Shown here: piece by piece, positions 1 to 64,000 of the stretch
Layout of the letters: every line of letters begins with the position of its first letter
Position numbering within the stretch: position 1 is the stretch's first letter
Assembly: GCF_045037415.1 (NCBI RefSeq)
Contig: NZ_CP173438.1
DNA length: 64,000 bases
Reading direction: 5' to 3' (one strand)
Origin: Escherichia coli
GTDB lineage: Bacteria; Pseudomonadota; Gammaproteobacteria; Enterobacterales; Enterobacteriaceae
Program-made: the position numbers and the translations under genes
Notes under the pieces: generated by a model
What the model saw: only the letters and a program-made list of their open reading frames with translations
Told to the model about the DNA's origin: nothing
Database searches by the model: none

Positions 1-123
1 GAAATGAAACTGATGCGCAATCCGGGGTGTGAGGTGTGCGGGCAGTAACTGCCACCTCCAGGCCAGATAAGACGCGGCACTCCGCCACGTCATCAGCAAT
101 TTATGAGGATGCAGAACGTCCGG

Positions 124-786
124 TTAAATCGACGTTCTGCCAAACGCTCCCTGCCAGTCCTGCTCAAACTTCGCCACAGCGGCATCAACCGCCGGATAGC
201 TAATCATCTGTTGTGCCACATCCAGTGGCAGAGTAATTGATTCACACCCTGCCAGTAAGCAGTCCAGCGCCTGACGCGGGGTTTTGAAACTCGCGGCTAA
301 CACTTTCGCCTGCGGCGCATGCATTTTCAATAACTGGTGTAAGTCGGTCACAGTCTGAATACCGCTACCGCCCTGAGCATCAATACGATTAACGTAAGGC
401 GCAACATATTCCGCACCTGCCAGCGCCGACAGTAGCCCTTGTGCTGCGCCATATACCGCGGTTCCCAGCGTCGGAATCCCTTCCGCTTTTAACATCTTAA
501 TAGCTGCCAGCCCCTCTGCGGTCACCGGAACTTTCACCACGATATCCGCAATAATAGAACGCAATTTACGTGCGTCATTCACCATCCCTTCAGCAGTGGT
601 AGCCATTACCTGGGCAAACAGACGCCCCTGACCGCCCATCGCCTCGTGAAGTTGCGGAAGCACAACCTCCAGCGGTTTTTTACCCACTGCGATAATGCTT
701 GGGTTAGTGGTTACACCCGCCAGCGGAAAAATACGTGACAGCGCCTTCACCGCAACAACGTCTGAAGTATCCAGATACAGTTCCAT
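124..786 (-). CDS. fsaA: fructose-6-phosphate aldolase 1
   Basis: 220-aa product starting at internal Met (MELYLDTSD...) of the 267-aa ORF; transaldolase-like TIM-barrel sequence; matches recalled FsaA. Confidence 0.9.
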
Positions 787-849
787 AACCATCCTCAAAA
801 TGTACTTTTTGTCTGAATGTAGACTATCACGGGAAAACTCTCTGAACAG

Positions 850-863
850 TTGACGCACATCAA
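850..863. promoter_or_regulatory. candidate FNR site in the fsaA/ybiY divergent promoter
   Basis: TTGAC-gcac-ATCAA, one mismatch from FNR consensus TTGAT-N4-ATCAA; centred about 60 nt upstream of the ybiY ATG. Confidence 0.4.
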
Positions 864-916
864 TCCAACTTTCATTCGAAAGTATTTTAATGTTTGAACG
901 AAACAGAGAGGCAACT

Positions 917-1816
917 ATGATTTTCAATATTCAACGCTACTCGACCCATGATGGCCCCGGTATCCGCACGGTCGTATTTCTTAAAGGCTGTTCGCTGGGC
1001 TGCCGCTGGTGTCAGAACCCGGAAAGCCGCGCCCGCACGCAGGATCTGCTGTATGACCCACGACTCTGTCTGGAAGGCTGTGAGCTGTGCGCTAAGACCG
1101 CACCGGAAGTGATTGAGCGCGCGTTGAATGGTTTGCTTATTCATCGGGAAAAGTTAACCCCGGAGCATTTTACGGCGCTAACCGACTGCTGCCCGACACA
1201 GGCGTTAACCGTGTGTGGTGAAGTGAAAAGCGTTGAGGAGATCATGGCAACCGTTTTGCGCGATAAACCGTTTTACGATCGCAGCGGCGGCGGCTTAACA
1301 CTTTCTGGCGGAGAACCCTTTATGCAGCCGGAAATGGCGACAGCGCTACTGCAAGCCAGCCACGAAGCCGGTATTCATACTGCGGTAGAAACCTGTCTGC
1401 ATGTGCCGTGGAAATATATCGCCCCTTCTCTGTCCTATATTGATCTGTTTCTTGCCGATTTAAAACACGTTGCCGACGCGCCGTTTAAACAGTGGACCGA
1501 CGGTAACGCCGCCAGGGTGCTGGATAATCTGAAAAAACTCGCCGCAGCGGGCAAAAAAATCATTATCCGCGTGCCACTGATTCAGGGCTTTAATGCCGAC
1601 GAAACCTCTGTGAAAGCCATTACCGATTTTGCCGCCGACGAGCTGCACGTTAGCGAAATTCATTTCCTGCCCTACCACACGCTGGGCATCAACAAATATC
1701 ACTTACTTAATCTGCCCTATGACGCCCCGGAAAAACCGCTTGATGCGCCAGAACTGCTCGACTTTGCCCAGCAGTATGCCTGCCAGAAAGGGTTAACCGC
1801 GACCTTACGAGGATAA
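917..1816 (+). CDS. ybiY: glycyl-radical enzyme activating protein (PflE-like radical SAM activase)
   Basis: radical-SAM CxxxCxxC motif ([11 protein letters not shown]) plus an extra Cys-rich ferredoxin-like segment (CLEGCELC...[11 protein letters not shown]); start at 917 preferred over 890 because of the agagagg RBS. Confidence 0.88.
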
Positions 1817-1821
1817 CAACC

Positions 1822-4254
1822 ATGACCACACTGAAACTGGACACGCTCAGCGATCGCATTAAAGCGCACAAAAATGCGCTGGTGCATATTGTGAAACCGC
1901 CGGTCTGTACCGAGCGCGCGCAGCACTATACCGAGATGTATCAACAACATCTCGATAAGCCGATCCCGGTACGTCGCGCGCTGGCACTGGCGCATCACCT
2001 GGCGAATCGCACCATCTGGATCAAACATGATGAATTGATCATTGGCAACCAGGCAAGCGAAGTTCGCGCCGCGCCGATCTTCCCGGAATATACCGTCTCC
2101 TGGATCGAAAAAGAGATTGATGATCTGGCAGATCGTCCCGGTGCTGGTTTTGCGGTGAGTGAAGAGAACAAACGCGTTCTGCATGAAGTGTGCCCGTGGT
2201 GGCGCGGTCAGACCGTACAGGATCGCTGCTACGGCATGTTTACCGATGAGCAAAAAGGTCTGCTGGCGACCGGCATCATTAAAGCGGAGGGCAATATGAC
2301 CTCCGGCGATGCGCACCTGGCGGTCAATTTCCCGCTACTGCTGGAAAAAGGTCTTGATGGTCTGCGTGAGAAAGTGGCGGAACGTCGCTCGCGCATCAAT
2401 CTGACGGTTCTGGAAGATCTGCACGGCGAGCAATTCCTGAAAGCGATTGATATCGTGCTGGTGGCAGTCAGTGAACACATTGAACGTTTCGCTGCCCTGG
2501 CGCGTGAAATGGCCGCGACCGAAACCCGCGAAAGCCGTCGCGATGAACTGCTGACGATAGCAGAAAACTGCGATCTTATCGCCCACCAGCCGCCGCAGAC
2601 TTTCTGGCAGGCGCTGCAACTGTGTTACTTCATCCAGTTGATTTTGCAGATTGAATCTAACGGTCACTCGGTATCGTTTGGTCGTATGGACCAGTATCTC
2701 TATCCATACTATCGCCGTGACGTTGAACTGAACCAGACACTGGATCGCGAACACGCCATCGAGATGCTGCATAGCTGCTGGTTGAAATTGCTGGAAGTGA
2801 ACAAAATCCGCTCCGGCTCACACTCAAAAGCCTCTGCGGGAAGTCCGCTGTATCAGAACGTCACCATTGGCGGGCAAAATCTGGTTGATGGTCAACCGAT
2901 GGACGCGGTAAATCCACTCTCTTATGCGATCCTCGAATCTTGCGGTCGCCTGCGTTCGACTCAGCCTAACCTCAGCGTGCGTTACCATGCGGGTATGAGT
3001 AACGATTTCCTCGACGCCTGTGTTCAGGTGATCCGCTGCGGCTTCGGGATGCCGGCGTTCAACAACGACGAAATCGTCATCCCGGAATTTATTAAACTCG
3101 GTATTGAACCGCAGGACGCTTACGACTACGCAGCAATTGGTTGTATCGAAACCGCCGTCGGTGGCAAATGGGGCTATCGCTGTACCGGCATGAGCTTTAT
3201 CAACTTCGCCCGCGTGATGCTGGCGGCGCTGGAAGGCGGTCGTGATGCCACCAGCGGCAAAGTGTTCCTGCCACAAGAAAAAGCGTTGTCAGCGGGTAAC
3301 TTCAACAACTTCGATGAAGTAATGGACGCATGGGATACGCAAATCCGTTACTACACGCGTAAATCAATCGAAATCGAATATGTCGTCGACACCATGCTGG
3401 AAGAGAACGTACACGATATTCTCTGCTCGGCGCTGGTCGATGACTGTATTGAGCGAGCGAAAAGTATTAAGCAAGGCGGCGCGAAATATGACTGGGTTTC
3501 TGGCCTGCAGGTCGGCATTGCTAACCTCGGCAACAGCCTGGCGGCAGTGAAGAAACTGGTATTTGAACAGGGCGCGATTGGTCAGCAACAGCTGGCTGCC
3601 GCACTGGCGGATGACTTCGACGGTCTGACTCACGAGCAGCTGCGTCAGCGGCTGATTAACGGTGCGCCTAAGTACGGCAACGACGATGATACTGTCGATA
3701 CGCTGCTGGCTCGCGCTTATCAGACCTATATCGACGAACTAAAACAGTACCATAACCCACGCTACGGTCGTGGTCCGGTTGGCGGCAACTATTACGCGGG
3801 TACGTCGTCTATCTCCGCTAACGTACCCTTTGGCGCGCAGACTATGGCAACACCGGACGGGCGTAAAGCGCATACCCCGCTGGCAGAAGGCGCTAGTCCG
3901 GCCTCCGGTACTGACCATCTCGGCCCAACGGCGGTCATTGGCTCAGTAGGTAAACTGCCTACGGCCGCGATTCTCGGCGGCGTGCTGCTCAACCAGAAAC
4001 TGAATCCAGCAACGCTGGAGAACGAATCTGACAAGCAGAAACTGATGATCCTGCTGCGCACCTTCTTTGAAGTGCATAAAGGCTGGCATATTCAGTACAA
4101 CATCGTTTCCCGCGAGACGCTGCTGGAGGCGAAAAAACATCCGGATCAGTATCGCGATCTGGTAGTGCGCGTCGCGGGCTATTCCGCCTTCTTCACCGCG
4201 CTCTCTCCAGACGCTCAGGACGATATCATCGCCCGTACTGAACATATGCTGTAA
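1822..4254 (+). CDS. ybiW: glycyl radical enzyme, PFL-like (PflF), substrate unknown
   Basis: 810 aa; C-terminal glycine-radical motif RVAGYSAFF; single active-site Cys in GCIET; immediately downstream of its activase. Confidence 0.92.
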   Translation: MTTLKLDTLSDRIKAHKNALVHIVKPPVCTERAQHYTEMYQQHLDKPIPVRRALALAHHLANRTIWIKHDELIIGNQASEVRAAPIFPEYTVSWIEKEIDDLADRPGAGFAVSEENKRVLHEVCPWWRGQTVQDRCYGMFTDEQKGLLATGIIKAEGNMTSGDAHLAVNFPLLLEKGLDGLREKVAERRSRINLTVLEDLHGEQFLKAIDIVLVAVSEHIERFAALAREMAATETRESRRDELLTIAENCDLIAHQPPQTFWQALQLCYFIQLILQIESNGHSVSFGRMDQYLYPYYRRDVELNQTLDREHAIEMLHSCWLKLLEVNKIRSGSHSKASAGSPLYQNVTIGGQNLVDGQPMDAVNPLSYAILESCGRLRSTQPNLSVRYHAGMSNDFLDACVQVIRCGFGMPAFNNDEIVIPEFIKLGIEPQDAYDYAAIGCIETAVGGKWGYRCTGMSFINFARVMLAALEGGRDATSGKVFLPQEKALSAGNFNNFDEVMDAWDTQIRYYTRKSIEIEYVVDTMLEENVHDILCSALVDDCIERAKSIKQGGAKYDWVSGLQVGIANLGNSLAAVKKLVFEQGAIGQQQLAAALADDFDGLTHEQLRQRLINGAPKYGNDDDTVDTLLARAYQTYIDELKQYHNPRYGRGPVGGNYYAGTSSISANVPFGAQTMATPDGRKAHTPLAEGASPASGTDHLGPTAVIGSVGKLPTAAILGGVLLNQKLNPATLENESDKQKLMILLRTFFEVHKGWHIQYNIVSRETLLEAKKHPDQYRDLVVRVAGYSAFFTALSPDAQDDIIARTEHML

Positions 4255-4399
4255 TCTTCTCAGCCCGGCGGCGGCGTCGCCGGGCTAAATCATTCACATC
4301 ATCAATTTCAGCCTCGCTTTCATTCGAAATATAATTTGTGCTCTGCGTCACATTGTTATTACACTGTTACGGTTTCATTTTCGAGCCAGGAGCACACCT

Positions 4400-5215
4400 A
4401 TGAGCGTAAAAGTTATCGTCACAGACATGGACGGTACTTTTCTTAACGACGCCAAAACGTACAACCAACCACGTTTTATGGCGCAATATCAGGAACTGAA
4501 AAAGCGCGGCATTGAGTTCGTTGTCGCCAGCGGTAATCAGTATTACCAGCTTATTTCGTTCTTTCCTGAGCTAAAGGATGAGATCTCTTTTGTCGCGGAA
4601 AACGGCGCACTGGTTTACGAACATGGCAAGCAGTTGTTCCACGGCGAACTGACCCGACATGAATCGCGGATTGTTATTGGCGAGTTGCTAAAAGATAAGC
4701 AACTCAATTTTGTCGCCTGCGGTCTGCAAAGTGCATATGTCAGCGAAAATGCCCCCGAAGCATTCGTCGCACTGATGGCAAAACACTACCATCGCCTGAA
4801 ACCTGTAAAAGATTATCAGGAGATTGACGACGTACTGTTCAAGTTTTCGCTCAACCTGCCGGATGAACAAATCCCGTTAGTGATCGACAAACTGCACATA
4901 ACGCTGGATGGCATTATGAAACCCGTCACCAGTGGTTTTGGCTTTATCGACTTGATTATTCCCGGTCTACATAAAGCAAACGGTATTTCGCGGTTACTGA
5001 AACGCTGGGATCTGTCACCGCAAAATGTGGTAGCGATTGGCGACAGCGGTAACGATGCGGAGATGCTGAAAATGGCGCGTTATTCCTTTGCGATGAGCAA
5101 TGCTGCGGAAAACATTAAACAAATCGCCCGTTACGCTACCGATGATAATAATCATGAAGGCGCGCTGAATGTGATTCAGGCGGTGCTGGAAAATAAACCG
5201 CCGTTTAATCTTTGA
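4400..5215 (+). CDS. ybiV: HAD-family sugar phosphatase
   Basis: 271 aa; N-terminal DxDGT motif ([11 protein letters not shown]); Cof-type HAD. Confidence 0.9.
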
Positions 5216-5257
5216 TTATCACCAATTCAGTTTATTGAGAAAGTGCATGTCATTATA

Positions 5258-5405
5258 CCGGATACGGCGTGACCGCCTTATTTGGCATACAAAATCATGA
5301 AAATTCAATATATTGCGATACACTACCAGGCCTGATAAGCGTAGCGCACCAGGCAATCTTGCGTTTGTCATCAGTTTCAGTAGCCCTGACCATATCAGGG
5401 CTACT
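5258..5405. repeat. REP/BIME-type composite extragenic palindrome (copy A)
   Basis: REP-like palindromes (gccggatacggcg...cgccttat; aggcctgataagcgtagcgcaccaggca) around a shared core caatatattgc...ttgtcatcagt; homologous to 30051-30194. Confidence 0.7.
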
Positions 5406-5414
5406 GATAATAAC

Positions 5415-7007
5415 TTACTCGATCCCTTTACTACGCAGGTAATCTTCGTAATTACCGCTAAAGTCGATCACGCGTTCCGGGGTGATTTCCAGAATACGGG
5501 TCGCCAGGGAGCTTACAAACTCACGGTCGTGAGAAACAAAGATCAGCGTGCCCTGATACAGTTCCAGCGCCATGTTCAGCGACTCAATGGATTCCATATC
5601 CAGGTGGTTGGTCGGTTCGTCCATGATCAGAATGTTCGGCTTCTGCATCATTAACTTACCAAACAGCATCCGCCCTTTTTCCCCACCGGAAAGCACTTTA
5701 GCTGGCTTTTTGATGTCGTCCTGGCTGAACAGCAAACGACCGAGAATACTGCGCACCGCCTGCTCGTCATCGCCTTCCTGCTTCCACTGACTCATCCATT
5801 CGAACACGGTCAGATCATTTTCAAACTCATATTCGTGGTCCTGAGCGTAGTAACCAATGCGCGCGTTTTCAGACCATTTTACGGTGCCGCTGTCCGGTTG
5901 CAGATCGCCCACCAGCGTTTTCAGCAGCGTTGATTTACCGACGCCGTTGGTACCCAGTACCGCCAGTTTTTCACCCACTTCCAGCAGCAGGTTGAGATTT
6001 TTAAACAGTGGACCGTTATCAAACCCTTTAGTCAGACCTTCCACTTCTAGCGCGTTACGGAACAGTTTCTTATCCTGTTCAAAACGGATGAACGGGTTCT
6101 GACGGCTGGAAGCTTTCACCTCTTCCAGTTTGATTTTATCAATCTGGCGCGCGCGCGAAGTTGCCTGGCGAGATTTCGAGGCGTTGGCGCTAAAGCGGCT
6201 AACGAAAGATTGCAACTCAGCAATCTGCGCTTTCTTCTTCGCGTTATCAGCCAGCAGACGTTCACGCGCCTGAGTCGCCGCCGTCATGTACTCATCGTAG
6301 TTGCCCGGATAAACGCGCAGCTCGCCGTAATCCAGATCCGCCATGTGGGTACAAACCATGTTAAGGAAGTGACGGTCGTGCGAGATGATGATCATGGTGC
6401 TGTCACGCTCGTTCAGCACCTGTTCCAGCCAGCGAATGGTGTCGATATCGAGGTTGTTGGTCGGTTCGTCGAGCAGGAGAATGTCGGGATCAGCAAACAG
6501 CGCCTGAGCCAGCAGCACACGCAGCTTCCAGCCAGGAGCAACTTCACTCATCGGGCCGTAGTGCTGTTCCACTGGAATTCCCACGCCAAGCAACAGTTCA
6601 CCAGCGCGAGCTTCCGCAGAGTAACCGTCCATTTCGCCGTATTTCACTTCCAGATCGGCCACTTTATAGCCGTCTTCTTCACTCATTTCCGGCAAAGCAT
6701 AGATGCGGTCACGCTCCTGCTTCACTTCCCACAACTCTTTATGCCCCATGATCACCGTATCCAGCACAGTGAACTCTTCAAAGGCAAACTGATCCTGACG
6801 CAGCTTACCAATGCGTTCGTTGGGATCGAGGGAAACGTTACCCAACGTCGGCTCTAAGTCGCCGCCGAGGATCTTCATAAAGGTGGATTTACCACTACCG
6901 TTCGCGCCAATCAGGCCGTAACGGTTGCCGCCGCCGAATTTGACGGAAATGTTTTCAAACAACGGCTTACTGCCGAACTGCATGGTGACGTTACTGGAAA
7001 CTAACAC
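5415..7007 (-). CDS. ybiT: ABC-F family ATPase (tandem ABC domains, no permease)
   Basis: 530 aa; two Walker A motifs GANGSGKST and GTNGVGKST. Confidence 0.92.
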
Positions 7008-7225
7008 AGGCGTATCCTGAAAAGAGATATGACAAACCGCGCATTATGCCATAAGTCTGAAAGAAGATCCTGCTCCTCGCTTAAGGTCTACACTCAAGCC
7101 AAAGGCAAAAAATGTGATTTCGTACACATCTGATTTCACTGTGAGCTGGAATGAACTTATAATGCGCTTCCAGTACTCTAATATTCTCAACCCAATGGCC
7201 TGCCAGGCACAAAATCTCGCTTAAC

Positions 7226-8146
7226 ATGAATATGAAATTGAAAACATTATTCGCAGCGGCCTTCGCTGTTGTCGGCTTTTGCAGTACCGCCTCTGCGGTA
7301 ACTTATCCTCTGCCAACCGACGGGAGTCGCCTGGTTGGTCAGAATCAGGTGATCACCATTCCTGAAGGTAACACTCAGCCGCTGGAGTATTTTGCCGCCG
7401 AGTACCAGATGGGACTTTCCAATATGATGGAAGCGAACCCGGGTGTGGATACCTTCCTGCCGAAAGGCGGTACTGTACTGAACATTCCGCAGCAGCTGAT
7501 CCTGCCGGATACCGTTCATGAAGGCATCGTCATTAACAGTGCAGAGATGCGTCTGTATTACTATCCGAAAGGGACCAACACCGTTATCGTGCTGCCGATC
7601 GGCATTGGTCAGTTAGGCAAAGACACGCCTATCAACTGGACCACCAAAGTTGAGCGTAAAAAAGCAGGCCCGACCTGGACGCCGACCGCTAAAATGCACG
7701 CAGAGTACCGCGCTGCGGGCGAACCGCTTCCGGCGGTCGTTCCGGCTGGTCCGGATAACCCGATGGGGCTGTATGCACTCTACATCGGTCGCCTGTACGC
7801 TATCCATGGCACCAACGCCAACTTCGGTATCGGCCTGCGTGTAAGTCATGGTTGTGTGCGTCTGCGTAACGAAGACATCAAATTCCTGTTCGAGAAAGTA
7901 CCGGTCGGTACCCGCGTACAGTTTATTGATGAGCCGGTAAAAGCGACCACCGAGCCAGACGGCAGCCGTTATATTGAAGTCCATAACCCGCTGTCTACCA
8001 CCGAAGCCCAGTTTGAAGGTCAGGAAATTGTGCCAATTACCCTGACGAAGAGCGTGCAGACAGTGACCGGTCAGCCAGATGTTGACCAGGTTGTTCTGGA
8101 TGAAGCGATCAAAAATCGTTCCGGGATGCCGGTTCGTCTGAATTAA
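7226..8146 (+). CDS. ldtB: L,D-transpeptidase (Lpp-to-peptidoglycan linkage)
   Basis: 306 aa; signal peptide; YkuD catalytic motif SHGCVRL. Confidence 0.92.
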
Positions 8147-8163
8147 TCTTCAAAACGTAAAGC

Positions 8164-8190
8164 AAAGGCGGACTCATAATCCGCCTTTTT
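8164..8190. terminator. bidirectional rho-independent terminator between ldtB and ybiR
   Basis: hairpin aaaggcggactcataatccgcc followed by T-run; A-run on the other side. Confidence 0.7.
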
Positions 8191-8203
8191 AATTTGACAG
8201 ACC

Positions 8204-9322
8204 TTATCCCGCCGGGATCATAACCAACAAAACATATCCCACCAGCGCCGCCCACAACAGCATCGGTATCGAATAAAGATGAAAACGCCACCAGATACGG
8301 CGATCGTTCGCCATCCGTAACGCAATCAAATTTGCCAGCGATCCGGGTAATAAACCAAAGCCACCTACGTTTACCGCCCATGCCAGTAATAAAGACGGTG
8401 GCACATAATTGAGCAGCAAAATGGTACTCGGCACGTTACTGATCACCTGCGATAAACCGATCGCCGTTAGCCATAATCCGGGTTCGGATAAATGACTCAC
8501 GTTACTTAACACCCCCTGCAAAACTGGCAGTTGGGTTAGTAAATGGACGTCGATAAACATCGCCATAAACACCAGCAGCAGCGTCCAGTCCACACTGAGC
8601 ACCACGCGACGCGCCAGCAGCGCAAAGCCCGCCGCCACAATCACCAGTCCCCACAGCTCTTGTTTTAACTCCAGCGCCGTCAGAAAGACGATATACAGCC
8701 CCAGACAACTCCACACCAGCCGCGGTTTCCACTCCGGCGTTTGCCCTCCTGTATGGTACTGCAGCGCCTTTCCAGGGAAACAACACCAGCACAACAGCAG
8801 GAGTGTCAGCATCATTGCGCCAGCCAGCGGTGCCATTTGGGCAATAAATCCGGCAAACGAAAGACCAGAACGTCCCCAGATAAGAATATTTTGCGGGTTG
8901 CCAATTGGCGTCAGTAGCGAACCAGCATTGACTGCCAGCGCCTCAAAAATAATCAGCCGATTAACCGGGATCTCACACAGTCTTTTTAGCGTGATAGTCA
9001 GCGGAACAACTATAAACAGCGCGACATCGTTGGTCAGAAAGGTAGAAAGCAGCGCCGCCGCCAGTACCATAAACATCGCCAGCCGACGCTCCGTAGCAAA
9101 ACGGCGCACCATTTTGCGCCCCAGCACATCAAAATAACCGCTTAACTCGACACCTTTAGTCAGCAGCATCAGGCCGCTTAAGGTGATGATGGTGTGCCAG
9201 TCGATAGCAGCAGGCCAGGATTTCGGTGCAAAGGGAACGAAAAAACTTAATCCGATGCCAACAAGAATTAATAACTGAAAAAAACGATCGCCTTGCAGCG
9301 TGCGTAAAAAAGGCAGGCTCAT
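8204..9322 (-). CDS. ybiR: inner-membrane transporter (ArsB/NhaD-like permease)
   Basis: 372 aa multi-pass hydrophobic protein; start overlaps the mntR stop (ATGA), so co-transcribed with mntR. Confidence 0.88.
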
Positions 9323-9786
9323 TTGGCACCGTGTTTCTGGGTAAACAAACGAAAGGCATCCAGCGTCTCTTCACTAACATGGTGCTCCATACCTTCCGCG
9401 TCGCGACGGGCGATTTCCGGACTGACGCCCAACACCAACAAGAAATTTTCGACTATCTGATGTCGCTCGCGGCTTTCCTGCGCCAGCTTCTCTCCTTCTG
9501 CCGTTAAAAACACGCCACGCCAGGGGATCATTTCAATCAGCCCCATGGTTGCCAGTCGCTTAAGCATTTTAGCCACCGTCGGTTGCGAAACCCCCAGACG
9601 AGCAGCCATGTCTACCTGACGAGCTTCCCCCACTTCCCTGATCAAGTCAGAAATCAGCTCAACATAATCATCAATAAGCTCGCGCCGATGCGCCTCTCTG
9701 ACCTGGCGGAACCCTTCAACGTGCTCTTCCACGTTCACTAACTGCGTCACTTTTTTTGCTGTTGGCGTACCTGCGCGACGACTCAT
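9319..9786 (-). CDS. mntR: manganese-responsive transcriptional regulator (DtxR family)
   Basis: 155 aa; DtxR-type HTH ([13 protein letters not shown]); matches recalled MntR. Confidence 0.92.
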
Positions 9787-9876
9787 TATGCTTCCTCATT
9801 ATGGTGACGCATACATAGCGTTCTCATTTCGTGCGCACATTGTAAACCAGAGTTGCGAAGGTACAAAAAATTAACG

Positions 9877-9913
9877 TTTTAGCAATAGCTATATAATATA
9901 GCCTGTGCTATAT
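9877..9913. promoter_or_regulatory. two candidate MntR operators in the mntS promoter
   Basis: perfect inverted repeat ATATAGC-ctgt-GCTATAT at 9896-9913 and an imperfect copy TTTTAGC-aata-GCTATAT at 9877-9894; resembles the recalled mntH MntR box CATAGC-N4-GCTATG. Confidence 0.6.
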
Positions 9914-9971
9914 CTGTATGTAATGCAATCATCCCTCAAGGATCGATGGGATTAGCAAGTCAGGAGGTCTT

Positions 9972-10100
9972 ATGAATGAGTTCAAGAGGTGTATGCGCGT
10001 GTTTAGTCATTCTCCCTTTAAAGTACGGTTAATGCTGCTCTCTATGTTGTGCGATATGGTCAACAACAAACCGCAGCAGGATAAACCTTCCGATAAATAG
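9972..10100 (+). CDS. mntS: small protein MntS (42 aa), manganese homeostasis
   Basis: ORF MNEFKRCMRVFSHSPFKVRLMLLSMLCDMVNNKPQQDKPSDK with AGGAGG RBS 6 nt upstream; below the ORF-track cutoff; matches recalled MntS; followed by a GC hairpin. Confidence 0.8.
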   Translation: MNEFKRCMRVFSHSPFKVRLMLLSMLCDMVNNKPQQDKPSDK

Positions 10101-10371
10101 CGGCGTCGCGGTACGCCGCTTCACTCCTGCTTTTATGCAGGCACAACGCGTTTTGGTCTGAAAAACCCCACTTTTTGTCGGATTTGCAATCCCCTTCGCA
10201 AAAGATTTGTTCGTCGGTAGTTGACCTGAACAGCAGCTCGCTCTATCTTCTTGCAGCCCTGCGTATATTGCGGCTCGCGGATGCGGACCCCTTTCCCCTC
10301 TTCACGCACTCTTGCAGGTATTGACCCTTGACGCCAGGGTAAGCACATGGCGTTTGTTACGATAGTGGCAT

Positions 10372-11955
10372 ATGAATTTAACCCTCAAAGAATCGCTTGT
10401 TACCCGTAGCCGGGTATTTAGCCCGTGGACTGCGTTCTACTTTTTACAGTCGCTATTAATTAACCTCGGCTTAGGTTACCCCTTCAGTTTGCTCTACACC
10501 GCTGCGTTTACGGCTATTTTGCTTTTGCTATGGCGAACATTGCCTCGCGTACAAAAAGTTCTGGTCGGTATCAGTTCGCTGGTGGCGGCTTGTTATTTCC
10601 CTTTTGCTCAGGCCTACGGCGCGCCTAACTTCAATACATTGCTGGCATTGCACTCCACCAATATGGAAGAGTCGACCGAAATCCTGACGATTTTTCCGTG
10701 GTACAGCTACCTGGTCGGCATATTTATTTTTGCGCTCGGCGTAATAGCAATCAGGCGAAAAAAAGAGAGTGAAAAAGCGCGCTGGAATACCTTCGACAGC
10801 CTGTGCCTGGTATTCAGTGTGGCGACATTTTTTGTTGCTCCCGTGCAAAACCTGGCCTGGGGCGGCGTATTTAAACTGAAAGATACTGGCTATCCGGTAT
10901 TTCGTTTTGCTAAGGATGTCATCGTCAATAATAACGAGGTGATTGAAGAGCAAGAACGGATGGCAAAACTTTCCGGAATGAAAGATACCTGGACGGTCAC
11001 TGCCGTTAAGCCGAAGTATCAGACCTATGTGGTGGTGATCGGAGAAAGCGCGCGTCGCGATGCCCTCGGTGCCTTTGGCGGTCACTGGGACAATACCCCG
11101 TTTGCCAGCAGCGTTAACGGTTTGATATTTGCTGACTACATTGCCGCCAGTGGCTCCACGCAGAAATCGCTTGGCTTAACGCTCAATCGCGTTGTCGATG
11201 GCAAACCACAGTTTCAGGATAACTTTGTCACCCTGGCAAATCGCGCGGGCTTCCAGACCTGGTGGTTTTCCAACCAGGGTCAAATCGGCGAATACGATAC
11301 CGCCATCGCCAGCATCGCCAAACGAGCAGATGAAGTGTACTTCCTGAAAGAAGGTAATTTTGAAGCAGATAAAAACACGAAAGACGAAGCGTTACTGGAT
11401 ATGACCGCTCAAGTGCTGGCGCAAGAGCACTCGCAACCGCAGCTGATTGTTCTACATCTGATGGGCTCGCATCCGCAGGCCTGCGACCGGACACAAGGAA
11501 AATACGAAACCTTTGTGCAATCGAAAGAAACGTCGTGCTATCTCTATACCATGACGCAAACAGACGATTTACTGCGCAAGCTGTACGATCAGTTACGCAA
11601 CAGCGGCAGCAGCTTCTCGCTGGTTTACTTTTCTGACCACGGTCTGGCCTTTAAAGAGCGCGGCAAAGACGTGCAATACCTTGCTCATGATGATAAGTAT
11701 CAGCAAAATTTCCAGGTGCCTTTTATGGTCATTTCCAGCGACGATAAAGCGCATCGGGTGATTAAAGCCCGCCGCTCGGCCAATGACTTCTTAGGCTTTT
11801 TCTCGCAGTGGACGGGAATTAAAGCGAAGGAAATAAATATCAAATACCCGTTTATATCTGAAAAGAAAGCCGGGCCGATATACATCACCAACTTCCAGTT
11901 ACAGAAGGTGGATTACAACCATCTCGGAACCGATATTTTCGACCCGAAACCTTAA
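10372..11955 (+). CDS. opgE: phosphoethanolamine transferase (OPG modification)
   Basis: 527 aa; N-terminal TM segments and C-terminal sulfatase-like domain. Confidence 0.9.
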   Translation: MNLTLKESLVTRSRVFSPWTAFYFLQSLLINLGLGYPFSLLYTAAFTAILLLLWRTLPRVQKVLVGISSLVAACYFPFAQAYGAPNFNTLLALHSTNMEESTEILTIFPWYSYLVGIFIFALGVIAIRRKKESEKARWNTFDSLCLVFSVATFFVAPVQNLAWGGVFKLKDTGYPVFRFAKDVIVNNNEVIEEQERMAKLSGMKDTWTVTAVKPKYQTYVVVIGESARRDALGAFGGHWDNTPFASSVNGLIFADYIAASGSTQKSLGLTLNRVVDGKPQFQDNFVTLANRAGFQTWWFSNQGQIGEYDTAIASIAKRADEVYFLKEGNFEADKNTKDEALLDMTAQVLAQEHSQPQLIVLHLMGSHPQACDRTQGKYETFVQSKETSCYLYTMTQTDDLLRKLYDQLRNSGSSFSLVYFSDHGLAFKERGKDVQYLAHDDKYQQNFQVPFMVISSDDKAHRVIKARRSANDFLGFFSQWTGIKAKEINIKYPFISEKKAGPIYITNFQLQKVDYNHLGTDIFDPKP

Positions 11956-11960
11956 AACAA

Positions 11961-11988
11961 AAAAATCCGCCCCGAGAGGCGGATTTTT
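11961..11988. terminator. bidirectional rho-independent terminator shared by opgE and ompX
   Basis: aaaaatccgccccgagaggcggattttt: GC hairpin flanked by A-run and T-run. Confidence 0.85.
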
Positions 11989-12003
11989 ATATCACCGAAG
12001 TGA

Positions 12004-12519
12004 TTAGAAGCGGTAACCAACACCGGCAATCCAGGTGCCTACGTCAACGCTACGAATACGGCTCTGCTCGTAAGAGAAGTCCAGAGCAACGTTTTCCATC
12101 GGGTTGAACTGCAGACCAGCACCGTAGGAGAAACCGTAGTCGCTGGTGTCGTGTTTGTAGGTCGGGTATTCAGTGGTCTGGAATTTACCATAACCCACAC
12201 CCACTACACCGTAGATGCTTGCCCAGTCGTTAATGCGGTAAGCCGGACCAGCAGTGATGCCGTAGTACTGGTTTTTGTTGTAGTCACCAGAGCTTGCAGT
12301 ACGGCTTTTCTCGGTGTAAGTGAAAGAACCGATCACACCCAGCGGGCTGTTGTCTTCTTCATAGCGGTATTTCAGGTTGAAACCGCCCATTTTGTTCATT
12401 TGGCCCTGAGCGTCGCTCTGTGCGTAACCGCCAGTTACAGTAGAAGTCGCAGCTACGGAAGTACCTGCGGTGAAAGCCAGAACTGCGGCCAGTGCTGAAA
12501 CACATGCAATTTTTTTCAT
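12004..12519 (-). CDS. ompX: outer membrane protein X (8-strand beta-barrel)
   Basis: 171 aa from MKKIAC...; signal peptide; C-terminal aromatic residue (…GVGYRF); matches recalled OmpX. Confidence 0.93.
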   Translation of the reverse strand: MKKIACVSALAAVLAFTAGTSVAATSTVTGGYAQSDAQGQMNKMGGFNLKYRYEEDNSPLGVIGSFTYTEKSRTASSGDYNKNQYYGITAGPAYRINDWASIYGVVGVGYGKFQTTEYPTYKHDTSDYGFSYGAGLQFNPMENVALDFSYEQSRIRSVDVGTWIAGVGYRF

Positions 12520-12871
12520 AACCACCTCAAATGTGATTCAAATAAGTCCTAAGTTTTAAATATATCAAAAATTAATGGGAAACTCTTCGCGATTTATGAT
12601 GTCTAACGGGCCATTTCATGTAACAGAACGTTTCCATACACCGCTATCCATCTAAATTTAAATCACTTTTTCAGAGAACTGCGTAAGTATTACGCATATT
12701 TTCCCTGTCATTCATCCAGATTATTCCTAATCACCAGACTAATGATTCCATCAATCCTGGCGCATTTTAGTCAAAACGGGGGAAAATTTTTTCAACAAAT
12801 GCTCAACCAGCATTGGGTATATCCAGTACACTCCACGCTTTACTTAGGTTTAGATATTTGTGGGAGAAAGG

Positions 12872-13759
12872 ATGCCTGGTTCATTACGTAAAATGCCGGT
12901 CTGGTTACCAATAGTCATATTGCTCGTTGCCATGGCGTCTATTCAGGGTGGAGCCTCGTTAGCTAAGTCACTTTTTCCTCTGGTGGGCGCACCGGGTGTC
13001 ACTGCGCTGCGTCTGGCATTAGGCACGCTGATCCTCATCGCGTTCTTTAAGCCATGGCGACTGCGCTTTGCCAAAGAGCAACGATTACCGCTGTTGTTTT
13101 ACGGCGTTTCGCTGGGTGGAATGAATTATCTTTTTTATCTTTCTATTCAGACGGTACCGCTGGGTATTGCGGTGGCGCTGGAGTTCACCGGACCACTGGC
13201 GGTGGCACTGTTCTCTTCTCGTCGCCCGGTAGATTTCGTCTGGGTTGTGCTGGCGGTTCTTGGTCTGTGGTTCCTGCTACCGCTGGGGCAAGACGTTTCC
13301 CATGTCGATTTAACCGGCTGTGCGCTGGCACTGGGGGCCGGGGCTTGTTGGGCTATTTACATTTTAAGTGGGCAACGCGCAGGAGCGGAACATGGCCCTG
13401 CGACGGTGGCAATTGGTTCGTTGATTGCAGCGTTAATTTTCGTCCCAATTGGAGCGCTTCAGGCTGGTGAAGCACTCTGGCACTGGTCGGTTATTCCATT
13501 GGGGCTGGCTGTCGCTATTCTCTCGACCGCTCTGCCTTATTCGCTGGAAATGATTGCCCTCACCCGTTTGCCAACACGCACATTTGGTACGCTAATGAGC
13601 ATGGAACCGGCTCTGGCTGCCGTTTCCGGGATGATTTTCCTCGGAGAAACACTGACCCCCATACAGCTGCTGGCGCTCGGCGCTATCATCGCCGCTTCAA
13701 TGGGTTCTACGCTGACAGTACGCAAAGAGAGCAAAATAAAAGAATTAGACATAAATTAA
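12872..13759 (+). CDS. rhtA: threonine/homoserine exporter (DMT family)
   Basis: 295 aa from MPGSLRKMPVWLP...; 10-TM EamA-like protein; RBS gagaaagg. Confidence 0.9.
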   Translation: MPGSLRKMPVWLPIVILLVAMASIQGGASLAKSLFPLVGAPGVTALRLALGTLILIAFFKPWRLRFAKEQRLPLLFYGVSLGGMNYLFYLSIQTVPLGIAVALEFTGPLAVALFSSRRPVDFVWVVLAVLGLWFLLPLGQDVSHVDLTGCALALGAGACWAIYILSGQRAGAEHGPATVAIGSLIAALIFVPIGALQAGEALWHWSVIPLGLAVAILSTALPYSLEMIALTRLPTRTFGTLMSMEPALAAVSGMIFLGETLTPIQLLALGAIIAASMGSTLTVRKESKIKELDIN

Positions 13760-13768
13760 ATTTACATT

Positions 13769-13801
13769 TCTGCATGGTTATGCATAACCATGCAGATTTT
13801 C
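13769..13801 (+). terminator. rho-independent terminator after rhtA
   Basis: hairpin tctgcatggttatgcataaccatgcaga followed by tttt. Confidence 0.8.
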
Positions 13802-13884
13802 TCGCTACTTTTCCTCTACACCGTCTTTATATATCGAATTATGCAAAAGCATATTTATTCCGAAAATTCCTGGCGAGCAAATAA

Positions 13885-14562
<678 letters not shown>

Positions 14563-14602
14563 ATCCATCGCTGATGGTGCAGAACTTTAGTACACGATAA
14601 AA

Positions 14603-14634
14603 GCGGCTTCCTGACAGGAGGCCGTTTTGTTTTG
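14603..14634 (+). terminator. rho-independent terminator after dps
   Basis: hairpin cggcttcctgacaggaggccg followed by ttttgtttt. Confidence 0.75.
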
Positions 14635-14778
14635 TAGCCCGCCTCAACGCACTTATTTAGTGCATCCATCTGCTATCCCCAGCTGGTTAAGTAAATTTTT
14701 TGTATCCACATCATCACACAATCGTTACATAAAGATTGTTTTTTCATCAGGTTTTACGCTAAATAATCACTGTGTTGA

Positions 14779-14808
14779 GTGCACAATTTTAGCGCACCAG
14801 TTTGGTGC
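14779..14808. promoter_or_regulatory. NtrC binding sites upstream of glnHp2
   Basis: overlapping TGCACCA-N3-TGGTGCA-like dyads (gtgcacaattttagcgcaccagtttggtgcc). Confidence 0.6.
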
Positions 14809-14894
14809 CCCAGAATGGTGCATCTTCAGGGTATTGCCCTATAAATCGTGCATCACGTTTTTGCCGCATCTCGAAAAATCAATGAGTTGCAAAA

Positions 14895-14910
14895 CTGGCA
14901 CGATTTTTTC
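14895..14910 (+). promoter_or_regulatory. sigma-54 promoter glnHp2
   Basis: TGGCAC-gattt-TTTCA matches the -24/-12 consensus TGGCAC-N5-TTGCW, about 55 nt upstream of glnH. Confidence 0.7.
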
Positions 14911-14950
14911 ATATATGTGAATGTCACGCAGGGGATCGTCCCGTGGATAG

Positions 14951-15712
<762 letters not shown>

Positions 15713-15745
15713 TAACGCTGCGCCTGTAAAGCGCACTGGCAGTTC

Positions 15746-15766
15746 CCTCTCCCCGCCGGGGAGAGG
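15746..15766 (+). terminator. intra-operon hairpin between glnH and glnP
   Basis: inverted repeat cctctccccgccggggagagg; no strong T-run, so probably a partial terminator or stabiliser. Confidence 0.45.
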
Positions 15767-15850
15767 ATTAGGGTGAAGGGCGCAAACCCGCTCCGGGGCC
15801 ATTAATTACCCTGAATTTGATTATTTACACCACGGTAACAGGAACAACAT

Positions 15851-16510
15851 ATGCAGTTTGACTGGAGTGCCATCTGGCCTGCCATTCCGCTTCTGATTGA
15901 AGGTGCCAAAATGACCCTGTGGATTTCGGTCCTCGGTCTGGCTGGCGGTCTGGTGATCGGATTGTTGGCAGGTTTTGCACGCACCTTCGGTGGTTGGATA
16001 GCCAACCACGTCGCGCTGGTCTTTATTGAAGTGATCCGCGGCACACCTATCGTCGTCCAGGTGATGTTTATCTATTTCGCCCTGCCGATGGCGTTTAACG
16101 ATTTACGCATCGACCCGTTTACTGCGGCGGTGGTCACCATCATGATCAACTCCGGCGCGTACATTGCGGAAATCACGCGTGGTGCGGTGCTGTCTATTCA
16201 CAAAGGTTTTCGTGAAGCAGGACTGGCGCTCGGTCTTTCACGTTGGGAAACCATTCGCTACGTCATTTTACCGCTGGCACTGCGTCGTATGCTGCCGCCG
16301 CTGGGTAACCAGTGGATCATCAGCATTAAAGACACTTCGCTGTTTATTGTTATCGGCGTGGCGGAACTGACCCGTCAGGGGCAAGAAATTATTGCCGGTA
16401 ACTTCCGCGCCCTTGAGATCTGGAGCGCCGTGGCGGTGTTCTATCTGATTATTACCCTGGTGCTGAGCTTTATTCTGCGTCGTCTGGAAAGAAGGATGAA
16501 AATCCTGTGA
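15851..16510 (+). CDS. glnP: glutamine ABC transporter permease
   Basis: 219 aa; ABC permease EAA-like loop; operon position. Confidence 0.95.
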
Positions 16511-17229
16511 TTGAATTTAAAAACGTCTCCAAGCATTTTGGTCCAACCCAGGTGCTGCACAATATCGATTTGAACATTGCTCAGGGCGAAGTCGTGGTGA
16601 TTATCGGGCCGTCCGGTTCCGGTAAATCGACCCTGCTGCGCTGCATCAACAAACTGGAAGAAATCACCTCCGGCGATCTGATTGTCGATGGCCTGAAGGT
16701 TAACGATCCGAAAGTTGATGAGCGCCTGATTCGCCAGGAAGCGGGTATGGTGTTCCAGCAGTTTTACCTCTTCCCGCATCTGACGGCGCTGGAAAACGTC
16801 ATGTTTGGCCCGCTACGCGTGCGTGGCGCGAATAAAGAAGAGGCGGAAAAACTGGCGCGTGAGCTGCTGGCGAAAGTCGGTCTGGCAGAGCGTGCACATC
16901 ACTACCCTTCCGAACTTTCTGGTGGTCAACAGCAGCGTGTGGCGATTGCCCGCGCGCTGGCGGTGAAGCCGAAAATGATGCTGTTTGATGAACCGACTTC
17001 CGCTCTTGACCCGGAACTGCGCCATGAAGTGCTGAAGGTTATGCAGGATCTGGCTGAAGAAGGGATGACGATGGTGATCGTGACCCACGAAATCGGTTTT
17101 GCCGAGAAAGTAGCTTCGCGCCTGATCTTTATCGACAAAGGCCGGATTGCAGAAGATGGCGATCCGCAGGTGTTGATCAAGAACCCGCCGAGCCAGCGCT
17201 TGCAGGAATTTTTGCAGCACGTCTCTTAA
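16507..17229 (+). CDS. glnQ: glutamine ABC transporter ATP-binding protein
   Basis: 240 aa; Walker [10 protein letters not shown] and signature LSGGQQQR; start overlaps glnP stop. Confidence 0.95.
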
Positions 17230-17345
17230 CTTCTCTGCCTCCCTTTCCCCCGAAAGGGAGGCACACCAGATTCCTCTCATTTAAAATTGCCTCTCCCCCA
17301 GCATCTATACTTATCTTTTTGCTCTGTTTTCTCACTGGAGGAGTC

Positions 17346-19571
17346 ATGCGGTGGATCCTGTTCATCCTCTTCTGCCTGCTGGGCGCACCTGCCCACGCGG
17401 TATCCATACCCGGCGTTACAACCACAACGACAACGGACTCAACGACTGAACCGGCCCCGGAACCGGATATCGAACAAAAAAAAGCGGCCTATGGCGCACT
17501 GGCGGATGTGCTGGATAATGACACCTCGCGTAAAGAGTTGATCGACCAGTTGCGCACCGTCGCCGCGACGCCCCCTGCGGAACCGGTACCGAAGATCGTG
17601 CCGCCGACGCTGGTTGAAGAGCAAACCGTGCTGCAAAAGGTCACCGAAGTCAGCCGCCATTATGGTGAAGCCCTTTCCGCCCGCTTCGGGCAACTTTATC
17701 GCAATATCACCGGCTCCCCGCATAAGCCGTTTAATCCACAAACCTTCAGCAATGCGCTGACCCACTTTTCAATGTTAGCGGTATTAGTGTTTGGTTTTTA
17801 CTGGCTGATTCGTCTGTGCGCACTGCCGCTGTATTGCAAAATGGGCCAGTGGGCGCGGCAAAAAAATCGTGAGCGCAGTAACTGGTTGCAGCTTCCGGCG
17901 ATGATCATCGGGGCGTTTATTATCGACCTGCTGTTACTGGCACTGACATTATTTGTCGGCCAGGTATTAAGCGACAACCTGAATGCGGGCAGTCGCACCA
18001 TCGCTTTCCAACAAAGTTTGTTTCTCAACGCCTTTGCCCTGATTGAATTTTTCAAAACCGTACTACGCCTGATTTTTTGCCCAAACGTAGCTGAACTGCG
18101 CCCGTTCACGATTCATGACGAGACCGCCCGTTACTGGAGTCGTCGCCTGAGCTGGTTAAGCAGCCTGATTGGCTATGGTCTGATTGTGGCTGTGCCGATT
18201 ATCTCTAATCAGGTGAATGTACAGATAGGTGCGCTGGCGAACGTCATCATTATGCTGTGCATGACCGTCTGGGCGTTGTACCTGATTTTTCGTAATAAAA
18301 AAGAGATCACCCAGCATTTGCTCAACTTTGCGGAGCATTCGCTGGCCTTTTTCAGCCTGTTTATCCGCGCCTTTGCACTGGTGTGGCACTGGCTGGCAAG
18401 CGCCTATTTTATCGTGCTGTTTTTCTTTTCGTTGTTCGATCCGGGCAACAGCCTGAAATTTATGATGGGTGCAACGGTGCGCAGCCTGGCGATTATTGGT
18501 ATCGCAGCATTTGTTTCCGGTATGTTTTCCCGCTGGCTGGCGAAAACCATCACCCTCTCGCCACATACTCAGCGAAATTATCCGGAGCTGCAAAAACGGC
18601 TGAATGGATGGCTTTCGGCGGCACTGAAAACAGCGCGTATTCTGACAGTCTGCGTGGCGGTAATGCTGCTGTTGAGCGCATGGGGATTGTTCGATTTCTG
18701 GAACTGGCTGCAAAACGGTGCGGGGCAGAAAACCGTAGATATCCTGATCCGTATCGCACTCATTCTTTTCTTCTCGGCGGTTGGCTGGACGGTGCTCGCC
18801 AGTTTGATAGAAAACCGGCTGGCTTCGGATATTCATGGCCGCCCGCTACCCAGCGCCCGTACGCGTACCCTGCTAACGCTGTTCCGTAACGCGCTGGCGG
18901 TGATTATCAGTACCATCACCATCATGATTGTGTTGTCGGAAATCGGCGTCAATATCGCGCCATTGCTGGCAGGTGCCGGTGCATTGGGACTGGCTATCTC
19001 TTTTGGTTCGCAAACGCTGGTGAAAGATATTATCACCGGGGTATTTATTCAGTTTGAAAACGGCATGAACACTGGAGATTTGGTGACTATCGGGCCGTTG
19101 ACCGGCACTGTGGAACGGATGTCAATTCGCTCCGTGGGCGTGCGCCAGGATACCGGGGCGTATCACATCATTCCGTGGTCTTCGATAACCACCTTTGCTA
19201 ACTTCGTCCGCGGTATTGGTTCGGTAGTGGCAAACTACGATGTTGATCGCCATGAAGATGCTGATAAAGCCAATCAGGCACTGAAAGATGCGGTAGCAGA
19301 ATTGATGGAAAACGAAGAAATTCGCGGGCTGGTTATTGGTGAACCGAATTTTGCCGGGATTGTCGGCTTAAGCAATACCGCGTTTACACTGCGTGTTTCG
19401 TTCACCACGCTGCCACTCAAACAGTGGACGGTACGCTTTGCCCTCGACAGCCAGGTGAAAAAACATTTCGACCTGGCGGGTGTTCGCGCGCCGGTGCAGA
19501 CTTATCAGGTGCTGCCAGCTCCGGGCGCGGCCCCGGCTGAACCGTTGCCGCCGGGGGAGCCAACGCTTTAA
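17346..19571 (+). CDS. ybiO: MscS-family mechanosensitive channel (MscK-like)
   Basis: 741 aa from MRWILFILF...; signal peptide, multiple TM segments, C-terminal MscS domain. Confidence 0.9.
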
Positions 19572-20494
19572 CGCTGGCGATTGACAAAACGGCGGCGCTG
19601 CTCGTCGTTCATAAAGGTCCAGGCTATAAAGCGGCTCTGCTTTTGCCCCTGGGCCATCTCTTTTTTTACCACCTTCACCGCACCTACGTCCGTCAAAGCA
19701 CGATACAACGGCGGTAAGTTTTCACCACGAGATACCAGCGAGGTAAACCACATCACCTGCTTCGCGAAGCCTTTGCTCTCTTCAATCATCTTTTTGATAA
19801 AAGCGACCTCACCGCCTTCACACCACAACTCCTGTTGCTGACCACCAAAGTTCAGTGCATCGTCTTTGTTCAGCCCCAGGTTACGGCGTTTACGTTCACT
19901 ACCTGCCCGTGCCGCAGCGGCGGAATCGTGGAATGGCGGGTTACACAAGGTCGCATCGTATTGCTCGTTTTTATGGATGATGCCGTTAAAAATCGCCCCA
20001 CTCTCTTTTTGCCGACGCAGACGAATGGCGCGGTTAAGCCCCGGATTAGCACTGATGATCGCCTGCGCACTGCTTAACGCCTGGCTGCTGGTTTCACTAC
20101 CGGTAAAACGCCAGCCATATTCATGTACGCCAATCAGCGGATAAATACAGTTCGCACCAACGCCGATATCCAGAATGCTGGCATTAGCTGGAATTGTTCC
20201 GCTTGCTTCGGCCAGTAAATCGGCAAGGTGATGAATATAATCCGCCCGGCCCGGTACTGGTGGGCAGAGAAAACCGTCCGGGATATCCCAGTTCGCTACG
20301 GCGTAAAAATGGGCCAGCAACGCCTTATTGAGCGCCTTCACCGCCAGCGGATTGGCAAAGTCTACGCTTTGCTCCCCGGCGGGTGTAAGCGTGAGGAATT
20401 GCCTGAGTTCAGGATTGACCTGACAAAGCGTGGCGAGATCGTAGCGGCTGTGATGACGGTTGCGCGGATGCAACCCCGGTTTCTGGGCGGACAT
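19568..20494 (-). CDS. rlmF: 23S rRNA m6A1618 methyltransferase
   Basis: 308 aa from [15 protein letters not shown]...; SAM-MTase with NPPF motif (CNPPFH); 3' end overlaps ybiO stop. Confidence 0.88.
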
Positions 20495-20769
20495 AGCATT
20501 CTCCTTTAAGCAGCGGCGTAAGATACCCGCATAACGCGACAGGGTAAATATCTGGCTGCGTTTATCATTTCTAAAAACCTTCACATGGCTATGGTTTATG
20601 GCAATTCACCATAAAAAACATCATCATGCATGTCATTGATTTGTCTTATTTTGTAAAAACACATCGTTCAAAAAATAAGCGCATCTCTGTCAATTTTTTG
20701 CGTCATTTTCATCGCGCAGGCGACCTACACTTATCTGGCACTACCCGTTGTATTTATGAGGATGTCATT

Positions 20770-21030
20770 ATGAAAAAGTGCCTCACACTACTGATTGCCA
20801 CCGTCCTGAGCGGAATCTCTCTCACGGCTTATGCCGCGCAACCGATGAGTAACCTGGACAGTGGTCAACTACGGCCCGCCGGTACCGTTTCGGCAACTGG
20901 CGCATCAAACCTAAGCGATCTGGAGGATAAACTGGCAGAAAAAGCGCGCGAACAAGGCGCGAAAGGTTATGTCATTAATTCCGCAGGCGGAAATGACCAG
21001 ATGTTCGGTACTGCAATCATCTACAAATAA
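20770..21030 (+). CDS. mcbA: DUF1471/YdgH-family periplasmic protein (biofilm-related)
   Basis: 86 aa from MKKCLTLLIA...; signal peptide; C-terminal GTAIIYK motif; paralogous to ybiJ. Confidence 0.85.
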   Translation: MKKCLTLLIATVLSGISLTAYAAQPMSNLDSGQLRPAGTVSATGASNLSDLEDKLAEKAREQGAKGYVINSAGGNDQMFGTAIIYK

Positions 21031-21165
21031 CCCCACCAACGTAACTGCATTCGCCTCTGGATGCAGTTTTCGTCCAATTTGTAAGCAAAAAACATCAAAT
21101 ATGAACGCAATGTAAATAAATGTATTTCTTTTTCGCGCAATGGGTGATAGAAAATCGCGCCAAGT

Positions 21166-21192
21166 GATAATGCTTATCAATATTATTATCAC
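21166..21192. promoter_or_regulatory. Fur box in the fiu promoter
   Basis: GATAATGCTTATCAATATTATTATC resembles Fur consensus GATAATGATAATCATTATC; about 100 nt upstream of fiu. Confidence 0.7.
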
Positions 21193-21294
21193 TTGCACGT
21201 ACGCTATCACGGGATTAACAGTGGCATCGCATCCGCAGAGATGCTTTCTCGTGACAGTGAAAATTTCACCATATAAGAAAAAGTCACCTGCAAA

Positions 21295-23577
21295 ATGGAA
21301 AACAATCGCAATTTCCCTGCCAGACAATTTCATTCGCTCACGTTCTTTGCCGGTCTTTGTATTGGTATTACGCCTGTGGCACAGGCACTCGCTGCCGAAG
21401 GGCAAGCTAACGCGGATGACACGCTGGTTGTCGAAGCATCAACGCCTTCGCTTTATGCGCCACAAAAATCTGCCGATCCGAAATTCTCGCGTCCGGTAGC
21501 GGATACTACCCGCACGATGACAGTGATTTCTGAACAAGTGATTAAAGATCAGGGTGCAACCAACCTTACCGACGCGCTCAAAAACGTCCCCGGCGTGGGT
21601 GCGTTTTTTGCGGGTGAGAACGGTAACTCCACCACTGGCGACGCCATTTATATGCGCGGTGCCGATACCTCTAACAGTATTTATATCGATGGCATTCGCG
21701 ATATCGGCAGCGTCTCGCGCGACACCTTCAATACCGAGCAGGTCGAAGTAATTAAAGGGCCGTCCGGCACCGACTACGGGCGCAGCGCACCGACAGGCTC
21801 GATCAATATGATCAGCAAACAGCCGCGCAATGATTCCGGCATTGACGCCTCCGCCAGTATTGGCAGCGCCTGGTTCCGCCGCGGCACGCTGGACGTCAAT
21901 CAGGTCATTGGTGATACCACTGCGGTGCGCCTGAATGTAATGGGCGAAAAAACGCACGATGCCGGACGCGACAAAGTCAAAAATGAGCGTTACGGCGTCG
22001 CCCCTTCTGTCGCTTTTGGCCTTGGTACAGCGAATCGTTTGTATCTTAATTATCTGCATGTCACCCAGCACAACACGCCAGACGGCGGCATTCCGACCAT
22101 CGGTTTACCGGGTTTTTCTGCCCCATCTGCGGGAACAGCGGCCCTGAATCATTCCGGAAAAGTTGATACGCATAACTTTTACGGCACGGATTCCGATTAC
22201 GACGATTCGACCACCGACACCGCTACCATGCGTTTTGAGCACGACATCAACGATAACACCACCATTCGCAACACTACGCGTTGGTCGCGCGTAAAGCAGG
22301 ATTACCTGATGACGGCGATTATGGGTGGAGCGTCGAATATTACCCAGCCCACCAGCGATGTGAATAGCTGGACGTGGTCACGCACGGCGAATACCAAAGA
22401 TGTGAGTAACAAAATTCTCACCAACCAGACCAACCTGACCTCGACGTTCTATACCGGCGCTATCGGTCATGATGTCAGTACCGGCGTGGAATTTACCCGC
22501 GAAACACAGACTAACTATGGCGTTAATCCGGTGACGTTACCGACGGTAAATATTTATCATCCTGACAGCAGCATTCATCCCGGCGGCCTGACGCGCAACG
22601 GCGCAAACGCCAATGGTCAGACGGATACCTTCGCAATTTATGCCTTCGATACGCTGCAAATCACCCGTGATTTTGAGCTGAACGGTGGGATCCGTCTGGA
22701 TAATTATCATACTGAATATGACAGTGCCACCGCCTGCGGCGGCAGCGGGCGCGGTGCCATCACCTGCCCTGCTGGCGTGGCAAAAGGTTCTCCGGTAACC
22801 ACCGTCGACACCGCCAAGTCGGGCAATCTGGTGAACTGGAAAGCCGGGGCGCTGTATCACCTGACGGAAAACGGCAATGTTTATATTAACTATGCCGTTT
22901 CCCAGCAGCCGCCGGGCGGCAACAACTTCGCCCTTGCGCAGTCTGGCAGCGGTAACAGTGCCAACCGCACCGATTTTAAACCGCAAAAAGCCAACACCAG
23001 CGAGATTGGCACCAAATGGCAGGTTCTGGATAAACGCCTGCTACTTACCGCCGCGCTGTTCCGTACTGATATTGAAAATGAAGTTGAGCAAAATGATGAT
23101 GGGACTTATTCGCAATATGGTAAGAAACGTGTCGAAGGCTATGAGATATCCGTGGCCGGGAATATCACCCCCGCGTGGCAGATGATTGGCGGCTATACCC
23201 AGCAAAAAGCAACTATCAAAAACGGCAAAGATGTTGCCCAGGATGGTTCCTCATCGCTGCCGTATACCCCGGAACACGCCTTCACCTTATGGAGCCAGTA
23301 TCAGGCAACCGATGATATTTCTGTTGGTGCGGGCGCACGGTATATCGGCAGTATGCATAAAGGTTCAGACGGCGCGGTGGGAACGCCAGCATTTACCGAA
23401 GGTTATTGGGTCGCCGACGCCAAACTGGGGTATCGGGTTAATCGCAATCTCGACTTCCAGCTAAACGTCTACAACCTGTTTGATACCGATTACGTCGCCT
23501 CAATCAATAAGAGCGGCTACCGTTATCACCCGGGCGAGCCAAGAACCTTCTTGCTCACAGCCAATATGCATTTCTGA
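21295..23577 (+). CDS. fiu: TonB-dependent catecholate siderophore receptor
   Basis: 760 aa; signal peptide; plug plus beta-barrel; C-terminal Phe. Confidence 0.93.
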
Positions 23578-23584
23578 TTCAGAT

Positions 23585-23607
23585 GTGGGGCGCAGGCCCC
23601 ACTTTTT
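23585..23607 (+). terminator. hairpin with T-run between fiu and ybiX (intra-operon attenuator)
   Basis: gtggggcgcaggccccac followed by ttttt, 12 nt before the ybiX start. Confidence 0.6.
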
Positions 23608-23618
23608 GGAGAACTTGT

Positions 23619-24296
23619 ATGATGTACCACATTCCCGGCGTGTTATCGCCACAGGACGTCGCCCGTTTTCGCGAACACCTGGAACAAGCCGAATGGGTGG
23701 ATGGACGCGTCACCACCGGCGCACAAGGTGCGCAAGTTAAGAACAATCAACAAGTAGACACCCGCAGCGCCCTGTACGCCGCCCTGCAAAATGAGGTGCT
23801 GAACGCGGTTAACCAACATGCTTTGTTCTTTGCCGCGGCCTTGCCGCGTACCCTTTCCACGCCGCTGTTTAATCGCTATCAGAACAATGAAACCTATGGT
23901 TTTCATGTGGATGGCGCAGTACGCAGCCATCCACAAAACGGCTGGATGCGCACTGACCTTTCTGCCACGCTGTTTTTAAGCGATCCAGAAAGCTACGACG
24001 GCGGCGAACTGGTCGTTAATGACACCTTCGGGCAACATCGGGTAAAACTCCCGGCAGGCGATCTGGTGTTGTATCCCTCCAGCAGCCTGCATTGCGTGAC
24101 ACCCGTAACCCGCGGCGTGCGAGTGGCATCATTTATGTGGATCCAGTCGATGATCCGCGATGATAAAAAGCGCGCCATGCTGTTTGAACTGGACAACAAT
24201 ATTCAGTCGCTGAAAAGCCACTACGGCGAAAGTGAAGAGATCCTGTCGCTGCTCAATCTTTATCATAATCTGCTGCGGGAATGGTCGGAGATCTGA
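23619..24296 (+). CDS. ybiX: PKHD-type Fe(II)/2-oxoglutarate-dependent hydroxylase
   Basis: 225 aa from [10 protein letters not shown]...; HxD...H iron-binding motif (FHVDG...SSSLHCV). Confidence 0.88.
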
Positions 24297-24369
24297 CGCT
24301 TGAACTGCCCGAGTTCGTCCCTATATTAGCTACACTTAACTGTACAAGCATTGATATGGGGAGGACGAT

Positions 24370-24636
24370 ATGGCATCCGGTTGGGCTAATGATGACGCCG
24401 TCAACGAACAGATCAACAGTACAATTGAAGATGCGATTGCCCGCGCTCGGGGTGAAATTCCGCGTGGCGAAAGCCTGTATGAATGTGAAGAGTGCGGTGC
24501 CCCTATCCCGCAGGCCCGTCGGGAAGCCATTCCTGGCGTGCGCTTATGCATTCATTGTCAGCAGGAGAAAGATTTACAAAAACCAGCTTATACAGGATAT
24601 AATCGCAGAGGTTCGAAAGACAGCCAGTTACGTTAA
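24370..24636 (+). CDS. ybiI: DksA/TraR-family C4 zinc-finger protein
   Basis: 88 aa; CxxC-N17-CxxC (CEECGAPIP...CIHCQQ). Confidence 0.88.
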   Translation: MASGWANDDAVNEQINSTIEDAIARARGEIPRGESLYECEECGAPIPQARREAIPGVRLCIHCQQEKDLQKPAYTGYNRRGSKDSQLR

Positions 24637-24900
24637 CTACAACTGGCGGGATGTATAGCGAATATAATTTGTATTTTGCGTGGCATTCCGTGCCTTTAAC
24701 GCTACCGTGACTGCCACGCGGTATAAAACAAGTCCATAAGTACAACAAATAAATGGTTTATCAGTATGTTAGATATCAATCAATTTATTTGAACAAGGTG
24801 GTCAATTCTCTTCGATTTTATCTCTCGTAAAAAAACGTGATACTCATCACATCGACGAAACAACGTCACTTATACAAAAATCACCTGCGAGAGATTAATT

Positions 24901-25161
24901 ATGAAAACTATCAATACTGTTGTTGCTGCTATGGCTCTTTCAACTCTGTCATTTGGCGTGTTCGCGGCGGAACCGGTAACGGCATCCCAGGCACAGAACA
25001 TGAATAAAATCGGCGTGGTTTCTGCCGATGGCGCATCCACCCTCGATGCCCTGGAAGCGAAACTGGCTGAGAAAGCCGCGGCGGCCGGTGCCAGTGGATA
25101 CAGCATCACTTCTGCCACCAACAACAATAAATTAAGCGGTACTGCGGTAATTTATAAGTAA
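24901..25161 (+). CDS. ybiJ: DUF1471/YdgH-family periplasmic protein
   Basis: 86 aa; signal peptide; C-terminal GTAVIYK; paralogous to mcbA. Confidence 0.88.
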   Translation: MKTINTVVAAMALSTLSFGVFAAEPVTASQAQNMNKIGVVSADGASTLDALEAKLAEKAAAAGASGYSITSATNNNKLSGTAVIYK

Positions 25162-25271
25162 TTCGTAAGCTGGATCAGGCGTTTACGCTACGTTCAGCAC
25201 AAGTATTTCCCTGTCTGTTTGCCGACAGACGCATATGCTCTAACCCTCATGATCCTATGTTACCCTTGTTT

Positions 25272-25298
25272 GCCCGTCCGCCACTGGACGGGCTTTTT

Positions 25299-25300
<2 letters not shown>
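25272..25300 (+). terminator. rho-independent terminator after ybiJ
   Basis: gcccgtccgccactggacgggc followed by ttttttt. Confidence 0.8.
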
Positions 25301-26384
<1,084 letters not shown>

Positions 26385-26416
26385 GGTTAACTCCTGTTTA
26401 TGTTATGTGTTTGTTG

Positions 26417-27486
<1,070 letters not shown>

Positions 27487-27513
27487 TTACGACTCCTTAC
27501 CTGACTCACATCA

Positions 27514-29664
27514 TTAACGCCGCCGACGGCGTGGGGATTTCGTTTTTTCTTTCTTTTTAACTATACCTTCAGGGACTTCCGGTTGCTCTATCGGAAATAC
27601 CGGTAATGCATCCAGTAGTCGCTTGCCATAATTTTTTGTCAGCAAGCGTTTGTCGTAGATAACCACTTCCCCCCAGCAACCGTGGCTTCGAATCAGTCGC
27701 CCAACCTGCTGAATCAGGTTAAACGAAGCGCTCGGCAGGCTTTGCACCTCAAACGGATAGCGGTTAAGGCTTTTCAGCCATTCACCTTCGGTGATCACCA
27801 CCGGACTGTCGATGGGCGGAAAAGCGATTTTGTGGATATGCACCTGGCTGAGCAGAGCGCCTTTCAGATCAAGACCTTCGGCAAAGGACTGTAAGCCCAC
27901 CAGCACGCTACGCTCACCGTTGGCAACGCGTTTGCGGTGCAGTTCAACTAAGCGATAACGTGGCTGATCGCCCTGCACCAGCAACATCAGGCGTAAATCC
28001 GTCACATAGTCGAGAAAGCGCTGCATCGCACGCCCGCTGGCAAACAGCACCAACATACCGAGATGTTTTTTGCTCTCCACCTGCTCACGGAAAAAGGCCG
28101 CCATTTCAGCAATGTGCTGTTCTTCGTTGTCGATGGAAGGCTCAACGCGCATCCGGGGAATAACAATTTTGCCCTGTTCGCAGTGGTTAAAGGGCGAATC
28201 CAGCGCCACAAAGCGGTCACCCGCTTTCTCTTTCAGCCCACTCATCTCCTGCAAACGCGAAAAACTGTTCAGCGAACGCAAGGTTGCGGAGGTAACAATA
28301 ATGTGCGGAATACTGCGCCACAGCAGCCTTTCCAGTTGGTCGCTAACACGAATACCCACACAGTGAAACCACAGATGTAGCTGCCCTTCGCGCTCTTCCC
28401 GCGTCGCCCATTTGGTCACCGGCGCACCGGAAGATTGCGCCAGAGACGCCAGCCGCCAGAGTTTGCTTTGCGCCTCGAACATCCCCAACGCGCGGTTCAT
28501 CTGCAAAATCAACCGATGCAGGCGTACAATGTCATGGCTGCCGGTTTTCTCACTTAAATCGTTAAGAAATAACTCCGCCAGACCACGCAGCATCTCGGTG
28601 AGTTTTGCCAGCCGCTGGCAGATCTCCAGCACTTCATCAGGCAGTTCGCCCATCGCAAAACGGTGCTCTGCCTCCTGCCCGGCAGGCATGTAGAGATTGA
28701 GAATGTTGTTTAACGAGGCGATAAGCTCATACAGCTCTTCACAATGCGCATTCAAACGTTCAGGGATCGCCAGCGGTGGGATGGTCTTCGGGCGAAACTG
28801 CTCCATGCAGGTGGCGACCAGTTTGGTGAACAGGTCCAGTTGGAGCCGGTACCAGGGCGCAGTGATTTCGGCGCTCATCTCCAGCGCATCCCGCGCCACA
28901 TCCGGCAGGTGATGACCTTCGTCCAGCACCAGCAGTAAATTTTTCGGGTCAGGCAATACCGCTTCGCTTTCCATTGCCGCCATCACCAGCGCATGGTTTG
29001 CCACCACCACTTCCGCTTCCTGAATTTCCCGACGAGCGACAAAAAACGGGCATTCGCGATAGTAGTAACAGTTGCGGTTGAGGCAGCTGGCTTTGTCGGT
29101 ACTCAAACGACGCCAGAGATCATCATCTATAGCGATATCAGTATGATCGCGCAGGCCATCCCATTTATAAGTGTCGAGATCGCCCTTCAGCTTCGCACAA
29201 CGTTTTTGCTCTTCCTGATTGTTCGGCGTCAGTTCGTCGTCAAGAAACGCCAGCAGATCCTGTTGCGTGGGCTCAGTGCTGGCGAGCGCTGTCAGATTAC
29301 GCGGGCAAACGTAGCGCCCACGCCCAAAAGCGGCAGTGAATTTAAGATCGGGAATGATCTTTTTCAGCAGCGGTAAATCTTTGCTGTAGATCTGATCCTG
29401 CAATGCCACGTTGGCGGTACTTACCACCAGCGTTTTTTGCTCTTCGCGGGCAATGGCGATGCCGGGGATCAAATAGGAGAGCGTTTTCCCAACGCCGGTA
29501 GGAGCTTCAATCGCCAGATGCCGCCCTTCTTCTCCGGCCAGCGTTTTGGCGACGTCCGCAATCATCTGCCGCTGCGGCGCACGGGGAATAAAGTCGGGGA
29601 TCTGTTCCTGAAGCGCCTTATACCAGGCGGCAATTTGCGCTTTAAGCGCGGCGGTTAATGCCAT
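27514..29664 (-). CDS. dinG: ATP-dependent DNA helicase DinG (SF2, Fe-S)
   Basis: 716 aa; Walker A APTGVGKT; DEAH-like box VLDEGHH; conserved Cys residues. Confidence 0.95.
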   Translation of the reverse strand: MALTAALKAQIAAWYKALQEQIPDFIPRAPQRQMIADVAKTLAGEEGRHLAIEAPTGVGKTLSYLIPGIAIAREEQKTLVVSTANVALQDQIYSKDLPLLKKIIPDLKFTAAFGRGRYVCPRNLTALASTEPTQQDLLAFLDDELTPNNQEEQKRCAKLKGDLDTYKWDGLRDHTDIAIDDDLWRRLSTDKASCLNRNCYYYRECPFFVARREIQEAEVVVANHALVMAAMESEAVLPDPKNLLLVLDEGHHLPDVARDALEMSAEITAPWYRLQLDLFTKLVATCMEQFRPKTIPPLAIPERLNAHCEELYELIASLNNILNLYMPAGQEAEHRFAMGELPDEVLEICQRLAKLTEMLRGLAELFLNDLSEKTGSHDIVRLHRLILQMNRALGMFEAQSKLWRLASLAQSSGAPVTKWATREEREGQLHLWFHCVGIRVSDQLERLLWRSIPHIIVTSATLRSLNSFSRLQEMSGLKEKAGDRFVALDSPFNHCEQGKIVIPRMRVEPSIDNEEQHIAEMAAFFREQVESKKHLGMLVLFASGRAMQRFLDYVTDLRLMLLVQGDQPRYRLVELHRKRVANGERSVLVGLQSFAEGLDLKGALLSQVHIHKIAFPPIDSPVVITEGEWLKSLNRYPFEVQSLPSASFNLIQQVGRLIRSHGCWGEVVIYDKRLLTKNYGKRLLDALPVFPIEQPEVPEGIVKKKEKTKSPRRRRR

Positions 29665-29678
29665 GAGAAAACCTGAAA

Positions 29679-29698
29679 TACTGTATAAACAGCCAATA
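29679..29698. promoter_or_regulatory. LexA (SOS) box of dinG
   Basis: tactgtataaacagccaata is the reverse complement of the recalled non-canonical dinG SOS box TATTGGCTGTTTATACAGTA; about 15 nt upstream of the dinG ATG. Confidence 0.8.
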
Positions 29699-29770
29699 TT
29701 GTGGCATTTTTCGGTTTTCAGGGGTAATGGTTTTTCTGTTTCTGGAAAGCGGCTCGCAATAACCAGCAGG

Positions 29771-29968
29771 ATGATGCGTAAAGCGCTTCGCGCTAAATTC
29801 GAACAACATGCAGAACTGCGTACACTCTTGCTGGCAACCGCGTCCGCAAAACTGGTTGAGCATACGCAAAATGATGCTTACTGGGGAGATGGCGGTAATG
29901 GTCAGGGCAAGAATCGCCTGGGGTACCTTTTAATGGCGTTGCGCGGACAATTGGCTGCGGAGAAGTAA
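29771..29968 (+). pseudogene. ybiA: C-terminal remnant of N-glycosidase YbiA (DUF1768)
   Basis: only the last ~65 codons (MRKALRAKFEQHAELR...WGDGG...NRLGYLL...) show YbiA/DUF1768 similarity; the upstream part of ORF 29663-29968 reads through the dinG promoter and LexA box, leaving no room for the ~95-aa N-terminal domain. Confidence 0.5.
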
Positions 29969-30050
29969 CGCATCGGGTGGCTTGTGGGCGTTAAAACAGA
30001 GAAATCTTTTTGCCGCGCTCGCAAATGGCTGACAAGTGCTTGTTGTGAAA

Positions 30051-30194
30051 TGCCGGATGCGGCGCGAGCGCCTTATCCGGCCTACAAAAACATGCACATT
30101 CAATATATTGCAGAGTTCACGTAGGCCTGATAAGCGTAGCGTATCAGGCAGTTTTGTGTTTGTCATCAGTCTCATGCCGGGCATAGCCCGGCAT
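30051..30194. repeat. REP/BIME-type composite extragenic palindrome (copy B)
   Basis: tgccggatgcggcgcgagcgccttatccggcctac ... aggcctgataagcgtagcgtatcaggca ... tgccgggcatagcccggca; same core as copy A. Confidence 0.75.
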
Positions 30195-30200
30195 AAAAGA

Positions 30201-31562
30201 TTACTGCGCAGCGGCAGGTTTACGCGGACGGCGGCGACGTTGTTGTTCGCCTGCCGGTTTGGCATCGCCGAGACGACGAGACGGTTTTTCTGCGGGCTTC
30301 GCGTTACCAGACTTCGCACCACTTTCCGCACGGCGTGGTTGCTGTTGACCGCGACCACCGCCCTGTCCACGACCGCCGCCACGTTGCTGGCGACCGTTTT
30401 GGATCGGTTCGGCTTTGATTGACGGGTCCGGCTCATAGCCCAGAATCGCAATGCGCGGGATCTCTTTTTTCAGCAGTTTTTCGATATCACGCAGCAGTTT
30501 GTGTTCATCAACACACACCAGCGACAATGCTTCGCCAGTTGCCGCCGCACGGCCAGTACGCCCGATACGGTGAACATAATCTTCCGGTACGTTTGGTAAC
30601 TCATAGTTGACGACGTGCGGCAACTCTTCGATATCCAGACCACGCGCAGCGATGTCAGTTGCCACCAGTACACGAATATCGCCCGATTTAAAATCGGCCA
30701 GCGCACGAGTACGCGCACCTTGCGATTTATTACCGTGGATCGCCGCACTACGGATGCCATCTTTATTAAGCTGTTCAGCCAGATGGTTAGCGCCATGTTT
30801 GGTACGGGTAAACACCAGCACCTGCTGCCAGTTCCCTTTCCCAATCATATGCGACAGCAATTCGCGTTTGCGTTTCTTATCGACAAAGTGAACGTGCTGG
30901 GTCACCTGATCAGACGCAGTATTGCGGCGTGCCACTTCGATTTCCAGCGGGTTGTGCAACAGTTTTTCCGCCAGGGCTTTAATATCGTCAGAGAAGGTCG
31001 CGGAGAACAACAGGTTCTGGCGCTTCGCTGGCAGTTTTGTTAACACGCGACGGATATCGTGGATAAAGCCCATGTCGAGCATGCGGTCAGCTTCATCAAG
31101 GACGAGGATTTCAACCTGATCCAGCTTCACTGCATTTTGATGTTCCAGGTCCAGCAGACGTCCCGGCGTTGCCACCAGCACATCAACGCCGCCGCGCAGC
31201 TTCATCATCTGCGGGTTAATGCTGACACCGCCAAACACCACCAGCGAACGAATGTTCAGGTATTTGCTGTAATCACGGACGTTTTCGCCAATCTGCGCCG
31301 CCAGTTCACGGGTCGGGGTAAGAATGAGCGCACGCACCGGACGACGCCCTTTGGCGTGCGGCTGGCGAGTGATCAGGTGTTGCAACAGCGGCAGCGTAAA
31401 GCCCGCTGTTTTACCTGTACCGGTCTGGGCGCTGGCCATCAGGTCGCGGCCTTCCAGCACCGCAGGGATCGCCTGCTGCTGAATAGGGGTGGGTTCACGG
31501 TAACCCTGCTCGGCAACGGCGCGCAGGATATCAGGGCTTAAACCCAAAGAATCGAAAGACAT
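30201..31562 (-). CDS. rhlE: ATP-dependent DEAD-box RNA helicase
   Basis: 453 aa; Q motif, Walker [13 protein letters not shown] box ([10 protein letters not shown]), SAT; Arg/Gly-rich C-terminal tail. Confidence 0.95.
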
Positions 31563-31790
31563 AACTACTCCGAACCGCCCCGACCGTTACCGGTGTAGTT
31601 TTCAGGGAGATACTGAAAAGGAAAATGACAAAAACCACAATGTCATGAGGGAGCGGAGTGTAGCAGTTTTTGTGACGCAGCGCATAAATTATCCCTGTGA
31701 CTGGCGTAGCTAAAATTCTTAGCCATACTGGACAACTCCCCTATGGAGTCATAATCTTAATCAATCATTTGATTAAGAATGGACTGTGCG

Positions 31791-35181
<3,391 letters not shown>

Positions 35182-35189
<8 letters not shown>

Positions 35190-36315
35190 TCCGATCCTGT
35201 CCTGGCGTCGCGTGCGGGCGCTGTGCGTCAAAGAGACGCGGCAGATCGTTCGCGATCCGAGTAGCTGGCTGATTGCAGTAGTGATCCCACTGCTACTGCT
35301 GTTTATTTTTGGATACGGCATTAACCTCGACTCCAGCAAGCTGCGCGTCGGGATTTTACTGGAACAACGTAGCGAAGCGGCGCTGGATTTCACCCACACC
35401 ATGACCGGTTCGCCCTACATCGACGCCACCATCAGCGATAACCGTCAGGAACTGATCGCCAAAATGCAGGCGGGGAAAATTCGCGGTCTGGTGGTTATTC
35501 CGGTGGATTTCGCCGAACAGATGGAGCGCGCCAACGCCATCGCACCGATTCAGGTGATTACCGACGGCAGTGAGCCGAATACCGCTAACTTTGTGCAGGG
35601 GTATGTCGAAGGGATCTGGCAGATCTGGCAAATGCAGCGAGCGGAGGATAACGGGCAGACTTTTGAACCGCTTATTGATGTACAAACCCGCTACTGGTTT
35701 AACCCGGCGGCGATAAGCCAGCACTTTATTATCCCCGGTGCGGTGACTATTATCATGACGGTCATCGGTGCGATTCTCACCTCGCTGGTGGTGGCGCGAG
35801 AATGGGAACGCGGCACCATGGAGGCTTTGCTCTCTACGGAGATTACCCGCACGGAGCTGCTGCTGTGTAAGCTGATCCCTTATTACTTTCTCGGGATGCT
35901 GGCGATGTTGCTGTGTATGCTGGTGTCGGTGTTTATTCTCGGCGTGCCGTATCGCGGGTCGCTGCTGATTCTGTTTTTTATCTCCAGCCTGTTTTTACTC
36001 AGTACCCTGGGGATGGGGCTGCTGATTTCCACGATTACCCGCAACCAGTTCAACGCCGCTCAGGTGGCCCTGAACGCGGCTTTTCTGCCGTCGATTATGC
36101 TTTCCGGCTTTATATTTCAGATAGACAGTATGCCCGCGGTGATCCGCGCGGTGACGTACATTATTCCCGCACGTTATTTCGTCAGCACTCTGCAAAGCCT
36201 GTTCCTCGCCGGGAATATTCCAGTGGTGCTGATAGTGAACGTGCTGTTTTTGATCGCTTCGGCGGTGATGTTTATCGGCCTGACGTGGCTGAAAACCAAA
36301 CGTCGGCTGGATTAG
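35182..36315 (+). CDS. ybhS: ABC-2 type permease
   Basis: 377 aa; multi-pass; start overlaps the ybhF stop. Confidence 0.9.
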
Positions 36316-36325
36316 GGAGAAGAGC

Positions 36326-37432
36326 ATGTTTCATCGCTTATGGACGTTAATCCGCAAAGAGTTGCAGTCGCTGCTGCGCGAACCGCAAACCCGCGCAATT
36401 CTGATTTTACCCGTGCTGATTCAGGTGATCCTGTTCCCGTTCGCCGCCACGCTGGAAGTGACCAACGCCACCATCGCCATCTACGATGAAGATAACGGCG
36501 AGCACTCAGTAGAACTTACTCAACGTTTTGCCCGCGCCAGCGCCTTTACCCATGTGCTGCTGCTGAAAAGCCCGCAGGAGATCCGCCCGACCATCGACAC
36601 ACAAAAGGCGTTACTACTGGTGCGTTTCCCGGCTGACTTCTCGCGCAAACTGGATACCTTCCAGACCGCGCCGTTGCAGTTGATCCTCGACGGGCGTAAC
36701 TCCAACAGTGCGCAAATTGCCGCCAACTACCTGCAACAGATCGTCAAAAATTATCAGCAGGAGCTGCTGGAAGGAAAACCGAAACCCAACAACAGCGAGC
36801 TGGTGGTACGCAACTGGTATAACCCGAATCTCGACTACAAATGGTTTGTGGTGCCGTCGCTGATCGCCATGATCACCACTATCGGCGTAATGATCGTCAC
36901 TTCACTTTCCGTCGCCCGCGAACGTGAACAAGGTACGCTCGATCAGTTGCTGGTTTCGCCCCTCACCACCTGGCAGATATTCATCGGCAAAGCCGTACCG
37001 GCATTAATTGTCGCCACCTTCCAGGCCACCATTGTGCTGGCGATTGGTATCTGGGCGTATCAAATCCCCTTCGCCGGATCGCTGGCGCTGTTCTACTTTA
37101 CGATGGTGATTTACGGTTTATCGCTGGTGGGATTCGGTCTGTTGATTTCATCACTCTGTTCAACACAACAGCAGGCGTTTATCGGCGTGTTTGTCTTTAT
37201 GATGCCCGCCATTCTCCTTTCCGGTTACGTTTCGCCGGTGGAAAACATGCCAGTGTGGCTGCAAAATCTGACGTGGATTAACCCTATTCGCCACTTTACG
37301 GACATTACCAAGCAGATTTATTTGAAGGATGCAAGTCTGGATATTGTGTGGAATAGTTTGTGGCCGCTACTGGTGATAACGGCCACGACAGGGTCAGCGG
37401 CGTACGCGATGTTTAGACGTAAGGTGATGTAA
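36326..37432 (+). CDS. ybhR: ABC-2 type permease
   Basis: 368 aa; paralogous to ybhS. Confidence 0.9.
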
Positions 37433-37804
37433 CTTCTTATCTTTCGCCAGCAAAGACACCACCGCCGGGCCGGCAAGGATTGCCAGCCCTGCAATTGCCA
37501 GCAAAAAGTTGTTTTCCAGTACGCGGGACAACAGCCACAGCACAATCAGCGCTGCACCAAAATACCAGGTCGTGGTCAGCTCTTCCAGCACGTCTGCCAC
37601 CTCACGCCAGCGTTGCTCTGGGTGGCGCTGAAACACCAGCATCATCACTACCGTGACACAATACAGTGCGCATAATCCTACGCCGACGTGAACCAGAGTT
37701 TTACTCATCCAACCCACCACCAGCAGCGCCACTACCAGTAAATGCAACATAATCTGCCAGCAACTTAGGCCAGTTGCGACACGAACACGTTGTTGCCACT
37801 TCAT
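37394..37804 (-). CDS. ybhQ: inner membrane protein (4 predicted TM helices)
   Basis: 136 aa hydrophobic protein; 3' end overlaps the ybhR 3' end by 39 bp (convergent). Confidence 0.85.
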
Positions 37805-37936
37805 GGCTTCTCTCCTGAAGAATTTATCTCTACTTATTCAGAGTACCGAACTTTACGGAAAATTCCGTAAGACCGCACCTTTTTGTGACGCCGACTACAC
37901 TATTTCAATGAGATAAGAGGCAAAGACAGGAAAATT

Positions 37937-38698
37937 ATGCCCGATCAAACACAACAATTTTCGTTCAAGGTGCTCACCATCAATATTCACAAAGGCTTTA
38001 CCGCGTTTAACCGACGCTTCATTTTACCGGAACTTCGCGACGCCGTGCGTACCGTCAGCGCCGATATTGTTTGCCTGCAGGAAGTGATGGGCGCGCACGA
38101 AGTTCATCCGCTGCATGTGGAAAACTGGCCCGATACCTCGCACTACGAGTTTCTCGCCGACACCATGTGGAGCGATTTCGCCTACGGTCGCAATGCCGTA
38201 TACCCGGAAGGACATCACGGTAACGCCGTTCTTTCACGTTATCCCATTGAACATTATGAGAATCGTGATGTTTCGGTCGATGGTGCGGAAAAGCGCGGCG
38301 TGCTCTACTGCCGCATTGTGCCGCCGATGACCGGGAAAGCGATTCATGTGATGTGCGTACATCTGGGCCTACGTGAGGCGCACCGTCAGGCGCAGCTTGC
38401 GATGCTCGCCGAATGGGTGAATGAGCTACCGGACGGCGAATCGGTATTGGTAGCGGGTGATTTCAACGACTGGCGGCAAAAAGCTAATCATCCGTTAAAA
38501 GTGCTGGCCGGGCTGGATGAGATTTTTACCCGCGCCCACGGACGTCCGGCGCGCACGTTTCCGGTGCAATTTCCTCTACTACGACTGGACAGGATCTACG
38601 TCAAAAATGCCAGCGCCAGCGCGCCAACCGCGTTGCCGCTGCGGACATGGCGACACCTTTCTGATCATGCCCCTTTAAGTGCGGAGATTCATTTATGA
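37937..38698 (+). CDS. ybhP: endonuclease/exonuclease/phosphatase-family protein
   Basis: 253 aa; EEP-family motifs (CLQEV..., GDFNDW, SDHAPL). Confidence 0.9.
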
Positions 38699-39936
38699 AA
38701 TGTAGCTGGCGCGAAGGCAATATGATCCAGTTGCTGGAAAACGGCGAGCAATATTATCCCGCGGTGTTTAAGGCGATTGGCGAGGCGCAAGAACGCATCA
38801 TTCTTGAAACGTTTATCTGGTTTGAGGATGACGTCGGCAAACAGCTGCATGCGGCGCTATTGGCAGCAGCGCAACGCGGGGTAAAAGCGGAAGTCTTGCT
38901 GGATGGCTACGGTTCGCCGGATCTCAGCGATGAATTTGTCAATGAACTGACGGCAGCTGGCGTGGTGTTCCGCTACTACGATCCCCGCCCTCGCCTTTTT
39001 GGTATGCGCACCAATGTGTTTCGCCGGATGCATCGCAAAATTGTGGTGATCGACGCGCGTATCGCCTTTATTGGCGGGCTGAATTACTCCGCCGAGCATA
39101 TGTCCAGCTACGGCCCGGAGGCCAAACAGGATTACGCGGTACGCCTCGAAGGGCCGATTGTCGAAGATATTCTCCAGTTTGAGCTGGAAAACCTGCCAGG
39201 ACAAAGCACGGCGCGACGCTGGTGGCGACGCCATCATAAAGCGGAAGAGAACCGCCAGCCGGGAGAAGCGCAGGTATTGCTGGTCTGGCGCGATAACGAA
39301 GAACATCGCGATGATATCGAACGTCACTATCTGAAAATGCTCACTCAGGCGCGGCGGGAAGTGATTATCGCCAACGCCTACTTCTTCCCCGGCTATCGTT
39401 TTTTACACGCCTTGCGTAAAGCGGCACGACGCGGGGTGCGGATCAAACTGATCATTCAGGGCGAACCGGATATGCCGATTGTCAGAGTCGGCGCGCGTTT
39501 GCTGTATAACTATCTGGTTAAAGGTGGCGTTCAGGTGTTTGAGTACCGCCGCCGCCCGCTCCACGGCAAAGTGGCATTGATGGACGATCACTGGGCGACA
39601 GTAGGGTCCAGTAATCTCGATCCGCTCAGTTTGTCACTGAATCTCGAAGCAAATGTCATCATCCACGATCGTAATTTTAACCAGACGCTGCGCGATAATC
39701 TGAACGGCATTATCGCCGCAGATTGTCAGCAGGTCGATGAGACCATGCTGCCGAAACGCACCTGGTGGAACCTGACTAAAAGCGTGCTGGCGTTCCACTT
39801 TCTACGCCACTTCCCGGCGCTGGTGGGCTGGCTTCCGGCGCACACGCCACGTCTGGCGCAGGTTGATCCCCCCGCACAACCGACAATGGAAACGCAGGAT
39901 CGGGTAGAAACTGAAAACACGGGGGTAAAACCCTGA
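38695..39936 (+). CDS. clsB: cardiolipin synthase B (phospholipase D family)
   Basis: 413 aa; two HxK(x4)D motifs ([17 protein letters not shown]); start overlaps the ybhP stop. Confidence 0.92.
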
Positions 39937-40892
39937 TGAGTAAATCACACCCGCGCTGGCGCTTAGCAAAGAAGATCCTCACCTGGCTGTTTTTTATCGC
40001 GGTGATTGTGTTGTTGGTGGTCTACGCCAAAAAAGTGGACTGGGAAGAGGTCTGGAAGGTCATCCGAGACTACAATCGCGTTGCACTGCTCAGTGCGGTC
40101 GGGCTGGTGGTCGTCAGCTATCTGATTTACGGTTGCTACGACCTGCTCGCCCGTTTCTACTGCGGTCACAAACTGGCGAAGCGCCAGGTGATGCTGGTGT
40201 CGTTTATCTGCTACGCCTTCAACCTGACACTCAGTACCTGGGTCGGCGGCATTGGTATGCGCTATCGTTTGTACTCCCGACTGGGGTTACCGGGCAGCAC
40301 TATTACGCGGATTTTTTCGCTCAGTATTACCACCAACTGGCTAGGCTATATTTTGCTAGCGGGGGTTATCTTTACCGCAGGCGTGGTGGAGTTGCCGGAT
40401 CACTGGTATGTCGATCAAACTACGCTGCGTATTCTCGGCATTGGCTTACTGATGATTATCGCGGTTTATTTGTGGTTTTGCGCTTTCGCGAAGCACCGCC
40501 ATATGACCATCAAAGGGCAAAAGCTGGTGCTGCCTTCGTGGAAATTCGCCCTCGCCCAGATGCTGATTTCCAGCGTTAACTGGATGGTAATGGGAGCGAT
40601 TATCTGGCTGTTACTTGGTCAAAGCGTAAGCTATTTCTTTGTACTGGGCGTGTTGCTGGTTAGTAGTATTGCTGGCGTCATCGTGCATATTCCGGCGGGA
40701 ATTGGTGTGCTGGAAGCGGTGTTTATCGCGCTACTGGCTGGGGAGCATACCTCCAAAGGCACAATTATCGCCGCCCTACTTGCTTACCGTGTGCTGTATT
40801 ACTTTATCCCACTGCTGCTGGCGCTGATCTGTTACCTGTTGCTGGAAAGCCAGGCGAAGAAGCTACGGGCGAAAAATGAAGCGGCGATGTGA
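39936..40892 (+). CDS. ybhN: inner membrane protein (LPG-synthase-like TM domain)
   Basis: 318 aa multi-pass; start overlaps the clsB stop. Confidence 0.88.
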   Translation: MSKSHPRWRLAKKILTWLFFIAVIVLLVVYAKKVDWEEVWKVIRDYNRVALLSAVGLVVVSYLIYGCYDLLARFYCGHKLAKRQVMLVSFICYAFNLTLSTWVGGIGMRYRLYSRLGLPGSTITRIFSLSITTNWLGYILLAGVIFTAGVVELPDHWYVDQTTLRILGIGLLMIIAVYLWFCAFAKHRHMTIKGQKLVLPSWKFALAQMLISSVNWMVMGAIIWLLLGQSVSYFFVLGVLLVSSIAGVIVHIPAGIGVLEAVFIALLAGEHTSKGTIIAALLAYRVLYYFIPLLLALICYLLLESQAKKLRAKNEAAM

Positions 40893-40927
40893 AGTATAGT
40901 TAAGTTCTTTAGTATGTGCATTTACGG

Positions 40928-41641
40928 CTAATGAAAAAACCGCGTATGCCTTTGCCAGACAAGCGTTATAGCTATAGCAGCAAGAATCCCAAAGAAACCG
41001 ATAAAATAGTAATAGAGTGTTAATGCACCTATAAAAGCACAACGAACCGGACTCCATAATTCTTCACTATGGCTTTTTCCTGTCAGTTCAAGGAGCTTAT
41101 TTCGTCCATGCGAGATAATGCCTGACCATAAGACAATCATTAAGCAACTTATTACCCAAATGGGTCGTTCACTCATTAATGTGGCATTCACGATGATTAC
41201 CAGGGCCAACCCTGTCAACGTCATCATAATGATAAAACGATGAGAACCAGGATCAAATTTAAACAATAGACCTGCCAGCATACTGATTAAAAACATCGAT
41301 CCCGCAGTGCTGAACACGACGATAATGGCAGATACAGGCGCTAAACTCGCAACGACAATCGCCACCAAAGAGATTAAAAACAAATATATTACGCCCGCGA
41401 TGGCGGTATTTATCTTGTTGATATCTTTACTTAAGCCATACATAGAAAGTAATAATAATCCTATAGCAACATACATTTGCGGTGAATCATATTTTGTTGC
41501 CGTAATTTCGAGATACTTAGCGCCCCAGGCCAGCCCTGCGGTTGCCACCAAACCCAAAGCGGTAATGAGCCATATGCCGTTTAATATCCTGGCTTCGTGC
41601 TGAAAATCTAATTTATTGCTATTTTGCGAGTATGATTCCAT
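40928..41641 (-). CDS. ybhM: inner membrane protein YbhM (7 predicted TM helices)
   Basis: 237 aa from MESYSQNSNK...; highly hydrophobic; visibly AT-rich relative to neighbours. Confidence 0.85.
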   Translation of the reverse strand: MESYSQNSNKLDFQHEARILNGIWLITALGLVATAGLAWGAKYLEITATKYDSPQMYVAIGLLLLSMYGLSKDINKINTAIAGVIYLFLISLVAIVVASLAPVSAIIVVFSTAGSMFLISMLAGLLFKFDPGSHRFIIMMTLTGLALVIIVNATLMSERPIWVISCLMIVLWSGIISHGRNKLLELTGKSHSEELWSPVRCAFIGALTLYYYFIGFFGILAAIAITLVWQRHTRFFH

Positions 41642-41798
41642 TCTTTTAGTTGTCCTTAGAAAAAACATTAATATTCACCATCAATAAATTTAAAACCACG
41701 CATACAAAATACTTTTGCATTTATGGATACAGAAAACGCTTCCGCTCGTCCATAAGGCATATTTTATACCTGGTACTTGTTAAGTGTCGTTTTTAATA

Positions 41799-41828
41799 AG
41801 AAAAAAAATCCCGACACATGGCCGGGAT
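41799..41828 (-). terminator. rho-independent terminator after ybhL
   Basis: minus-strand hairpin atcccggccatgtgtcgggat followed by uuuuuuuu. Confidence 0.85.
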
Positions 41829-41846
41829 ATTGATGATGAAAAAGAA

Positions 41847-42551
41847 TTAACGGCGGTTGCCGAAGATCCGCAGCAACATCAGGAACAGGTTGATGAAGTC
41901 CAGATACAAGGTTAACGCGCCAAGAATGGAATATTTGCGCAGGTTCGACGTGTCGCGAGTATCAATCTGCTCACCCATATTTTTCAGTTTCTGGGTGTCA
42001 TACGCCGTCAATCCGACAAAGACAATCACGCCGATGTAGGTGACTGCCCACATCAATGCTTCGCTTTTCAGCCAGAAGTTAACCAGCGATGCCAGCACAA
42101 TGCCGATTAACGCCATAAACAGCATATTGCCAAAGCCGCTTAGATCGCGCTTCGTGGTGTAACCGTACAGGCTCATTGCGCCGAACATCCCGGCAGTAAC
42201 GACGAAAGTACTGGCGATAGAAGCAGCGGTATAGACAATGAAAATACTGGAAAGCGTAAGACCCGTCAGCGCCGAATAAAGCATAAAGAGCATCGTCGTT
42301 ACACCTGCGCTCAGCTTTTGAATCATCGCTGATAACACAATAACCAATGCTAATTGCGCGATGATCAGACCGATTAAAAAGACACGGTTAGTAAACAACA
42401 GCTCCATCACGGCCGCGGAATTAGCCGCATACCAGGCAACAAATGCTGTCAGCAACAAGCCAACGGTCATCCAGCCATAGACTTGCGCCATATAAGTTTG
42501 CAAGCCAGCCCGGGGTTGTACGATTGAATCAGAACGTGGGAATCTGTCCAT
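41847..42551 (-). CDS. ybhL: Bax inhibitor-1/YccA-family inner membrane protein
   Basis: 234 aa; 7-TM BI-1 family. Confidence 0.88.
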   Translation of the reverse strand: MDRFPRSDSIVQPRAGLQTYMAQVYGWMTVGLLLTAFVAWYAANSAAVMELLFTNRVFLIGLIIAQLALVIVLSAMIQKLSAGVTTMLFMLYSALTGLTLSSIFIVYTAASIASTFVVTAGMFGAMSLYGYTTKRDLSGFGNMLFMALIGIVLASLVNFWLKSEALMWAVTYIGVIVFVGLTAYDTQKLKNMGEQIDTRDTSNLRKYSILGALTLYLDFINLFLMLLRIFGNRR

Positions 42552-42687
42552 GACTTTCTCCTGAAGATATAAGGAATATCTTAAGGATACTGCAAAATGA
42601 TGAGGCTGTGCATCGACGCAGCGTAAACGGATGTACTGAGCGGTGAAATTGCCGGACGCAGCGGTGCCTTATCCGGCTAACAATAAA

Positions 42688-43140
42688 CTACCAGCGTTTT
42701 GCCGCCTGCTGATCGCTCTCCCGAGCTTCGACCCAGCGGTCGCCTTCCGGCGTGGCTTCGCGCTTCCAGAACGGTGCGCGGGTTTTGAGATAATCCATAA
42801 TAAACTGCCCGGCTTCAAACGCACTGCTGCGATGCGCACTGGTAACACCGACAAAAACAATTTCATCGCCCGGCCATAATTCACCAATGCGGTGAATTAC
42901 CGTGACGCGCCCCAGCGGCCAGCGGTTACGCGCTTCATCAACGATTTCTGCCAGTGCTTTTTCTGTCATTCCCGGATAGTGTTCGAGGGTTAATGCTTTG
43001 ACGCTGTCGCCCAGGTTATGGTTGCGCACCTTACCGGTAAAGGTGACTACCGCACCGTCTTCGTCACGCTCAGCCAGCCACGGGTACTCTTCTCCTACGC
43101 TGAACGGCTGCGGGCCGACAACAATTTTGGTTTCTGCCAT
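42688..43140 (-). CDS. moaE: molybdopterin synthase catalytic subunit
   Basis: 150 aa; operon position. Confidence 0.93.
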   Translation of the reverse strand: MAETKIVVGPQPFSVGEEYPWLAERDEDGAVVTFTGKVRNHNLGDSVKALTLEHYPGMTEKALAEIVDEARNRWPLGRVTVIHRIGELWPGDEIVFVGVTSAHRSSAFEAGQFIMDYLKTRAPFWKREATPEGDRWVEARESDQQAAKRW

Positions 43141-43141
43141 C

Positions 43142-43387
43142 TTAACCTCCGGTTACCGGCGGGAAGAAAGCCACTTCGTCGCCGTCAGTCAGCGAATGGT
43201 CAAAACTCACCAGCGTCTGGTTGACAGCAGCCAGCAATTTGCCATCTTCCAGCGCCAGAGCCCAGCGATCGCTCTGCGCAGCCAGATGCTGGCGTAACGC
43301 TTCAACGGTTGGGAAATCCGCAGCCACTTCGGTTGCATCAGTTCCCACCAACTCGCGCACCTGGGCGAAAAAAAGAACGTTAATCAT
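43142..43387 (-). CDS. moaD: molybdopterin synthase sulfur-carrier subunit
   Basis: 81 aa from [13 protein letters not shown]...; C-terminal Gly-Gly. Confidence 0.9.
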
Positions 43388-43865
43388 CCGCTTCCACCTT
43401 AAAGTCACCCGACTTGCCGCCGCTCTTTGCCAGCAAACGTACCGGACCAATCACCATATCTTTTTGCACCGCTTTGCACATGTCATAAATGGTCAGCGCC
43501 GCCACGGAGGCCGCGGTTAACGCTTCCATTTCGACACCGGTTTTCCCGGTCAGGCGGCATAAGGTTTCTATACGTACCCGATTGTGCTCCGGCTCGGCCT
43601 GTAAATTGACTTCAACTTTGCTGAGCATCAGCGGGTGACACAGCGGGATCAGATCCCAGGTGCGTTTTGCCGCCTGAATACCGGCGATACGCGCAGTGGC
43701 AAATACGTCGCCTTTGTGGTGGCGACCATCAATAATCATCGCCAGCGTCTCGCTGCGCATGGTGACAAAGGCTTCGGCGCGCGCTTCACGCACGGTTTCC
43801 GCTTTGGCGGAGACATCGACCATGTGCGCTTCGCCAGCGGCGTTGATATGGGTCAGTTGCGACAT
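43380..43865 (-). CDS. moaC: cyclic pyranopterin monophosphate synthase
   Basis: 161 aa; operon position. Confidence 0.93.
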
Positions 43866-43867
43866 AC

Positions 43868-44380
43868 TTATTTCTTCAAATGTGGATGGAAATTACACGG
43901 ACGCGTACGGGCATCCAGCTGCGGCGCAATGATATTTTCCCATGCGGTACGGCACGCTTTGGTCGAACCCGGCATGGCGAAAATCAGCGTTTTGTTAGCG
44001 ACGCCCGCTACCGCACGAGATTGCAACGTGGAAGTGCCAATCTCTTCGAACGACAACATCCGGAACACTTCACCAAAACCTTCAACTTCACGGTCGAACA
44101 ACGGCAGCAGCGCTTCGGGAGCCTGATCTCCTTCCGTCAGGCCAGTACCACCCGTAATCAACACCACTTGTACATCGTCGCTGGCGATCCACGCAGAGAC
44201 CTGAGCGCGAATAGCGTAGCGGTTTTCTTTCACAATGGCTTTATCGACAACGTGATGGCCCGCTTCTTGCGCCGAGTCGCGAAGATAGTGACCGGAGGTA
44301 TCGTCTTCTTCACCGCGACGATTAGAAACCGTAAGAATAGCAATACGGGTCGGGATAAATTCAGTGCTTACCTGACTCAT
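43868..44380 (-). CDS. moaB: MoaB (MogA-like molybdopterin-binding protein)
   Basis: 170 aa; operon position. Confidence 0.93.
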
Positions 44381-44401
44381 CTGATCTCTCCTTTTGACGT
44401 T

Positions 44402-45391
44402 TTAGCCACCAATGTACGATAAGTTTTGCGTAATACCGGTGTTATTTTGATGCAGGAAATGGGTCTGTTTTTTCTCCCGCAGCGCCGCTGAAATACGCGC
44501 TTCCAGCGCCTGTTGCTGGGTATCGTTTTCCAGCAGATCGCGCAGGTTAACGCCGCCTTCACCAAACAGGCAGAGATGGAGTTTACCAATGGAGGAAACG
44601 CGCAGGCGGTTGCAAGTGGCGCAGAAATCTTTTTCATACGGCATGATAAGGCCAATCTCTCCGGCGTAATCCGGATGACAAAAGACTTGCGCGGGACCGT
44701 CGCTGCGTTGACGTAATTGGTGGATCCAGCCGCGACGCAGTAACTCGTCACGCAGAACCTGACCAGAGATGTGATGCTTACGGAAGAGCTCGCTGCCCTC
44801 GCCCGTTTCCATCAGTTCGATGAAACGCAGCTGGATGGGACGATGCTGGATCCAGTTCAGAAAGGTGTCGAGCTGGTGATGATTCACATCACGCATCAGC
44901 ACGGTATTGACTTTGACCTTCTCAAAACCGGCCTCAAATGCAGCATCGATTCCTGCCATGACCTGATTGAATTTATCCTGCCCGGTAATGGCATGAAACT
45001 GGCGAGCGTCAAGGCTATCAACGCTGACGTTGATGCCAGTAAGTCCAGCATCGCGCCAGTTCGCCACATCGCGCTCCAGACGGTAACCATTGGTGGTGAC
45101 CGCTATCTGGCGAATAGCGTCGTTTTCTCGCACAGCGGCGATGATATCGGTAAAGTCGCGGCGTAAAGATGGCTCACCACCTGTCAGACGGACTTTTTCG
45201 GTGCCCAGACTGGCGAAGGCGCGCGTAACCCGGCGAATTTCATCGACGGTCAGGAAGCCTTTATTGGTGACGCCGCTCGGCTTGTAACCATCCGGCAGGC
45301 AGTAGGTGCAACGAAAGTTACACACATCAGTAATCGACAGGCGCAAGTAGTAAAACTTACGCGCAAATGCATCAGTCAGTTGTGAAGCCAT
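44402..45391 (-). CDS. moaA: GTP 3',8-cyclase (radical SAM)
   Basis: 329 aa from [31 protein letters not shown]; radical-SAM CxxxCxxC. Confidence 0.93.
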
Positions 45392-45530
45392 GTACACCTT
45401 TCCAGATACGGGAGGCGAAGTCATTTCTTCCTTCGCCCTGGTGGCAATCTTTACGAGCATTGTCACGGCCAAAGCACCGTATCAGTTGACCCAGGTGCAG
45501 AGGCTAGAGTGTTTAGTGGTTAAGCCGATA
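45392..45530 (-). ncRNA. Moco riboswitch region in the moaA 5' leader
   Basis: structured leader directly upstream of moaA with hairpin ggcgaaggaagaaatgacttcgcc and RBS ggaaagg; assignment by position and recalled knowledge, not a covariance-model fit. Confidence 0.5.
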
Positions 45531-45566
45531 CTAGCGTGTAAATGAGATTTTTACCATCCACACTTT

Positions 45567-45590
45567 CGCTATGTAATCATGTATATAGCG
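45567..45590. promoter_or_regulatory. ModE-like palindromic operator upstream of moaA
   Basis: CGCTATGTA-atcatg-TATATAGCG inverted repeat containing TAYAT-type half sites. Confidence 0.4.
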
Positions 45591-45727
45591 TCATGATCGT
45601 GCTATTTCGCTACAGAATAAGGGAAAATGGCGGTTTTACTTTGATATACATCATCAGGGAGGCATAGCGTGCATCGTCCTTTAGAGGTAGAAGAAAATAG
45701 TTTGTATCCTCAATATTGGCAGGTTAA

Positions 45728-46696
<969 letters not shown>

Positions 46697-46697
46697 C

Positions 46698-46726
46698 ACG
46701 AAGCCGGAAGAATATTCCGGCTTCGT
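46698..46726. terminator. bidirectional terminator hairpin between ybhK and uvrB
   Basis: acgaagccggaagaatattccggcttcgt. Confidence 0.7.
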
Positions 46727-46733
46727 CATCTTG

Positions 46734-48755
46734 TCACGACGCGGCAATAAACAGCTCACGCAACTGATGCAACTGGTCACGAATTTGCGCCGCTTCTTCG
46801 AACTCCAGATTCTGCGCGTGTTGCATCATCAACCCTTCCAGTTCATGGATCTTCTGCTGTAACGCTTTAGGCGACATATCCATCGGCACATTATCCGGCT
46901 CAACAATCGGGCGCGATTTTCCTCTGCCCTTCGCTTTGGTTTTGGCAATGTTCTGCCCCAGCGCCAGGATATCGACCACTTTCTTGTTCAAGCCTTGCGG
47001 CGTAATGCCGTGTTCCTCGTTGTACTTCTGCTGTTTCTCGCGGCGACGTTCGGTTTCGCCAATCGCTTTCGCCATTGATGGGGTGATCTTATCGCCGTAG
47101 AGAATCGCTTTACCGTTAACGTTACGTGCCGCACGACCAATGGTCTGGATCAACGAACGTTCGGAACGCAGGAAGCCTTCTTTGTCAGCGTCGAGGATCG
47201 CCACCAGCGAAACCTCCGGCATATCCAGACCTTCGCGCAGTAAGTTGATCCCTACCAATACGTCGAACTCACCCAGACGCAAGTCGCGGATAATCTCCAT
47301 ACGTTCGACGGTATCGATATCTGAGTGAAGATAACGCACGCGCTCACCGTGTTCTTCGAGATATTCAGTGAGATCTTCCGCCATCCGCTTGGTCAGAGTT
47401 GTAACCAGTACGCGTTCGTTAATTGCCGCTCGCTGACGAATCTCCGATAGAAGATCATCCACCTGTGTCGCTACCGGACGCACTTCAATAATCGGGTCGA
47501 GTAAGCCTGTTGGACGCACAACCTGATCCACCACATCGCCACCGGATTTTTCCAGCTCGTAATTACCCGGCGTCGCCGAAACATAGATGGTTTGCGGCGC
47601 TAATGCTTCGAACTCTTCAAATTTCAGCGGGCGGTTATCCAGCGCTGATGGCAAGCGGAAGCCGTACTCCACCAGTGTCTCTTTACGCGCCCGGTCACCG
47701 CGATACATGCCGCCAATTTGTGGAATGGTGACGTGAGATTCATCGACCACCAGCAGCCCATCAGCAGGCAGGTAATCAAACAGCGTCGGCGGTGGCTCAC
47801 CCGGTCCACGACCGGAGAGGAAGCGCGAGTAGTTCTCAATCCCCGAACAGTAGCCTAGCTCGTTCATCATCTCCAGATCAAACTGGGTACGCTGGGTCAG
47901 CCGCTGCTCTTCCAGCAGTTTGTTGTTTTCCAATAGCACTTTACGTCTGGCGGCCAGCTCTTCTTTGATCTCCTCCATCGCCTGGACGATGCGCTCGCGT
48001 GGCGTGACGTAGTGCGTTTTCGGGTAGATGGTAAAACGTGGAATAGTGGAAACAATCTGCCCGGTCAGCGGGTCAAATAACGACAATCGTTCCACCTCCT
48101 CGTCAAACAGCTCCACGCGAAGTGCAATGTCATCCGATTCTGCCGGGAAGATATCAATCACCTCGCCACGAACACGGAAAGTACCACGCTGGAATGCTTG
48201 ATCATTACGGGCATATTGCAGCTCCGCCAGTCGGCGCAGGATCGCGCGCTGATCGATAATCATACCGACCGTGAGATGGAGCATCATCTTGAGATATAAA
48301 TCAGGATCGCCCAGACCATAAATCGCGGAAACAGACGCCACCACAACCACATCACGTCGCTCCAGCATCGCTTTGGTGGCGGATAAACGCATCTGTTCGA
48401 TATGTTCGTTTACCGAGGCATCTTTCTCAATAAAGGTGTCGGAACTCGGTACATAGGCCTCCGGCTGATAGTAGTCGTAGTAGGAGACGAAATATTCCAC
48501 CGCGTTTTCTGGGAAGAATTCTTTCATTTCGCCATACAGCTGGGCCGCCAGCGTTTTGTTGGGCGCAAGTACCATGGTTGGGCGCTGAAGGTCAGCAATG
48601 ACATTGGCAATGGTGAAGGTTTTCCCGGAGCCAGTCACGCCAAGTAACGTCTGGTGCGCCAGGCCATCTTCCAGCCCCTCTTCGAGACGTCGAATCGCCT
48701 CCGGCTGATCGCCAGAAGGTTTAAAAGCGGAATTCAGTTTGAACGGTTTACTCAT
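46734..48755 (-). CDS. uvrB: excinuclease ABC subunit B
   Basis: 673 aa; Walker [10 protein letters not shown]; helicase motifs; C-terminal UVR domain. Confidence 0.96.
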
Positions 48756-48831
48756 GAGTCGCTACCTGAAGGAGTTGGGCGGGCAGGTATGTAATTTTAC
48801 TCGTCGTACTTAATTATGCCAACAAATTATA

Positions 48832-48847
48832 CTGGATAAAAAAACAG
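48832..48847. promoter_or_regulatory. LexA (SOS) box of uvrB
   Basis: CTGGATAAAAAAACAG fits CTG-N10-CAG; about 77 nt upstream of the uvrB ATG. Confidence 0.8.
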
Positions 48848-49151
48848 TTCATCACCATAATATTTCTGTTACAGCGTAAACTCCGCTGTCAATCATGAAC
48901 AAGATTTACTCTGCGGCGAGATAAAACTCCGGCCTTACCGGGTTATCCCCAAAGCAACGGCTTTTTTAACATTTGTCAAGATGATTGATGACAGTTTTAT
49001 GGCAAGAGATGCCTGTTCAGTGACTGCCATTGCAATTATCTAACCTGTTAAAAAATAAAAGATATTTCTTTGAGCTGTCTTTAACGCCAATTCGCGTGCA
49101 AGCCGCGTATTCTCTCGCTTGCCTCGTGTTTTCTAACTCTAATACACATGG

Positions 49152-49174
49152 TTATCCACAGGAATAGTGGATAA
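49152..49174. promoter_or_regulatory. pair of inverted DnaA boxes upstream of uvrB
   Basis: TTATCCACA and the reverse complement of TTATCCACT, 4 nt apart. Confidence 0.65.
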
Positions 49175-49233
49175 CTGTCTGCAGCCCCTATCCCCCGCCG
49201 CCTGGGCAATTCCCACATTCACCGCATGATGCG

Positions 49234-49325
49234 GAGGTAAAATTTTTTTCGTGATTTTTTTAGAATTTAATTGGTTAAATTGCAGTCAATCGGAGACACG
49301 ATCTCGCTCGCAATTTAACCAATTA
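49234..49325 (-). terminator. bio operon terminator (after bioD)
   Basis: 16-17 bp inverted repeat ttaattggttaaattgc / gcaatttaaccaatta followed on the minus strand by U-rich tract. Confidence 0.7.
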
Positions 49326-49333
49326 CAGGATGA

Positions 49334-50011
49334 CTACATTAAGGCAAGATTGATGTACTTTCCGGTTGCCGCATTTTCTGGATTTTCTGCAAGCCAGGGA
49401 ATTTCGCCCAGCAGCGGCGCGGGAATCATGCGGGTGAGCGTGGTCATATATTCAGCGTGACGTTTTCCCGGAGGCGTGACATCGTTCGCCACCCACCCCG
49501 CCAGAGTCAGTCCGGCGTGTAGTATTGCCTGCGCAGTCAACATCGCGTGATTAATACAGCCGAGTTTCACGCCCACAACCAGTATCACTGGCAGTTGTTC
49601 CTGTGTTACCCAATCCGCAAAAGTGAAAGTGTCAGAAAGCGGCGTAAACCAGCCGCCAGCACCTTCCACTAACACCCAGTCAGCCTGTTGTTCAAGCGCG
49701 CGTAATCCGGCGCTCATTACCAATGCTTCTATCGGCCTGCCCTCTTGCGCGCTGATGATATGCGGCGAGGTGGGTTCTGCGAAGGTGTAAGGATTTACCG
49801 TTGCGTAATCCAGCTGCAGGCTACTGTTGCGCTGTAACGCCAGCGCGTCACTATTACGTAAGCCTTTCGGGGTCTTTTCGCTGCCAGAGGCCACCGGTTT
49901 GTAACCTGCCGTCCGGTAGCCTGCTGCCTTTGCGGCTTGTAAAAGCGCGCAGCTGGCGACAGTTTTCCCCACTTCGGTATCCGTTCCGGTGACAAAATAA
50001 CATTTACTCAC
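49334..50011 (-). CDS. bioD: dethiobiotin synthetase
   Basis: 225 aa from a GTG start ([17 protein letters not shown]...); P-loop GTDTEVGKT; overlaps the bioC stop. Confidence 0.9.
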
Positions 50012-50759
50012 GAGCAATCACTCCCAAAAAAAGATGATACGTCAGAGGATATCGCCCCTGTTGTTGCGGCCAGGCCAGTTGCAATCGCTGCAACTGCGAA
50101 CGCGTTAATATTCGCGGGTCACGCCCTTCATGAAGATGCGTGGCACCGATGCCTTTCAGCGAACGCATGGCACTGAGCGCATCATCAAACCACAGCGTGA
50201 TGGGCTGAATATAATGTTGATAATGCACGGCGTTTAGCGACTGTTCGATTTCATCTGGCGGTAAAAAGCGATTAGCATGCGGACGCTCGTCCACCGCCTG
50301 CCACGCCTGATGCAGTTCGGGTAACGATCCCTGCACCAGCGTGGTAAACGCGACCACGCCTCCGGGGCGCACCACCCGATACAGCTCGCGGAGTGCCGTG
50401 GATAAATTACCGCACCACTGCACCGCGAGATTGCTCCATGCAAGATCGAACGTCGCAGTCGCTAACGGCAGGGATTCGATATCTCCCGCCAGATAATGGT
50501 CTGCGGCATCCTTCTGGCGTGCCTGAACAAGCATTGGCGGAGAGAGATCTAACGCAGTCACCTGCGCGTGACGCTCTCGCCAGCGGCGGCTCATCCAGCC
50601 TGGTCCACAACCCGCATCCAGTACGCGGGTGTATTTACGCTGTGGGAGCATTGCCAGTAAGGCGTCAGCACTCTGGCGCTGTAGATCGGCGTGTTGCTCA
50701 TAGTGTGCGGCTGCCCGTCCAAATGCCGCAGCAATGGCTTGTTTATTAACCGTTGCCAT
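50004..50759 (-). CDS. bioC: malonyl-ACP O-methyltransferase
   Basis: 251 aa from [13 protein letters not shown]...; SAM-binding VLDAGCGPG. Confidence 0.92.
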
Positions 50760-51900
50760 GCAGCACCTCCAGCAGACGGTCGATATCCTGCATTTCATGC
50801 GCTGCGGTTAGCGTTAAGCGCAGTCGCGCAGTACCAGCGGGTACGGTTGGCGGGCGAATTGCCGTGACCCAACAGCCTTGCTGGCGCAGTTTTTCTGCCA
50901 GTTGTAACGCACGGCTGTTATCACCGACGATCAATGGCTGGATGGCGCTCCATGAATCAGCAAGCGTAAACGGCAAATCCTGCACTCCGGCACGAAAACG
51001 CGTTATGAGTGCCGCCAGTTTTTCGCGCCGTGCATCCCCCTCATCACTGCGAATGACTGCCAGCGACGCACGTAATGCCTGCGCCTGAGCGGGCGGCATA
51101 CTGGTGCTGTAGATAAGATGGCGAGCGAATTGCAGCAGATAATCCGCCACCGTATTGGAGCAAAGCACCGCTGCCCCGCTGACGCCAAATCCTTTGCCAA
51201 ACGTCACCACCAGCAATTCTGGTTTTACCTTTTGCAGCCAGCAGCTGCCACGCCCCTGCTCCCCGATAACGCCCGTGCCGTGGGCGTCATCGACCATCAA
51301 CCAGCCATCGTGCTGTTGCGTTACCTGCTGGATTTCCTCCAGTGGCGCACTATCGCCGTCCATGCTGAACACGCCTTCTGTCACTACCAGTTGCTGCCCC
51401 GGACAGGGGGAAGCAAGCAGTCGCGCCAGATGAGTGACATCGTTATGAGCAAAACGGCGAAGCGGCGACGGGCTTAAACTTGCAGCCTCCAGCAATGAGG
51501 CATGGCTAAGCCGGTCGGCAACAATACGGTCCTCTTTCGCCATCATCGCGGCAATGACTGCCTGATTAGCAGCAAAACCAGAGATAAACAGCAGTGCCCG
51601 CGAATAGCCCAGCCACTCGGCCAGTTCTTCTTCCAGCGCCTGATGCGCCACGCTATAACCGCTGACGTGACCGGAGCCGCCGCTACCGATGCCAAATTGC
51701 TCCGCACCCTGCTTCCAGGCACGGATAATTTGCGGATGATGGCTTAAACCTAAATAATCGTTACTGGAAAAGTTCAGATACTGGCGATCATCCACCACCA
51801 GCCAGCGTCCGGCTCCTTGCGCCACCGGATAACGGCGACGCAGGGCATCGGCAGCACGCCGCGCATCGAGCGCCGCGTTGATTTTCTCCTGCCAGCTCAT
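50746..51900 (-). CDS. bioF: 8-amino-7-oxononanoate synthase
   Basis: 384 aa; PLP-dependent class-II aminotransferase fold; operon position. Confidence 0.94.
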
Positions 51901-52937
51901 AGTGCTGCCGCGTTGTAATATTCGTCAGTGTCCGGGGTCATCAGCGCCTGCTCCAGACGCTGCTGTTGTTCGTTATCGCCCGCCAGCACGGCAGTTTGCT
52001 GCGGATTTAGCCCCAGTTTGCGGAACAGTTGCAGGTCTTTATCTTCTTCCGGATTCGGCGTGGTCAGCAGTTTGCAACCGTAGAAAATCGAGTTTGCGCC
52101 AGCCATAAAGCACATCGCCTGAGTCTGTTCGTTCATCTGCTCGCGTCCGGCAGAAAGGCGTACGTAAGAGGTCGGCATCATGATCCGCGCAACTGCAATG
52201 GTGCGAATAAAATCAAAGGCATCGACATCATCGTTATCCGCCAGCGGCGTGCCTTTCACCTTCACCAGCATGTTGATTGGTACGCTTTCCGGCGGCGTTG
52301 GCAGGTTTGCCAGTTGCAGCAATAATCCGGCGCGATCTTTTACTGTTTCGCCTAAGCCCACAATGCCGCCTGAACAGACTTTGATCCCGGCGTCGCGCAC
52401 TTTTTCCAGCGTATCGAGGCGTTCCTGATAGGTACGCGTGGTGATGATATTGCCGTAAAACTCCGGCGAGGTGTCGAGGTTGTGGTTGTAGTAATCCAGC
52501 CCGGCATTCGCCAGGCGCTGCGCCTGAGATTCACTCAACGTGCCCAGCGTCATACACGCCTCCAGCCCCATCGCTTTTACCCCCTGCACCATTTGTTCCA
52601 GGTACGGCATATCGCGTTCGTGGGGATTCTTCCACGCCGCGCCCATACAGAAACGCGTCGATCCCGCCGCTTTCGCTTTGCGCGCCGACTCCAGCACCTG
52701 TTCAACTTCCATCAACCGCTCGGCTTCCAGCCCGGTTTTGTAGCGCGAGCTTTGCGGGCAATATTTGCAATCTTCCGGACAAGCTCCGGTCTTAATCGAC
52801 AGCAAAGTGCTGACCTGCACCTGACGAGGATCGAAATGCTGACGATGCACCTGCTGCGCTTCAAACAGCAGATCCAGCAACGGTTTTTCAAATAATTCTG
52901 TGACTTGCGACAATGTCCAGCGTGGGCGGTGAGCCAT
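51897..52937 (-). CDS. bioB: biotin synthase (radical SAM)
   Basis: 346 aa; [11 protein letters not shown] radical-SAM motif. Confidence 0.95.
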
Positions 52938-52981
52938 GGGGCTTCTCCAAAACGTGTTTTTTGTTGTTAATTCGGTGTAGA

Positions 52982-53017
52982 CTCGTAAACCTAAATCTTT
53001 TCAATTTGGTTTACAAG
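52982..53017. promoter_or_regulatory. bio operator (BirA binding site) within divergent bioA/bioB promoters
   Basis: near-palindrome cgtaaacc-taaatcttttcaatttg-gtttacaag between the divergent bioB and bioA starts. Confidence 0.8.
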
Positions 53018-53023
53018 TCGATT

Positions 53024-54313
53024 ATGACAACGGACGATCTTGCCTTTGACCAACGCCATATCTGGCACCCATACACATCCATGACCTCCCCGCTGCCGGT
53101 TTATCCGGTGGCAAGCGCCGAAGGTTGCGAGCTAATTTTGTCTGACGGCAGACGCCTGGTTGACGGTATGTCGTCCTGGTGGGCGGCGATCCACGGTTAC
53201 AATCACCCGCAGCTTAATGCGGCGATGAAGTCGCAAATTGATGCTATGTCGCATGTGATGTTTGGCGGTATCACCCATGCGCCCGCCATTGAGCTGTGCC
53301 GCAAATTGGTGGCAATGACGCCGCAACCACTGGAGTGCGTTTTTCTCGCGGACTCCGGCTCCGTAGCGGTAGAAGTGGCGATGAAAATGGCGTTGCAGTA
53401 CTGGCAGGCCAAAGGCGAAGCGCGCCAGCGTTTTCTAACCTTCCGCAATGGTTATCATGGCGATACCTTTGGCGCGATGTCGGTGTGCGATCCGGACAAC
53501 TCAATGCACAACCTGTGGAAAGGCTATCTGCCAGAAAACCTGTTTGCTCCCGCCCCGCAAAGCCGCATGGATGGCGAATGGGATGAGCGCGATATGGTGG
53601 GCTTTGCCCGCCTGATGGCGGCGCATCGTCATGAAATCGCGGCGGTGATCATTGAACCGATTGTCCAGGGCGCAGGCGGGATGCGCATGTACCATCCGGA
53701 ATGGTTAAAACGAATCCGCAAAATGTGCGATCGCGAAGGTATCTTGCTGATTGCCGACGAGATCGCCACCGGATTTGGTCGTACCGGCAAACTGTTTGCC
53801 TGTGAACATGCAGAAATCGCGCCGGATATTTTGTGTCTCGGTAAAGCCTTAACCGGCGGCACAATGACCCTTTCCGCCACGCTCACCACGCGCGAGGTTG
53901 CGGAAACCATCAGTAACGGCGAAGCCGGCTGCTTTATGCATGGGCCAACTTTTATGGGCAATCCGCTGGCCTGCGCAGCAGCAAACGCCAGCCTGGCGAT
54001 TCTCGAATCTGGCGACTGGCAGCATCAGGTGGCGGCTATTGAAGCGCAGCTACGCGAGCAACTTGCCCCCGCCTGTGACGCCGAAATGGTTGCCGATGTG
54101 CGCGTACTGGGGGCAATCGGCGTGGTCGAAACCTCTCGTCCGGTGAATATGGCAGCGCTGCAAAAATTCTTTGTCGAACAGGGTGTCTGGATCCGGCCTT
54201 TTGGCAAACTGATTTACCTGATGCCGCCCTATATTATTCTCCCGCAACAGTTGCAGCGTCTGACCGCAGCGGTTAATCGTGCGGTGCAGGATGAAACATT
54301 TTTTTGCCAATAA
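53024..54313 (+). CDS. bioA: adenosylmethionine-8-amino-7-oxononanoate aminotransferase
   Basis: 429 aa from [20 protein letters not shown]...; PLP class-III aminotransferase. Confidence 0.94.
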
Positions 54314-54371
54314 CGGGAAGTCAGCGTGAGGGTTTCTGGCTACACTTTCTGCAAACAAGAAAGGAGGGCTC

Positions 54372-54848
54372 ATGAAACTCATCAGTAATGATTTACGCGA
54401 TGGCGATAAGCTGCCGCATCGTCATGTCTTTAACGGCATGGGTTACGATGGCGATAATATTTCACCGCATCTGGCGTGGGATGATGTTCCTGTGGGAACG
54501 AAAAGTTTTGTTGTCACCTGCTACGACCCGGATGCGCCAACTGGCTCCGGCTGGTGGCACTGGGTAGTTGTTAATTTACCCGCGGATACCCGCGTATTAC
54601 CGCAAGGGTTTGGATCTGGTCTGGTAGCAATGCCAGACGGCGTTTTGCAGACGCGTACCGACTTTGGTAAAACCGGATACGATGGCGCAGCGCCGCCGAA
54701 AGGCGAAACCCATCGCTACATTTTTACCGTTCACGCGCTGGATGTAGAACGTATTGATGTCGATGAAGGTGCCAGCGGCGCGATGGTCGGGTTTAACGTT
54801 CATTTTCACTCTCTGGCGAGTGCCTCGATTACTGCGATGTTTAGTTAA
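54372..54848 (+). CDS. ybhB: PEBP/YbhB-family (kinase-inhibitor-like) protein
   Basis: 158 aa; PEBP family sequence. Confidence 0.9.
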   Translation: MKLISNDLRDGDKLPHRHVFNGMGYDGDNISPHLAWDDVPVGTKSFVVTCYDPDAPTGSGWWHWVVVNLPADTRVLPQGFGSGLVAMPDGVLQTRTDFGKTGYDGAAPPKGETHRYIFTVHALDVERIDVDEGASGAMVGFNVHFHSLASASITAMFS

Positions 54849-54999
54849 TCACTCTGCCAGATGGCGCAATGCCATCTGGTATCACTTAAAGGTATTAAAA
54901 ACAACTTTTTGTCTTTTTACCTTCCCGTTTCGCTCAAGTTAGTATAAAAAAGCAGGCTTCAACGGATTCATTTTTCTATTTCATAGCCCGGAGCAACCT

Positions 55000-56283
55000 G
55001 TGAACACATTTTCAGTTTCCCGTCTGGCGCTGGCATTGGCTTTTGGCGTGACGCTGACCGCCTGTAGCTCAACACCGCCCGATCAACGTCCTTCTGATCA
55101 AACCGCGCCTGGTACCTCTTCTCGCCCGATTCTGTCGGCAAAAGAAGCGCAGAATTTCGATGCTCAACACTATTTTGCATCCCTGACACCAGGTGCGGCA
55201 GCGTGGAATCCTTCCCCGATTACCCTGCCTGCGCAACCTGACTTTGTTGTCGGCCCGGCGGGTACTCAAGGTGTAACGCATACCACGATTCAGGCGGCGG
55301 TAGATGCGGCAATTATCAAGCGTACCAACAAGCGCCAGTATATTGCCGTGATGCCTGGTGAGTATCAGGGAACGGTGTATGTCCCTGCCGCTCCGGGTGG
55401 AATTACTCTGTACGGTACAGGTGAAAAACCGATTGATGTGAAGATTGGGCTTTCCCTTGATGGTGGCATGAGCCCTGCCGACTGGCGTCACGACGTCAAC
55501 CCGCGCGGCAAATATATGCCAGGTAAACCGGCGTGGTATATGTACGATAGCTGCCAGAGTAAACGCAGCGACAGTATCGGTGTTCTCTGCTCTGCGGTCT
55601 TCTGGTCACAAAACAATGGCCTGCAACTGCAAAACCTGACCATCGAAAACACGCTGGGCGATAGCGTAGATGCGGGTAACCATCCGGCGGTGGCACTGCG
55701 TACTGATGGCGACAAAGTGCAGATCAATAACGTCAACATTCTCGGTCGTCAGAACACCTTCTTTGTCACCAACAGCGGTGTGCAGAACCGTCTGGAAACG
55801 AATCGCCAGCCGCGTACGCTGGTGACCAACAGCTATATTGAAGGGGATGTGGATATCGTTTCTGGTCGCGGCGCAGTGGTGTTCGATAACACCGAATTCC
55901 GCGTGGTGAACTCCCGTACCCAGCAAGAAGCGTATGTGTTTGCACCGGCTACGCTGTCCAACATTTACTACGGTTTCCTCGCCGTAAACAGCCGTTTCAA
56001 TGCTTCCGGTGATGGCGTGGCGCAACTGGGCCGCTCGCTGGATGTTGATGCCAATACCAACGGTCAGGTAGTGATCCGTGATAGCGCCATCAACGAAGGT
56101 TTTAACACAGCCAAACCGTGGGCTGATGCGGTGATCTCTAATCGCCCGTTTGCGGGTAACACCGGCAGCGTTGATGATAACGACGAAGTACAACGCAATC
56201 TGAATGACACTAACTACAACCGCATGTGGGAATACAATAACCGCGGCGTGGGTAGCAAAGTGGTTGCAGAGGCGAAGAAGTAG
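55000..56283 (+). CDS. ybhC: outer-membrane lipoprotein, pectinesterase-like (carboxylesterase)
   Basis: 427 aa; GTG start; lipoprotein signal with lipobox LTAC; parallel beta-helix-like repeats. Confidence 0.9.
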   Translation: MNTFSVSRLALALAFGVTLTACSSTPPDQRPSDQTAPGTSSRPILSAKEAQNFDAQHYFASLTPGAAAWNPSPITLPAQPDFVVGPAGTQGVTHTTIQAAVDAAIIKRTNKRQYIAVMPGEYQGTVYVPAAPGGITLYGTGEKPIDVKIGLSLDGGMSPADWRHDVNPRGKYMPGKPAWYMYDSCQSKRSDSIGVLCSAVFWSQNNGLQLQNLTIENTLGDSVDAGNHPAVALRTDGDKVQINNVNILGRQNTFFVTNSGVQNRLETNRQPRTLVTNSYIEGDVDIVSGRGAVVFDNTEFRVVNSRTQQEAYVFAPATLSNIYYGFLAVNSRFNASGDGVAQLGRSLDVDANTNGQVVIRDSAINEGFNTAKPWADAVISNRPFAGNTGSVDDNDEVQRNLNDTNYNRMWEYNNRGVGSKVVAEAKK

Positions 56284-56298
56284 GAGCTGTTAACTATG

Positions 56299-56414
<116 letters not shown>

Positions 56415-56423
56415 TGGCGCTTT

Positions 56424-58685
56424 TTACATCTGACGGTTTTTATTGAAGTTAATCAAACTACCCGCCTTGATAATCTCGCGTTCTTCGGCAGTCAGACTTT
56501 CCATATAGAGCGTGATTTCCGTTACCGGTGCATCTTCATGGATCACATAACCTTTAAACGTCGTTCCAGGATTATCCAGCGCCGCTTTAATGCCAGGGAT
56601 GTAAATGTAATCCCCCACTTCAAAGGTTGGCGCTTCCGCCATCTGCAGCGGTAACATCCCCCAGTTGATGACGTTAGAACGATAGCGTTTAGTCGCGTAC
56701 TCCTCGGCAATATTCGCCAGACCGCCAATCACACGCTGACAACTCGCCGCCTGTTCACGCGCAGAACCATCGCCTGGTTTCACCGCATAGACCATGCTGC
56801 CAATTTCAGTTTGCAGCGGATCAACATGTTCCTGACCAGCAATCTGCTTAATGCGCGCAAACACCTCTGCCATCTCGCTGACATTCCCCGCCAGACGCTG
56901 ATTTTCCAGCTCAGCAGTCGCTTTACTTCTGCCAACATAACCTGGATCGCGGCGTGACAGGGTAAACTCCGCCAGACCAATCGGATTTGAACGATAAGAA
57001 GAGGTTTCACCGGAAGGAATCAGTTCGTCGGTGGTGGTCACTTCGTCGAGGATCTTCGAGCACACTTTGAGGACGATATTGTCAGTCAGCGCACCCAATT
57101 CCGGCCAGTCTTTAATGTTCGGTCCGTAAATCAGCGGTTGCTGGGTCGCCCCTTTCACAAAGCCTTGATAGACGCGATTTTTATACGGCGTTACATCGAA
57201 GGCGTACTCCGGCACGTTGTCCCAGCAATCGAGTTCGCTGGCAGAGGTTAAATAGCCACCGTTTGCCGCAGTCGCAGCGATAGAACGAGCGTCCATCAAC
57301 GCCACCGCTGACATCTGCCCATTAGCTGGCTTAGAGCCTTCGCGGTTCGGGAAGTTACGCGTGGTGTGGCGAATACTCAAACCGTTGTTGATTGGCGTAT
57401 CGCCCGCGCCAAAGCATGGGCCGCAGAACGCGGTTCTGATGATTGCGCCTGCGCCAATCAAATCTGCGACCACACCTTTTTTGGCGAGATCCATAAACAC
57501 CGGCTGTGATGACGGGTAAACCGCTAACGAGAAGGTGTCATTGCCGCAGGATTGACCGCGCAGCGCATTCGCCGCCGCGATGACGTTTTCATAGTTACCG
57601 CCAGAACAGCCCGCGATAATCCCCTGCTGCACTTTCAGGCGACCATTTTCCACTTTATCCAGCAGCGAGAGTTTGGCTTTACCGTGCGCCACGCGTTCGG
57701 ACTCAATTTCAATCTCACGCAGAATGTCGGTCAGGTTCTGGTTCAGCGTGTCGATTTCATACACGTTGCTCGGGTGGAATGGCAGCGCAATCATTGGTTT
57801 GATGGCGCTTAAATCAACGCTGATGCAGCCATCGTAGTACGCCATTGGTTGAGGGTTAAGTTGGCAGTAATCCTGGCCGCGACCGTGCAGCGCCAGCCAG
57901 TTATGGACTTCTTCATCGGTTTGCCAGACAGAACTTAAACAGGTCGTTTCAGTGGTCATCACGTCAACGCTGTTACGGAAATCGGTAGAGAGCGCTGCAA
58001 CACCGGGACCTACGAACTCCATCACTTTGTTTTTGACGTAACCGTTTTTGAACACGGCACCGATGATAGCCAGCGCCACATCCTGCGGCCCCACATACGG
58101 CGCAGGTTTTCCGGTCAGATGCACCGCAACCACGCCCGGATAGTCGATATCCCAGGTGTCATTAAGCAGTTGTTTTACCAGCTCGCCGCCGCCCTCACCG
58201 ACTGCCATTGTCCCTAATGCGCCGTAACGGGTGTGGCTGTCTGATCCGAGGATCATTTTGCCGCCGCCAGCCATCATTTCACGCATATATTGATGGATGA
58301 CCGCAATATGCGGTGGCACAAAAATACCGCCATAACGCTGGGCCGCCGATAAACCAAAAACATGGTCATCACCGTTAATGGTGCCGCCGACGGCGCAGAG
58401 TGAGTTATGGCAGTTGGTCAGCACATACGGCAGCGGGAAACGTTCCATACCGGACGCTTTAGCGGTCTGTACAATACCAACAAAGGTAATATCGTGAGAG
58501 GCTAATGAATCAAACTTAATTTTAAGTTTATCCATATTTCCGGACGTATTATGAGAAGAGAGAATAGACCAGGCAATAGTGCCTTTTTTGGCTTCTTCTT
58601 TTTTAATTTCGCCGGTGAAATGTTCTTCGGCAATTATTTCGTTATTACTGGCGAGAAACACGCCTTTTTCAGATAACTTGATCAT
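56424..58685 (-). CDS. ybhJ: aconitase-family protein (putative hydratase/dehydratase)
   Basis: 753 aa from [10 protein letters not shown]...; aconitase-family catalytic and swivel-domain similarity. Confidence 0.88.
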
Positions 58686-58786
58686 CAAATGCTCCAGATA
58701 TCTGCGCACCGGAAAGTGCGCAGAAAGATAATAAATGGATATACTCTAAATAATTCGAGTTGCAGGAAGGCGACAAGCGAGTGAAT

Positions 58787-58818
58787 CCCCAGTCACTTAC
58801 ATAAGTAAGTGACTGGGG
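58787..58818. other. perfect 14-bp palindrome between ybhI and ybhJ
   Basis: ccccagtcacttac-ataa-gtaagtgactgggg; no flanking U-tract. Confidence 0.5.
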
Positions 58819-58867
58819 TGAGCGAACGCAGACGCAGCACATGCAACTTGAAGTATGACGAGTATAT

Positions 58868-60301
58868 TTACAGCATGTTCCAGCCGATCAGCATATTCCA
58901 CCACCACACGCCGAGGGTGATATGCACCAGGAAGGTTAATATCGTCAGTACCGCACCGACCAACCACCAGGATTTAATATCGTTGTAACCCACGCCAAAG
59001 ATGACCGGACCTGCCGCGCCGCCATAGTGAGTAACCATGCCGCCATAGGAGTTAGAGAACAACAGTGCCAGCGCGGTTAACATTAACGGTGCGCCGGAGA
59101 CATTCGCCAGCATGGCAAATACCGGTAACATGGCAACGATATAGGCACTACCAGAAGCGAAGAAATAACGCACGATGATGCTGAGGAAAATAATAACGAA
59201 GAAAGCAACGTTCCCGTGACCATCAAATGCCAGGTTATTTTTAAAGACTTCAGCTAACCATTCGAAGAATTTAACTTTCGATAATAAGGAGCTTAAGCCG
59301 ATAATACCGCCGTACCAGATTAAGGTATTCCAGCCGCCTTTATTTTTAACCACGTCTTCCCAGGTAACGATACCCAGCAGCAGCATAGTTGCCATAACAA
59401 CGATTGCCACGGTGGATTCATCAACCCCCAGAGACTTACTGAAAATCCAGCCCAGCAGCGCCAGCACAAAGACACCGAGCAGCATTTTTTCGCGGATTTT
59501 CATCGGTCCCAGTTCGGCAAGGCCCGCTTTAGCGATGGTTTTGTTATCCACCTTCTTAATTTCTGGTGGATACATGGTGTAAATCACCAGCGGGGTGACC
59601 AGCAGCATAATGATGCCCGGCAATCCGGCGGCTAACGCCCATCCACCCCAGCTAATTTGCAGGTGCAGAATGTCGTTGATCATTTTCAGCGCCAGAATGT
59701 TCCCCGCCATTGCGGTAAAGAACATATAGCTGGTGGTTTTGGTGACCATGTAAATGGACATCATCAGGTAATGTCCAACACGACGCGGACTTTTTTCCGG
59801 TTCTGATCCCAAAGCCACTGCCACGCTGTTGATGATCGGTAACACGATGCCGCCCGCACGCGCGGTGTTAGACGGTGTTGCCGGAGCCAGTACCAGATCG
59901 AGAAATACCGTAACGTAACCCAGACCCAGGGTAGTGCTACCAATTTTACCAATCAGCAGATAGGCAATACGTTTACCTAAGCCTGTGGTTACAAACGCGG
60001 CGCTTAAAGTAAACGCAGAAAACACCAGCCAGGTGGTACCGGAAGAGTAACCGCTTAATACAGCGGTGGTTTTAAATTCCCCACCTGATAAGTTACCCAC
60101 CACTACCATCGATGCGGCGACGGCAATTAACAGTACGACAGGTTCCGGGAAAGGCTTGATAACCAGCCCCACAATGGCCGCCAGGTAAATACCAAAAAGC
60201 ACCCACGCCAGTTCGCTTAATCCTGCCGGAGCTGGCATAAAGCCAATAATACATGGGATTGCTAATATCAGAATTAGCTTCCATAACGATTTCTTATTCA
60301 T
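58868..60301 (-). CDS. ybhI: DASS-family (divalent anion:Na+ symporter) transporter
   Basis: 477 aa; multi-pass membrane protein of CitT/SLC13 type. Confidence 0.88.
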   Translation of the reverse strand: MNKKSLWKLILILAIPCIIGFMPAPAGLSELAWVLFGIYLAAIVGLVIKPFPEPVVLLIAVAASMVVVGNLSGGEFKTTAVLSGYSSGTTWLVFSAFTLSAAFVTTGLGKRIAYLLIGKIGSTTLGLGYVTVFLDLVLAPATPSNTARAGGIVLPIINSVAVALGSEPEKSPRRVGHYLMMSIYMVTKTTSYMFFTAMAGNILALKMINDILHLQISWGGWALAAGLPGIIMLLVTPLVIYTMYPPEIKKVDNKTIAKAGLAELGPMKIREKMLLGVFVLALLGWIFSKSLGVDESTVAIVVMATMLLLGIVTWEDVVKNKGGWNTLIWYGGIIGLSSLLSKVKFFEWLAEVFKNNLAFDGHGNVAFFVIIFLSIIVRYFFASGSAYIVAMLPVFAMLANVSGAPLMLTALALLFSNSYGGMVTHYGGAAGPVIFGVGYNDIKSWWLVGAVLTILTFLVHITLGVWWWNMLIGWNML

Positions 60302-60376
60302 TTAATATCCTGTTCTTTCTGTATGACTCATACAGAATTCCTTTATTGATTGTCATTATCACGACAACAAAATTTT

Positions 60377-61429
60377 TCAGGGAAGATAAACTTCACCGGA
60401 AAATATTTTTCTGGTCGTCCGAATAACAGATGCGCGTAACGTCGTGGCATCCTGACCTTCATTACTTAAATGAACGTCGAGCGCACCACTGGGGTGTTCA
60501 ATATTGATATTGCCGTATCCTACAGAAGGGACGATTTGTCGGGTGACGGTACCTTCCAATGCACAACTACTGGAAATAGCAATAGCACCGGTTATCGCCA
60601 AAGCGCGATGGCAAGAATGCGGCATAAAATAACGCACATTAATTGCCCCGCCTTTCTGCGCTGGAGAAATAAGTACAGGTTTAGGGATAACCATATTACT
60701 GACATCGCCTAAACCCATTGCTTTACCCGCTTGTAGACGGATAGATTCAATGCGGGCTAATAATGCGTTGTCGGCATCCAGCTCTGCCGGTAATTCATAG
60801 CCTGTTTTTCCCAGATATTCAGCAGGAATAATGACAACTGGCATCGCCATATCGATACAGGTCACCGGGACATCGTCAAAATAATCAATCTGATTATCCG
60901 TCGGGAAGACTTTTCCGGTTTTCGTTCCGGCGGCATTCAGGAAAGTGAGCGCAACCGGTGCGGCAGTACCCGGTACGCCGTCAATTCTGGCGCTACCCTC
61001 GTACTCGACAACACCATTTGGCGTTTGCACATCAGCTTCGATGAACGTACCCGTATTGACGTTGCGGATACGTACGCGGGTAACTGGCGAAGTCGCTGCA
61101 ATCAAACCATTTTCAATGGCGAATGCCCCAACGCCAGACAGCATATTGCCGCAGTTAGGCGTGGTATCGACACGTTGCTCATGGACGATAACTTGAGCAA
61201 ACAGATAATCGACATCTGCACGCGGATCGCTGGAGCGGCTAATAATGGCGACTTTACTGGTCAGCGGATTACCGCCGCCAATACCGTCAATTTCCAGATC
61301 GTTACCGGAACCCATAATTGCCATCAATATTTTATCGCGCTGCGTTTGATCTTCGGGTAGATGTTCCGCTAACAGGAACGCGCCCCTCGAGGTTCCACCT
61401 CGCATCATCACGCAGGGTATTTTTTTCAT
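60377..61429 (-). CDS. ybhH: PrpF/AcnD-accessory-like isomerase
   Basis: 350 aa; PrpF-family diaminopimelate-epimerase-like fold. Confidence 0.85.
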   Translation of the reverse strand: MKKIPCVMMRGGTSRGAFLLAEHLPEDQTQRDKILMAIMGSGNDLEIDGIGGGNPLTSKVAIISRSSDPRADVDYLFAQVIVHEQRVDTTPNCGNMLSGVGAFAIENGLIAATSPVTRVRIRNVNTGTFIEADVQTPNGVVEYEGSARIDGVPGTAAPVALTFLNAAGTKTGKVFPTDNQIDYFDDVPVTCIDMAMPVVIIPAEYLGKTGYELPAELDADNALLARIESIRLQAGKAMGLGDVSNMVIPKPVLISPAQKGGAINVRYFMPHSCHRALAITGAIAISSSCALEGTVTRQIVPSVGYGNINIEHPSGALDVHLSNEGQDATTLRASVIRTTRKIFSGEVYLP

Positions 61430-61612
61430 AATAATGCCCTCAATTTAAAAACATAACTTATTGCGATATGGTTACATTAAGGGCAAAGCATCTCTAATGA
61501 CTTTAGCTCAACGATTAATAACATTTTTTCATTAATTTAAGTTGGCTAAATGCAGTTAAAATTTTTAACTGCCAGTCACCCAAAATCGTCGCTTCCATTT
61601 TCCGGAGTAATA

Positions 61613-62566
61613 ATGAAGCATGAATTATCAAGTATGAAGGCATTTGTCATACTGGCAGAGTCCAGTTCATTTAACAATGCTGCTAAATTACTCAATATTA
61701 CGCAACCTGCATTAACGCGAAGAATAAAAAAGATGGAGGAAGATTTACACATTCAACTATTTGAGCGTACAACTCGCAAGGTTACGTTAACAAAAGCAGG
61801 AAAAAGGTTGCTCCCGGAGGCGCGGGAATTAATAAAAAAATTCGATGAAACGCTTTTTAGTATTCGCGACATGAATGCTTATCATCGAGGTATGGTGACG
61901 TTAGCGTGTATTCCGACCGCGGTATTTTATTTTTTACCATTGGCAATCGGTAAATTTAATGAGCTGTATCCCAATATTAAAGTGCGGATTCTGGAACAAG
62001 GCACGAATAATTGCATGGAATCGGTGCTGTGTAACGAATCAGACTTTGGCATAAACATGAACAACGTCACAAATTCATCCATTGATTTTACCCCACTGGT
62101 CAACGAGCCGTTCGTGCTGGCCTGTCGGCGTGACCATCCATTGGCCAAAAAGCAGCTTGTAGAATGGCAGGAGTTAGTGGGTTACAAAATGATTGGCGTA
62201 CGCTCCTCCAGCGGCAACCGACTGTTGATAGAACAACAGCTAGCCGACAAGCCCTGGAAGCTGGACTGGTTTTACGAAGTGCGTCATCTTTCGACGTCAT
62301 TAGGGCTGGTGGAGGCGGGACTGGGGATTTCGGCGCTTCCTGGTCTGGCAATGCCCCATGCGCCCTATTCTTCGATTATTGGTATCCCACTGGTGGAACC
62401 CGTTATACGTCGGACATTGGGGATTATTCGCCGCAAAGATGCCGTGCTTTCTCCGGCAGCTGAACGCTTTTTTGCCTTGCTGATTAATTTGTGGACTGAC
62501 GATAAAGACAATTTGTGGACCAATATCGTCGAACGCCAGAGACATGCGTTACAGGAGATAGGTTAA
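61613..62566 (+). CDS. ybhD: LysR-type transcriptional regulator
   Basis: 317 aa from MKHELSSMKAFVIL...; N-terminal LysR HTH; divergent from ybhH. Confidence 0.85.
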   Translation: MKHELSSMKAFVILAESSSFNNAAKLLNITQPALTRRIKKMEEDLHIQLFERTTRKVTLTKAGKRLLPEARELIKKFDETLFSIRDMNAYHRGMVTLACIPTAVFYFLPLAIGKFNELYPNIKVRILEQGTNNCMESVLCNESDFGINMNNVTNSSIDFTPLVNEPFVLACRRDHPLAKKQLVEWQELVGYKMIGVRSSSGNRLLIEQQLADKPWKLDWFYEVRHLSTSLGLVEAGLGISALPGLAMPHAPYSSIIGIPLVEPVIRRTLGIIRRKDAVLSPAAERFFALLINLWTDDKDNLWTNIVERQRHALQEIG

Positions 62567-62570
62567 TACA

Positions 62571-62594
62571 CCGGCGCAGGAGAGACTGCGCCGG
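62571..62594. terminator. bidirectional terminator hairpin between ybhD and pgl
   Basis: ccggcgcaggagagactgcgccgg. Confidence 0.7.
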
Positions 62595-62606
62595 TTAAAT
62601 CAGCGG

Positions 62607-63638
<1,032 letters not shown>

Positions 63639-63756
63639 CTAAAATTAGTCGCTTTTGGCGGTGAATGCTGAATTAAAACGCAGAATTTTGTCCGATAGTG
63701 GTATCGGTGTACCATTCGCGCAGACGAAAATTCTTAACCTTAATCTGGAATACGCC

Positions 63757-64000
63757 ATGACCACACGCGTGATTGCTCTCGACTTAGACGGCACCTTATT
63801 GACCCCGAAAAAGACCCTGCTTCCATCATCGATAGAAGCCCTGGCCCGCGCTCGCGAAGCAGGCTATCGATTAATCATCGTCACAGGTCGCCATCACGTC
63901 GCTATTCATCCTTTTTATCAGGCGCTGGCGCTGGATACACCTGCTATTTGCTGTAATGGCACCTATTTGTATGATTATCATGCAAAAACCGTGCTGGAAG
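63757..64000 (+). CDS. ybhA: HAD-family pyridoxal phosphate/sugar phosphatase (5' part, runs off window)
   Basis: N-terminal HAD motif ALDLDGTLL; partial ORF truncated by window end. Confidence 0.88.
   Translation, partial: MTTRVIALDLDGTLLTPKKTLLPSSIEALARAREAGYRLIIVTGRHHVAIHPFYQALALDTPAICCNGTYLYDYHAKTVLE

Follow-up and report, generated by a model that had tools for sequence, protein, structure and literature searches.

The gene pair ybiY-ybiW raises the question of which reaction this glycyl radical enzyme (GRE) and its activating enzyme carry out, and which signals open the promoter in front of them. The window, by which we mean the whole 64-kb stretch of DNA that was analysed, is part of an E. 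coli chromosome and matches E. coli chromosomes with 100% identity; the locus is present in 5425 of 5426 complete genomes. The reading that we favour, to which we would give a probability of roughly 85%, is that ybiYW forms an operon for the anaerobic catabolism of 1,5-anhydroglucitol (1,5-AG; 1-deoxyglucose) gated by FNR and YciT. The substrate (2024), the binding of FNR (2013) and repression by YciT (2021-2026) are already published. The gain offered here is modest, consisting of a base-level map of the promoter with phylogenetic support for the FNR half-sites, a YciT-type palindrome and the -10 element, and a testable account of FNR binding that is 'silent' in glucose medium.

Table 1. Features of the fsaA-ybiYW-ybiV region, numbered from the first letter of the window.
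Feature	Position	Strand	Details
fsaA	124..786	-	Pfam TAL_FSA and NCBIfam PRK12653 above cutoff; RefSeq name fsa
FNR palindrome TTGACGCACATCAA	850..863		centre 856.5; one mismatch to TTGAT-N4-ATCAA
Operator ACTTTC-ATTC-GAAAGT, probable YciT site	868..883		between FNR site and -10; conserved block 866-883
Probable -10 hexamer TTTAAT	886..891	+	conserved block 885-891
Degenerate operator copy GTTTGAACGAAAC, low confidence	892..904		over predicted start; partial conservation at 893-894, 898, 900, 902-903
ybiY, radical-SAM activating enzyme for YbiW	917..1816	+	299 aa; Pfam Radical_SAM and Fer4_12
Radical-SAM motif CSLGCRWC, CX3CX2C (C25, C29, C32)	989..1012	+	YbiY aa 25-32; invariant, 79 orthologues
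Cys-rich insert (C51, C55, C58, C91, C92, C100)	1067..1216	+	alignment with PflA and PflC
ybiW, glycyl radical enzyme	1822..4254	+	810 aa; Pfam PFL-like and Gly_radical
Cys loop GCIET (thiyl-radical Cys441, Glu443)	3139..3153	+	YbiW aa 440-444
Glycine-radical motif RVAGYSAFF (radical Gly786)	4168..4194	+	YbiW aa 783-791
GC-rich hairpin, possible terminator or mRNA-stabilising element	4262..4286	+	directly 3' of ybiW stop
Second operator copy CTTTCATTCGAAAT upstream of ybiV	4317..4330		exact 13-mer repeat
CRP-like site TGTGC-N6-TCACA upstream of ybiV, candidate	4337..4352		one mismatch to consensus
ybiV, HAD-IIB (Cof-type) sugar phosphatase	4400..5215	+	Pfam Hydrolase_3, NCBIfam Cof subfamily

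Enzyme class of YbiW and its activase

YbiW consists of a PFL-like domain (PF02901, 697 bits) followed by a C-terminal glycine-radical domain (PF01228, 113 bits) and scores 1409 bits against NCBIfam TIGR01774 (cutoff 678). It is identical to the K-12 protein, encoded at the same locus, at 805 of 810 positions (99%) and matches PDB entries 8id7 and 8yjn, both of them structures of YbiW, over its full length. Cys441 and Glu443 are invariant in the 76 full-length orthologues, and Gly786 is invariant as well. Cys441 aligns with the second cysteine of the Cys-Cys pair of PflB (residues 419-420, Cys420 with the initiator Met counted), while no Cys-Cys dipeptide is present anywhere in YbiW. The closest non-self match in the PDB is glycerol dehydratase (1r8w, E = 6e-164), followed by propanediol (diol) dehydratase (5i2a) and PflD; the PFL structures are distant (E = 3e-43). 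Because it has a single cysteine with a glutamate, is only 25.6% identical to PflB and has the dehydratases as its nearest relatives, YbiW is, judged by its sequence, a member of the dehydratase/lyase (1,2-eliminase) branch of the GREs, in the PFL2/glycerol dehydratase subfamily, and not a PFL. The RefSeq product name of the K-12 protein, 'putative pyruvate formate lyase', and the PFL-like fold common to both would suit a second pyruvate or 2-oxoacid formate-lyase, but the missing Cys-Cys pair, the low identity to PflB, a score of 160.8 bits for the canonical PFL equivalog TIGR01255, whose cutoff is 994.2, and the place of the PFL structures as the farthest full-length GRE matches leave this a probability close to zero. 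No NCBIfam equivalog scores above its cutoff for YbiW, and the names that RefSeq and NCBIfam give to ybiW lag behind the literature.

YbiY is identical to its K-12 counterpart at 292 of 299 positions (98%) and scores 368 bits against NCBIfam TIGR02494 (cutoff 174). Just 5 nt separate its end from the start of ybiW, so that an activase with the CX3CX2C motif is encoded alongside YbiW. An in-frame ATG at 890 was rejected as the start of ybiY, the conserved start being at 917. Relative to PflA, which has no Cys-rich insert, YbiY carries some 58 additional residues, in which C51, C55, C58 and C92 are invariant in the 79 orthologues and C100 nearly so; this insert is likely to bind an auxiliary [4Fe-4S] cluster, presumably a single one. 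The first-pass annotation had picked out both the radical-SAM motif and the Cys-rich insert of YbiY, as well as the glycine-radical motif and the lone active-site cysteine of YbiW, and had taken the latter for a lyase/dehydratase-type GRE instead of a PFL, all of which agrees with the alignments, the Cys-x-Glu motif and the family scores given above.

Substrate, pathway and gene neighbourhood

The same annotation had given the substrate as unknown, which no longer holds. According to a 2025 review (PMC12441222), Ma et al. (JACS 2024, 146:26187) showed that YbiW converts 1,5-anhydroglucitol-6-phosphate (AG6P) to 1-deoxyfructose-6-phosphate, and section 5.1 of the review has this reaction supporting anaerobic growth on 1,5-AG; the deposited structures are the two matched above. 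Its guess of a sugar-derived substrate, made from the flanking fsaA and ybiV, was well aimed. With 805 of 810 residues identical and the locus shared, YbiW of the window is to be regarded as the orthologue of the characterised K-12 AG6P lyase.

In the proposed mechanism YbiY, a radical-SAM activase that presumably carries one additional cluster bound by cysteines, would place the radical on Gly786 of YbiW, from where it would pass to Cys441, and this residue would in turn abstract hydrogen from AG6P. Elimination of the ring C-O bond, in a step that would probably resemble that of the diol dehydratases, would then give 1-deoxyfructose-6-phosphate. FsaA, the product of the divergent gene, would act next, and is said to split this compound into glyceraldehyde-3-phosphate and hydroxyacetone. 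The pathway gave FsaA its long-missing physiological role, and it lets gut Enterobacteriaceae ferment 1,5-AG, a dietary and clinically monitored analogue of glucose, by radical chemistry.

Of 80 related loci, 60 have fsaA and ybiY divergent, or 61 when the window is counted, and this arrangement is kept across the Enterobacterales; in 53 of the 80, ybiV comes after ybiW in the same orientation. The hairpin behind ybiW has a fold energy of -22.5 kcal/mol (z = -4.4); it is not followed by a run of T and was not picked up by the terminator scan. That YbiW acts as a dehydratase of glycerol or 1,2-diols, with AG6P as a side activity, is very improbable. Such an activity would be in keeping with the two dehydratases nearest to it in the PDB, of which 1r8w is B12-independent, with the Cys-x-Glu motif that they share and with the depositors' name, 'Probable dehydratase YbiW'. 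Against it, the substrate and the growth phenotype are published (PMC12441222), no NCBIfam equivalog reaches its cutoff, genes for diol utilisation or a microcompartment are absent from the ybiYW context, and the pair is instead conserved beside a sugar-phosphate aldolase and a phosphatase or, in Yersinia, at a sugar-phosphate stress locus.

In five Yersinia species ybiYW is placed behind the SgrR-controlled sgrS promoter. This placement is an independent tie of ybiYW to sugar-phosphate stress.

Control of the ybiY promoter

Across 61 distinct intergenic regions, blocks of conservation are confined to the two FNR half-sites, a palindrome and the -10 element. The half-sites, TTGA at 850-853 and TCAA at 860-863, keep one fixed position in 73 of the 80 related loci, with variable bases between them. 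Sites of one-mismatch quality number 8 in the 64-kb window where 2.3 are expected, and the sequence match by itself is modest evidence. In K-12 the predicted site, listed as 'ybiY/fsaA', lies under an FNR ChIP-seq/ChIP-chip peak (Myers 2013, Tables S5, S6, S9). At the orthologous promoter of Salmonella, that of pflE, hypoxia induces expression 150-fold; activity was seen with a 100-bp fragment that includes the palindrome TTGACGCACATCAA, while a 50-bp fragment without it was silent, and changing TTTAAT to TGTCAT abolished expression. The Reg-Seq preprint likewise has a ybiY start site that is active only anaerobically. From the geometry of these elements, transcription is predicted to start near A898, which would put the centre of the FNR site at -41.5, a fit that depends on TTTAAT being the -10. 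FNR bound at about this position would activate transcription of ybiY once oxygen is absent. The simple promoter scan did not call the ybiY promoter itself; its sole call, a TTGAAC/TATGAT pair over the ybiY start codon, is not believed to be a promoter.

A second element, a palindrome, separates the FNR site from the -10; in 72 of 73 loci its first base follows that of the FNR core by 19 bp. Across genera the arms of the ybiY copy are conserved and its centre varies, and the ybiV copy similarly keeps the arms CTTTC/GAAA around a centre of ATTC, GAAT or ATAT, with the CRP-like site conserved beside it. TTTC-(ATTC or GAAT)-GAAA is the operator common to ybiY, ybiV and, in K-12, ybiU; TTTC-N4-GAAA occurs four times in a 9-kb K-12 stretch against 0.18 expected, three of the four being just upstream of these genes. 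At the degenerate copy other genera have CTTTATACGAAAG or CTTCATACGCAAC. The palindrome is probably the site of YciT, a protein with HTH_DeoR and DeoRC sensor domains. Published YciT ChIP-exo peaks are found at ybiY (signal-to-noise 45) and ybiV (24), with coordinates 100-170 bp off the palindromes; deletion of yciT raises expression by log2 values of 7.7 for ybiY, 7.0 for ybiU, about 3 for ybiW, 2.2 for ybiV and 1.8 for fsaA; and DNA-affinity mass spectrometry (Reg-Seq) found YciT enriched on the ybiY promoter. Counting from a predicted start of its own, the Reg-Seq preprint has YciT near -5 and an activator that it does not name near -20; a geometry of -41.5 and -23 could be squared with these positions only by a start some 20 bp upstream of 898.

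Other candidates for the operator were set aside. The sgrS promoters of E. coli and Yersinia show no resemblance to it that would point to SgrR, and none of Cra, Mlc/NagC, KdgR, GlpR, AgaR or LacI-type regulators, going by their consensus sequences, fits an even-length TTTC/GAAA palindrome. A palindrome with perfect arms at 17243-17256, upstream of ybiO, is regarded as a coincidence and not a third YciT site, because it forms the centre of a GC-rich hairpin that follows glnQ, and because the ybiO peak in the literature is weak and maps some 150 bp away. No TTTC-N4-GAAA operator was found in the 20-kb pflD/frw/fsaB/gldA region of K-12, and the surroundings of yciT hold one distant match, inside ymiB, with no evidence for autoregulation.

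YciT would repress from two copies of the palindrome, the one that separates the FNR site from the -10 and the one in front of ybiV. This repression would have to be lifted, and the presumed signal for it is one of the sugar phosphates of the pathway. The operator would thereby account for the finding that ybiY shows no FNR-dependent change of expression in K-12 in anaerobic glucose minimal medium (Myers 2013), in which FNR binding alone would not suffice. The near-consensus FNR palindrome and the anaerobic expression proposed on first pass are both borne out, the one by its conserved half-sites and its occupancy in K-12, the other by Reg-Seq and the Salmonella pflE promoter; what that account of the regulation overlooked is the second conserved operator.

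A ChIP peak yet no FNR-dependent change could also mean that FNR binds unproductively, anaerobic induction being nothing but relief from YciT and the left half of the palindrome, TTGACG, serving as a -35 element. The sequence matches TTGACA at five of six positions, and the Reg-Seq authors, whose motif scan found no activator, propose YciT repression with oxygen and relief anaerobically. We think this unlikely. At 30 bp from the conserved TTTAAT, TTGACG is too remote to serve as a -35, and TCAA is conserved as well as the -35-like TTGA; the site is occupied by FNR in vivo (Myers 2013); the Salmonella fragment with operator and -10 but without the palindrome was silent; and no oxygen sensor is known in YciT, which has just a domain of the DeoRC sugar-phosphate type.

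Activation by FNR can be joined with YciT in a two-input gate, in which FNR would report anoxia and YciT a sugar phosphate such as AG6P or 1-deoxyfructose-6-phosphate; the glucose-phosphate stress response might also have AG6P as a natural trigger. The latter idea comes from the Yersinia that run ybiYW from an SgrR-dependent sgrS promoter, and from the YciT operator shared by the phosphatase gene ybiV, whose product could be a safety valve. We put this combined model forward tentatively, with the odds somewhat against it. The Salmonella reporter is inducible by hypoxia without added substrate, which the model can accommodate only with titration of the repressor by the multicopy plasmid. A single model joining FNR, YciT and the 2024 enzymology was not found in the literature examined, and as late as its 2026 version the Reg-Seq preprint treats ybiYW as unannotated.

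Comparison with known systems

The genes and their neighbours are the same as those of E. coli K-12 (b0823/b0824), with five substitutions in YbiW, seven in YbiY and no ybiU between ybiV and ybiT in the window strain. The fsaA-ybiY intergenic region is identical at 127 of 130 positions, the FNR site, operator and -10 fully so. The promoter would resemble the class II FNR-activated promoters of categories 3-5 in Myers 2013, which a further regulator holds off until its own condition applies, in having a near-consensus palindrome one turn upstream of the probable -10, and in being occupied in vivo and silent until the second condition is met; its second factor would differ, being a DeoR-family repressor site in the spacer and not NarL/NarP, CRP or Fur. 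A combination of FNR with a DeoR-family repressor in the spacer was not found described in the literature examined.

The nearest system within E. coli is the paralogous pair PflD/PflC, the 1,5-anhydromannitol-6-phosphate enzyme (PDB 8yjo) and its activase. PflD has a single Cys-x-Glu, as GCVEL, and the same glycine motif, RVAGYSAFF, and is reported (PMC12441222) to yield the product of YbiW from the C2 epimer; the two enzymes are nevertheless only 39.7% identical, the Cys insert of PflC is shorter than that of YbiY, and pflD/pflC, unlike ybiYW, lie within the frw PTS cluster adjoining fsaB-gldA. PflB/PflA share the fold, the glycine-radical motif and activation by radical SAM with YbiW/YbiY and are controlled by FNR, as ybiYW probably is, but PflB has a Cys-Cys pair and cleaves a C-C bond with CoA. 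By sequence YbiW falls in the same clade as glycerol dehydratase (1r8w), propanediol dehydratase, CutC, HypD, IslA and HpsG, and has in common with the 1,2-eliminating GREs the single thiyl cysteine, the glutamate two residues on and an activase with extra Cys clusters. It is set apart from them by its leaving group: according to PMC12441222, what leaves in YbiW is the oxygen in the ring of a phosphorylated anhydro-sugar, as against water, an amine or sulfite in the others.

Enzyme class and substrate of YbiW

Both motifs picked out in the first-pass annotation are present in YbiW, the glycine-radical motif RVAGYSAFF at residues 783-791 and GCIET, with its single cysteine, at residues 440-444; there is no Cys-Cys pair in the protein. 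In an alignment to K-12 PflB and PflD, to which YbiW is 25.6% and 39.7% identical respectively, Cys441 is aligned with the second cysteine of the pair in PflB, and Gly786 with the radical glycine of pyruvate formate lyase (PFL). The best matches amongst solved structures, both full-length, are 8id7 and 8yjn, entitled 'Probable dehydratase YbiW', followed by B12-independent glycerol dehydratase (E = 6e-164), diol dehydratase and PflD (8yjo), with PFL far down the list (E = 3e-43). NCBIfam places YbiW in the PFL2/glycerol dehydratase subfamily with 1409 bits against a cutoff of 678, while the PFL equivalog model gives 161 bits, well under its cutoff of 994, and none of the NCBIfam equivalog models assigns the protein. 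From the structure ranking and the NCBIfam scores, therefore, YbiW had rightly been placed with the dehydratase/lyase-type glycyl radical enzymes (GREs).

The original observation is confirmed and the biology read from it was right; calling the substrate unknown was wrong, since it has been published (Ma et al, J Am Chem Soc 2024, 146:26187), as summarised in section 5.1 of a 2025 review (PMC12441222). According to that summary, the PTS phosphorylates 1,5-anhydroglucitol and 1,5-anhydromannitol, and YbiW and PflD cleave these 6-phosphates to 1-deoxyfructose-6-phosphate in a strictly anaerobic glycyl-radical reaction that supports growth in E. coli as well as in many gut bacteria. The YbiW of the window is identical to the K-12 protein at 805 of 810 residues and the published function therefore transfers. 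Reportedly, FsaA/FsaB then split 1-deoxyfructose-6-phosphate into glyceraldehyde-3-phosphate and hydroxyacetone, the latter being reduced to 1,2-propanediol by GldA.

The enzyme, its structure, the binding of FNR and the repressor are already in the literature, and what could still be added, on the effector of YciT, on direct FNR dependence and on what YbiV does, would be incremental. The database annotation of ybiW is behind this literature. The K-12 RefSeq record (NC_000913.3) still has 'putative pyruvate formate lyase', the product in other genomes is 'glycyl radical protein', and NCBIfam release 20 holds subfamily models only, for YbiW and YbiY alike.

Gene neighbourhood and the YbiY activase

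Positions 1-5400 of the window are 100% identical to several complete E. coli genomes, where the sequence is chromosomal, and the locus was found in 5425 of 5426 complete genomes, annotated moeB, fsa, ybiY, ybiW and ybiV. Amongst 80 Enterobacterales loci encoding close YbiW relatives, fsaA and ybiY are divergent in 60 (61 with the window included) and in 53 ybiW is followed by ybiV in the same orientation. An ATG at 890 proposed by the ORF finder as the start of ybiY was rejected, this start being used by no orthologue.

Features of the fsaA-ybiV region in the window
Feature	Position	Strand	Description
fsaA	124..786	-	Pfam TAL_FSA
Palindrome	868-883		ACTTTC-ATTC-GAAAGT; in the spacer between FNR site and -10
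ybiY	917..1816	+	299 aa; Pfam Radical_SAM plus Fer4_12
ybiW	1822..4254	+	810 aa; Pfam PFL-like plus Gly_radical
Hairpin	4262-4286		directly 3' of the ybiW stop; -22.5 kcal/mol, z = -4.4; no T-run behind
ybiV	4400..5215	+	Pfam HAD-IIB hydrolase

The gene ybiU (DUF1479/Gig2-like), which in K-12 sits between ybiV and ybiT, is absent here, its place being taken by 199 bp of REP-like sequence from the ybiV stop to the ybiT stop (5216-5414). This junction is common to 1052 of the 5426 complete genomes. As ybiU is controlled by YciT in K-12, the lineage has therefore lost one member of the YciT set.

The radical-SAM motif and the extra cysteine-rich insert previously ascribed to YbiY were both recovered, the former as CX3CX2C at residues 25-32 and the latter as ~58 residues with six cysteines relative to PflA. 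C51, C55, C58 and C92 are invariant across 79 orthologues, which suggests that the insert binds one auxiliary cluster, not two as in many GRE activases. Between genera (L001-L080, the 80 fetched loci) YbiW is 85-99% identical and the activase 64-96%, with the cysteine ligands of YbiY still invariant.

FNR and the ybiY promoter

The FNR-like site was also correctly identified, TTGACGCACATCAA at 850-863 having one mismatch to the consensus. On its own such a match is weak evidence, because the window has 8 near-matches of that quality against 2.3 expected, one of them at the end of ybiV (5212-5225). Myers et al (2013; PMC3688515) list the reverse complement, TTGATGTGCGTCAA (PatSer score 14.54), as a predicted FNR site under an FNR ChIP-seq peak named 'ybiY/fsaA', for which ybiY is the estimated target. 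In their anaerobic glucose minimal medium this peak was not accompanied by an FNR-dependent change in expression, and it is amongst those without a known co-regulator. K-12 and the window differ at 3 of 130 intergenic positions, none inside the elements discussed here. A second FNR ChIP peak from that study, ybiS/ybiT, maps to ~7100-7130 in the ybiT/ybiS intergenic region, where there is a CRP-like site, TGTGATTTCGTACACA, at 7113-7128.

In Salmonella the orthologue is pflE, one of the standard hypoxia-inducible promoters, with 150-fold induction (Leschner et al, 2012). A 100-bp fragment containing TTGACGCACATCAA was active, a 50-bp fragment starting at CTTTCATTCGAAAG, and hence without the palindrome, was silent, and changing TTTAAT to TGTCAT killed expression (Leschner et al, 2012).

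Across 61 fsaA-ybiY intergenic regions, every one distinct, conservation of at least 85% is confined to 850-853 (TTGA), 860-863 (TCAA), 866-883 and 885-891, plus a few columns in 893-903; within the FNR palindrome the central bases are free to vary. The FNR core and the second palindrome occur together in 73 of the 80 loci, with a start-to-start spacing of 19 bp in 72 of the 73. If TTTAAT (886-891) is the -10, the geometry would put the predicted start near A898 and the FNR centre at -41.5, a class II position. In a Salmonella enterica subsp. diarizonae locus (L010) there is no fsaA beside ybiY, moeA-moeB leading straight into the promoter, and ybiV is inverted; the operator, the -10 and the FNR palindrome, here a perfect consensus, are all kept.

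The putative YciT operator and the Yersinia arrangement

A 13-mer of the second palindrome, CTTTCATTCGAAA, is repeated at 4317-4329 upstream of ybiV. Across genera the arms of the ybiV copy are constant and its centre is ATTC, GAAT or ATAT, the signature of a site bound by a dimeric protein. A third copy, TTTC-GAAT-GAAA, lies about 25 nt ahead of ybiU in K-12, and TTTC-N4-GAAA was found 4 times in this 9-kb K-12 stretch against 0.18 expected. ChIP-exo gave peaks for YciT, a DeoR-family protein, at ybiY (signal-to-noise 45) and ybiV (24), and deletion of yciT de-repressed ybiY (+7.7 log2) and ybiU (+7.0), amongst the strongest effects, as well as ybiW (about +3), ybiV (+2.2) and fsaA (+1.8) (Gao et al, 2021; PMC8464067). 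According to a Reg-Seq preprint (10.1101/2025.05.13.653802), ybiY has a start site that is used under anaerobic conditions only, and DNA-affinity mass spectrometry with its promoter recovered YciT. YciT itself has HTH_DeoR and DeoRC sensor domains. The palindrome is probably the operator for YciT.

The ChIP-exo peak coordinates are offset by 100-170 bp from the conserved palindromes (868-883 and 4317-4330), the ybiY peak lying within fsaA, in its initial 35 nt, and the 'ybiV' peak within the 3'-terminal part of ybiV, ahead of ybiU. This could come from the coordinate version or from peak calling; the Reg-Seq preprint also remarks on a discrepancy of ~100 bp. Its numbering, with YciT near -5 and an unnamed activator near -20, implies a start ~20 bp upstream of A898. 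The hairpin behind ybiW may terminate the ybiYW transcript, or transcription may run on into ybiV. Besides its putative operator copy, ybiV has a promoter-like TATAAT at 4330-4335 and, just downstream of the copy, a CRP-like sequence, TGTGCTCTGCGTCACA (4337-4352), where TGTGC/G-N6-TCACA is conserved across genera. A further sequence with perfect operator arms, CTTTCCCCCGAAAG at 17236-17263, is the core of the GC-rich glnQ-ybiO hairpin and is probably a terminator that resembles the operator by chance; a weak ybiO YciT peak (signal-to-noise 2.7; Gao et al, 2021) lies ~150 bp from it, within ybiO.

In the model we propose, FNR would provide the anaerobic signal and YciT a separate substrate signal, which would account for FNR being bound yet silent in glucose medium. 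Neither the FNR site nor the TTTC-N4-GAAA palindrome was found at the ybiYW loci of five Yersinia species (L074, L076, L078, L079 and L080; ~4960-8700 in locus coordinates). In these species the order is sgrR, the SgrR-controlled sgrS promoter, a homologue of E. coli PsgrS, then immediately ybiYW, the SgrS core and setA. The Y. enterocolitica arrangement was described by Horler and Vanderpool (2009) before the substrate had been identified. It fits with a non-metabolisable glucose-analogue phosphate being the problem that YbiW solves, and suggests that 1,5-anhydroglucitol-6-phosphate is connected with glucose-phosphate stress.

Follow-up and report, generated by a model that had tools for sequence, protein, structure and literature searches.

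In Escherichia coli K-12, the genes ybiV and ybiT lie on either side of ybiU, a gene of 1266 bp. In the stretch of E. coli DNA analysed here (64 kb, hereafter the window), ybiV and ybiT are convergent, and the spacer between them is exactly 199 bp (5216-5414). An earlier note on this DNA gave the K-12 order as ybiV-ybiU-ybiT, correctly as it turned out, and proposed that ybiU is absent here, that a BIME-type repeat occupies its position, and that the difference is specific to the strain. The locus raises three questions: whether ybiU is truly missing, how widespread and how old its absence is, and whether the repeat had any part in it.

The ybiV-ybiT interval and its spacer

The gene calls around the spacer (Table 1) are backed by the RefSeq annotation of strain SK1144, whose record is 100% identical to the window across 4400-7007. 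A plus-strand ORF at 5313-5654 (113 amino acids, with a TTG start) was discarded as spurious, as it runs antisense over the 3′ end of ybiT and the repeat. In the ATCC 25922 record NZ_CP037449.1 ybiT is annotated as frameshifted, which is likely an assembly error; the gene is intact in SK1144 and MS1170, which carry the same ybiV-ybiT junction.

Table 1. Genes flanking the ybiV-ybiT spacer and elements within it (window coordinates)
Feature	Position	Strand	Evidence or remark
ybiY	890-1816	+	ORF list and NCBIfam scans
ybiW	1822-4254	+	ORF list and NCBIfam scans
ybiV, Cof-type HAD-IIB sugar phosphatase, 271 aa	4400-5215	+	NCBIfam TIGR00099, E = 2.8e-65; 'sugar-phosphatase YbiV' in the identical SK1144 record
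Divergent ybiV tail, last 8 codons and stop (ENKPPFNL* vs DNTSPFNS*)	5191-5215	+	Left edge of the haplotype difference
Unique linker, ybiV stop to repeat (17 nt)	5216-5232		5216-5256 collinear with K-12 sequence downstream of ybiU, at chance level
Single degenerate BIME-1-like element (142 nt)	5233-5374		Aligns with other copies
Flank motif, left part of the element	from 5233
REP of the element	5257-5290		Own hairpin in MFE fold
Long linker of the element (38 nt)	5291-5328		Core ATTCAATATATTGC at 5303-5316
Inverted REP of the element	5330-5354		Own hairpin in MFE fold
Second flank motif of the element	5355-5374
12-bp stem-loop, starting 9 nt after the ybiT stop	5378-5406	-	Covariation across six haplotypes
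ybiT, ABC-F family ATPase, 530 aa	5415-7007	-	NCBIfam NF011646, 1067 bits; RefSeq annotation concordant
ldtB	7226-8146	+	ORF list and NCBIfam scans
ybiR	8204-9322	-	ORF list and NCBIfam scans

The spacer had been described as consisting entirely of REP/BIME-type repeat. The repeat is real, but it covers about 71% of the spacer (5233-5374) and not the whole of it. BIME-1 elements consist of a REP and an inverted REP joined by a long, well-conserved L linker, and occur as single copies (PMC3333891). The spacer element resembles BIME-1 (RIP/RIB) in having two inversely oriented REPs, a 38-nt linker with a conserved core, and a single REP-L-iREP unit with no tandem array within the 199 bp. It also has conserved flank motifs and sits between convergent genes. 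Unlike an intact BIME-1, however, it has a left REP stem substituted at several sites, and it lacks the conserved GTAG 5′ of the REP palindrome and the CTAC on the inverted REP, motifs that are needed by the REP-associated transposase (PMC3333891). The corresponding tetranucleotides are mutated to CCAG (5326-5329) and ATAC (5287-5290), and they are likewise mutated in the copy of E. albertii. The loss of both motifs marks the spacer copy as degenerate.

A second BIME-1-like copy is present in the window at about 30035-30170, of which about 135 nt can be aligned with the copy at 5233-5374. The REP pattern and the linker pattern are each found twice in the window, with the second matches near 30100-30150; for neither pattern did any of 100 shuffled sequences yield two matches. 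The linker core is identical in the spacer, at 30098-30111 and in the K-12 orthologue of the spacer element, and differs by one base in the E. albertii orthologue. GTAG and CTAC are intact in the K-12 orthologue and in the second copy of the window, which also shares the flank motifs of the spacer element. This second copy lies between a truncated NADAR-family (ybiA-like) pseudogene and rhlE; the SK1144 annotation gives the NADAR-family gene as missing its N-terminus, and this truncation may be another difference in gene content from K-12.

The spacer as a whole folds far better than shuffled sequences (z = -5.2 and -4.6). In the stem-loop next to ybiT, 97% of the cells in an alignment of six haplotypes can pair, as compared with 26-46% for slid controls, and four of the pairs show compensatory double changes. 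As an intrinsic terminator the structure has the hairpin but no T run on either strand, and a consensus scan of 5000-5600 for promoters and terminators found nothing. On the strength of this covariation and its position, the stem-loop is likely a 3′-end structure of the ybiT mRNA. The only hit in an Rfam scan of 5100-5520 was ES036 (CssrF) at 5291-5333, which scores 21.8 bits against a gathering score of 37.6. We read this sub-threshold hit as repeat-derived similarity and dropped the call of a small RNA on the linker; the hit probably reflects that the family is itself derived from BIMEs.

Absence of ybiU and the frequency of the junction

The K-12-type YbiU protein matches PF07350 (Gig2-like, formerly DUF1479) at 515 bits, and the PDB entries 2dbi, 2dbn and 2csg are labelled 'Hypothetical protein ybiU'. 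With this protein as query, tblastn across the 64-kb window found nothing (best E = 1.4), and thus no remnant in the spacer either; in the merely 199 bp between ybiV and ybiT there is no PF07350-like ORF. Local alignments of 5185-5260 with the 3′ ends of ybiU and the downstream spacers of 12 loci gave chance-level scores throughout. The best-looking of these candidates, a match at 21 of 26 positions to the stop region of a Citrobacter ybiU, was rejected because it is no better than background scores of 14-18. The absence of ybiU that the earlier note proposed is therefore borne out in the window, and the cell presumably lacks YbiU.

The absence is a common one. With 5120-5500 as query, and counting matches at 80% coverage or more, we found the junction in 1,052 of 5,426 complete E. 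coli genomes (19%), while 4,228 contain ybiU at the same coverage threshold. A difference in gene presence is thus real, but it is not confined to one strain: the ybiU-less junction is a lineage-level haplotype, also in view of the 199-bp spacer that recurs in E. albertii (see below). Its carriers include SK1144, NC101, ATCC 25922 and an O25:H4 strain, of which SK1144 and NC101 are both listed as phylogroup B2 (PMC12366417). The presence or absence of ybiU was not a subject of the titles and abstracts found in our literature search on ybiU.

Two ways in which the gap could mislead can be weighed against these counts. That ybiU has moved elsewhere in the source genome, or to a plasmid, is scarcely credible. 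Five ybiU matches do lie on plasmids, and a few genomes have two or three matching places, yet the gene is essentially single-copy where it is found (4,271 places in 4,249 genomes), and the 4,249 genomes with any match and the 1,052 with the junction do not together exceed 5,426. We also searched with a chimeric query, composed of the junction and reverse-complemented 450-nt pieces of both ybiU allele types (see below). All 11 junction genomes sampled, which were drawn evenly down the ranking and some of which are 100% identical over 581 nt, had one matching place each and no ybiU fragment of either type. The intact copy elsewhere that would have undone the reading of absence was thus found neither in the window nor in these genomes. 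An artefact of assembly, or a collapse at the repeat, has nothing in its favour beyond the presence of the repeat itself and can practically be dismissed, with an identical junction in more than 1,000 independently finished genomes.

The ybiV-ybiT site has at least six structural alleles in E. coli: K-12-type ybiU; a ybiU of about 75% DNA identity; ybiU together with a LacI/MFS/GH31 island; a DUF4261 gene; a DUF4261 remnant with a hypothetical gene and DUF6960; and the empty state. The 4,228 genomes counted above include about 159 in which an allele 75-77% identical to K-12-type ybiU occupies the same locus. The island lies between ybiU and ybiT in many ybiU-positive genomes, and 41 genomes (e.g. 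ATCC 8739) have either the DUF4261 gene or the remnant with its two companions. For about 1,650 genomes, the search did not join the match to ybiV with that to ybiT, which is consistent with larger inserts.

The repeat and the edges of the missing segment

Relative to the ancestral arrangement, about 1.5 kb is missing from the window. As compared with K-12, the missing sequence comprises the ancestral tail of ybiV with its hairpin terminator (ccggagcc...gctccggtttt), the spacer from there to ybiU, ybiU itself and about 55 nt beyond it. The left edge lies within ybiV, whose identity to K-12-type ybiV is 98.7% over the first 786 nt but only 67% over the last 30 nt; ten of the 20 mismatches fall within gene positions 792-813. 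A tail of the ENKPPFNL type is common to the window, the DUF4261 allele, E. albertii and E. whittamii, whereas all other genera have a tail of the D-N-T/A-x-P-F type. Since the tail of other genera reads D-N-T-P-P-F-N-x, that of the window is still recognisable as a ybiV tail, and it is thus a strongly diverged homologue and not a random fusion.

The right edge is given as a range, roughly 5226-5255, in the linker or just inside the BIME. Homology to K-12 resumes unambiguously at 5255 and plausibly at about 5227. Although 5216-5256 is collinear with the K-12 sequence just after ybiU, 220 of 2,000 shuffles score as high, so this similarity is indistinguishable from chance. The distance from the right breakpoint to the edge of the BIME is thus about 0-30 nt.

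Contrary to the earlier note, the repeat does not stand in ybiU's place. By alignment, the BIME and the stem-loop of the spacer are orthologous to those found between ybiU and ybiT in K-12-type strains. Because the same element is already present there next to an intact ybiU, the alignment marks the BIME as a resident bystander, and as neither a scar nor a replacement of the gene. In Citrobacter, the ybiU-ybiT spacers contain one to three tandem copies of an element of about 150 nt instead of the BIME. This element resembles ERIC/IRU repeats (…cccgggagcttacataagtaagtgaccggggtgaacag…). The site downstream of ybiT thus seems to have been colonised repeatedly by different small repeats.

Direction and age of the loss

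A search with YbiV against one genome per species returned 46 loci, and ybiV-ybiU adjacency was seen in about 38 species from more than 10 enterobacterial genera. The gene immediately after ybiV is ybiU in Citrobacter (many species), Klebsiella, Raoultella, Enterobacter, Lelliottia, Trabulsiella, Pluralibacter, Intestinirhabdus and Huaxiibacter; Salmonella also has ybiV and ybiU side by side, with their order rearranged. K-12-type ybiU and the ybiU of Citrobacter are 81-86% identical in DNA, as compared with 85-86% for ybiW (from the window's copy) and 86-88% for ybiT. As the flanking genes have diverged from Citrobacter to a similar degree, vertical descent of K-12-type ybiU fits these values. 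A recent horizontal transfer from Citrobacter, which the identity of 93-96% between the proteins might have suggested, was rejected, since the DNA identity is no higher than that of ybiW and ybiT. The adjacency in outgroups and the Citrobacter-like divergence thus indicate that ybiU is ancestral and the empty state derived, although the direction of change within the genus rests on these distant outgroups and not on a resolved tree, as the E. albertii and E. whittamii representatives also lack ybiU. In Superficieibacter and UBA5654, both Enterobacteriaceae, ybiV adjoins ybiT with no ybiU in between, and ybiW was not found upstream, which suggests independent losses of the gene.

The age of the haplotype follows from E. 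albertii. Its type strain has a spacer of the same 199 bp, which is 88% identical to that of the window in a gap-free alignment, and the ybiV tails of the two agree at 29 of 30 nt. The spacer has diverged to a similar extent as its flanks, which are 90% (ybiV) and 92% (ybiT) identical between E. albertii and the window. In contrast, identity between the window's spacer and its K-12 orthologue is only 76% (85% over the piece found by megablast), while that of the flanking ybiV and ybiT is 98-99%. The same junction, at the same length, in both species shows that ybiU was lost once, long ago. The ybiU-less alleles are, moreover, historically linked, as the window's type of ybiV tail also accompanies the DUF4261 alleles in E. 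coli and E. whittamii. From these identities, either the ybiU-less and ybiU-bearing haplotypes predate the split between E. coli and E. albertii, or the haplotype passed from one species to the other long ago; both ways, the recombination boundaries lie close against the edges of the cassette.

These results bear on two other accounts of the junction. It could have arisen by a recent, strain-specific deletion through recombination at the BIME, with the repeat as its cause or scar. REP and BIME elements are known targets of recombination and of IS insertion (PMC3333891), and no more than about 30 nt separate the right edge from the left end of the BIME unit. However, the junction recurs in the 1,052 genomes and, at 88% identity, in E. 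albertii; K-12-type strains have no REP in the ybiV tail, the site of the left breakpoint; the BIME is found at the same place in ybiU-positive strains; and the spacer copy lacks the motifs that the transposase requires. As a recent event, such a deletion is very improbable and largely refuted, and we saw no sign that the BIME brought the loss about; given the closeness of the right breakpoint to the edge of the element, a role of the BIME in the original, ancient deletion is possible. Somewhat less improbable, though still unlikely to be correct, is the reverse history, in which Escherichia started out without ybiU and most E. coli descend from a lineage that regained it by re-insertion. This would account for the E. 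albertii and E. whittamii representatives without the gene, and the two ybiU alleles of E. coli are only 75% identical, so that at least one of them was probably imported. Against it, nearly all other Enterobacteriaceae have ybiU next to ybiV; ybiU-positive E. coli have the type of ybiV tail and terminator found in all other genera, with the ybiU-less tail as the odd one out; and K-12-type ybiU has diverged from its Citrobacter counterpart to the same degree as the genes that flank it.

We thus consider it very probable that the ybiV-ybiT interval of the window represents a ybiU-less haplotype that is old and widespread and derives from an ancestral order of ybiV, terminator, ybiU, BIME-containing spacer and ybiT. 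In this loss, the ancestral ybiV terminator, ybiU and about 55 nt after it disappeared, while the BIME-1-like element and the ybiT stem-loop were kept. Since then, the haplotype would have been passed on by descent, or transferred by homologous recombination with ybiV and ybiT as anchors, and would now be typical of a large subset of E. coli that includes phylogroup B2. With the hairpin terminator of ybiV gone, transcripts of the two convergent genes would now end within their shared, highly structured 199-bp spacer. There, a probable role of the REP hairpins and the covarying stem-loop is that of 3′-end barriers or stabilisers, by analogy with REPs in general, for which such roles are established (PMC3333891).

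A bolder extension of this reading, which we regard as rather unlikely, would make the interval a long-lived, multi-allelic cassette site. Its ybiU-less haplotype, having predated or crossed the species boundary, would be a trans-species polymorphism under balancing or niche-specific selection, with boundaries pinned to the last eight codons of ybiV and to the ybiT stem-loop.

In most respects, the feature is an ordinary, already-annotated accessory-gene polymorphism beside a known type of repeat. As is usual for presence/absence polymorphisms in a pan-genome, a single gene is missing between conserved core genes in a clade-like subset of strains, and alternative cassettes occur at the site. 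Unlike the usual case, the haplotype is unusually old and shared with E. albertii, its boundaries are very tight, and it comes with an alternative C-terminal tail of ybiV. Only this age and the multi-allelic nature of the site are mildly notable.

For pan-genome analysis and annotation, ybiU should be regarded as an accessory gene that about one fifth of finished E. coli genomes lack, among them those of extraintestinal and adherent B2 strains. In the strains that lack it, the 199-bp spacer between ybiV and ybiT is a legitimate old haplotype and not an assembly gap, and the BIME within it should not be read as a deletion scar. The locus may also offer a small, clean example of an ancient gene-loss haplotype common to E. 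coli and E. albertii, at a site that has repeatedly swapped small cassettes.

Follow-up and report, generated by a model that had tools for sequence, protein, structure and literature searches.

The closest described systems are mntS (b4705) and rybA (b4416) of Escherichia coli K-12, with the MntR miniregulon (Waters, Sandoval & Storz 2011; Martin et al. 2015; Wright et al. 2023/2024). In K-12, the mntS open reading frame (ORF) sits within RybA and MntR:Mn represses its transcription (PMC4361602); repression of a PmntS-egfp reporter by Mn requires mntR (PMC9806134). The small protein MntS is an inhibitor that binds the exporter MntP, and in the presence of Mn it self-associates (bioRxiv 10.1101/2023.06.02.543501); its overexpression causes Mn sensitivity (PMC4361602; bioRxiv 10.1101/2023.06.02.543501). 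The same preprint proposes the SitA signal peptide, linked to MntR, as the source of MntS, and explains the divergent position of mntR and mntS as an inheritance from an ancestral mntR-sitABCD unit (bioRxiv 10.1101/2023.06.02.543501). In such divergent mntR-sitABCD units the regulator likewise lies head-to-head with a gene related to Mn uptake and under MntR control, whereas in the locus studied here a signal-peptide-sized ORF alone remains, with no sitBCD.

This locus lies in a 64,000-nucleotide stretch of E. coli DNA, the whole of which we call the window. It is the canonical, textbook E. coli mntS (RybA) locus, already annotated and characterised, and we put at about 95% the probability that a canonical mntS/RybA locus, repressed by MntR through two dyads, explains the whole feature. 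Much was known beforehand: the literature already covers mntS/RybA, its repression through MntR, its effect on MntP and where it came from in evolution, and RefSeq genomes carry the gene as an annotated feature. The result thus carries little weight as a discovery; what it illustrates is that a gene of fewer than 60 codons and its operators were recognisable from raw sequence alone. The anatomy of the locus, its family membership, its conservation and the positions of its operators are our own observations; Mn- and MntR-dependent repression and the inhibition of MntP are taken from the literature.

Two genes lie on the minus strand, ybiR (8204-9322, from a listing of ORFs of at least 30 amino acids) and mntR (9319-9786), which overlap by 4 nt, and two on the plus strand, mntS (9972-10100, 42 codons and a stop) and opgE (10372-11955, from the same listing and annotation). 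The mntR ORF encodes a 155-residue Mn-sensing repressor that scored 269 bits against NF008273 (cutoff 153) in an NCBIfam profile search and is annotated as such in a 100%-identical genome. Over 1.1 kb, the locus matches many annotated E. coli chromosomes at 100% identity; the genes annotated there are ybiR, mntR, mntS and opgE, and the segment was found in 5,421 of 5,426 complete E. coli genomes. The window is the reverse complement of the MG1655 record, in which mntS is annotated at 852869-852997 (minus), rybA at 852725-853064 (minus) and mntR at 853183-853650 (plus). Because the 585-bp mntR-opgE intergenic region aligns with that of MG1655 with 10 substitutions and no indels, a window position x converts linearly to MG1655 coordinate 853182-(x-9787). 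Annotation of both the identical RefSeq strain and MG1655 agrees with the original prediction, made from the sequence alone, which had placed mntS, two MntR-type dyads and a GC hairpin here; all of these elements are present where it put them. It had also described mntS as divergent from mntR-ybiR and co-directional with opgE in this sequence; the orientation holds, but it is nothing peculiar to this sequence, being the arrangement of K-12 and of other genera.

Compared with the K-12 locus, the window has the same neighbours in the same orientation, and none of the 10 substitutions falls in the dyads, the −10 box, the Shine-Dalgarno (SD) sequence or the hairpin. The MntS protein is identical, the single difference within the ORF being synonymous (CAG for CAA). 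The remaining substitutions lie beside the mntR start (one), in a hairpin of the mntS 5′ untranslated region (UTR; T for C at 9947) and in the mntS-opgE spacer (seven), and we find no functional differences between the two loci.

The mntS product, MNEFKRCMRVFSHSPFKVRLMLLSMLCDMVNNKPQQDKPSDK, has 42 residues. As had been pointed out, it falls below a 60-residue listing cutoff, and the default setting would omit 9972-10100, which appears when the minimum is 30. It matches the equivalog family NF033226 (small_MntS) over residues 1-39 with 96 bits against a cutoff of 36 (E = 6e-28). Its strong ribosome-binding site is AGGAGG at 9962-9967 on the plus strand, 4 nt before the ATG, and is 99.8% conserved among 75 non-redundant enterobacterial sequences. 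We collected 76 orthologues, 68-100% identical; a length of 40-44 residues and a conserved N-terminal core, MNEFKRC..HSPFKVRL, mark the family, and this locus agrees with both. Across codons 1-30, identity is 0.84, 0.95 and 0.71 at the first, second and third codon positions, a pattern that reads as a coding signature and that, with the invariant SD, points to selection on the protein.

Upstream of mntS, two MntR-type dyads had been placed 60-95 nt from the start codon, and we find them 59-95 nt before the ATG, at exactly the predicted positions. Dyad 1, TTTAGCAATAGCTATAT (9877-9894), has the TAGC-N4-GCTA core TAGCAATAGCTA at 9880-9891; dyad 2, ATATAGCCTGTGCTATAT (9896-9913), has the core TAGCCTGTGCTA at 9899-9910. 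A perfect TATAAT on the plus strand (9892-9897), the −10 hexamer of mntS/rybA, bridges them, 7 nt upstream of the annotated RybA 5′ end at 9905; we found no convincing −35 hexamer before this box. GenBank gives a 5′ end at 9905 and the supplement of Kim 2012 one at 9922 (NC_000913.2 852270, 1,402 reads), 17 nt further downstream, which leaves the precise placement of the dyads with respect to +1 uncertain. The dyad centres fall at −19.5 and −0.5 if transcription starts at 9905, where dyad 1 overlaps the −10 box and dyad 2 is centred on the start, and at −36.5 and −17.5 if it starts at 9922. The perfect TATAAT would favour 9905. Under either 5′ end, core promoter elements are overlapped, so the placement of the dyads is compatible with repression.

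The same ATAGC-N4-GCTAT type of dyad recurs at other MntR-linked genes. It occurs upstream of mntH in MG1655 (AAACATAGCAAAGGCTATGTTT), twice upstream of mntP in MG1655 (TTTAGCCAAAGCTATGT and ACATAGCTTAGGCTATAT) and in the dps promoter (ACATAGCTGGTGCTATAC). The last of these is in the window: TAGCN4GCTA matches the 64 kb three times against 0.66 expected, with at least three matches in 2 of 100 shuffled sequences, and the match other than the mntS dyads has its core at 13997-14008 (dyad 13994-14013), 51 nt before the dps ATG at 14059. The dps promoter is a reported MntR target (Yamamoto et al. 2011). Like mntS, mntP has two sites, the first with a weaker TTTAGC half, as in mntS dyad 1, which resembles TTTAGCCAAAGCTATGT; mntS dyad 2 resembles the dyads of mntH, mntP and dps. 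The arrangement of the pair differs between the two genes: the mntS dyads abut, 19 bp from centre to centre, and their place over the −10 box and +1 is a geometry of repression, whereas the mntP dyads lie far upstream at a distance of about 40 bp from each other, and mntP is activated by MntR.

From these elements, we propose the following mechanism. When cytoplasmic Mn2+ is high, Mn-loaded MntR dimers would occupy the two adjacent 18-bp dyads, cover the mntS −10 hexamer and start, and block RNA polymerase. Such promoter occlusion is, we infer, the mode of repression, and the anatomy fits it; the two abutting dimers might also cooperate. When Mn is scarce, the mntS promoter would be free, and mRNAs of roughly 220 nt and longer would be made, from which the 42-residue MntS would be translated at its strong SD site. 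MntS would then bind and inhibit the exporter MntP, and Mn would be retained. The GC hairpin that straddles the stop codon would set the 3′ end of the shortest transcript, acting as an intrinsic terminator that in E. coli has lost most of its U-tract. The head-to-head position of mntR and mntS would be ancestral, as proposed from the mntR-sitABCD unit.

The arrangement is conserved well beyond E. coli. A scan of species-dereplicated genomes with MntR as the query, covering Escherichia, Citrobacter, Salmonella, Enterobacter, Klebsiella, Raoultella, Kluyvera, Kosakonia, Leclercia, Lelliottia and other genera, gave 80 loci; four had no mntS match, three of them in loci that contain no upstream DNA. 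Where upstream DNA is present, mntS lies upstream of and divergent from mntR in 76 of 77 Enterobacteriaceae species loci, and nearly all of these have the two start codons 180-191 bp apart. Among 76 other species, 74 carry both dyads without a mismatch and two carry them with one; the offset between the dyads is 19 bp throughout. Identity to the window is 0.99 for dyad 2 (98.9%), 0.86 for dyad 1, 1.00 for the SD and 0.96 for the 3′ hairpin, and 0.45-0.66 in the variable stretches between conserved elements. The mntS −10 hexamer is mostly TAnAAT in other genera.

Just past dyad 2 lies a 12-nt block, CTGTATGTAATG (9914-9925), with 97% conservation among genera. The alternative rybA 5′ end at 9922 falls inside it, and the dyads and TATAAT do not account for the block. 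We considered a third MntR half-site at 9914-9925 and rejected it, as by eye it has no dyad partner; a Fur box at 9919-9935 was likewise set aside by eye, as it needs a gap and lies in a poorly conserved stretch.

Among explanations that go beyond or against repression of mntS alone, the one that survives best is that both dyads also regulate the divergent mntR-ybiR transcript, either by activation or by hindering the alpha-CTD or UP-element contacts of RNA polymerase. We regard this as doubtful, although it is the leading alternative. The mntR start itself is placed by published data. The supplement of Kim 2012 gives an mntR transcription start site (TSS) at NC_000913.2 852360, window 9832, with a 46-nt leader, and this position also scores highly in a Cappable-seq supplement, which has just one further same-strand TSS nearby, 852190, a minor one inside mntS and antisense to it. 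From this TSS, we assign on the minus strand a −10 box, TACAAT (9839-9844), and a −35-like TTGTAC (9861-9866). The −10 box lies within an invariant block, CATTGTAAA (9838-9846), and is 98.9% conserved across genera, with flanks at about 55-59%. Two other minus-strand promoter candidates that a scan picked up, ATTACA-18-TATATT (9924-9895) and ATGAGA-18-CATAAT (9827-9798), were discarded, since the start is at 9832 in both TSS datasets and neither candidate has a same-strand TSS of its own in the Cappable-seq list, as was an ACATAGC half-site near mntR (9813-9819), which has no partner half and is not conserved.

Counted from this TSS, the two dyads have their centres at −53.5 and −72.5 and together occupy −45 to −81, which places them upstream of the −35-like TTGTAC. 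They overlap none of the mntR −35 box, −10 box and TSS, and because they lie upstream of the −35 box, simple autorepression of mntR by occlusion is not supported. An effect from upstream, through alpha-CTD/UP-element contacts or by activation, would be possible because MntR activates mntP from upstream sites. Several further observations speak for such a role. The mntR TSS is just 73 bp from the mntS TSS at 9905, the stretch between the mntR −10 box and the dyads is essentially free of indels in the 20 genera displayed, though the sequence of the promoter spacer varies, and MntR is annotated as a dual regulator. A 2011 ChIP-chip study by Yamamoto is also said to have listed 'mntR' as a target. 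Against it, beyond the position of the dyads, stand two natural rearrangements and the literature. In Leclercia adecarboxylata (locus L035), a GC-rich insertion of about 245 bp at the equivalent of window position ~9880 lies between the mntR promoter and dyad 1; the start-codon spacing is 432 bp instead of about 185, and the dyads, TATAAT and mntS stay together. In E. coli that carry a prophage at this site, mntR is left with just dyad 1 and one half of dyad 2. The insertion and the prophage split argue that the dyads belong functionally to mntS, and the accessible literature contains no report of control of mntR or ybiR by Mn or MntR.

Direct repression of mntS remains the reading we prefer. 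A second layer of control may lie in the 5′ UTR. A conserved plus-strand stem-loop at 9932-9950, with a 6-bp stem and the 7-nt loop AAGGAUC, was compared in 34 distinct versions, in most of which the loop reads ANGGANN. Pairing occurs in 185 of 204 cells, against 166.6 ± 2.8 in shuffled versions (0 of 1,000 shuffles reach the observed value), with changes from CG to UA at stem pairs 5 and 6. The third pair is mismatched in E. coli, and the stem-loop is absent in Enterobacter sp. kpr-6. The CCUC of its left arm (9934-9937) can base-pair with GAGG in the SD (9964-9967), and RNAalifold proposes pairing with the SD as an alternative. As the pyrimidine arm is thus complementary to the SD as well, the ability of the CCUC/CCUUC arm to pair with either the GAAGG-like arm or the SD suggests a possible translational switch. 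That the control region does more than repress mntS, with MntR modulating mntR-ybiR and the 5′-UTR hairpin switching translation of MntS, we consider rather unlikely, and neither idea appears in the accessible literature.

At the 3′ end of the transcript, E. coli differs from most other genera. The GC hairpin predicted to follow the ORF, at 10100-10119, is contained in a plus-strand structure at 10099-10120 with an 8-bp stem and a 6-nt loop, which overlaps the mntS stop codon. It has a folding energy of −13.8 kcal/mol (z = −2.0) and is 96% conserved; Kluyvera shows a compensatory change from U-A to A-U. Like intrinsic (Rho-independent) terminators, it has a GC-rich 8-bp stem, directly at the stop codon, a mapped 3′ end and, in most genera, a U-tract. 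The tail after the hairpin is UUCAUUUUU in most other genera, which gives them a standard intrinsic terminator, and UUCACUCCUGCUUUU in E. coli; because of this tail, and unlike intrinsic terminators, the E. coli hairpin fails the consensus terminator scan, which called no terminator here, and a canonical U-tract is absent after the hairpin in this sequence. Term-seq nevertheless places a 3′ end at MG1655 852845 (window 10124), 4 nt past the hairpin and labelled primary for mntS, and a second at 852816 (window 10153; Adams 2021 supplement). Because the hairpin is conserved and a Term-seq end lies 4 nt after it, we accept it as the 3′-end structure of the short mntS transcript despite the negative terminator scan. 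Read-through transcripts of several lengths, from 205 to about 400 nt, have been described (Martin 2015, PMC4361602), and the loss of the U-tract in E. coli fits them. Two more Term-seq 3′ ends fall inside ORFs (Adams 2021 supplement), at 9775 on the minus strand, 11 nt into mntR, and at 9996 on the plus strand, 24 nt into mntS; these could be products of early termination, pausing or decay.

The longer transcript raises the question of whether the regulatory RNA RybA, and not the peptide, carries its main function, or at least a further one. MG1655 carries an annotated ncRNA rybA of 340 nt (852725-853064; 5′ end 853064), which corresponds to window 9905-10244 on the plus strand, and non-coding blocks are conserved at 9914-9925 and in the 3′ region. 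Gerstle 2012 is cited as reporting that RybA represses aroF and aroL under peroxide stress. The fold of the whole of RybA is not unusual (z = −0.6), however, and a search of positions 9000-11000 on both strands against Rfam at E ≤ 1 returned no match, that is, no known riboswitch or sRNA model. The codon-position pattern and the invariant SD described above speak for the protein instead, as do the phenotypes of overproduction, which are attributed to the protein and are independent of Hfq (PMC4361602); Martin 2015 concluded that MntS works as a protein and not as an sRNA (PMC4361602). A regulatory role of the RNA itself thus seems improbable to us, more so than an effect of the dyads on mntR. 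In the mntS-opgE spacer, conserved islands occur in 10176-10262, with an inverted repeat, TTTGC-N10-GCAAA, at about 10183-10202. A promoter-like TTGACC-17-TATCTT (10221-10249), which coincides with the annotated RybA 3′ end at 10244, is probably the opgE promoter.

That the dyads arose as palindromes by chance in an AT-rich promoter, or owe their conservation solely to a phage attachment site, can be dismissed almost entirely: the region is indeed AT-rich and TATAATATAGC at 9892-9902 is the crossover core of a P2-family prophage, but the third of the three matches in 64 kb falls at the MntR-linked dps promoter, mntH and mntP carry the same type of dyad upstream, conservation of ~99% extends across genera mostly without a prophage, and Mn- and MntR-dependent repression of PmntS is published.

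At this attachment site, the crossover core consists of the mntS −10 box and the left half of dyad 2. In E. coli 23CRST049, a P2-family prophage of ~29 kb sits between mntR and mntS, leaving the two genes about 29 kb apart, and the intergenic region is split in about 30 of the 5,426 complete E. coli genomes. The observation draws on window 9892-9902, on positions 13644-13850 and 42540-42738 of locus L086, and on locus L014. The prophage integrase has no close relative in the collection of deposited phages. Citrobacter sp. R56 has the same breakpoint, and the junction on the mntS side of the prophage regenerates both TATAAT and dyad 2.

Follow-up and report, generated by a model that had tools for sequence, protein, structure and literature searches.

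Re-identification of the sigma-54 promoter glnHp2 in the dps-glnH spacer of an Escherichia coli genome, with a conserved NtrC-like dyad further upstream

The closest described counterpart of the locus analysed here is glnHp2 of Escherichia coli K-12 (Claverie-Martin and Magasanik 1991; EcoCyc; ChIP-seq site OS06), whose architecture of a sigma-54 site, NtrC sites and an IHF bending site is long-studied and already known. Published work treats it as a functional promoter that depends on NtrC and yields a separate primer-extension product (PMC1865078). The promoter is described as weak, and an IHF-induced bend is reported to be required for looping. Its 17-mer, CTGGCACGATTTTTTCA, is sigma-54 ChIP-seq site OS06, which was assigned to glnH at 44 bp from the gene, has a published PSSM score of 10.8 and is experimentally confirmed in EcoCyc (PMC4591121). 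In RNA-seq, sigma-54 overexpression raised glnH from 82 to 1006 reads. NtrC ChIP-seq of nitrogen-starved cells gave a 75-fold peak at glnHPQ, with direct binding cited, and in vitro genomic SELEX (gSELEX) placed peaks of RpoN holoenzyme and of NtrC between glnH and dps.

The window (the whole stretch of DNA analysed, 64 kb long) carries the same locus. A 403-bp spacer lies between the dps stop codon (14560-14562) and three co-oriented genes that begin at 14966 on the + strand: glnH (14966-15712), glnP (15851-16510) and glnQ (16507-17229), the operon under glnHp2. These assignments combine open reading frames with the RefSeq annotation of 100% identical DNA, in which the gene order is dps, spacer, glnH, glnP, glnQ and ybiO. 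The spacer occurs in 5421 of 5426 E. coli genomes and is 100% identical in many complete ones. When aligned with K-12 MG1655, 396 of its 403 bases match and the cores of all elements are identical. Of the seven substitutions, only two affect an element, and each falls on a degenerate position: 14801 is the middle base in the spacer of an NtrC site, and 14883 is the first N in the IHF core. The 17-mer, the NtrC dyads, the IHF core, the leader and the genes are shared with K-12, and a functional difference is not expected.

The region 14780-14923 is thus almost certainly glnHp2, the sigma-54 promoter from which E. coli transcribes its glutamine ABC transporter operon glnHPQ under nitrogen control. 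The present analysis supplied the sequence, the coordinates, the match to the characterised locus, the motif statistics and the conservation data, while factor binding, factor dependence and the start site are taken from the literature, with published site positions reconstructed from the primer-defined numbering in PMC1865078. A preliminary description of this DNA had recognised the known nitrogen-regulated architecture of glnHp2. That recognition is borne out by the placement in the dps-glnH spacer, the identity with OS06, the published NtrC and RpoN binding and the dyads at -122 and -109, although the description omitted the IHF site (14877-14889), which is part of the known architecture. 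No evidence contradicting the identity was found; its weak points are a motif that is at chance level when taken alone, a -12 element without G and an offset ChIP peak.

The regulatory region is bounded upstream by the intrinsic terminator of dps (14600-14628, + strand), a 13-pair stem followed by a T run. An Rfam scan of 14400-15200 detected no known RNA family; the matches, ctRNA_p42d (24.5 bits against a threshold of 50) and STnc70 (20.3 against 40), were below threshold and lay on the dps terminator. At the downstream end, the Shine-Dalgarno sequence AAGGA (14955-14959) and the glnH start codon (14966-14968) form a + strand segment, 14955-14968, that is 83% conserved.

The sigma-54 element was located by motif match and by position weight matrix (PWM). 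The string TGGCACGATTTTTTCA, which has the form TGGCAC-N5-TTTCA, occupies 14896-14911 on the + strand, and the preceding C completes the 17-mer at 14895-14911, identical to OS06. The preliminary description had read the motif correctly and placed it at 14895-14910, one base too early. The element lies 43-44 nt upstream of the glnH ATG, which is the leader distance. Two published numbering rules put the transcription start at 14922-14923 (+ strand). The primer-defined fragment from -289 to +63 of glnHp2 (primers in PMC1865078) gives +1 at 14923, and the rule of the ChIP-seq paper, 19 bp downstream of the motif centre, gives 14922, 44 bp from the glnH start. If 14923 is taken as +1, GG lies at -26/-25, and TC stands at -14/-13 in place of the usual GC. 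The gSELEX supplement (PMC8743547) gives the glnH motif as CTGGCACGATTTTGTCA, one base off the CTGGCACGATTTTTTCA of K-12 and of the window; this is probably a transcription error in that table.

To score the site, a PWM was built from the 135 sigma-54 ChIP-seq sites of Bonocora et al. 2015 (PMC4591121), with the glnH site left out (134 sites). In this leave-one-out scheme the glnHp2 site reaches 13.2 bits, the 30th percentile of the 134 bound sites and rank 6 in the 64-kb window, so that the bipartite -24/-12 motif scores inside the range of experimentally bound sites, the T for G excepted. The poor PWM score named beforehand as grounds for rejecting the promoter was therefore not found. Dinucleotide-preserving shuffles of the window yield 4.1 +/- 1.9 PWM matches at or above the glnHp2 score. 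The consensus TGGCAC-N5-TTGCA with at most one mismatch is expected 1.9 times per shuffled window and was observed once. By chance the exact string would turn up 0.03 times per window, but the pattern was chosen post hoc. The sigma-54 motif alone is not beyond chance in 64 kb. In 300 shuffles, neither three NtrC-like dyads within 60 bp nor a sigma-54 match with at least two NtrC dyads 60-250 bp upstream ever arose; the glnHp2 call is safe only through this combination with activator sites, together with position and conservation.

These figures also bear on the idea that the locus serves as a positive control for motif reading in the window. The reading itself was correct to within one base, but its value as a control is limited, since the PWM alone is at chance level; as a calibration, chance alone should produce about four sigma-54 matches of glnHp2 quality in 64 kb. 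Three other published sigma-54 ChIP-seq sites lie in the window: ybhK OS05 (45716-45732, + strand, 14.9 bits), bioB IS09 (52585-52601, - strand, 12.8 bits) and ybhA IA09 (63981-63997, - strand, 14.4 bits). Four further PWM matches, all on the - strand (53809-53825, 21307-21323, 2180-2196 and 1770-1786), score 13.2-15.0 bits, equal to or above glnHp2. All four are absent from the tables and supplements of the sigma-54 ChIP-seq paper that were searched, and three of these matches outscore glnHp2. They are probable false positives.

With its PWM score within the chance range for the window and a defective -12 element, the motif could be taken for a non-productive or chance site, like many intragenic ones, with glnHPQ driven only by the sigma-70 promoter glnHp1. 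The literature does describe many E. coli sigma-54 sites as transcriptionally silent. This reading is nonetheless barely credible. Only five genes behind intergenic sigma-54 sites rise on sigma-54 overexpression, and glnH is among them. The motif, its spacer and its distance from the gene are conserved across a bacterial order, and the combination of motif and NtrC dyads never arose in the 300 shuffles. Finally, the published work that describes an NtrC-dependent glnHp2 with a primer-extension product (PMC1865078) contradicts a silent site.

Conservation was assessed at two depths. One genome per species was scanned with a GlnH peptide pattern, which gave 120 loci. Across about 50 orthologues in Enterobacterales, the best-scoring sigma-54 site stands at the same distance from the gene, with NtrC-like dyads 80-95 bp upstream. 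For base-level conservation, 26 Enterobacteriaceae were aligned, and conservation was expressed as identity to the window sequence. The -24 element is 94% conserved, the promoter spacer between -24 and -12 is 93% conserved and the -12 element is 98% conserved, against about 30% for the sequence between elements. Conserved elements amid variable spacers and flanks are the pattern that functional protein-binding sites should show. The peptide pattern also matched a glnH-like paralogue in Citrobacter and Enterobacter as well as genes of alpha- and beta-proteobacteria; because none of these has the glnHp2 promoter layout, they were excluded from the comparison. The second glnH-like gene of Citrobacter and Enterobacter carries a conserved, strong sigma-54-like motif of its own, (C/G)(T/C)GGCGGGGGTTTTGCA (12.8-15.1 bits), about 414-417 bp upstream of the pattern match (loci L004, L012, L060, L062, L087, L088, L104 and L108).

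The -12 element of glnHp2 departs from the consensus at T14909. Among the 135 sigma-54 ChIP-seq sites, 134 have G at that position and glnHp2 is the sole exception. Of 50 Enterobacterales orthologues, 47 have T or C there, and the consensus G occurs only in Rahnella (two loci) and Rouxiella. Because T or C is kept so widely, with T also in the Salmonella site, the weakness of the -12 element looks selected. Restoring the -12 G reportedly strengthens polymerase binding and relieves the IHF requirement, according to the 1992 and 1997 Magasanik papers. In this strain, we infer, the weak -12 element makes glnHp2 dependent on IHF and on NtrC phasing.

Upstream of the sigma-54 element, NtrC sites were sought with the consensus TGCACCAnnnTGGTGCA, a 17-bp dyad with conserved GCAnnA and TnnTGC blocks (PMC8743547), allowing at most three mismatches. 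The site CGCACCAGTTTGGTGCC at 14793-14809 has two mismatches with both conserved blocks intact, and its centre, 14801, lies at -122. Within it, GCACCAGTTTGGTGC (14794-14808) is a perfect dyad, GCACCA-GTT-TGGTGC, with 6-bp arms. A second site, TGCCCCAGAATGGTGCA at 14806-14822, has a single mismatch, is centred on 14814 (-109) and overlaps the first by 4 bp. A weak third dyad, TGCACAATTTTAGCGCA at 14780-14796, has three mismatches and is centred at -135. The GCACCA...TGGTGC dyads named in the preliminary description are thus present, and an inverted-repeat finder recovers the same dyad symmetry upstream of glnHp2. The two overlapping dyads lie 81 and 94 bp upstream of the start of the sigma-54 motif. 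Their centres at -109 and -122 match the NtrC positions reported by Claverie-Martin and Magasanik 1991.

The alignment of 26 Enterobacteriaceae separates these dyads. The arms of 14793-14809 are 95% and 72% conserved around a spacer at 21%, and those of 14806-14822 are 80% and 90% conserved around a spacer at 49%. The dyad at 14780-14796 has its left half in variable sequence (33% conserved), and this half persists only in Escherichia. In the NtrC ChIP-seq data, the peak interval falls at about 14852-14932. Its downstream offset from the dyads, roughly 50-100 bp, is within ChIP resolution, although the agreement is not exact. A further conserved pair, TTGC ... GTGCA, occupies 14835-14853, near -79 and between the NtrC and IHF sites. 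Its spacing is one base longer than that of an NtrC dyad, and it may be a low-affinity site or a site of another factor.

The IHF core AATCAATGAGTTG at 14877-14889 (+ strand) is an exact match to the consensus WATCAANNNNTTR and spans -46 to -34, directly upstream of the -24 element. The consensus is short, with six matches in the window against 2.2 expected; the assignment is supported by its position, its 79% conservation and the literature. The same IHF core, AATCAATGAGTT, also occurs at 13911-13923 (- strand), about 140 bp upstream of the dps start codon; the dps promoter has a known IHF site at this place.

The upstream promoter glnHp1 is less sharply defined. A degenerate CRP site, ttgTATCCacatcaTCACAcaa, lies at 14700-14721 (+ strand), centred at -61.5 of glnHp1; its sequence is given in PMC1865078 and is identical here. 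From this published CRP centre, the glnHp1 start was placed near 14772. The corresponding core (14736-14772, + strand) would comprise a -35 element TTGTTT at 14736-14741 and a -10 element TAAATA at 14760-14765, and is about 80% conserved. A sigma-70 consensus scan detected no promoter in the dps-glnH spacer and hence lends no support to this placement, a result that fits the weak polymerase binding reported for glnHp1 (PMC1865078). An inverted repeat, ACAATCGTTA/TAAAGATTGT at 14718-14739, overlaps the -35 element of glnHp1. It is about 79% conserved across Enterobacteriaceae, better than the adjoining degenerate CRP site.

With glnHp1 placed in this way, the dyads at 14793-14822 fall at about +22 to +50 of its start, and they could be read as mainly an operator that represses glnHp1, and not as an enhancer of glnHp2. 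There is a precedent at glnA, where NtrC sites overlap and repress glnAp1. We consider a mainly repressive role highly improbable. An operator role is compatible with activation, and only activation makes sense of the conserved IHF site and of the distance to the -24/-12 element. Published NtrC-P-dependent activation is, moreover, assigned to glnHp2 (PMC1865078).

How far the glnHp2 enhancer extends is a separate matter. Just past the dps terminator, an NtrC-like dyad, cGCACttatttaGTGCA, lies at 14648-14664, with its centre at -267 of glnHp2 and at -116 of the inferred glnHp1 start. In the 26 Enterobacteriaceae its arms are 100% and 92% conserved, its spacer 46% and its flanks 32-36%. Of the 26 sequences, 24 carry GCAC-N7-GYGC at 227-251 bp (mostly 238-240 bp) upstream of the -24 motif; in about 400 nt of upstream DNA per species, the other matches of this pattern are known NtrC sites only. 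Relative to the NtrC consensus, the dyad has four mismatches in the window and in K-12, and 2-3 in most other genera. Here GCACTT breaks the GCAnnA block, whereas TAGTGC keeps TnnTGC. No description of this dyad was found in the literature searched.

These observations raise the possibility that the enhancer is larger than the two published sites, which would extend the main explanation and not replace it. The distal dyad would then also bind NtrC and bracket glnHp1, either contributing a dimer to the ring or closing a loop that silences glnHp1 when glnHp2 is on, and the Escherichia-specific dyad at 14780-14796 might join. In favour of such an extension are the dyad's character as a conservation island and its fixed distance of 238-240 bp from the -24 motif in most Enterobacteriaceae. 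Its 2-3 mismatches in other genera also resemble those of proven sites, and the glnH control region has been reported to resemble closely that of glnA, where additional NtrC sites occur. On the other hand, the four mismatches in the window and K-12 caused the dyad to be missed by the three-mismatch scan, the literature searched does not mention it, and the ChIP-seq and gSELEX peaks are too coarse to resolve it. Another protein recognising TGCAC-N7-GTGCA is possible, and the dyad at 14780-14796 is not conserved outside Escherichia. On balance this extension is possible, if somewhat unlikely.

The glnHp2 transcript would begin with a hairpin, GUCACGCAGGGGAUCGUCCCGUGGAU (14923-14948, + strand), which is the minimum-free-energy structure of its first 26 nt. 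A hairpin at this 5' end is kept in most Enterobacterales leaders with differing stem sequences, such as GGGG/CCCC, CAGGC/GCCTG, GGCAC/GTGCC and GGGCAAG/CTTGTCC in different genera. Its folding energy compared with shuffles is not unusual (z = -0.16), and only its persistence across species stands out. The hairpin may be a 5' stabiliser of the mRNA. A more elaborate proposal, which we regard as rather improbable, is that the distal dyad is an undescribed third NtrC site bracketing glnHp1, through which NtrC-P would loop out glnHp1 while activating glnHp2, and that selection would have kept the conserved defective -12 element and the conserved leader hairpin as additional components of the same switch.

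For the main reading, a mechanism can be drawn from established knowledge of glnHp2 and of NtrC/sigma-54 systems. Under nitrogen limitation, NtrB phosphorylates NtrC, and NtrC-P dimers fill the overlapping dyads at -122 and -109, where they form an ATPase ring. A sharp DNA bend, imposed by IHF on its site at -46 to -34, lets the ring meet the sigma-54 holoenzyme held in a closed complex on 14895-14911. ATP hydrolysis then opens the complex, and glnHPQ is transcribed from 14922/14923. The T for G in the -12 element would keep the closed complex weak and dependent on IHF and correctly phased NtrC. Just upstream of the NtrC sites, the weak, CRP-assisted sigma-70 promoter glnHp1 (start about 14772) would provide nitrogen-independent expression. 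Since the glnHp2 call re-identifies a classic sigma-54/NtrC/IHF promoter, it carries little weight as a finding; the conservation of the -12 base, the distal dyad and the leader hairpin are the features that would refine the textbook system.

Comparison with other sigma-54 promoters sets this architecture in context. The orthologous site of Salmonella Typhimurium glnHp2 (STM0830), TGGCATGATTTTTTCATT, has the same non-consensus TTTCA, with T in place of C at the sixth position of the -24 element. Sigma-54 binds this site, and the operon is 7-fold sigma-54-dependent. E. coli glnAp2 resembles glnHp2 in being activated by NtrC-P from upstream dyads and in its tandem arrangement with a CRP-responsive sigma-70 promoter, in the region of which the NtrC sites lie. 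The two differ in arrangement and strength: the NtrC sites of glnAp2 are separated (-140 and -108) and accompanied by extra low-affinity sites, whereas those of glnHp2 overlap; glnAp2 lacks an IHF site and is IHF-independent, unlike glnHp2; and the -12 element of glnAp2 retains the G (TTGGCACAGATTTCGCT) where glnHp2 has T, glnAp2 being the stronger promoter. Klebsiella nifH/nifU and Pseudomonas Pu share with glnHp2 an IHF site between the enhancer and a weakly bound -24/-12 element, where the bend delivers the activator. They use other activators, NifA and XylR, and their IHF site lies more centrally in the loop, whereas that of glnHp2 abuts the -24 element.

Follow-up and report, generated by a model that had tools for sequence, protein, structure and literature searches.

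Fur-regulated pairs of a Fiu/PiuA-type TonB-dependent receptor and a PKHD-type Fe(II)/2-oxoglutarate (2OG) oxygenase are known as PiuA/PiuC in Pseudomonas aeruginosa and Acinetobacter and as CciT/CciO in Caulobacter crescentus, where the two proteins cooperate in iron uptake. The fiu and ybiX genes of Escherichia coli form a pair of the same kind, and in each of these systems mutations in the oxygenase alter susceptibility to siderophore-drug conjugates or iron homeostasis. In K-12, fiu-ybiX(-ybiI) (b0805-b0804-b0803) has been called an operon in the literature and belongs to the core Fur regulon; a fiu promoter-lacZ fusion is repressed by Fur, and a published Fur ChIP-exo peak was assigned to 'fiu-ybiX' or 'fiu,ybiX,ybiI' in 8 strains. 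The window analysed here, a stretch of 64,000 nucleotides of E. coli DNA, contains this known iron-regulated locus, a Fur-repressed fiu-ybiX transcription unit that continues into ybiI. Its genes lie at the coordinates given by a first-pass annotation made from the sequence:

20770..21030, + strand: mcbA (ybiM), 86-aa secreted DUF1471 protein (RefSeq annotation; Pfam PF07338, E 1e-19)
21295..23577, + strand: fiu, 760-aa TonB-dependent catecholate siderophore receptor (RefSeq annotation; Pfam plug PF07715 and barrel PF00593)
23619..24296, + strand: ybiX, 225-aa cytoplasmic PKHD-type Fe(II)/2-oxoglutarate oxygenase (Pfam PF13640 and PF18331)
24370..24636, + strand: ybiI, 88-aa DksA/TraR-type C4 zinc-finger protein (Pfam PF01258)
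24901..25161, + strand: ybiJ, 86-aa secreted DUF1471 protein (Pfam PF07338, E 7e-18)

Annotated E. coli chromosomes match the sequence at 100% identity, and mcbA-fiu-ybiX-ybiI-ybiJ is a core locus of the species, found in 5416 of its 5426 complete genomes. Genes, gene order, Fur operator and intergenic hairpin are identical to those of K-12, with strain-level substitutions only, and what has been published for K-12 (the operon assignments, the Fur ChIP-exo peak and the RNA-seq) is directly applicable here. What the first-pass annotation observed is correct but ordinary, both the locus and its interpretation being already published.

The pairing of receptor and oxygenase extends well beyond E. 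coli: of 80 loci, ranging from Enterobacterales to Betaproteobacteria, 79 have a gene for a TonB-dependent receptor upstream of the ybiX homologue. YbiX carries the motif His96-x-Asp98...His158, and among PDB entries it is related to 3dkq (E 5e-76) and to 9ghl and 9qn0-4, which are PiuC (E about 1e-69). The linkage had been taken to suggest a role in iron or siderophore processing, and published genetics supports this: the cefiderocol MIC goes up when cirA and ybiX are both deleted, a nonsense mutation in ybiX confers resistance to a catechol conjugate, and an IS insertion in the fiu-ybiX spacer was selected under cefiderocol. These observations tie ybiX genetically to catechol-drug susceptibility, and the joint action of CciT and CciO in iron uptake also supports the proposed role. 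The literature searched reports no enzymatic activity or substrate for YbiX, and we infer its chemistry entirely. Fiu is the outer-membrane importer of iron-catecholates and of catechol-drug conjugates, and YbiX would work in the same pathway as a cytoplasmic Fe(II)/2OG oxygenase.

Two features lie upstream of fiu:

21144..21171, + strand: promoter-like site for fiu (GTGATA, 16-nt spacer, GATAAT; 9/12 in a consensus scan)
21161..21195, no strand: Fur operator, made up of a perfect inverted repeat of 11 nt (CAAGTGATAAT/ATTATCACTTG); it encloses the Fur box and overlaps the -10 hexamer

The Fur box proposed upstream of fiu was located at 21166-21184, where 16 of 19 positions agree with the 19-nt consensus; the window contains no other match of this kind, and chance alone would give 0.02. 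Among Enterobacterales, a match of at least 14/19 precedes fiu in all 44 of the loci compared, as against 1.4% of background windows. Fur ChIP-exo peak P24 of MG1655, which precedes the fiu ATG by 115-139 nt, converts to 21156-21180 of the window, and in published RNA-seq a fur deletion raised expression (log2) by 5.5 for fiu, 5.2 for ybiX and 3.0 for ybiI. Thus, Fur binds at fiu and its loss derepresses fiu, ybiX and ybiI, as had been proposed. When iron is plentiful, Fur-Fe(II) on the palindromic operator would cover the fiu -10 hexamer and block transcription, which would initiate at the fiu promoter when iron is scarce.

A hairpin followed by a T-run had been noted between fiu and ybiX, and was found exactly as described, directly ahead of the ybiX ribosome-binding site:

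23585..23607, + strand: probable leaky intrinsic terminator (attenuator), 7-bp stem with 6 GC pairs, 4-nt loop and U5 tract
23608..23611, + strand: ybiX Shine-Dalgarno (SD) sequence GGAG, 7 nt before the ATG, as read from the sequence

The stem arms GTGGGGC and GCCCCAC enclose the loop GCAG (23585-23602), and TTTTT follows at 23603-23607, ending 1 nt before the Shine-Dalgarno sequence. The predicted fold energy is -19.3 kcal/mol (z = -2.6), a value equalled by 2 of 200 shuffles. The terminator scan of the region was by itself not above chance (9 sites, against 5.8 +/- 2.4 expected); we hold this hairpin to be real because it is conserved and because a 3' end has been mapped to it. Term-seq of K-12 in M63 medium placed a 'primary' fiu 3' end at 839219(-); in the 61-nt string printed for it, this base is the final T of CCCCACTTTTT, and it corresponds to position 23607 of the window. 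Like K-12, the window has the short spacer allele of 41 nt, and it matches the K-12 sequence in the Term-seq table through the T-run, with one mismatch after the Shine-Dalgarno sequence.

RNA levels fall across this hairpin. Published length-normalised values from fur-deletion strains (two replicates per strain) are:

MG1655: fiu 1862/1665; ybiX 387/374; ybiI 191/179; ybiJ 82/69; mcbA 23/28
W3110: fiu 2376/2334; ybiX 405/393; ybiI 72/69; ybiJ 34/31; mcbA not seen

The drop from fiu to ybiX is 4.6-fold in MG1655 and 5.9-fold in W3110, these being gene-level expression values rather than coverage across the spacer, and steady-state RNA-seq and Term-seq do not separate termination from differential decay or exonuclease trimming. 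The earlier proposal that the hairpin could set the ratio of receptor to hydroxylase is supported by this drop together with the mapped 3' end. Uniform coverage of fiu-ybiX, which the first-pass annotation had named as contrary to its reading, is not what the published data show; the level steps down. The derepression caused by the fur deletion extends to ybiI and weakly to ybiJ, and stops short of mcbA. We therefore consider it likely that this is a Fur-repressed unit with a leaky terminator hairpin and read-through into ybiX and ybiI. About four of five transcripts would stop at the hairpin and U5 tract, 8-30 nt beyond the fiu stop codon; the remainder would enter ybiX, whose ribosome-binding site starts 1 nt after the U tract, and still fewer would proceed through ybiI and ybiJ. 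A leaky intrinsic terminator would thereby let one iron-controlled promoter yield about five times more receptor than oxygenase message. Rho-independent termination, rather than trimming, as the origin of the fiu 3' end is our inference; the literature yielded neither in vitro termination assays nor Rho-inhibition data for the fiu-ybiX spacer.

Comparison across Enterobacterales bears on what the hairpin does. Of 41 distinct spacers, 40 contain a stem of 7 bp or more, as against 6.6% of shuffles, and the stem sequences are unrelated (GTGGGGC, GCGGGGCG, CAGGGGG, ACGCCGCAG, CGCCACCTG). In the alignment 90% of cells are paired, both sides have changed in a compensatory manner in 4 of 7 pairs, and the covariation score was reached by none of 500 shuffles. 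The U tract is weak in E. coli (just 5 U, then GG) and variable elsewhere, other genera usually having 3 U or an interrupted run (median run 3). This retention of the hairpin with differing stems and a variable T-run is a minor point that is new here, as is the occurrence of a REP/BIME insertion in the spacer of about 10% of the complete E. coli genomes, among them CFT073 and Nissle 1917 with their 215-nt BIME allele. REP/BIME elements stabilise upstream mRNA. They are among the observations that would favour a hairpin acting mainly as an RNA-stability element, to which 3'-to-5' exonucleases trim back after a downstream end or an endonuclease cut, so that a stable fiu message would outlast the ybiX-ybiI tail and the 5:1 ratio would come from decay and not from termination. 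The conservation of the stem but not of the U tract speaks for the same mechanism, as do a REP-like palindrome lacking a U tract that takes the place of the hairpin in Pseudocitrobacter and the nearby 3' end of ybiI, which lies 12 nt beyond a hairpin devoid of a U tract. However, the E. coli 3' end falls precisely at the end of U5, 5 nt past the stem, the position expected for intrinsic termination, and the 7-bp stem, 4-nt loop and U5 satisfy the terminator criteria of the scan. Decay as the main source of the ratio is accordingly unlikely in our estimation. Since the U tract is not kept and a palindrome substitutes in Pseudocitrobacter, the feature under selection may nevertheless be a 3'-end-protecting stem-loop rather than a terminator.

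The end of the stem always lies 13-22 nt before the ybiX ATG in Enterobacterales, and GGAG or AGGAG is conserved in the spacer alignment. This spacing would suit a translational device in which an outer helix hides the ybiX Shine-Dalgarno sequence until the ribosome finishing fiu opens it. The minimum-free-energy fold of the E. coli spacer indeed pairs UUCAGA, which comes right behind the fiu stop codon, with UUUGGA, in which part of the Shine-Dalgarno sequence lies, and this pairing exceeds that of 99% of flank shuffles. Across 36 distinct Enterobacterales spacers, however, pairing between the Shine-Dalgarno sequence and the 5' flank averages 1.79 as against 1.97 in flank shuffles, and just 13 of the 36 lie above their own null mean. 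The outer helix is thus not conserved, and translational coupling would leave the RNA step-down and the mapped 3' end unexplained; we consider it very improbable. Still less credible is the release of the fiu 3' end as a 3' UTR-derived small regulatory RNA (sRNA) with the hairpin as its terminator. The 3' end is abundant and sits at a terminator-like hairpin, and in the homologous Caulobacter operon an sRNA gene is reportedly annotated between those for receptor and oxygenase. Yet the region has no Rfam match even up to E 1, we found no report of such a fiu-derived sRNA in the literature, the untranslated part is just 30 nt with a U tract short for Hfq binding, and the spacer outside the stem is not conserved.

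Downstream, ybiI has signals of its own:

24300..24327, + strand: promoter-like site for ybiI (TTGAAC, 16-nt spacer, TATATT, C just 5' of the -10)
24623..24659, + strand: ybiI 3'-end region, with a palindromic hairpin GCCAGTT...AACTGGC at 24623-24647 and no T-run

Judged by its sequence, the first of these is probably the published sigma-S promoter of ybiI, whose sigma-S dependence was established by qRT-PCR, gel shift and KMnO4 footprinting; a genomic SELEX peak also lies in the ybiX-ybiI spacer. The gene is expressed under conditions without fiu expression, and in LB its 3' end is seen and that of fiu is not. Term-seq detects the primary 3' end of ybiI at 838167(-) at both densities in LB; this is position 24659 of the window. 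YbiI has cysteines at positions 39, 42, 60 and 63; PDB entry 2kgo is YbiI itself, and TraR was matched at E 2e-11. This TraR/DksA-like protein would be produced mainly from its own sigma-S promoter.

The unit had also been described as bracketed by two related DUF1471 genes. The relationship of the two 86-aa paralogs held: the quoted peptides are present, both proteins have N-terminal signal-like sequences, and an ungapped alignment of the two covers 86 aa at 47% identity (E 2e-16). The bracket itself amounts to synteny only. McbA is equally near Salmonella YcfR/BhsA (47%) and YbiJ; Salmonella has YbiJ and lacks McbA; and Pantoea, Serratia, Rouxiella and Tatumella have fiu-ybiX without either paralog within 5 kb. 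In the fur deletion mcbA did not change significantly (log2FC 0.40), and ybiJ rose by 1.24 in MG1655 and 3.08 in W3110. The two paralogs are neighbours of the fiu-ybiX unit and play no functional part in it. A terminator-like element lies downstream of each of their genes:

21043..21068, + strand: 8-bp inverted repeat AACTGCAT/ATGCAGTT (repeat I17), then TTTCG; by its position, a probable terminator of mcbA that would shield fiu from mcbA transcription
25272..25293, + strand: strong terminator-like hairpin (9 bp, 7 GC pairs, then T7), which terminates rightward transcripts and faces the convergent hcxB

Set against known systems, the fiu-ybiX hairpin resembles intra-operon intrinsic terminators, which likewise have a GC-rich stem-loop and short U tract between co-transcribed genes, a 3' end mapped at the U tract and an approximately 5-fold step-down in expression. 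It differs from them in that its U tract is short and poorly conserved, so that termination and decay protection are both candidates for the selected function; read-through at this site is not known to be modulated by any factor or ligand. Its conservation in Enterobacterales contrasts with more distant receptor-oxygenase loci, where 17 of 32 distinct spacers are at most 25 nt long and have no hairpin. McbA and YbiJ are recognised paralogs among the 10 DUF1471 proteins (YhcN/BhsA/McbA, small periplasmic stress proteins) of E. coli; next to a receptor-oxygenase pair, ybiI and these DUF1471 neighbours are restricted to a subset of Enterobacteriaceae.

The stretch that carries the fiu-ybiX unit (window 20600-25300) matched annotated E. 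coli chromosomes at 100% identity, and 5416 of the 5426 complete E. coli genomes contained at least 80% of it. RefSeq annotation of the identical stretch placed five genes on the + strand, exactly where the first-pass annotation had put them, and Pfam bore out each assignment.

Genes of the unit and its flanks, with Pfam domains
20770-21030, +, mcbA; PF07338 (DUF1471) over residues 34-86
21295-23577, +, fiu; plug PF07715, residues 68-168, E 2e-22; TonB-dependent barrel PF00593, residues 251-728, E 2e-55
23619-24296, +, ybiX; PF13640 (2OG-FeII_Oxy_3), E 1e-14, and PF18331 (PKHD_C), E 2e-18
24370-24636, +, ybiI; PF01258 (zf-dksA_traR), E 2.5e-12
24901-25161, +, ybiJ; PF07338 (DUF1471) over residues 34-86

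[quoted passage not shown] YbiX carries the motif His96-Val-Asp98 together with His158, which we take from general knowledge of the family to be the iron-binding triad. Its fold, C-terminal domain and triad make it a predicted PKHD-type Fe(II)/2-oxoglutarate oxygenase of the YbiX/PiuC type, and it gave full-length matches to PDB 3dkq and to the PiuC chains 9ghl and 9qn0-4; our literature search found no paper behind these PiuC crystal structures. YbiI, whose structure is PDB 2kgo, has a C-x2-C...C-x2-C zinc finger (Cys39, Cys42, Cys60 and Cys63) and matches TraR chains at E 2e-11; judged from its sequence, it belongs to the DksA/TraR C4 zinc-finger family. In three genomes (NZ_OZ040274.1, NZ_OZ039820.1 and NZ_AP046542.1) an IS4 inside fiu splits the gene, the rest of the stretch being 100% identical; such loss of Fiu bears on susceptibility to catechol-drug conjugates.

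The Fur box proposed before fiu (21166-21184) matched the 19-nt consensus GATAATGATAATCATTATC at 16 of 19 positions, a match that was unique within the 64-kb window (0.02 expected by chance). It is enclosed by a perfect 11-nt inverted repeat, CAAGTGATAAT/ATTATCACTTG (21161-21195), and begins at the -10 hexamer GATAAT (21166-21171) of a promoter-like site at 21144-21171, which is a consensus match only. Among the 44 Enterobacterales loci fetched with YbiX as query, all 44 had a match of at least 14/19 upstream of fiu, as against 1.4% of background windows. Published data from living cells point the same way. A Fur ChIP-exo peak in MG1655 lies 115-139 nt ahead of the start codon of fiu (PMC10164565), which corresponds to window 21156-21180 upon our conversion from older K-12 coordinates, and its authors assigned the peak to 'fiu-ybiX', or to 'fiu, ybiX, ybiI' in W3110, W and 042 (PMC10164565). 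Deletion of fur raised fiu and ybiX by log2 fold changes of 5.47 and 5.21 in MG1655, and of 10.0 and 7.1 in W3110 (PMC10164565). Thus, the Fur box claimed upstream of fiu is borne out by the sequence match and by published occupancy and derepression; the literature already calls fiu-ybiX a Fur-regulated operon.

The first-pass annotation had also proposed that a hairpin followed by a T-run, in the 41-nt spacer between fiu and ybiX, sets the ratio of receptor to oxygenase. The anatomy of the spacer is as it described.

Elements of the fiu-ybiX spacer
end at 23577, +, fiu stop codon
23585-23602, +, stem-loop GTGGGGC-GCAG-GCCCCAC
23603-23607, +, TTTTT
23608-23611, +, GGAG of ybiX
23619, +, ATG of ybiX

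The hairpin has a 7-bp stem with six GC pairs and a 4-nt loop, with the T5 directly after it; its fold energy is -19.3 kcal/mol (z = -2.6). The U tract is short, five U followed by GG. Since a scan of the 5-kb region yielded terminator-like sites at a frequency not above that of shuffled sequences (9 vs 5.8 +/- 2.4), the case for the fiu-ybiX hairpin rests on other evidence. When 20000-26000 was searched against Rfam (E up to 1), nothing matched at the hairpin, and two weak sub-threshold matches lay downstream of ybiJ. Elsewhere in the window, Rfam recognised a known element unrelated to fiu-ybiX, a molybdenum-cofactor riboswitch (45379-45523, -, RF01055, 103 bits).

Published K-12 Term-seq data contain a 'primary' fiu 3' end at 839219(-). 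This is the last T of CCCCACTTTTT, at position 51 of the printed 61-nt context, and equals window 23607; we used the table's SgrS row to check our reading of the 61-nt string. The fiu 3'-end entry was placed in the M63-glucose sheet by its position far into the file; it is missing from both LB sheets, where the 3' end of ybiI is present. The same data hold two ORF-internal 3' ends, one 77 nt into fiu (841454; window ~21371) and one in ybiX (838863; window ~23963), the latter following a perfect 10-nt inverted repeat (23906-23935) at a distance of about 30 nt.

Published RNA-seq of fur deletion strains, two replicates per strain (PMC10164565)
MG1655: fiu 1862 / 1665; ybiX 387 / 374; ybiI 191 / 179; ybiJ 82 / 69; mcbA 23 / 28
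W3110: fiu 2376 / 2334; ybiX 405 / 393; ybiI 72 / 69; ybiJ 34 / 31; mcbA not seen

In these data, whose values behave as length-normalised (e.g. carA = carB), RNA falls 4.6- to 5.9-fold from fiu to ybiX across the hairpin, which corresponds to a steady-state read-through of about 17-22%. Uniform coverage across fiu-ybiX, the finding that would have spoken against a ratio-setting hairpin, is thus not what the published RNA-seq shows; Fur-dependent induction dwindles further, stepwise, via ybiI to ybiJ. The published mapping of the 3' end to the last U and the published step-down in RNA support the proposal that the hairpin sets the fiu:ybiX ratio. Under the scheme that we favour, Fur would repress one promoter; upon derepression most transcripts would stop at the hairpin and its U5 tract, about one in five would proceed into ybiX, and a smaller share would proceed to ybiI and ybiJ. 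With its stem-loop and U tract, the fiu-ybiX hairpin is best read as a candidate intrinsic (Rho-independent) terminator. The main rival explanation is that the hairpin acts as a barrier to exonucleases, the fiu:ybiX ratio then arising from decay and not from termination. A U tract that is weak, and that varies between species as described below, suits such a barrier; the position of the E. coli 3' end, precisely at the end of the U run, speaks against it and favours termination.

We then examined the spacer across species, scanning one genome per species with YbiX as query, which gave 80 loci. Stems with 7 or more base pairs, 4 or more of them GC, occurred in 40 of 41 distinct Enterobacterales spacers, as compared with 6.6% of shuffled spacers, the genera surveyed being Escherichia, Citrobacter, Leclercia, Silvania, Klebsiella, Raoultella, Kluyvera, Pantoea, Rouxiella, Serratia and Tatumella. 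The stem sequences themselves are unlike one another (GTGGGGC, GCGGGGCG, CAGGGGG, ACGCCGCAG, ATGCCGCAGC and CGCCACCTG), and the stem ends 15-22 nt before the start codon in all 36 spacers with an ordinary hairpin. Because plain MAFFT misaligned the stems of Klebsiella and Tatumella by one column, a covariance model was built. In the resulting alignment 90% of cells were paired, both sides had changed in four of seven pairs, and the covariation score was reached by none of 500 shuffles; since this alignment is fitted to the structure, its pair counts lean that way and are to be read with the register-free listing of stems. Retention of the stem with compensatory changes thus indicates that the hairpin structure is under selection in Enterobacterales. 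The T-run is not conserved, ranging from 0 to 7 (median 3) among Enterobacterales spacers. In Pseudocitrobacter (L017, L024 and L026, homologous loci fetched from other genomes) a REP-like palindrome of 11-14 bp, GCGCTGCGCTT...AAGCGCAGCGC, lying in the spacer just upstream of 5001, supplants the short hairpin and has no T-run. This suggests that a stem-loop is kept, rather than a terminator as such, and REP-type replacements of this kind count in favour of the exonuclease barrier. The hairpin may have been selected for termination or for 3'-end protection; in E. coli the position of the 3' end favours termination. Of the 32 distinct spacers from outside Enterobacterales, 17 are at most 25 nt long and lack a hairpin, and 12 have hairpins of their own, several then followed by T-runs.

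Post-stop nucleotides pair strongly with the ybiX SD in E. coli and Leclercia, and we considered an outer helix that sequesters the SD until the ribosome finishes fiu. This was rejected as a conserved feature: mean pairing was 1.79 vs 1.97 in flank shuffles, and 13 of 36 distinct spacers lay above their own null. Some of the fetched loci are damaged. In Citrobacter sp. Awk 4 (L043 4465-5674) only the last 42 fiu codons are left, right after mcbA, and the ybiX start is disrupted, which looks like decay of the fiu-ybiX unit in one lineage; in addition, fiu lies in three frame-shifted pieces in a Kluyvera locus (L028), and ybiI is frame-shifted in L004.

The window and K-12 have the 41-nt hairpin-only spacer. 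The spacer reaches 215 nt in Nissle 1917, CFT073 and a UK blood isolate, and 212 nt in L002 and L004.

Spacers of the long allele, carrying a BIME, in the coordinates of each locus
L082, 422-637 (Nissle 1917)
L083, 2030-2244 (CFT073)
L084
L002, 4789-5000
L004, 4779-4990
equivalent in the window, 23578-23618

In the long spacer the fiu stop codon is followed by a degenerate copy of the hairpin, GTGGGGCGCAAGGCTCAC, and then by about 170 nt with two inverted REP sequences; after the REP part come an intact hairpin with T5, the SD and ybiX. The stem ends 13 nt before the start codon in L002, one of two BIME-allele spacers. E. whittamii and another Escherichia species have the same BIME arrangement. 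Among the 5426 complete E. coli genomes, 556 (~10%) contain at least 80% of the 181-nt insert; its REP portion occurs in at least 40 copies per genome. CFT073, alone of nine strains, has a published Fur-bound unit consisting of fiu only, with ybiX listed as 'N/A' (PMC10164565). This listing could be a real uncoupling or an artefact of operon calling across the 215-nt gap. An ISKpn8 insertion in the fiu-ybiX spacer has been selected under cefiderocol, and together with the CFT073 listing it hints at an uncoupling of ybiX by the long allele. Still, we think it rather unlikely that the long allele reduces read-through and, in the extraintestinal pathogenic strains that we inspected, partly uncouples ybiX and ybiI from Fur, which could shift the baseline susceptibility of these strains to catechol-siderophore drugs such as cefiderocol.

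For the third gene, ybiI, published work supports two modes of expression. It is in the published Fur-1 iModulon and has also been called an operon member. A genomic SELEX peak of the sigma-S holoenzyme lies in the ybiX-ybiI spacer, and sigma-S dependence of ybiI was established by qRT-PCR, gel shift and KMnO4 footprinting; in the window, 24300-24327 (+) reads TTGAAC, 16 nt and TATATT with a C before it. Thus, ybiI has its own promoter besides its membership of the Fur unit. Loci of the Kluyvera type, from Kluyvera and one other Enterobacteriaceae genome, have fiu-ybiX-ybiJ without ybiI (L019, L023, L027, L028, L031, L033 and L034), and ybiI is therefore a dispensable addition to the unit.

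The two DUF1471 genes had been described as secreted paralogs bracketing the unit. The alignment of McbA with YbiJ spans 86 residues, has no gaps and shows 47% identity (E 2e-16); the N-termini of the two proteins, MKKCLTLLIATVLSGISLTAYA and MKTINTVVAAMALSTLSFGVFA respectively, are signal-peptide-like by eye. The bracket is syntenic in Escherichia, Citrobacter, Leclercia, Silvania and parts of Klebsiella, Raoultella and Kluyvera, and is missing in Pantoea, Rouxiella, Serratia and Tatumella. Paralogy and synteny stand, and nothing that we found ties the two genes functionally to fiu-ybiX. A functional bracket was rejected: mcbA, upstream of fiu, was not induced by fur deletion (log2 0.40, not significant; PMC10164565), and several genera have fiu-ybiX without either paralog. 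We likewise rejected a recent local duplication. The DUF1471 paralogs of E. coli number ten; Salmonella encodes YbiJ and no McbA, and the closest Salmonella relative of McbA, YcfR/BhsA, is 47% identical to it, just as YbiJ is. The 264-nt ybiI-ybiJ spacer contains an imperfect 20-nt inverted repeat upstream of ybiJ (24669-24728, core GCGTGGCA...TGCCACGC) and a second inverted repeat at 24746-24791; the two might serve ybiJ, which is stress-induced, as a regulator site or as an RNA structure. Between ybiJ and hcxB, RefSeq annotates ybiE, a 20-codon ORF at 25175-25234 (-); an Rfam match to naRNA4 over ybiE on the + strand is weak, at 25.3 bits where the gathering score is 59.5, and is probably due to chance.

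As a whole, the observations of the first-pass annotation were confirmed and its interpretation was supported. Published work already covers the operon and its Fur control, and also the 3' end at the hairpin and the pairing of receptor with oxygenase, and the locus is an ordinary one; the small additions made here are that selection acts on the structure of the spacer hairpin throughout Enterobacterales and that a BIME insertion forms a common allele of the same spacer. Fiu is one of two entry routes into E. coli for cefiderocol and other catechol-drug conjugates, and recent work implicates ybiX too, so the amount of YbiX relative to Fiu is of some practical relevance. [quoted passage not shown] The published ybiX drug phenotypes support the iron or siderophore role that had been suggested from the linkage of oxygenase and receptor. 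Of the 80 loci of YbiX relatives, 79 had a TonB-dependent receptor gene upstream in the same orientation, with a gap of 780 or 1341 nt in two of the 79 pairs. The main question is what YbiX, PiuC and CciO oxidise, and why they are paired with a catecholate receptor. With its receptor gene directly ahead of the oxygenase gene, both on one strand, fiu-ybiX has the arrangement of the conserved PiuA-PiuC and CciT-CciO type of gene pair.

Follow-up and report, generated by a model that had tools for sequence, protein, structure and literature searches.

YbiA of Escherichia coli K-12, an N-glycosidase and ADP-ribosyl hydrolase of the NADAR superfamily (PF08719/DUF1768; PDB 2B3W), is encoded in the slot between dinG and rhlE, in divergent orientation to dinG. 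For the E. coli C7 NADAR, the catalytic residues are E88 and K95 (PMC11543638), and an identical 7-residue Glu–Lys spacing allows these to be mapped onto E48 and K55 within the SEHYFQAQK motif of K-12 YbiA, which probably form the corresponding catalytic pair. A glutamate in the last beta strand is typical of the YbiA subfamily, and in some pathogenic E. coli the rpsU-dnaG-rpoD operon has a linked NADAR gene (both PMC11125620). The slot between dinG and rhlE also has other occupants in E. coli, with the type III effector gene espX2 found there in O157:H7, O55:H7 and O145:H28, and a PaaA2-family antitoxin with a RelE/ParE toxin in further genomes.

The dinG–rhlE interval and its 298-bp gap

The window, by which we mean the entire 64,000-nt stretch of DNA analysed, is part of an E. 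coli phylogroup B2 chromosome, differing by 4 nt across the 64 kb from strain SK1144, which is assigned to this phylogroup. Gene order around the locus (ybiB-dinG, the ybiA remnant, rhlE-cecR) is the same as in K-12, placing the remnant at the orthologous position. The features of the interval are as follows.

27514..29664, minus strand: dinG, ATP-dependent DNA helicase, full-length, 716 aa (open reading frame list; SK1144 RefSeq annotation, same coordinates)
29663..29968, plus strand: chimeric open reading frame of 101 aa (open reading frame list)
29665..29765, no strand: retained part of the divergent dinG-ybiA intergenic region, with the dinG promoter and operator (K-12 alignments)
29679..29698, minus strand: LexA (SOS) box of dinG; plus strand TACTGTATAAACAGCCAATA, dinG strand TATTGGCTGTTTATACAGTA
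29766..29773, no strand: deletion junction with a few-base ambiguity, ...CAATAACCA(G/C)CA / GGATGATGCG... (alignments)
29771..29968, plus strand: ybiA remnant, approximately codons 96–160 plus stop, predicted pseudogene (Pfam, PDB, PGAP)
29969..30200, no strand: spacer between the remnant and rhlE, with REP-type palindromic repeats at ~30040–30196 (sequence reading)
30201..31562, minus strand: rhlE, ATP-dependent RNA helicase, intact, 453 aa (open reading frame list; SK1144 annotation)

As had been proposed in a first-pass annotation made from the sequence alone, dinG is full-length, and displays a dN/dS of 0.008 against K-12-like alleles. The LexA box placed there at 29679–29698 also agrees with the literature, as TACTGTATAAACAGCCAATA is the reverse complement of the published dinG LexA motif, AATATTGGCTGTTTATACAGTATTT (PMC3009722, Table 4). 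Approximately 101–104 bp of the 119-bp dinG-ybiA spacer of K-12 are kept, with zero mismatches to K-12 up to position 29765, such that the LexA-regulated promoter retains its operator and the 104 bp 5′ of the dinG start codon match K-12 at every base. The deletion thus leaves the dinG gene, promoter region and LexA operator unaffected and, as the latter two are intact, dinG regulation should not be altered. The retained 104-bp spacer may also hold the ybiA promoter, in which case transcription of the remnant is possible. A promoter and terminator scan of both strands between 29550 and 30300 returned no consensus sites, and is thus silent on both remnant transcription and the dinG promoter. An Rfam scan of the whole window yielded no RNA family at the dinG–rhlE locus, with a Moco riboswitch being the sole match.

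Relative to K-12-type records, a net 298 bp are missing (1399 versus 1101 bp), and when the locus is aligned to K-12 and to three further intact alleles, the difference falls in a single 298-bp gap between homologous, collinear flanks. The interval hence has the make-up of a deletion-derived pseudogene, with flanks collinear to the intact orthologue, one gap and no foreign DNA. Lost are 15 bp 5′ of the ybiA ATG, together with codons 1 to ~95. The first-pass annotation had suggested a deletion of ~0.4 kb, encompassing the 5′ half of ybiA and part of the intergenic region; the deletion is borne out, and K-12 does not share the spacing of the window, but the size is corrected to 298 bp, of which 15 bp are intergenic. 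The start of YbiA similarity, estimated at ~105 bp from the dinG start codon, was measured at ~104 nt. Whilst the remnant does abut the dinG promoter, this adjacency was not brought about by the deletion, as the K-12 spacer is itself just 119 bp, of which 104 are kept.

At the breakpoint, a 2-nt CA is the only microhomology; imperfect T(A/G)ATGCG repeats lie close by, and position 29766 is G in B2 but C in both K-12 and E. albertii. The possibility that microhomology between these repeats mediated the deletion was considered and rejected, as the junction is better accounted for by a breakpoint located a few bases further upstream. Since the fit there comprises the CA overlap alone, with a 1-nt discrepancy, the mechanism is left as illegitimate recombination; such an event, with ~2 nt of microhomology, would have excised the net 298 bp. 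The feature is, with high probability, a ybiA gene inactivated by this 298-bp deletion, which has left a probably non-functional remnant. An assembly or sequencing artefact confined to one record, about which the first-pass annotation had been concerned, is excluded: three E. albertii assemblies share the junction and remnant, and so do 1,119 complete E. coli genomes, each assembled independently.

To the right of the remnant, rhlE has a dN/dS of 0.036 against K-12. A 1.1-kb query spanning the 29969..30200 spacer matches at a median of 5 positions in each genome, and the additional placements are attributed to the REP repeats.

Coding capacity and constraint of the remnant

The DUF1768/NADAR profile (PF08719) matches only residues 33–97 of the 101-aa frame, corresponding to HMM positions 88–162/163 (E = 3.5e-18), whilst the E. 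coli YbiA structure 2B3W is matched at residues 92–160 only (E = 4e-32). Similarity is accordingly confined to the last ~65 codons, as first read from the sequence, and the remnant does not contain a complete NADAR domain (163 Pfam positions). In the alignments with K-12, the sequence for the SEHYFQAQK motif of YbiA sits inside the absent 298 bp, so that the conserved catalytic Glu/Lys pair of the family, if correctly mapped, is missing. The KLVEHT segment is retained, aligning with 2B3W, and on the description given for the subfamily (PMC11125620) its LVEHT glutamate is probably that of the last strand. The remnant has no translation start of its own, the native ATG having been deleted with the 15 bp 5′ of it. 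The remaining 65 codons would yield no more than the C-terminal portion of the fold (YbiA residues 96–160, LVEHT included) and, with the N-terminal half of the fold and the Glu/Lys pair gone, the remnant cannot form the YbiA enzyme, meaning that its enzymatic function has probably been lost. Compensation by a second NADAR gene at the rpsU-dnaG-rpoD operon was also considered and rejected, as inspection of that locus in SK1144 found no NADAR gene.

For its first 36 codons, the 101-aa frame crosses the start codon, LexA box and promoter region of dinG in antisense, with the remaining 65 being the remnant. Its N-terminal 32 residues gave no family match in the Pfam search, and reading by eye found no Shine–Dalgarno sequence at a workable spacing from the ATGs at 29663, 29771 and 29774. 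The suggestion that the remnant reads through the dinG promoter as a chimeric frame therefore stands for the open frame, but not for a gene. The frame exists solely because the remnant happens to be in phase with an ATG that overlaps the antiparallel dinG start; it is seemingly a mechanical by-product, with gene status lacking support, and most likely no functional protein is made from it.

Compared with intact alleles, the remnant displays a dN of 0.058–0.073 and a dN/dS of 0.26–0.31, against 0.008–0.036 for the flanking genes and 0.04–0.15 between intact ybiA alleles. Between the B2 and E. albertii remnants dN/dS is 0.6, a value derived from 3 changes. Polarisation with E. marmotae assigns 5 non-synonymous and 1 synonymous substitutions (6 in total) to the remnant lineage, and 4 and 3 (7 in total) to the intact lineage. 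These values suggest relaxed purifying selection on the remnant, with the evidence for decay being modest because substitution counts are small and the remnant total is not above that of the intact lineage. The 65-codon frame is open in all genomes examined, although this tells little, given that divergence within the allele is only ~1–1.5 %. Deposited variants of the 101-aa frame carry radical replacements (L56R, L86P, G75E, G76S and R39C).

One could alternatively view the remnant as a functional small gene, its 65-aa or 101-aa product having a new role and possibly being co-regulated with the SOS-controlled dinG promoter region. Such a role would account for an open frame in over 1,100 genomes and in another species. 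The frame is indeed intact in every B2 and E. albertii sequence examined, several annotation pipelines have called a CDS, and the allele has passed a species boundary and is present in all sampled B2 strains. Nevertheless, none of the candidate ATGs has a workable ribosome-binding site, the conservation of the first 36 codons is explained by the dinG promoter and operator to which they are antisense, and the putative catalytic Glu/Lys pair has been lost with the N-terminal half of the fold. The elevated dN/dS (~0.3–0.6), the segregation of radical polymorphisms such as L86P, L56R and G75E, and the pseudogene call of PGAP point the same way, rendering a functional small gene highly improbable.

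Distribution of the deletion allele and exchange with E. albertii

At ≥95 % identity, the deletion allele is present in 1,119 of 5,426 complete E. coli genomes, or about a fifth, with carriers including ST131, 536 and ATCC 25922, whilst a further 3,429 possess the segment that this allele has lost. Every phylogroup B2 strain sampled carries the deletion allele. Independent replacement of ybiA has taken place in two other pathogenic lineages at nearly the same breakpoint, and the left breakpoints of the alternative slot occupants correspond to window positions 29759, 29763 and 29766, no more than 7 bp from the B2 junction.

The identical junction occurs in E. albertii, in the type strain and two other assemblies. 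A 17-mer search of genome contigs returned, among Escherichia, the E. albertii type strain alone, with all other hits being chance matches in unrelated taxa. The E. albertii remnant differs from that of the window at 3–4 of 198 nt (~1.5 %), whereas dS for the flanking dinG is 0.25–0.27 between E. albertii and E. coli, which argues that the deletion allele crossed the species boundary. In a sliding-window comparison, the 29969..30200 spacer falls within the haplotype common to the window and E. albertii. On this pattern of divergence, the deletion haplotype was exchanged between the two species via homologous recombination.

The same data bear on whether the short form might be ancestral, with K-12-type strains having gained 298 bp and nothing having been deleted. 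Such a polarity would fit the near-basal position that phylogroup B2 is often given within E. coli, along with the occurrence of the short form in a sister species. The 298 bp, however, code for the first 95 residues of a domain that is conserved far beyond Escherichia, the corresponding Pfam positions 1–87 are missing from the short form, and full-length homologues exist in many lineages (64–74 % identity), including E. marmotae at the same locus (91 %). In addition, remnants only 1.5 % apart amidst a flank dS of 0.25–0.27 indicate recent exchange and not common ancestry. Full-length NADAR proteins in outgroups and this discordant divergence refute the polarity, and an ancestral short form is scarcely credible.

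With deletion and exchange as the preferred reading, it can be asked where the haplotype arose. A plausible reading, though slightly less likely than not, is that it derives from the native ybiA of E. albertii, or of a close relative, and was imported into the B2 ancestor; the opposite is an origin in B2 followed by export to E. albertii. The remnant is 8–10 % distant from all intact E. coli alleles, at a dS (0.19–0.25) nearer that of dinG between E. albertii and E. coli (0.25–0.27) than between B2 and K-12 (0.16), but with only 46 synonymous sites these contrasts are not significant, and similar numbers would be expected had ybiA become a pseudogene early in B2 and then decayed neutrally. An E. 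albertii origin is also favoured by Q140 and A158 of the remnant, which match E. marmotae and not E. coli, by retention of the ancestral junction C in E. albertii, by a one-step ACG codon in that species where B2 reads ACA, and by the divergence already present between two E. albertii strains (3/198 nt). Set against this, E. albertii carries a specific, derived E110K, meaning that neither haplotype is ancestral to the other, and strain L016 has imported ~1 kb of B2-like dinG beside the remnant, which demonstrates gene flow from B2 to E. albertii. Furthermore, no intact E. albertii ybiA was found with which to compare. Among intact alleles in the 5,426 E. coli genomes, the one nearest the remnant has just 92.4 % identity; the 65-aa remnant used as a protein query returned short fragments alone, and a reconstructed full-length query retrieved the general cluster of E. 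coli proteins and E. marmotae, in none of which were the remnant-specific residues present.

The spread of the allele across species, its fixation in B2 and the near-identical breakpoints of the slot could hint at selection over drift. The loss of YbiA being adaptive rather than neutral, with removal of a SOS-adjacent NADAR enzyme repeatedly selected, is nonetheless judged unlikely; retention of the remnant product for a new role is less likely still than such selected removal.

Annotation status and comparison with known alleles

In NCBI PGAP annotation, 29771–29968 is a pseudogene, 'NADAR family protein, incomplete; missing N-terminus' (for instance DAECLI1_RS16265 in SK1144), and both translations, of 101 and 65 aa, have exact counterparts in databases (536, SE15, ATCC 25922 and O25b:H4-ST131, amongst others). 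The remnant is therefore already known, being an ordinary lineage-specific pseudogene recorded in databases, although a literature search found no paper on the ybiA pseudogene of B2 strains. Whilst these records describe an identical sequence feature, its status is disputed, with PGAP calling a pseudogene, and UniProt and older GenBank records a protein-coding 'N-glycosidase YbiA'. Older names for the 101-aa and 65-aa entries are 'Swarming motility protein ybiA' and 'DUF1768 domain-containing protein'.

The names 'N-glycosidase YbiA' and 'swarming motility protein', when attached to such fragments, constitute an annotation error that is able to propagate. The sampled B2 strains, ST131, 536 and ATCC 25922 among them, would have no functional YbiA, and the phenotypes of ybiA in K-12 (swarming, riboflavin-intermediate damage control and guanine de-ADP-ribosylation) should not be assumed for B2. 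As four mutually exclusive states of the dinG–rhlE slot cover 5,415 of the 5,426 complete genomes, the slot is also a convenient lineage marker, and illustrates, on a small scale, exchange of DNA across the E. albertii–E. coli boundary.

Compared with K-12 YbiA, the 65 C-terminal codons of the remnant show 86 % protein identity and ~90 % DNA identity, with non-synonymous change 5–10 times that between intact alleles; unlike K-12 YbiA, the remnant is without a start codon, 15 bp upstream and residues 1 to ~95. The espX2 and toxin–antitoxin alleles share the same dinG and rhlE flanks, but have ybiA wholly swapped for foreign DNA. In contrast to both, the allele of the window contains no foreign DNA and keeps the 3′ part of ybiA.

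The truncated ybiA locus

The 64,000-nt window extends from moeB to ybhA and is collinear with positions 3254198–3318197 of strain SK1144 (NZ_AP018784.2), from which it differs at only 4 positions; PMC12366417 places SK1144 in phylogroup B2. Gene order around ybiA, namely hcxB, ybiB and dinG (all −), the ybiA remnant, rhlE (−) and cecR (+), is the same as in E. coli K-12. The features concerned are as follows.

27514–29664, −, dinG, an uninterrupted 716-aa ORF
29679–29698, LexA box of dinG, TACTGTATAAACAGCCAATA, reverse complement of the published motif
29663–29968, +, 101-aa ORF (ORF listing)
29771–29968, +, ybiA remnant

The first-pass annotation had described dinG as full length and placed its LexA box at these positions. 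Both statements hold, with no interruption found in the dinG frame and the box being the reverse complement of AATATTGGCTGTTTATACAGTATTT, the dinG LexA motif of PMC3009722 (Table 4). The dinG promoter beside the pseudogene is unaltered.

To map the deletion, the window was aligned, both pairwise and in a multiple alignment, with intact alleles of K-12 type and others; its ybiA has a single gap. K-12 has a dinG–ybiA spacer of 119 bp and a ybiA of 483 bp; the window is identical to the first 101–104 bp of this spacer, then lacks a net 298 bp, made up of the 15 bp in front of the ybiA ATG and the first ~95 codons. Alignment picks up again at the V96-equivalent codon, which is ATG in the window and GTG in intact alleles, and the stretch that measures 1101 bp here is 1399 bp in K-12-type records. 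An earlier estimate of about 0.4 kb was therefore too large, and whilst the 5′ half of ybiA is indeed gone, as that estimate supposed, the accompanying intergenic loss is very small. The junction, ...CAATAACCA(G)CA/GGATGATGCG... (slash at the join), is placeable only within 29766–29773. Set against intact alleles, it has an overlap of 2 nt (CA) and is discrepant at 1 nt, and on these grounds we class it as illegitimate recombination and not as repeat-mediated.

The ATG of the 101-aa ORF shares bases with the opposite-strand dinG start codon, in CCATGA. The NADAR profile (PF08719, formerly DUF1768) matches residues 33–97 of this ORF rather than its whole length, covering model positions 88–162 of 163 (E = 3.5e-18), and of the E. 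coli YbiA structure 2B3W only residues 92–160 are aligned (E = 4e-32). The likeness of the remnant to YbiA is thus far above chance, and its description as a C-terminal remnant is borne out. The 'chimeric frame' proposed for 29663–29968 does exist as an open frame, but is a mechanical ORF.

Enzyme function and constraint

With the missing segment, YbiA has lost the N-terminal half of its fold, including the SEHYFQAQK motif. Glu and Lys of this motif have exactly the spacing of E88 and K95 in the E. coli C7 NADAR, catalytic residues that are largely conserved across the superfamily (PMC11543638), and we infer that these would correspond to E48 and K55 of YbiA. What remains of the fold is its C-terminal part alone, including the conserved LVEHT segment, the Glu of which we take to be the last-strand glutamate of the YbiA subfamily (PMC11125620). 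The native ybiA start codon is absent from the window, and inspection of the sequence around the ATGs at 29663, 29771 and 29774 found no Shine–Dalgarno sequence at a usable distance. Judged on its sequence, the remnant could not be the enzyme. A second NADAR gene is linked to rpsU–dnaG–rpoD in some strains without a K-12-type ybiA (PMC11125620); in SK1144, as in K-12, mug comes directly after this operon, and the locus has no NADAR gene.

Compared with intact E. coli alleles, the remnant displays a dS of 0.19–0.25 and a dN of 0.058–0.073 (dN/dS 0.26–0.31). Intact ybiA alleles at comparable dS have a dN of 0.005–0.014 (dN/dS 0.04–0.15), and the ratio is 0.008 for dinG (B2 versus K-12-like) and 0.036 for rhlE (B2 versus K-12). 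Deposited variants of the ORF carry radical replacements at conserved positions (L86P, L56R, G75E, G76S and R39C). With E. marmotae as outgroup, the remnant lineage has 6 changes, 5 of them non-synonymous, and the intact E. coli lineage has 7, of which 4 are non-synonymous at the nucleotide level and fall in 2 codons; these counts are small, and their direction is consistent with relaxed constraint.

Database entries, wider occurrence and surrounding sequence

Databases already record the remnant, but do not agree on its status. In all genomes examined, PGAP labels exactly 29771–29968 as 'NADAR family protein, incomplete; partial in the middle of a contig; missing N-terminus'. Public protein collections also contain exact entries for the 101-aa and 64/65-aa translations (sources include 536, SE15, ATCC 25922, APEC IMT5155 and ST131), under names including 'N-glycosidase YbiA' and 'Swarming motility protein ybiA', as in UniProt and older GenBank records, and 'DUF1768 domain-containing protein'. 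No paper discussing the remnant was found in the literature. It is an ordinary pseudogene, already annotated. Within the 101- and 65-aa clusters there are also fragments attributed to Staphylococcus aureus and Enterobacter hormaechei; these lie on very short contigs (434–739 bp) and probably reflect contamination or mislabelling.

In a protein search with a reconstructed full-length query, the closest full-length YbiA relatives beyond Escherichia share 64–74 % identity and derive mainly from metagenome contigs. The few that are organism-named carry Planctomycetota, Gemmataceae or Pirellulales labels, and no other named Enterobacteriaceae are among the matches listed, which suggests a patchy distribution, possibly via horizontal acquisition.

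Elsewhere in the window, the sole Rfam match is an ordinary Moco riboswitch (RF01055, 103 bits; 45379–45523, −) upstream of moaA. REP-type palindromic repeats occupy the remnant–rhlE spacer (30040–30196), within which a 46-aa ORF (29984–30124) seemingly corresponds to a 46-aa 'hypothetical protein' of at least one RefSeq genome (L011, 3213–3353). The Arg/Gly-rich C-terminal tail of RhlE (30201–30330, the rhlE 3′ end) differs amongst lineages in length and sequence, with RhlE being 453 aa in the window and 448 aa in E. albertii, whereas K-12 and E. marmotae both have a 454-aa protein.

The dinG–rhlE slot in E. coli and E. albertii

Amongst 5,426 complete E. coli genomes, the slot takes four mutually exclusive states, together accounting for 5,415. 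Intact ybiA, scored by presence of the 298-bp K-12 segment, occurs in 3,429, the window's remnant allele (≥95 % identity) in 1,119, espX2 in place of ybiA in 542, and a PaaA2-family antitoxin with a RelE/ParE toxin in 325. Such frequency excludes an assembly artefact, a concern raised at first pass. The allele reaches ≥99 % identity in 1,055 of its 1,119 carriers, which include O25b:H4-ST131, O2:H1 and O16:H6 strains; one lineage is fixed for it. On the left side, the breakpoints of the three states without intact ybiA lie within 7 bp of each other (29759, 29763 and 29766), and the espX2 allele has a second CTCGCAATA copy just inside its breakpoint; no sequence feature or mechanism behind the clustering at 29759–29766 was found.

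Some entries in the 101-aa protein cluster are labelled E. albertii. Two E. albertii assemblies and the type strain (NBRC 107761 = DSM 17582) match the window's junction exactly, CAATAACCACCA/GGATGATGCG, and share its remnant haplotype. Between the window and the type strain, the remnant differs at 3 of 198 nt (~1.5 %) and 29750–30150, comprising the remnant and downstream spacer, at 7 of 400; dS for dinG is 0.27 overall and 0.25 in the 1,050 nt adjoining the remnant, and rhlE is ~6–8 % divergent. Neutral vertical inheritance since the species split predicts greater divergence in the remnant than in its flanks, and it is instead some 15 times lower, which indicates that E. albertii and the B2 lineage exchanged the deletion haplotype via homologous recombination, with arguments for either direction. 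An E. albertii-like origin would suit the 8–10 % distance of the remnant from all intact E. coli alleles, as well as Q140 and A158, which it shares with E. marmotae, but sits less well with the derived changes that each species' haplotype has of its own. Flow in the opposite direction is also shown by one E. albertii strain (L016, GCA_002937375.1), in which the 5′ part of dinG adjoining the remnant, over ~1 kb (equivalent to 28570–29660), is near-identical to B2, at ~1 mismatch per 150 nt, versus 5–14 differences per 150 nt in the type strain; this segment is a separate, recent import from B2-like E. coli. Both the four-state slot and the cross-species sharing are modest population-genetic curiosities.

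Follow-up and report, generated by a model that had tools for sequence, protein, structure and literature searches.

The two look-alike stretches in this 64,000-nucleotide piece of Escherichia coli DNA (the whole stretch analysed, hereafter the window) are almost certainly members of the BIME-1 family (synonyms RIP and RIB), short non-coding repeats of Escherichia and its close relatives. Both copies are laid out in the same way, with a left end motif, a Y-type REP hairpin, an L linker that contains an IHF-type site (aTTCAAtataTTG), a Z1-type REP hairpin in inverted orientation and a right end motif; each spacer holds a single unit, and a tandem array is absent from both loci. BIME-1, a name from the nomenclature of Gilson, Bachellier and Hofnung, consists of Y and Z1 palindromic units around a conserved L linker, often with an IHF site, in about 140 bp (PMC3333891; PMC1187871). 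It occurs in single copy and its presence or absence varies among isolates (PMC3333891; PMC2817692; PMC1187871). Binding of IHF to the family linker goes back to Boccard and Prentki (1993), upon whose demonstration the elements were named RIB (reiterative ihf BIME), and to Oppenheim (1993), who named them RIP (repetitive IHF-binding palindromic element), both as cited in PMC3333891 and PMC2817692. A pair of BIME-1 elements is ordinary, and as it stands the finding re-identifies an already known, textbook repeat of E. coli and changes nothing. The identity does, however, explain three features of these spacers together: their strong folding, their IHF-type sites and their coincidence with strain-to-strain differences at both loci.

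Copy A spans 5228-5378 on the plus strand, 151 bp including its end motifs. The left end motif (5228-5255) is a degenerate CA-GTTTATTGAGAAAGTGCATGTCATTA, where the family consensus from 109 loci is CA-GATTGCTGACAAAGTGCGCTTTGTTCA; the match to the family profile starts at 5223. The Y-type REP, or palindromic unit (5256-5290), has 81% identity to that of copy B and folds as a hairpin. It is decayed, with two G.U pairs on the plus strand and the 3' tetranucleotide ATAC (5287-5290) instead of CTAC. The 35-nt L linker (5291-5325) carries the IHF-type core ATTCAATATATTG at 5303-5315 and leads into the inverted short Z (Z1-type) REP (5326-5355), which has three mismatches to the consensus and whose 5' GTAG is mutated to CCAG (5326-5329). 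The right end motif, ATCTTGCGTTTGTCATCAGTT-TC, occupies 5356-5378.

Copy B spans 30022-30173 on the same strand, 152 bp with its end motifs, beginning with a left end motif (30022-30050) of sequence CA-AATGGCTGACAAGTGCTTGTTGTGAAA. Its Y-type REP (30051-30085) forms a hairpin with a partial match to the Rfam family naRNA4, and its CTAC is intact at 30082-30085. The L linker (30086-30120) is again 35 nt long and has the same core at 30098-30110. The inverted Z1-type REP (30121-30150) differs from the consensus at one position and retains its 5' GTAG (30121-30124); the right end motif, GTTTTGTGTTTGTCATCAGTC-TC, lies at 30151-30173. In both copies an A-tract stands before the core, which shares 12 of the 13 positions of the IHF consensus WATCAANNNNTTR, and the right end motif finishes CAGT(C/T)-TC. 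Both also combine one Y-type and one Z1-type unit in opposite orientation; the Z1 assignment rests on the accompanying L linker, following the definition in PMC3333891 and PMC1187871.

Aligned over about 180 nt, the two copies agree in 84% of columns, and ungapped comparison yields one block of 62 nt with 84% identity and another of 52 nt with 88%. This is far above chance: the window has exactly two occurrences of the core motif TACAAAANCATGNANATTCAATATATTGC and exactly two of the second REP, against an expectation of 0.00 for each from shuffled sequence (100 shuffles for the core motif). A search of the window with a 109-member family profile (nhmmer) returned copy B at 30017-30181 (158 bits, E 3e-48) and copy A at 5223-5385 (129 bits, E 3e-39), and found no further full-length copy in the 64 kb. 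Both loci are 100% identical to strain SK1144, and K-12 holds copies at both orthologous spacers. The original prediction, a homologous pair of composite REP elements each some 145 bp long and with the same order of parts, is therefore borne out. It located both elements correctly but began them about 29 nt too far to the right, having missed the left end motif; similarly, the sequence ttgtcatcagt that it singled out is conserved and proves to be the family right end motif, whose counterpart on the left it overlooked. A third REP cluster in the window, at 56299-56408, has an 18-nt linker and no L motif, and is touched by the profile at 56296-56336; two decayed solitary REPs are also matched by the profile.

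The dispersed family that the prediction expected exists: all E. coli genomes searched contain further members, as do related genera. As a query we used the 43-nt linker without REP sequence, since the 161-nt whole element draws generic REP matches. Its matches number 27 per E. coli genome at the median, and at least 40 in 1471 records. A strict linker-plus-Z1 pattern, applied to one genome per species, finds at least 120 loci; among the matches listed, E. albertii has 26 such sites, Escherichia sp. MOD1-EC7003 21, E. whittamii 20 and Pseudocitrobacter faecalis 16. Removal of near-identical right flanks left 109 loci for alignment, some orthologues still among them, and these yield a consensus of 153 nt. 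From left to right this reads as the left end motif TCAGATTGCTGACAAAGTGCGCTTTGTTCA, the Y REP TGCCGGATGCGGCGTGAACGCCTTATCCGGCCTAC, the linker AAAATCATGCAAATTCAATATATTGCAGAAACCAT, the inverted Z1 REP GTAGGCCTGATAAGCGTAGCGCATCAGGCA and the right end motif ATTTTGCGTTTGTCATCAGTCTCA. Conservation of the end motifs across the 109 loci is 60-80%, and directly outside them it drops to background. The two ends of the consensus, TCAGATTGCTGACAAA and, as its reverse complement, TGAGACTGATGACAAA, form an imperfect inverted repeat of 16 nt in which 13 positions match.

When Y and Z REP pairs were collected without a requirement for the linker, TCAANNNNTTR was present in 123 of 127, and the linker was always 34-35 nt long. 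These 127 pairs come from loci first fetched by the linker pattern, and the 31 pairs that do not match that search pattern are their less biased part. Where the cores of these 31 depart from the commonest one, they do so mostly at the four N positions (TCAATAGATTG, TCAATACATTG, TCAATGCATTG). Such a concentration of variation is the pattern expected if IHF binding were under selection.

Comparison with the described BIME and RIP families, which the prediction had also called for, places both copies within the definition of BIME-1. They share with it the Y and Z1 units in opposite orientation, the L linker with an IHF consensus, the single unit of about 140-150 bp, the extragenic location at 3' ends and the polymorphism in presence and absence among strains. 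Nothing essential differs, copy A being decayed and without GTAG and CTAC. BIME-2 and the atypical BIMEs are like BIME-1 in the type of REP hairpin and the type of spacer that they occupy; BIME-2 differs in pairing Y with a longer Z2, in its short S, s, l or r linkers, in its tandem arrays and strong gyrase binding, and in having no IHF linker. Tandem arrays with an L linker occur in Escherichia sp. MOD1-EC7003, and are probably atypical BIMEs.

The genomic setting of the two copies is as predicted, between convergent 3' ends. Copy A is flanked by ybiV (sugar phosphatase; 4400-5215, plus strand) and ybiT (ABC-F ATPase; 5415-7007, minus strand), and copy B by a remnant of ybiA (a NADAR family pseudogene with its N-terminus deleted; 29771-29968, plus strand) and rhlE (RNA helicase; 30201-31562, minus strand); all four have their 3' ends toward the element. 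By crude ORF calls, neighbours across the family present their 3' end to the element in 68 cases against 24 on the left and in 65 against 18 on the right, and convergent pairs are the commonest class of neighbours in the family sample. Around 60% of E. coli REPs lie between convergent genes, and a REP is present in around 30% of convergent spacers (preprint 10.64898/2026.03.23.713779). That both copies are found in spacers of this kind is thus to be expected.

The further suggestion that both copies adjoin differences in gene content holds well for copy A and loosely for copy B. At locus A, the K-12 ybiU segment of about 1.5 kb is replaced by 46 bp (5209-5254). The junction is placed by BLAST at the left edge of the Y REP (5255), and would coincide with the start of copy A should its degenerate left end motif be real. 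The element and hairpin here are about 77% identical to K-12, as computed from BLAST figures, and ybiT and ybiV are 97-99% identical. At locus B, a 287-bp deletion in ybiA (29767-29778, with about 6 nt of junction microhomology) lies about 245 bp from the copy. Both loci are polymorphic among strains. At locus A, strain E148 is without BIME-1, and in strain 2016C-3878 an IS621 insertion interrupts the element, between positions 93 and 103 of the consensus. Locus B carries a toxin-antitoxin pair in place of ybiA in AR_0372, and espX2 in O157:H7. This polymorphism fits the reported enrichment of BIME-1 and other BIMEs in variable segments, the strain-specific 'loops' (PMC1187871).

By analogy with characterised members of the family, the elements may act on both DNA and RNA. 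At the level of DNA, IHF would bind the L linker and bend it sharply between the two REPs, which may themselves be weak sites for gyrase and Pol I. At the level of RNA, the element would be transcribed within the 3' UTRs of the flanking genes, where the REP and flank hairpins may block 3'-to-5' exonucleases and, depending on context, favour termination. Transcripts of rhlE and ybiT would meet a flank hairpin 6-9 nt past the stop codon and then the Z1 and Y hairpins, and those of ybiV would enter the element from the opposite side; little transcription is expected from the ybiA side, because the remnant has lost its 5' end. A role in termination at the window spacers is uncertain, because neither spacer contains a canonical intrinsic terminator (a GC-rich hairpin followed by a T-run) on either strand.

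These potential effects bear on the question of whether the composite and its hairpin are mainly a bidirectional terminator and mRNA stabiliser, selected by the host for convergent gene pairs, rather than having arisen from mobile DNA. On both strands the two spacers fold much more strongly than shuffled sequence (z -4.0 to -5.2), and at locus A the hairpin is retained in the K-12 allele through four compensated pair changes. A REP in a convergent spacer correlates with higher expression of the gene on each side, and REPs are able to stabilise transcripts as well as to terminate them (preprint 10.64898/2026.03.23.713779). Set against this are the lack of a hairpin followed by a T-run on either strand, the variation in presence of the element among strains at these and other loci, and the marks of insertion, namely the inverted-repeat ends and, elsewhere, the flanking duplications. 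We regard host selection as a rather unlikely main explanation; it concerns why the element is kept and is compatible with the BIME-1 identity.

Much less probable is that the elements are small-RNA genes, the linker corresponding to Rfam ES036 (CssrF) and the REP to naRNA4 (CssrE). The ES036 model (RF02751) scores the linker of copy B at 35.2 bits and that of copy A at 21.8, the Y REP has a partial naRNA4 match, and in Shigella a Northern blot showed CssrF as an RNA of about 290 nt, located between dacB and yhbZ (PMC3071730). These scores are below the Rfam gathering thresholds (37.6 for ES036 and 59.5 for naRNA4), and a promoter-like site is absent from either spacer; we reject this as the primary explanation. 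The 43-nt ES036 model covers the BIME-1 linker and the first bases of the adjoining REP, and is therefore likely to match other family members too. Such RNAs are most simply read as products of 3'-UTR processing that contain a BIME-1.

Each copy is followed on its right by a strong hairpin, which the original prediction had taken for a terminal part of the element itself. The hairpin beside copy A (5379-5405; AGTAGCCCTGA-CCATA-TCAGGGCTACT) has a stem of 11-13 bp, extendable to 5377-5407; it starts 2 nt past CAGTT and lies 9 nt from the ybiT stop codon. That beside copy B (30174-30194; ATGCCGGGC-ATA-GCCCGGCAT) has a 9-bp stem and lies 6 nt from the rhlE stop codon. Both are joined to the element through a TC dinucleotide, such that with H as the hairpin the right-hand junction reads CAGTT-TC-H in copy A and CAGTC-TC-H in copy B. 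This regular placement, 2 nt past the right end motif in both copies, is what an integral and homologous part of the repeat would give, and a hairpin of at least 7 bp is found within 12 nt of the right end at 44 of 107 family loci. The two hairpins of the window are, however, unrelated in sequence, as are those of other loci, and conservation in the family is at background right after ...CAGTCTC(A). Furthermore, AR_0372 has the rhlE hairpin but lacks BIME-1 at this place, so that the hairpin belongs to the flank of the gene; empty sites elsewhere carry the hairpin once. An integral hairpin is thus highly improbable and its homology between the copies is refuted, but the association of hairpins with the element is real as a consequence of insertion. 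Least credible of all is that the pair is private to this region, with one spacer derived from the other through segmental duplication or gene conversion: just 24.8 kb separates the copies and they share an orientation, but their similarity stops at the element ends with flanks and hairpins that differ, dozens more members are present per genome and others in further genera, and both loci are occupied in K-12 and locus B also in E. albertii, so that the family census and the unshared flanks lead us to reject it.

A hairpin of at least 7 bp starts within 12 nt of the left end, too, at 38 of 107 family loci. Hairpins resembling terminators have their T-run directed away from the element in 37 cases on the right and 21 on the left, and toward it in three cases on each side. 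Since these terminators face outward, the element lies between stop codons and terminators, in transcribed 3' regions, where terminators exist.

Longer flanks of family members reveal that the sequence to the left of the element often repeats that to its right. At 30 of 56 well-delimited loci, an estimated 47 distinct ones once evident orthologues are merged, the local alignment of flank to flank exceeds the 99th percentile of mismatched left/right pairs; the direct repeat is the better in 23 of these and the inverted repeat in seven. The structure H-CA-[GATTG...CAGTC]-TC-H is present at 28 of the 56 loci (about 25 distinct), and in most of the 28 H comprises an entire hairpin. Repeat length ranges from 12 to 32 nt, mostly 19-26 nt; below 16 nt a repeat does not fold by itself. 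Exactly 2 nt separate H from the element on the left side at 15 loci, and on the right side at 18.

Comparison of empty and occupied sites was made at four loci, and in all four the empty site carries H once. At yhaH-yhaJ a perfect 22-nt repeat, AAGCACCTTGTAAAAGGTGCTT, stands on both sides of the element and is single at the empty site. The yvcK-uvrB spacer gives a further empty and occupied pair, in which the right copy of the hairpin has since been lost in MG1655; uvrA-yjbR and ysgA-metE are empty in K-12 derivatives and occupied in E. albertii. Taken together, these data indicate that insertion of BIME-1 seems to duplicate the whole target hairpin. A target duplication of 3 nt (TCA) was also considered and rejected, as triplet agreement was observed in 25 cases, against 25.7 expected if the two sides were independent, and never when the triplet was non-consensus.

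The copies in the window do not themselves have a flanking direct duplication; each has one hairpin, with a weak remnant of a second at copy B. Copy A is without a left hairpin copy, its left side having been remodelled along with ybiU. The left flank of copy B (30004-30021) consists of AATCTTTT followed by TGCCGCGC-TCG. The former is complementary to AAAAGATT at 30195-30202, past the right hairpin, and the latter matches the left arm of the copy B hairpin at seven of eight positions. For the inverted alignment of the flanks, the score is 11.0 at the orthologous locus of E. albertii and 10.5 at that of Escherichia sp. MOD1-EC7003, against a 99th percentile of 9.0 in controls. With low confidence, we suggest that this flank may be a decayed second copy of the left arm of the hairpin. 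For the window loci we infer insertion at a hairpin from the family pattern and from this weak remnant: BIME-1 would be a non-autonomous mobile element that entered a pre-existing hairpin just downstream of ybiT or rhlE, and only the hairpin copy on the ybiT or rhlE side would have survived.

We tentatively propose, as a possibility that we hold at rather less than even, that BIME-1 spreads by a previously undescribed, structure-directed insertion that duplicates a whole GC-rich hairpin on both sides of the element. The element (5'-CA GATTG...CAGTC TC-3') would enter at a GC-rich hairpin that usually serves both genes of a convergent pair as terminator, and the duplication of 16-32 nt would have its length set by the hairpin rather than by a fixed stagger. 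This could be achieved by one nick per strand, at each foot of an extruded hairpin or cruciform, followed by joining of the element and gap repair. If this is true, the terminal hairpins in the window are the surviving halves of duplications, and the model would explain why BIME-1 lies at 3' ends and inside both 3' UTRs of convergent pairs, as well as its precise loss.

This mechanism would not agree with the duplication-free, single-strand route of the IS200/IS605 type that is usually assumed for REP elements. Transposition of that type, the relatives of which include the RAYT/TnpA(REP) proteins, Y1 transposases that mobilise REPINs, makes no target duplication and involves no terminal inverted repeats, whereas BIME-1 has imperfect inverted ends of 16 nt and a duplicated flank of 16-32 nt at about half of its loci. 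Likenesses are also found in bacterial MITEs, such as the Correia elements of Neisseria and ERIC, which share with BIME-1 a length of 100-200 bp, a location in 3' UTRs with co-transcription, flanking direct repeats and terminal inverted repeats, the last evident in the BIME-1 consensus (13/16); Correia elements also have an internal IHF site. The target duplications of MITEs are short and of fixed length (for example TA), unlike those of BIME-1, which comprise a whole hairpin and vary in length. Full-text searches and the main later papers on BIME and TnpA(REP) gave no earlier description of flank hairpin duplication, and this by-product of the analysis may be new. It could matter more than the identification of the elements, since the H-CA...TC-H junction and the clean empty sites provide a concrete signature of the insertion step and identify terminator hairpins as its target.

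The two copies differ in their likely capacity for further movement. A GTAG 5' of the REP hairpin, or CTAC on the inverted unit, is essential for binding and cleavage by TnpA(REP) (PMC3333891; PMC3479197). Judged by these tetranucleotides, copy B, which has both, could still be a substrate of TnpA(REP), and copy A, which has lost both, is probably immobile.

At around half of the well-delimited BIME-1 loci the same hairpin is present on both sides of the element, in the order H-CA-[element]-TC-H, where H is a locus-specific flank hairpin that lies outside the BIME-1 repeat unit. The duplicated hairpin is mostly 16-32 nt in length and is usually the terminator between convergent genes. The loci with this flank duplication, assessed on the flanks of the BIME-1 of each, are L019, L023, L035, L041-L043, L048, L050, L054, L059, L066, L073, L084, L089, L094, L116 and L120 of the fetched comparison set, and a single copy of the hairpin is found at four orthologous empty sites (L129, L130, L133 and L134). 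Judged from these sequences, the hairpin pair looks like a target duplication that would be defined by structure; we found no description of BIME-1 flank-hairpin duplication in the literature open to reading.

At the first of the two BIME-1 loci of the window, in the ybiV/ybiT spacer, 46 bp (window 5209-5254) stand in place of the K-12 ybiU gene and its flanks (about 1.5 kb; L002 3217-4720), and by BLAST the junction of this replacement coincides with the left boundary of copy A's Y REP. Copy A and its hairpin share only about 77% identity with K-12, compared to 97-99% for ybiT and ybiV, and the entire spacer therefore looks like a divergent allele. In the hairpin downstream of ybiT (window 5379-5405), reverse-complement alignment with K-12 shows four altered stem pairs, all of which are compensated on the opposite arm (A-T/C-G, A-T/C-G, G-C/A-T and T-A/C-G); as read from this pattern of paired substitutions, the predicted structure is retained while the sequence is altered.

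At the second locus, between the ybiA remnant and rhlE, a 287-bp deletion (window 29767-29778) has removed the start and the first ~94 codons of ybiA, with around 6 nt of microhomology (ATGCG) at the junction; in SK1144, an E. coli strain identical to the window over both loci, the annotation lists what is left of the gene as a pseudogene. In the E. albertii orthologue of copy B (L009, ~6480-6500) the rhlE hairpin has stems identical to those of E. coli and an inverted loop, TAT where E. coli has ATA.

The rhlE-dinG region and the region downstream of ybiT are hot spots of gene-content variation. In O157:H7 (L125) espX2 adjoins rhlE, AR_0372 (L126) carries a RelE/ParE toxin pair where ybiA would be, and in E148 (L123) a TIM-barrel gene adjoins ybiT; BIME-1 is absent from the site in all three of these strains. 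REPs are a known target of IS621, and in E. coli 2016C-3878 this IS110-like element lies inside the orthologous BIME-1 of the ybiU-ybiT spacer (L124 1125-1216 and 2505-2551), with its insertion point between positions 93 and 103 of the BIME-1 consensus, near the GTAG of the Z1 REP.

A third REP cluster in the window (56299-56408) has a good Y REP followed by an 18-nt linker and an inverted REP variant (GTCGGATAAG...CATCCGAC), together with a partial REP. Both the L linker and the IHF core are missing, and the cluster is therefore not a BIME-1; it is BIME-2-like or atypical. Two decayed solitary REP-like sequences, at 25158-25222 on the minus strand (E 3e-5) and 42634-42687 on the plus strand (E 1e-4), give weak partial matches to the family profile, and both lie outside every ORF of at least 90 aa.

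The match of the 43-nt Rfam model ES036 (CssrF sRNA) covers the L linker of BIME-1 together with the initial bases of the REP next to it (window 30086-30128 and 5291-5333), and thus it is likely that other BIME-1 copies are also matched by this model.

In Escherichia sp. MOD1-EC7003, Y-L-Z units occur in tandem, with up to six per array at a spacing of ~107 to 230 bp (L102 1054-1629, L098 2698-3233, L112 7802-8491 and L103 355-679). The IHF cores in these arrays are variants (TCAATAGATTG, TCAATACATTG), and the arrays probably represent 'atypical BIMEs' with an L linker. Exact BIME-1 matches were also seen on short contigs of 261 bp to 6.2 kb (L028, L065, L091 and L092) from assemblies labelled Bacteroides, Desulfosporosinus, Collinsella and Methylobacterium, where they most likely represent Escherichia contamination.
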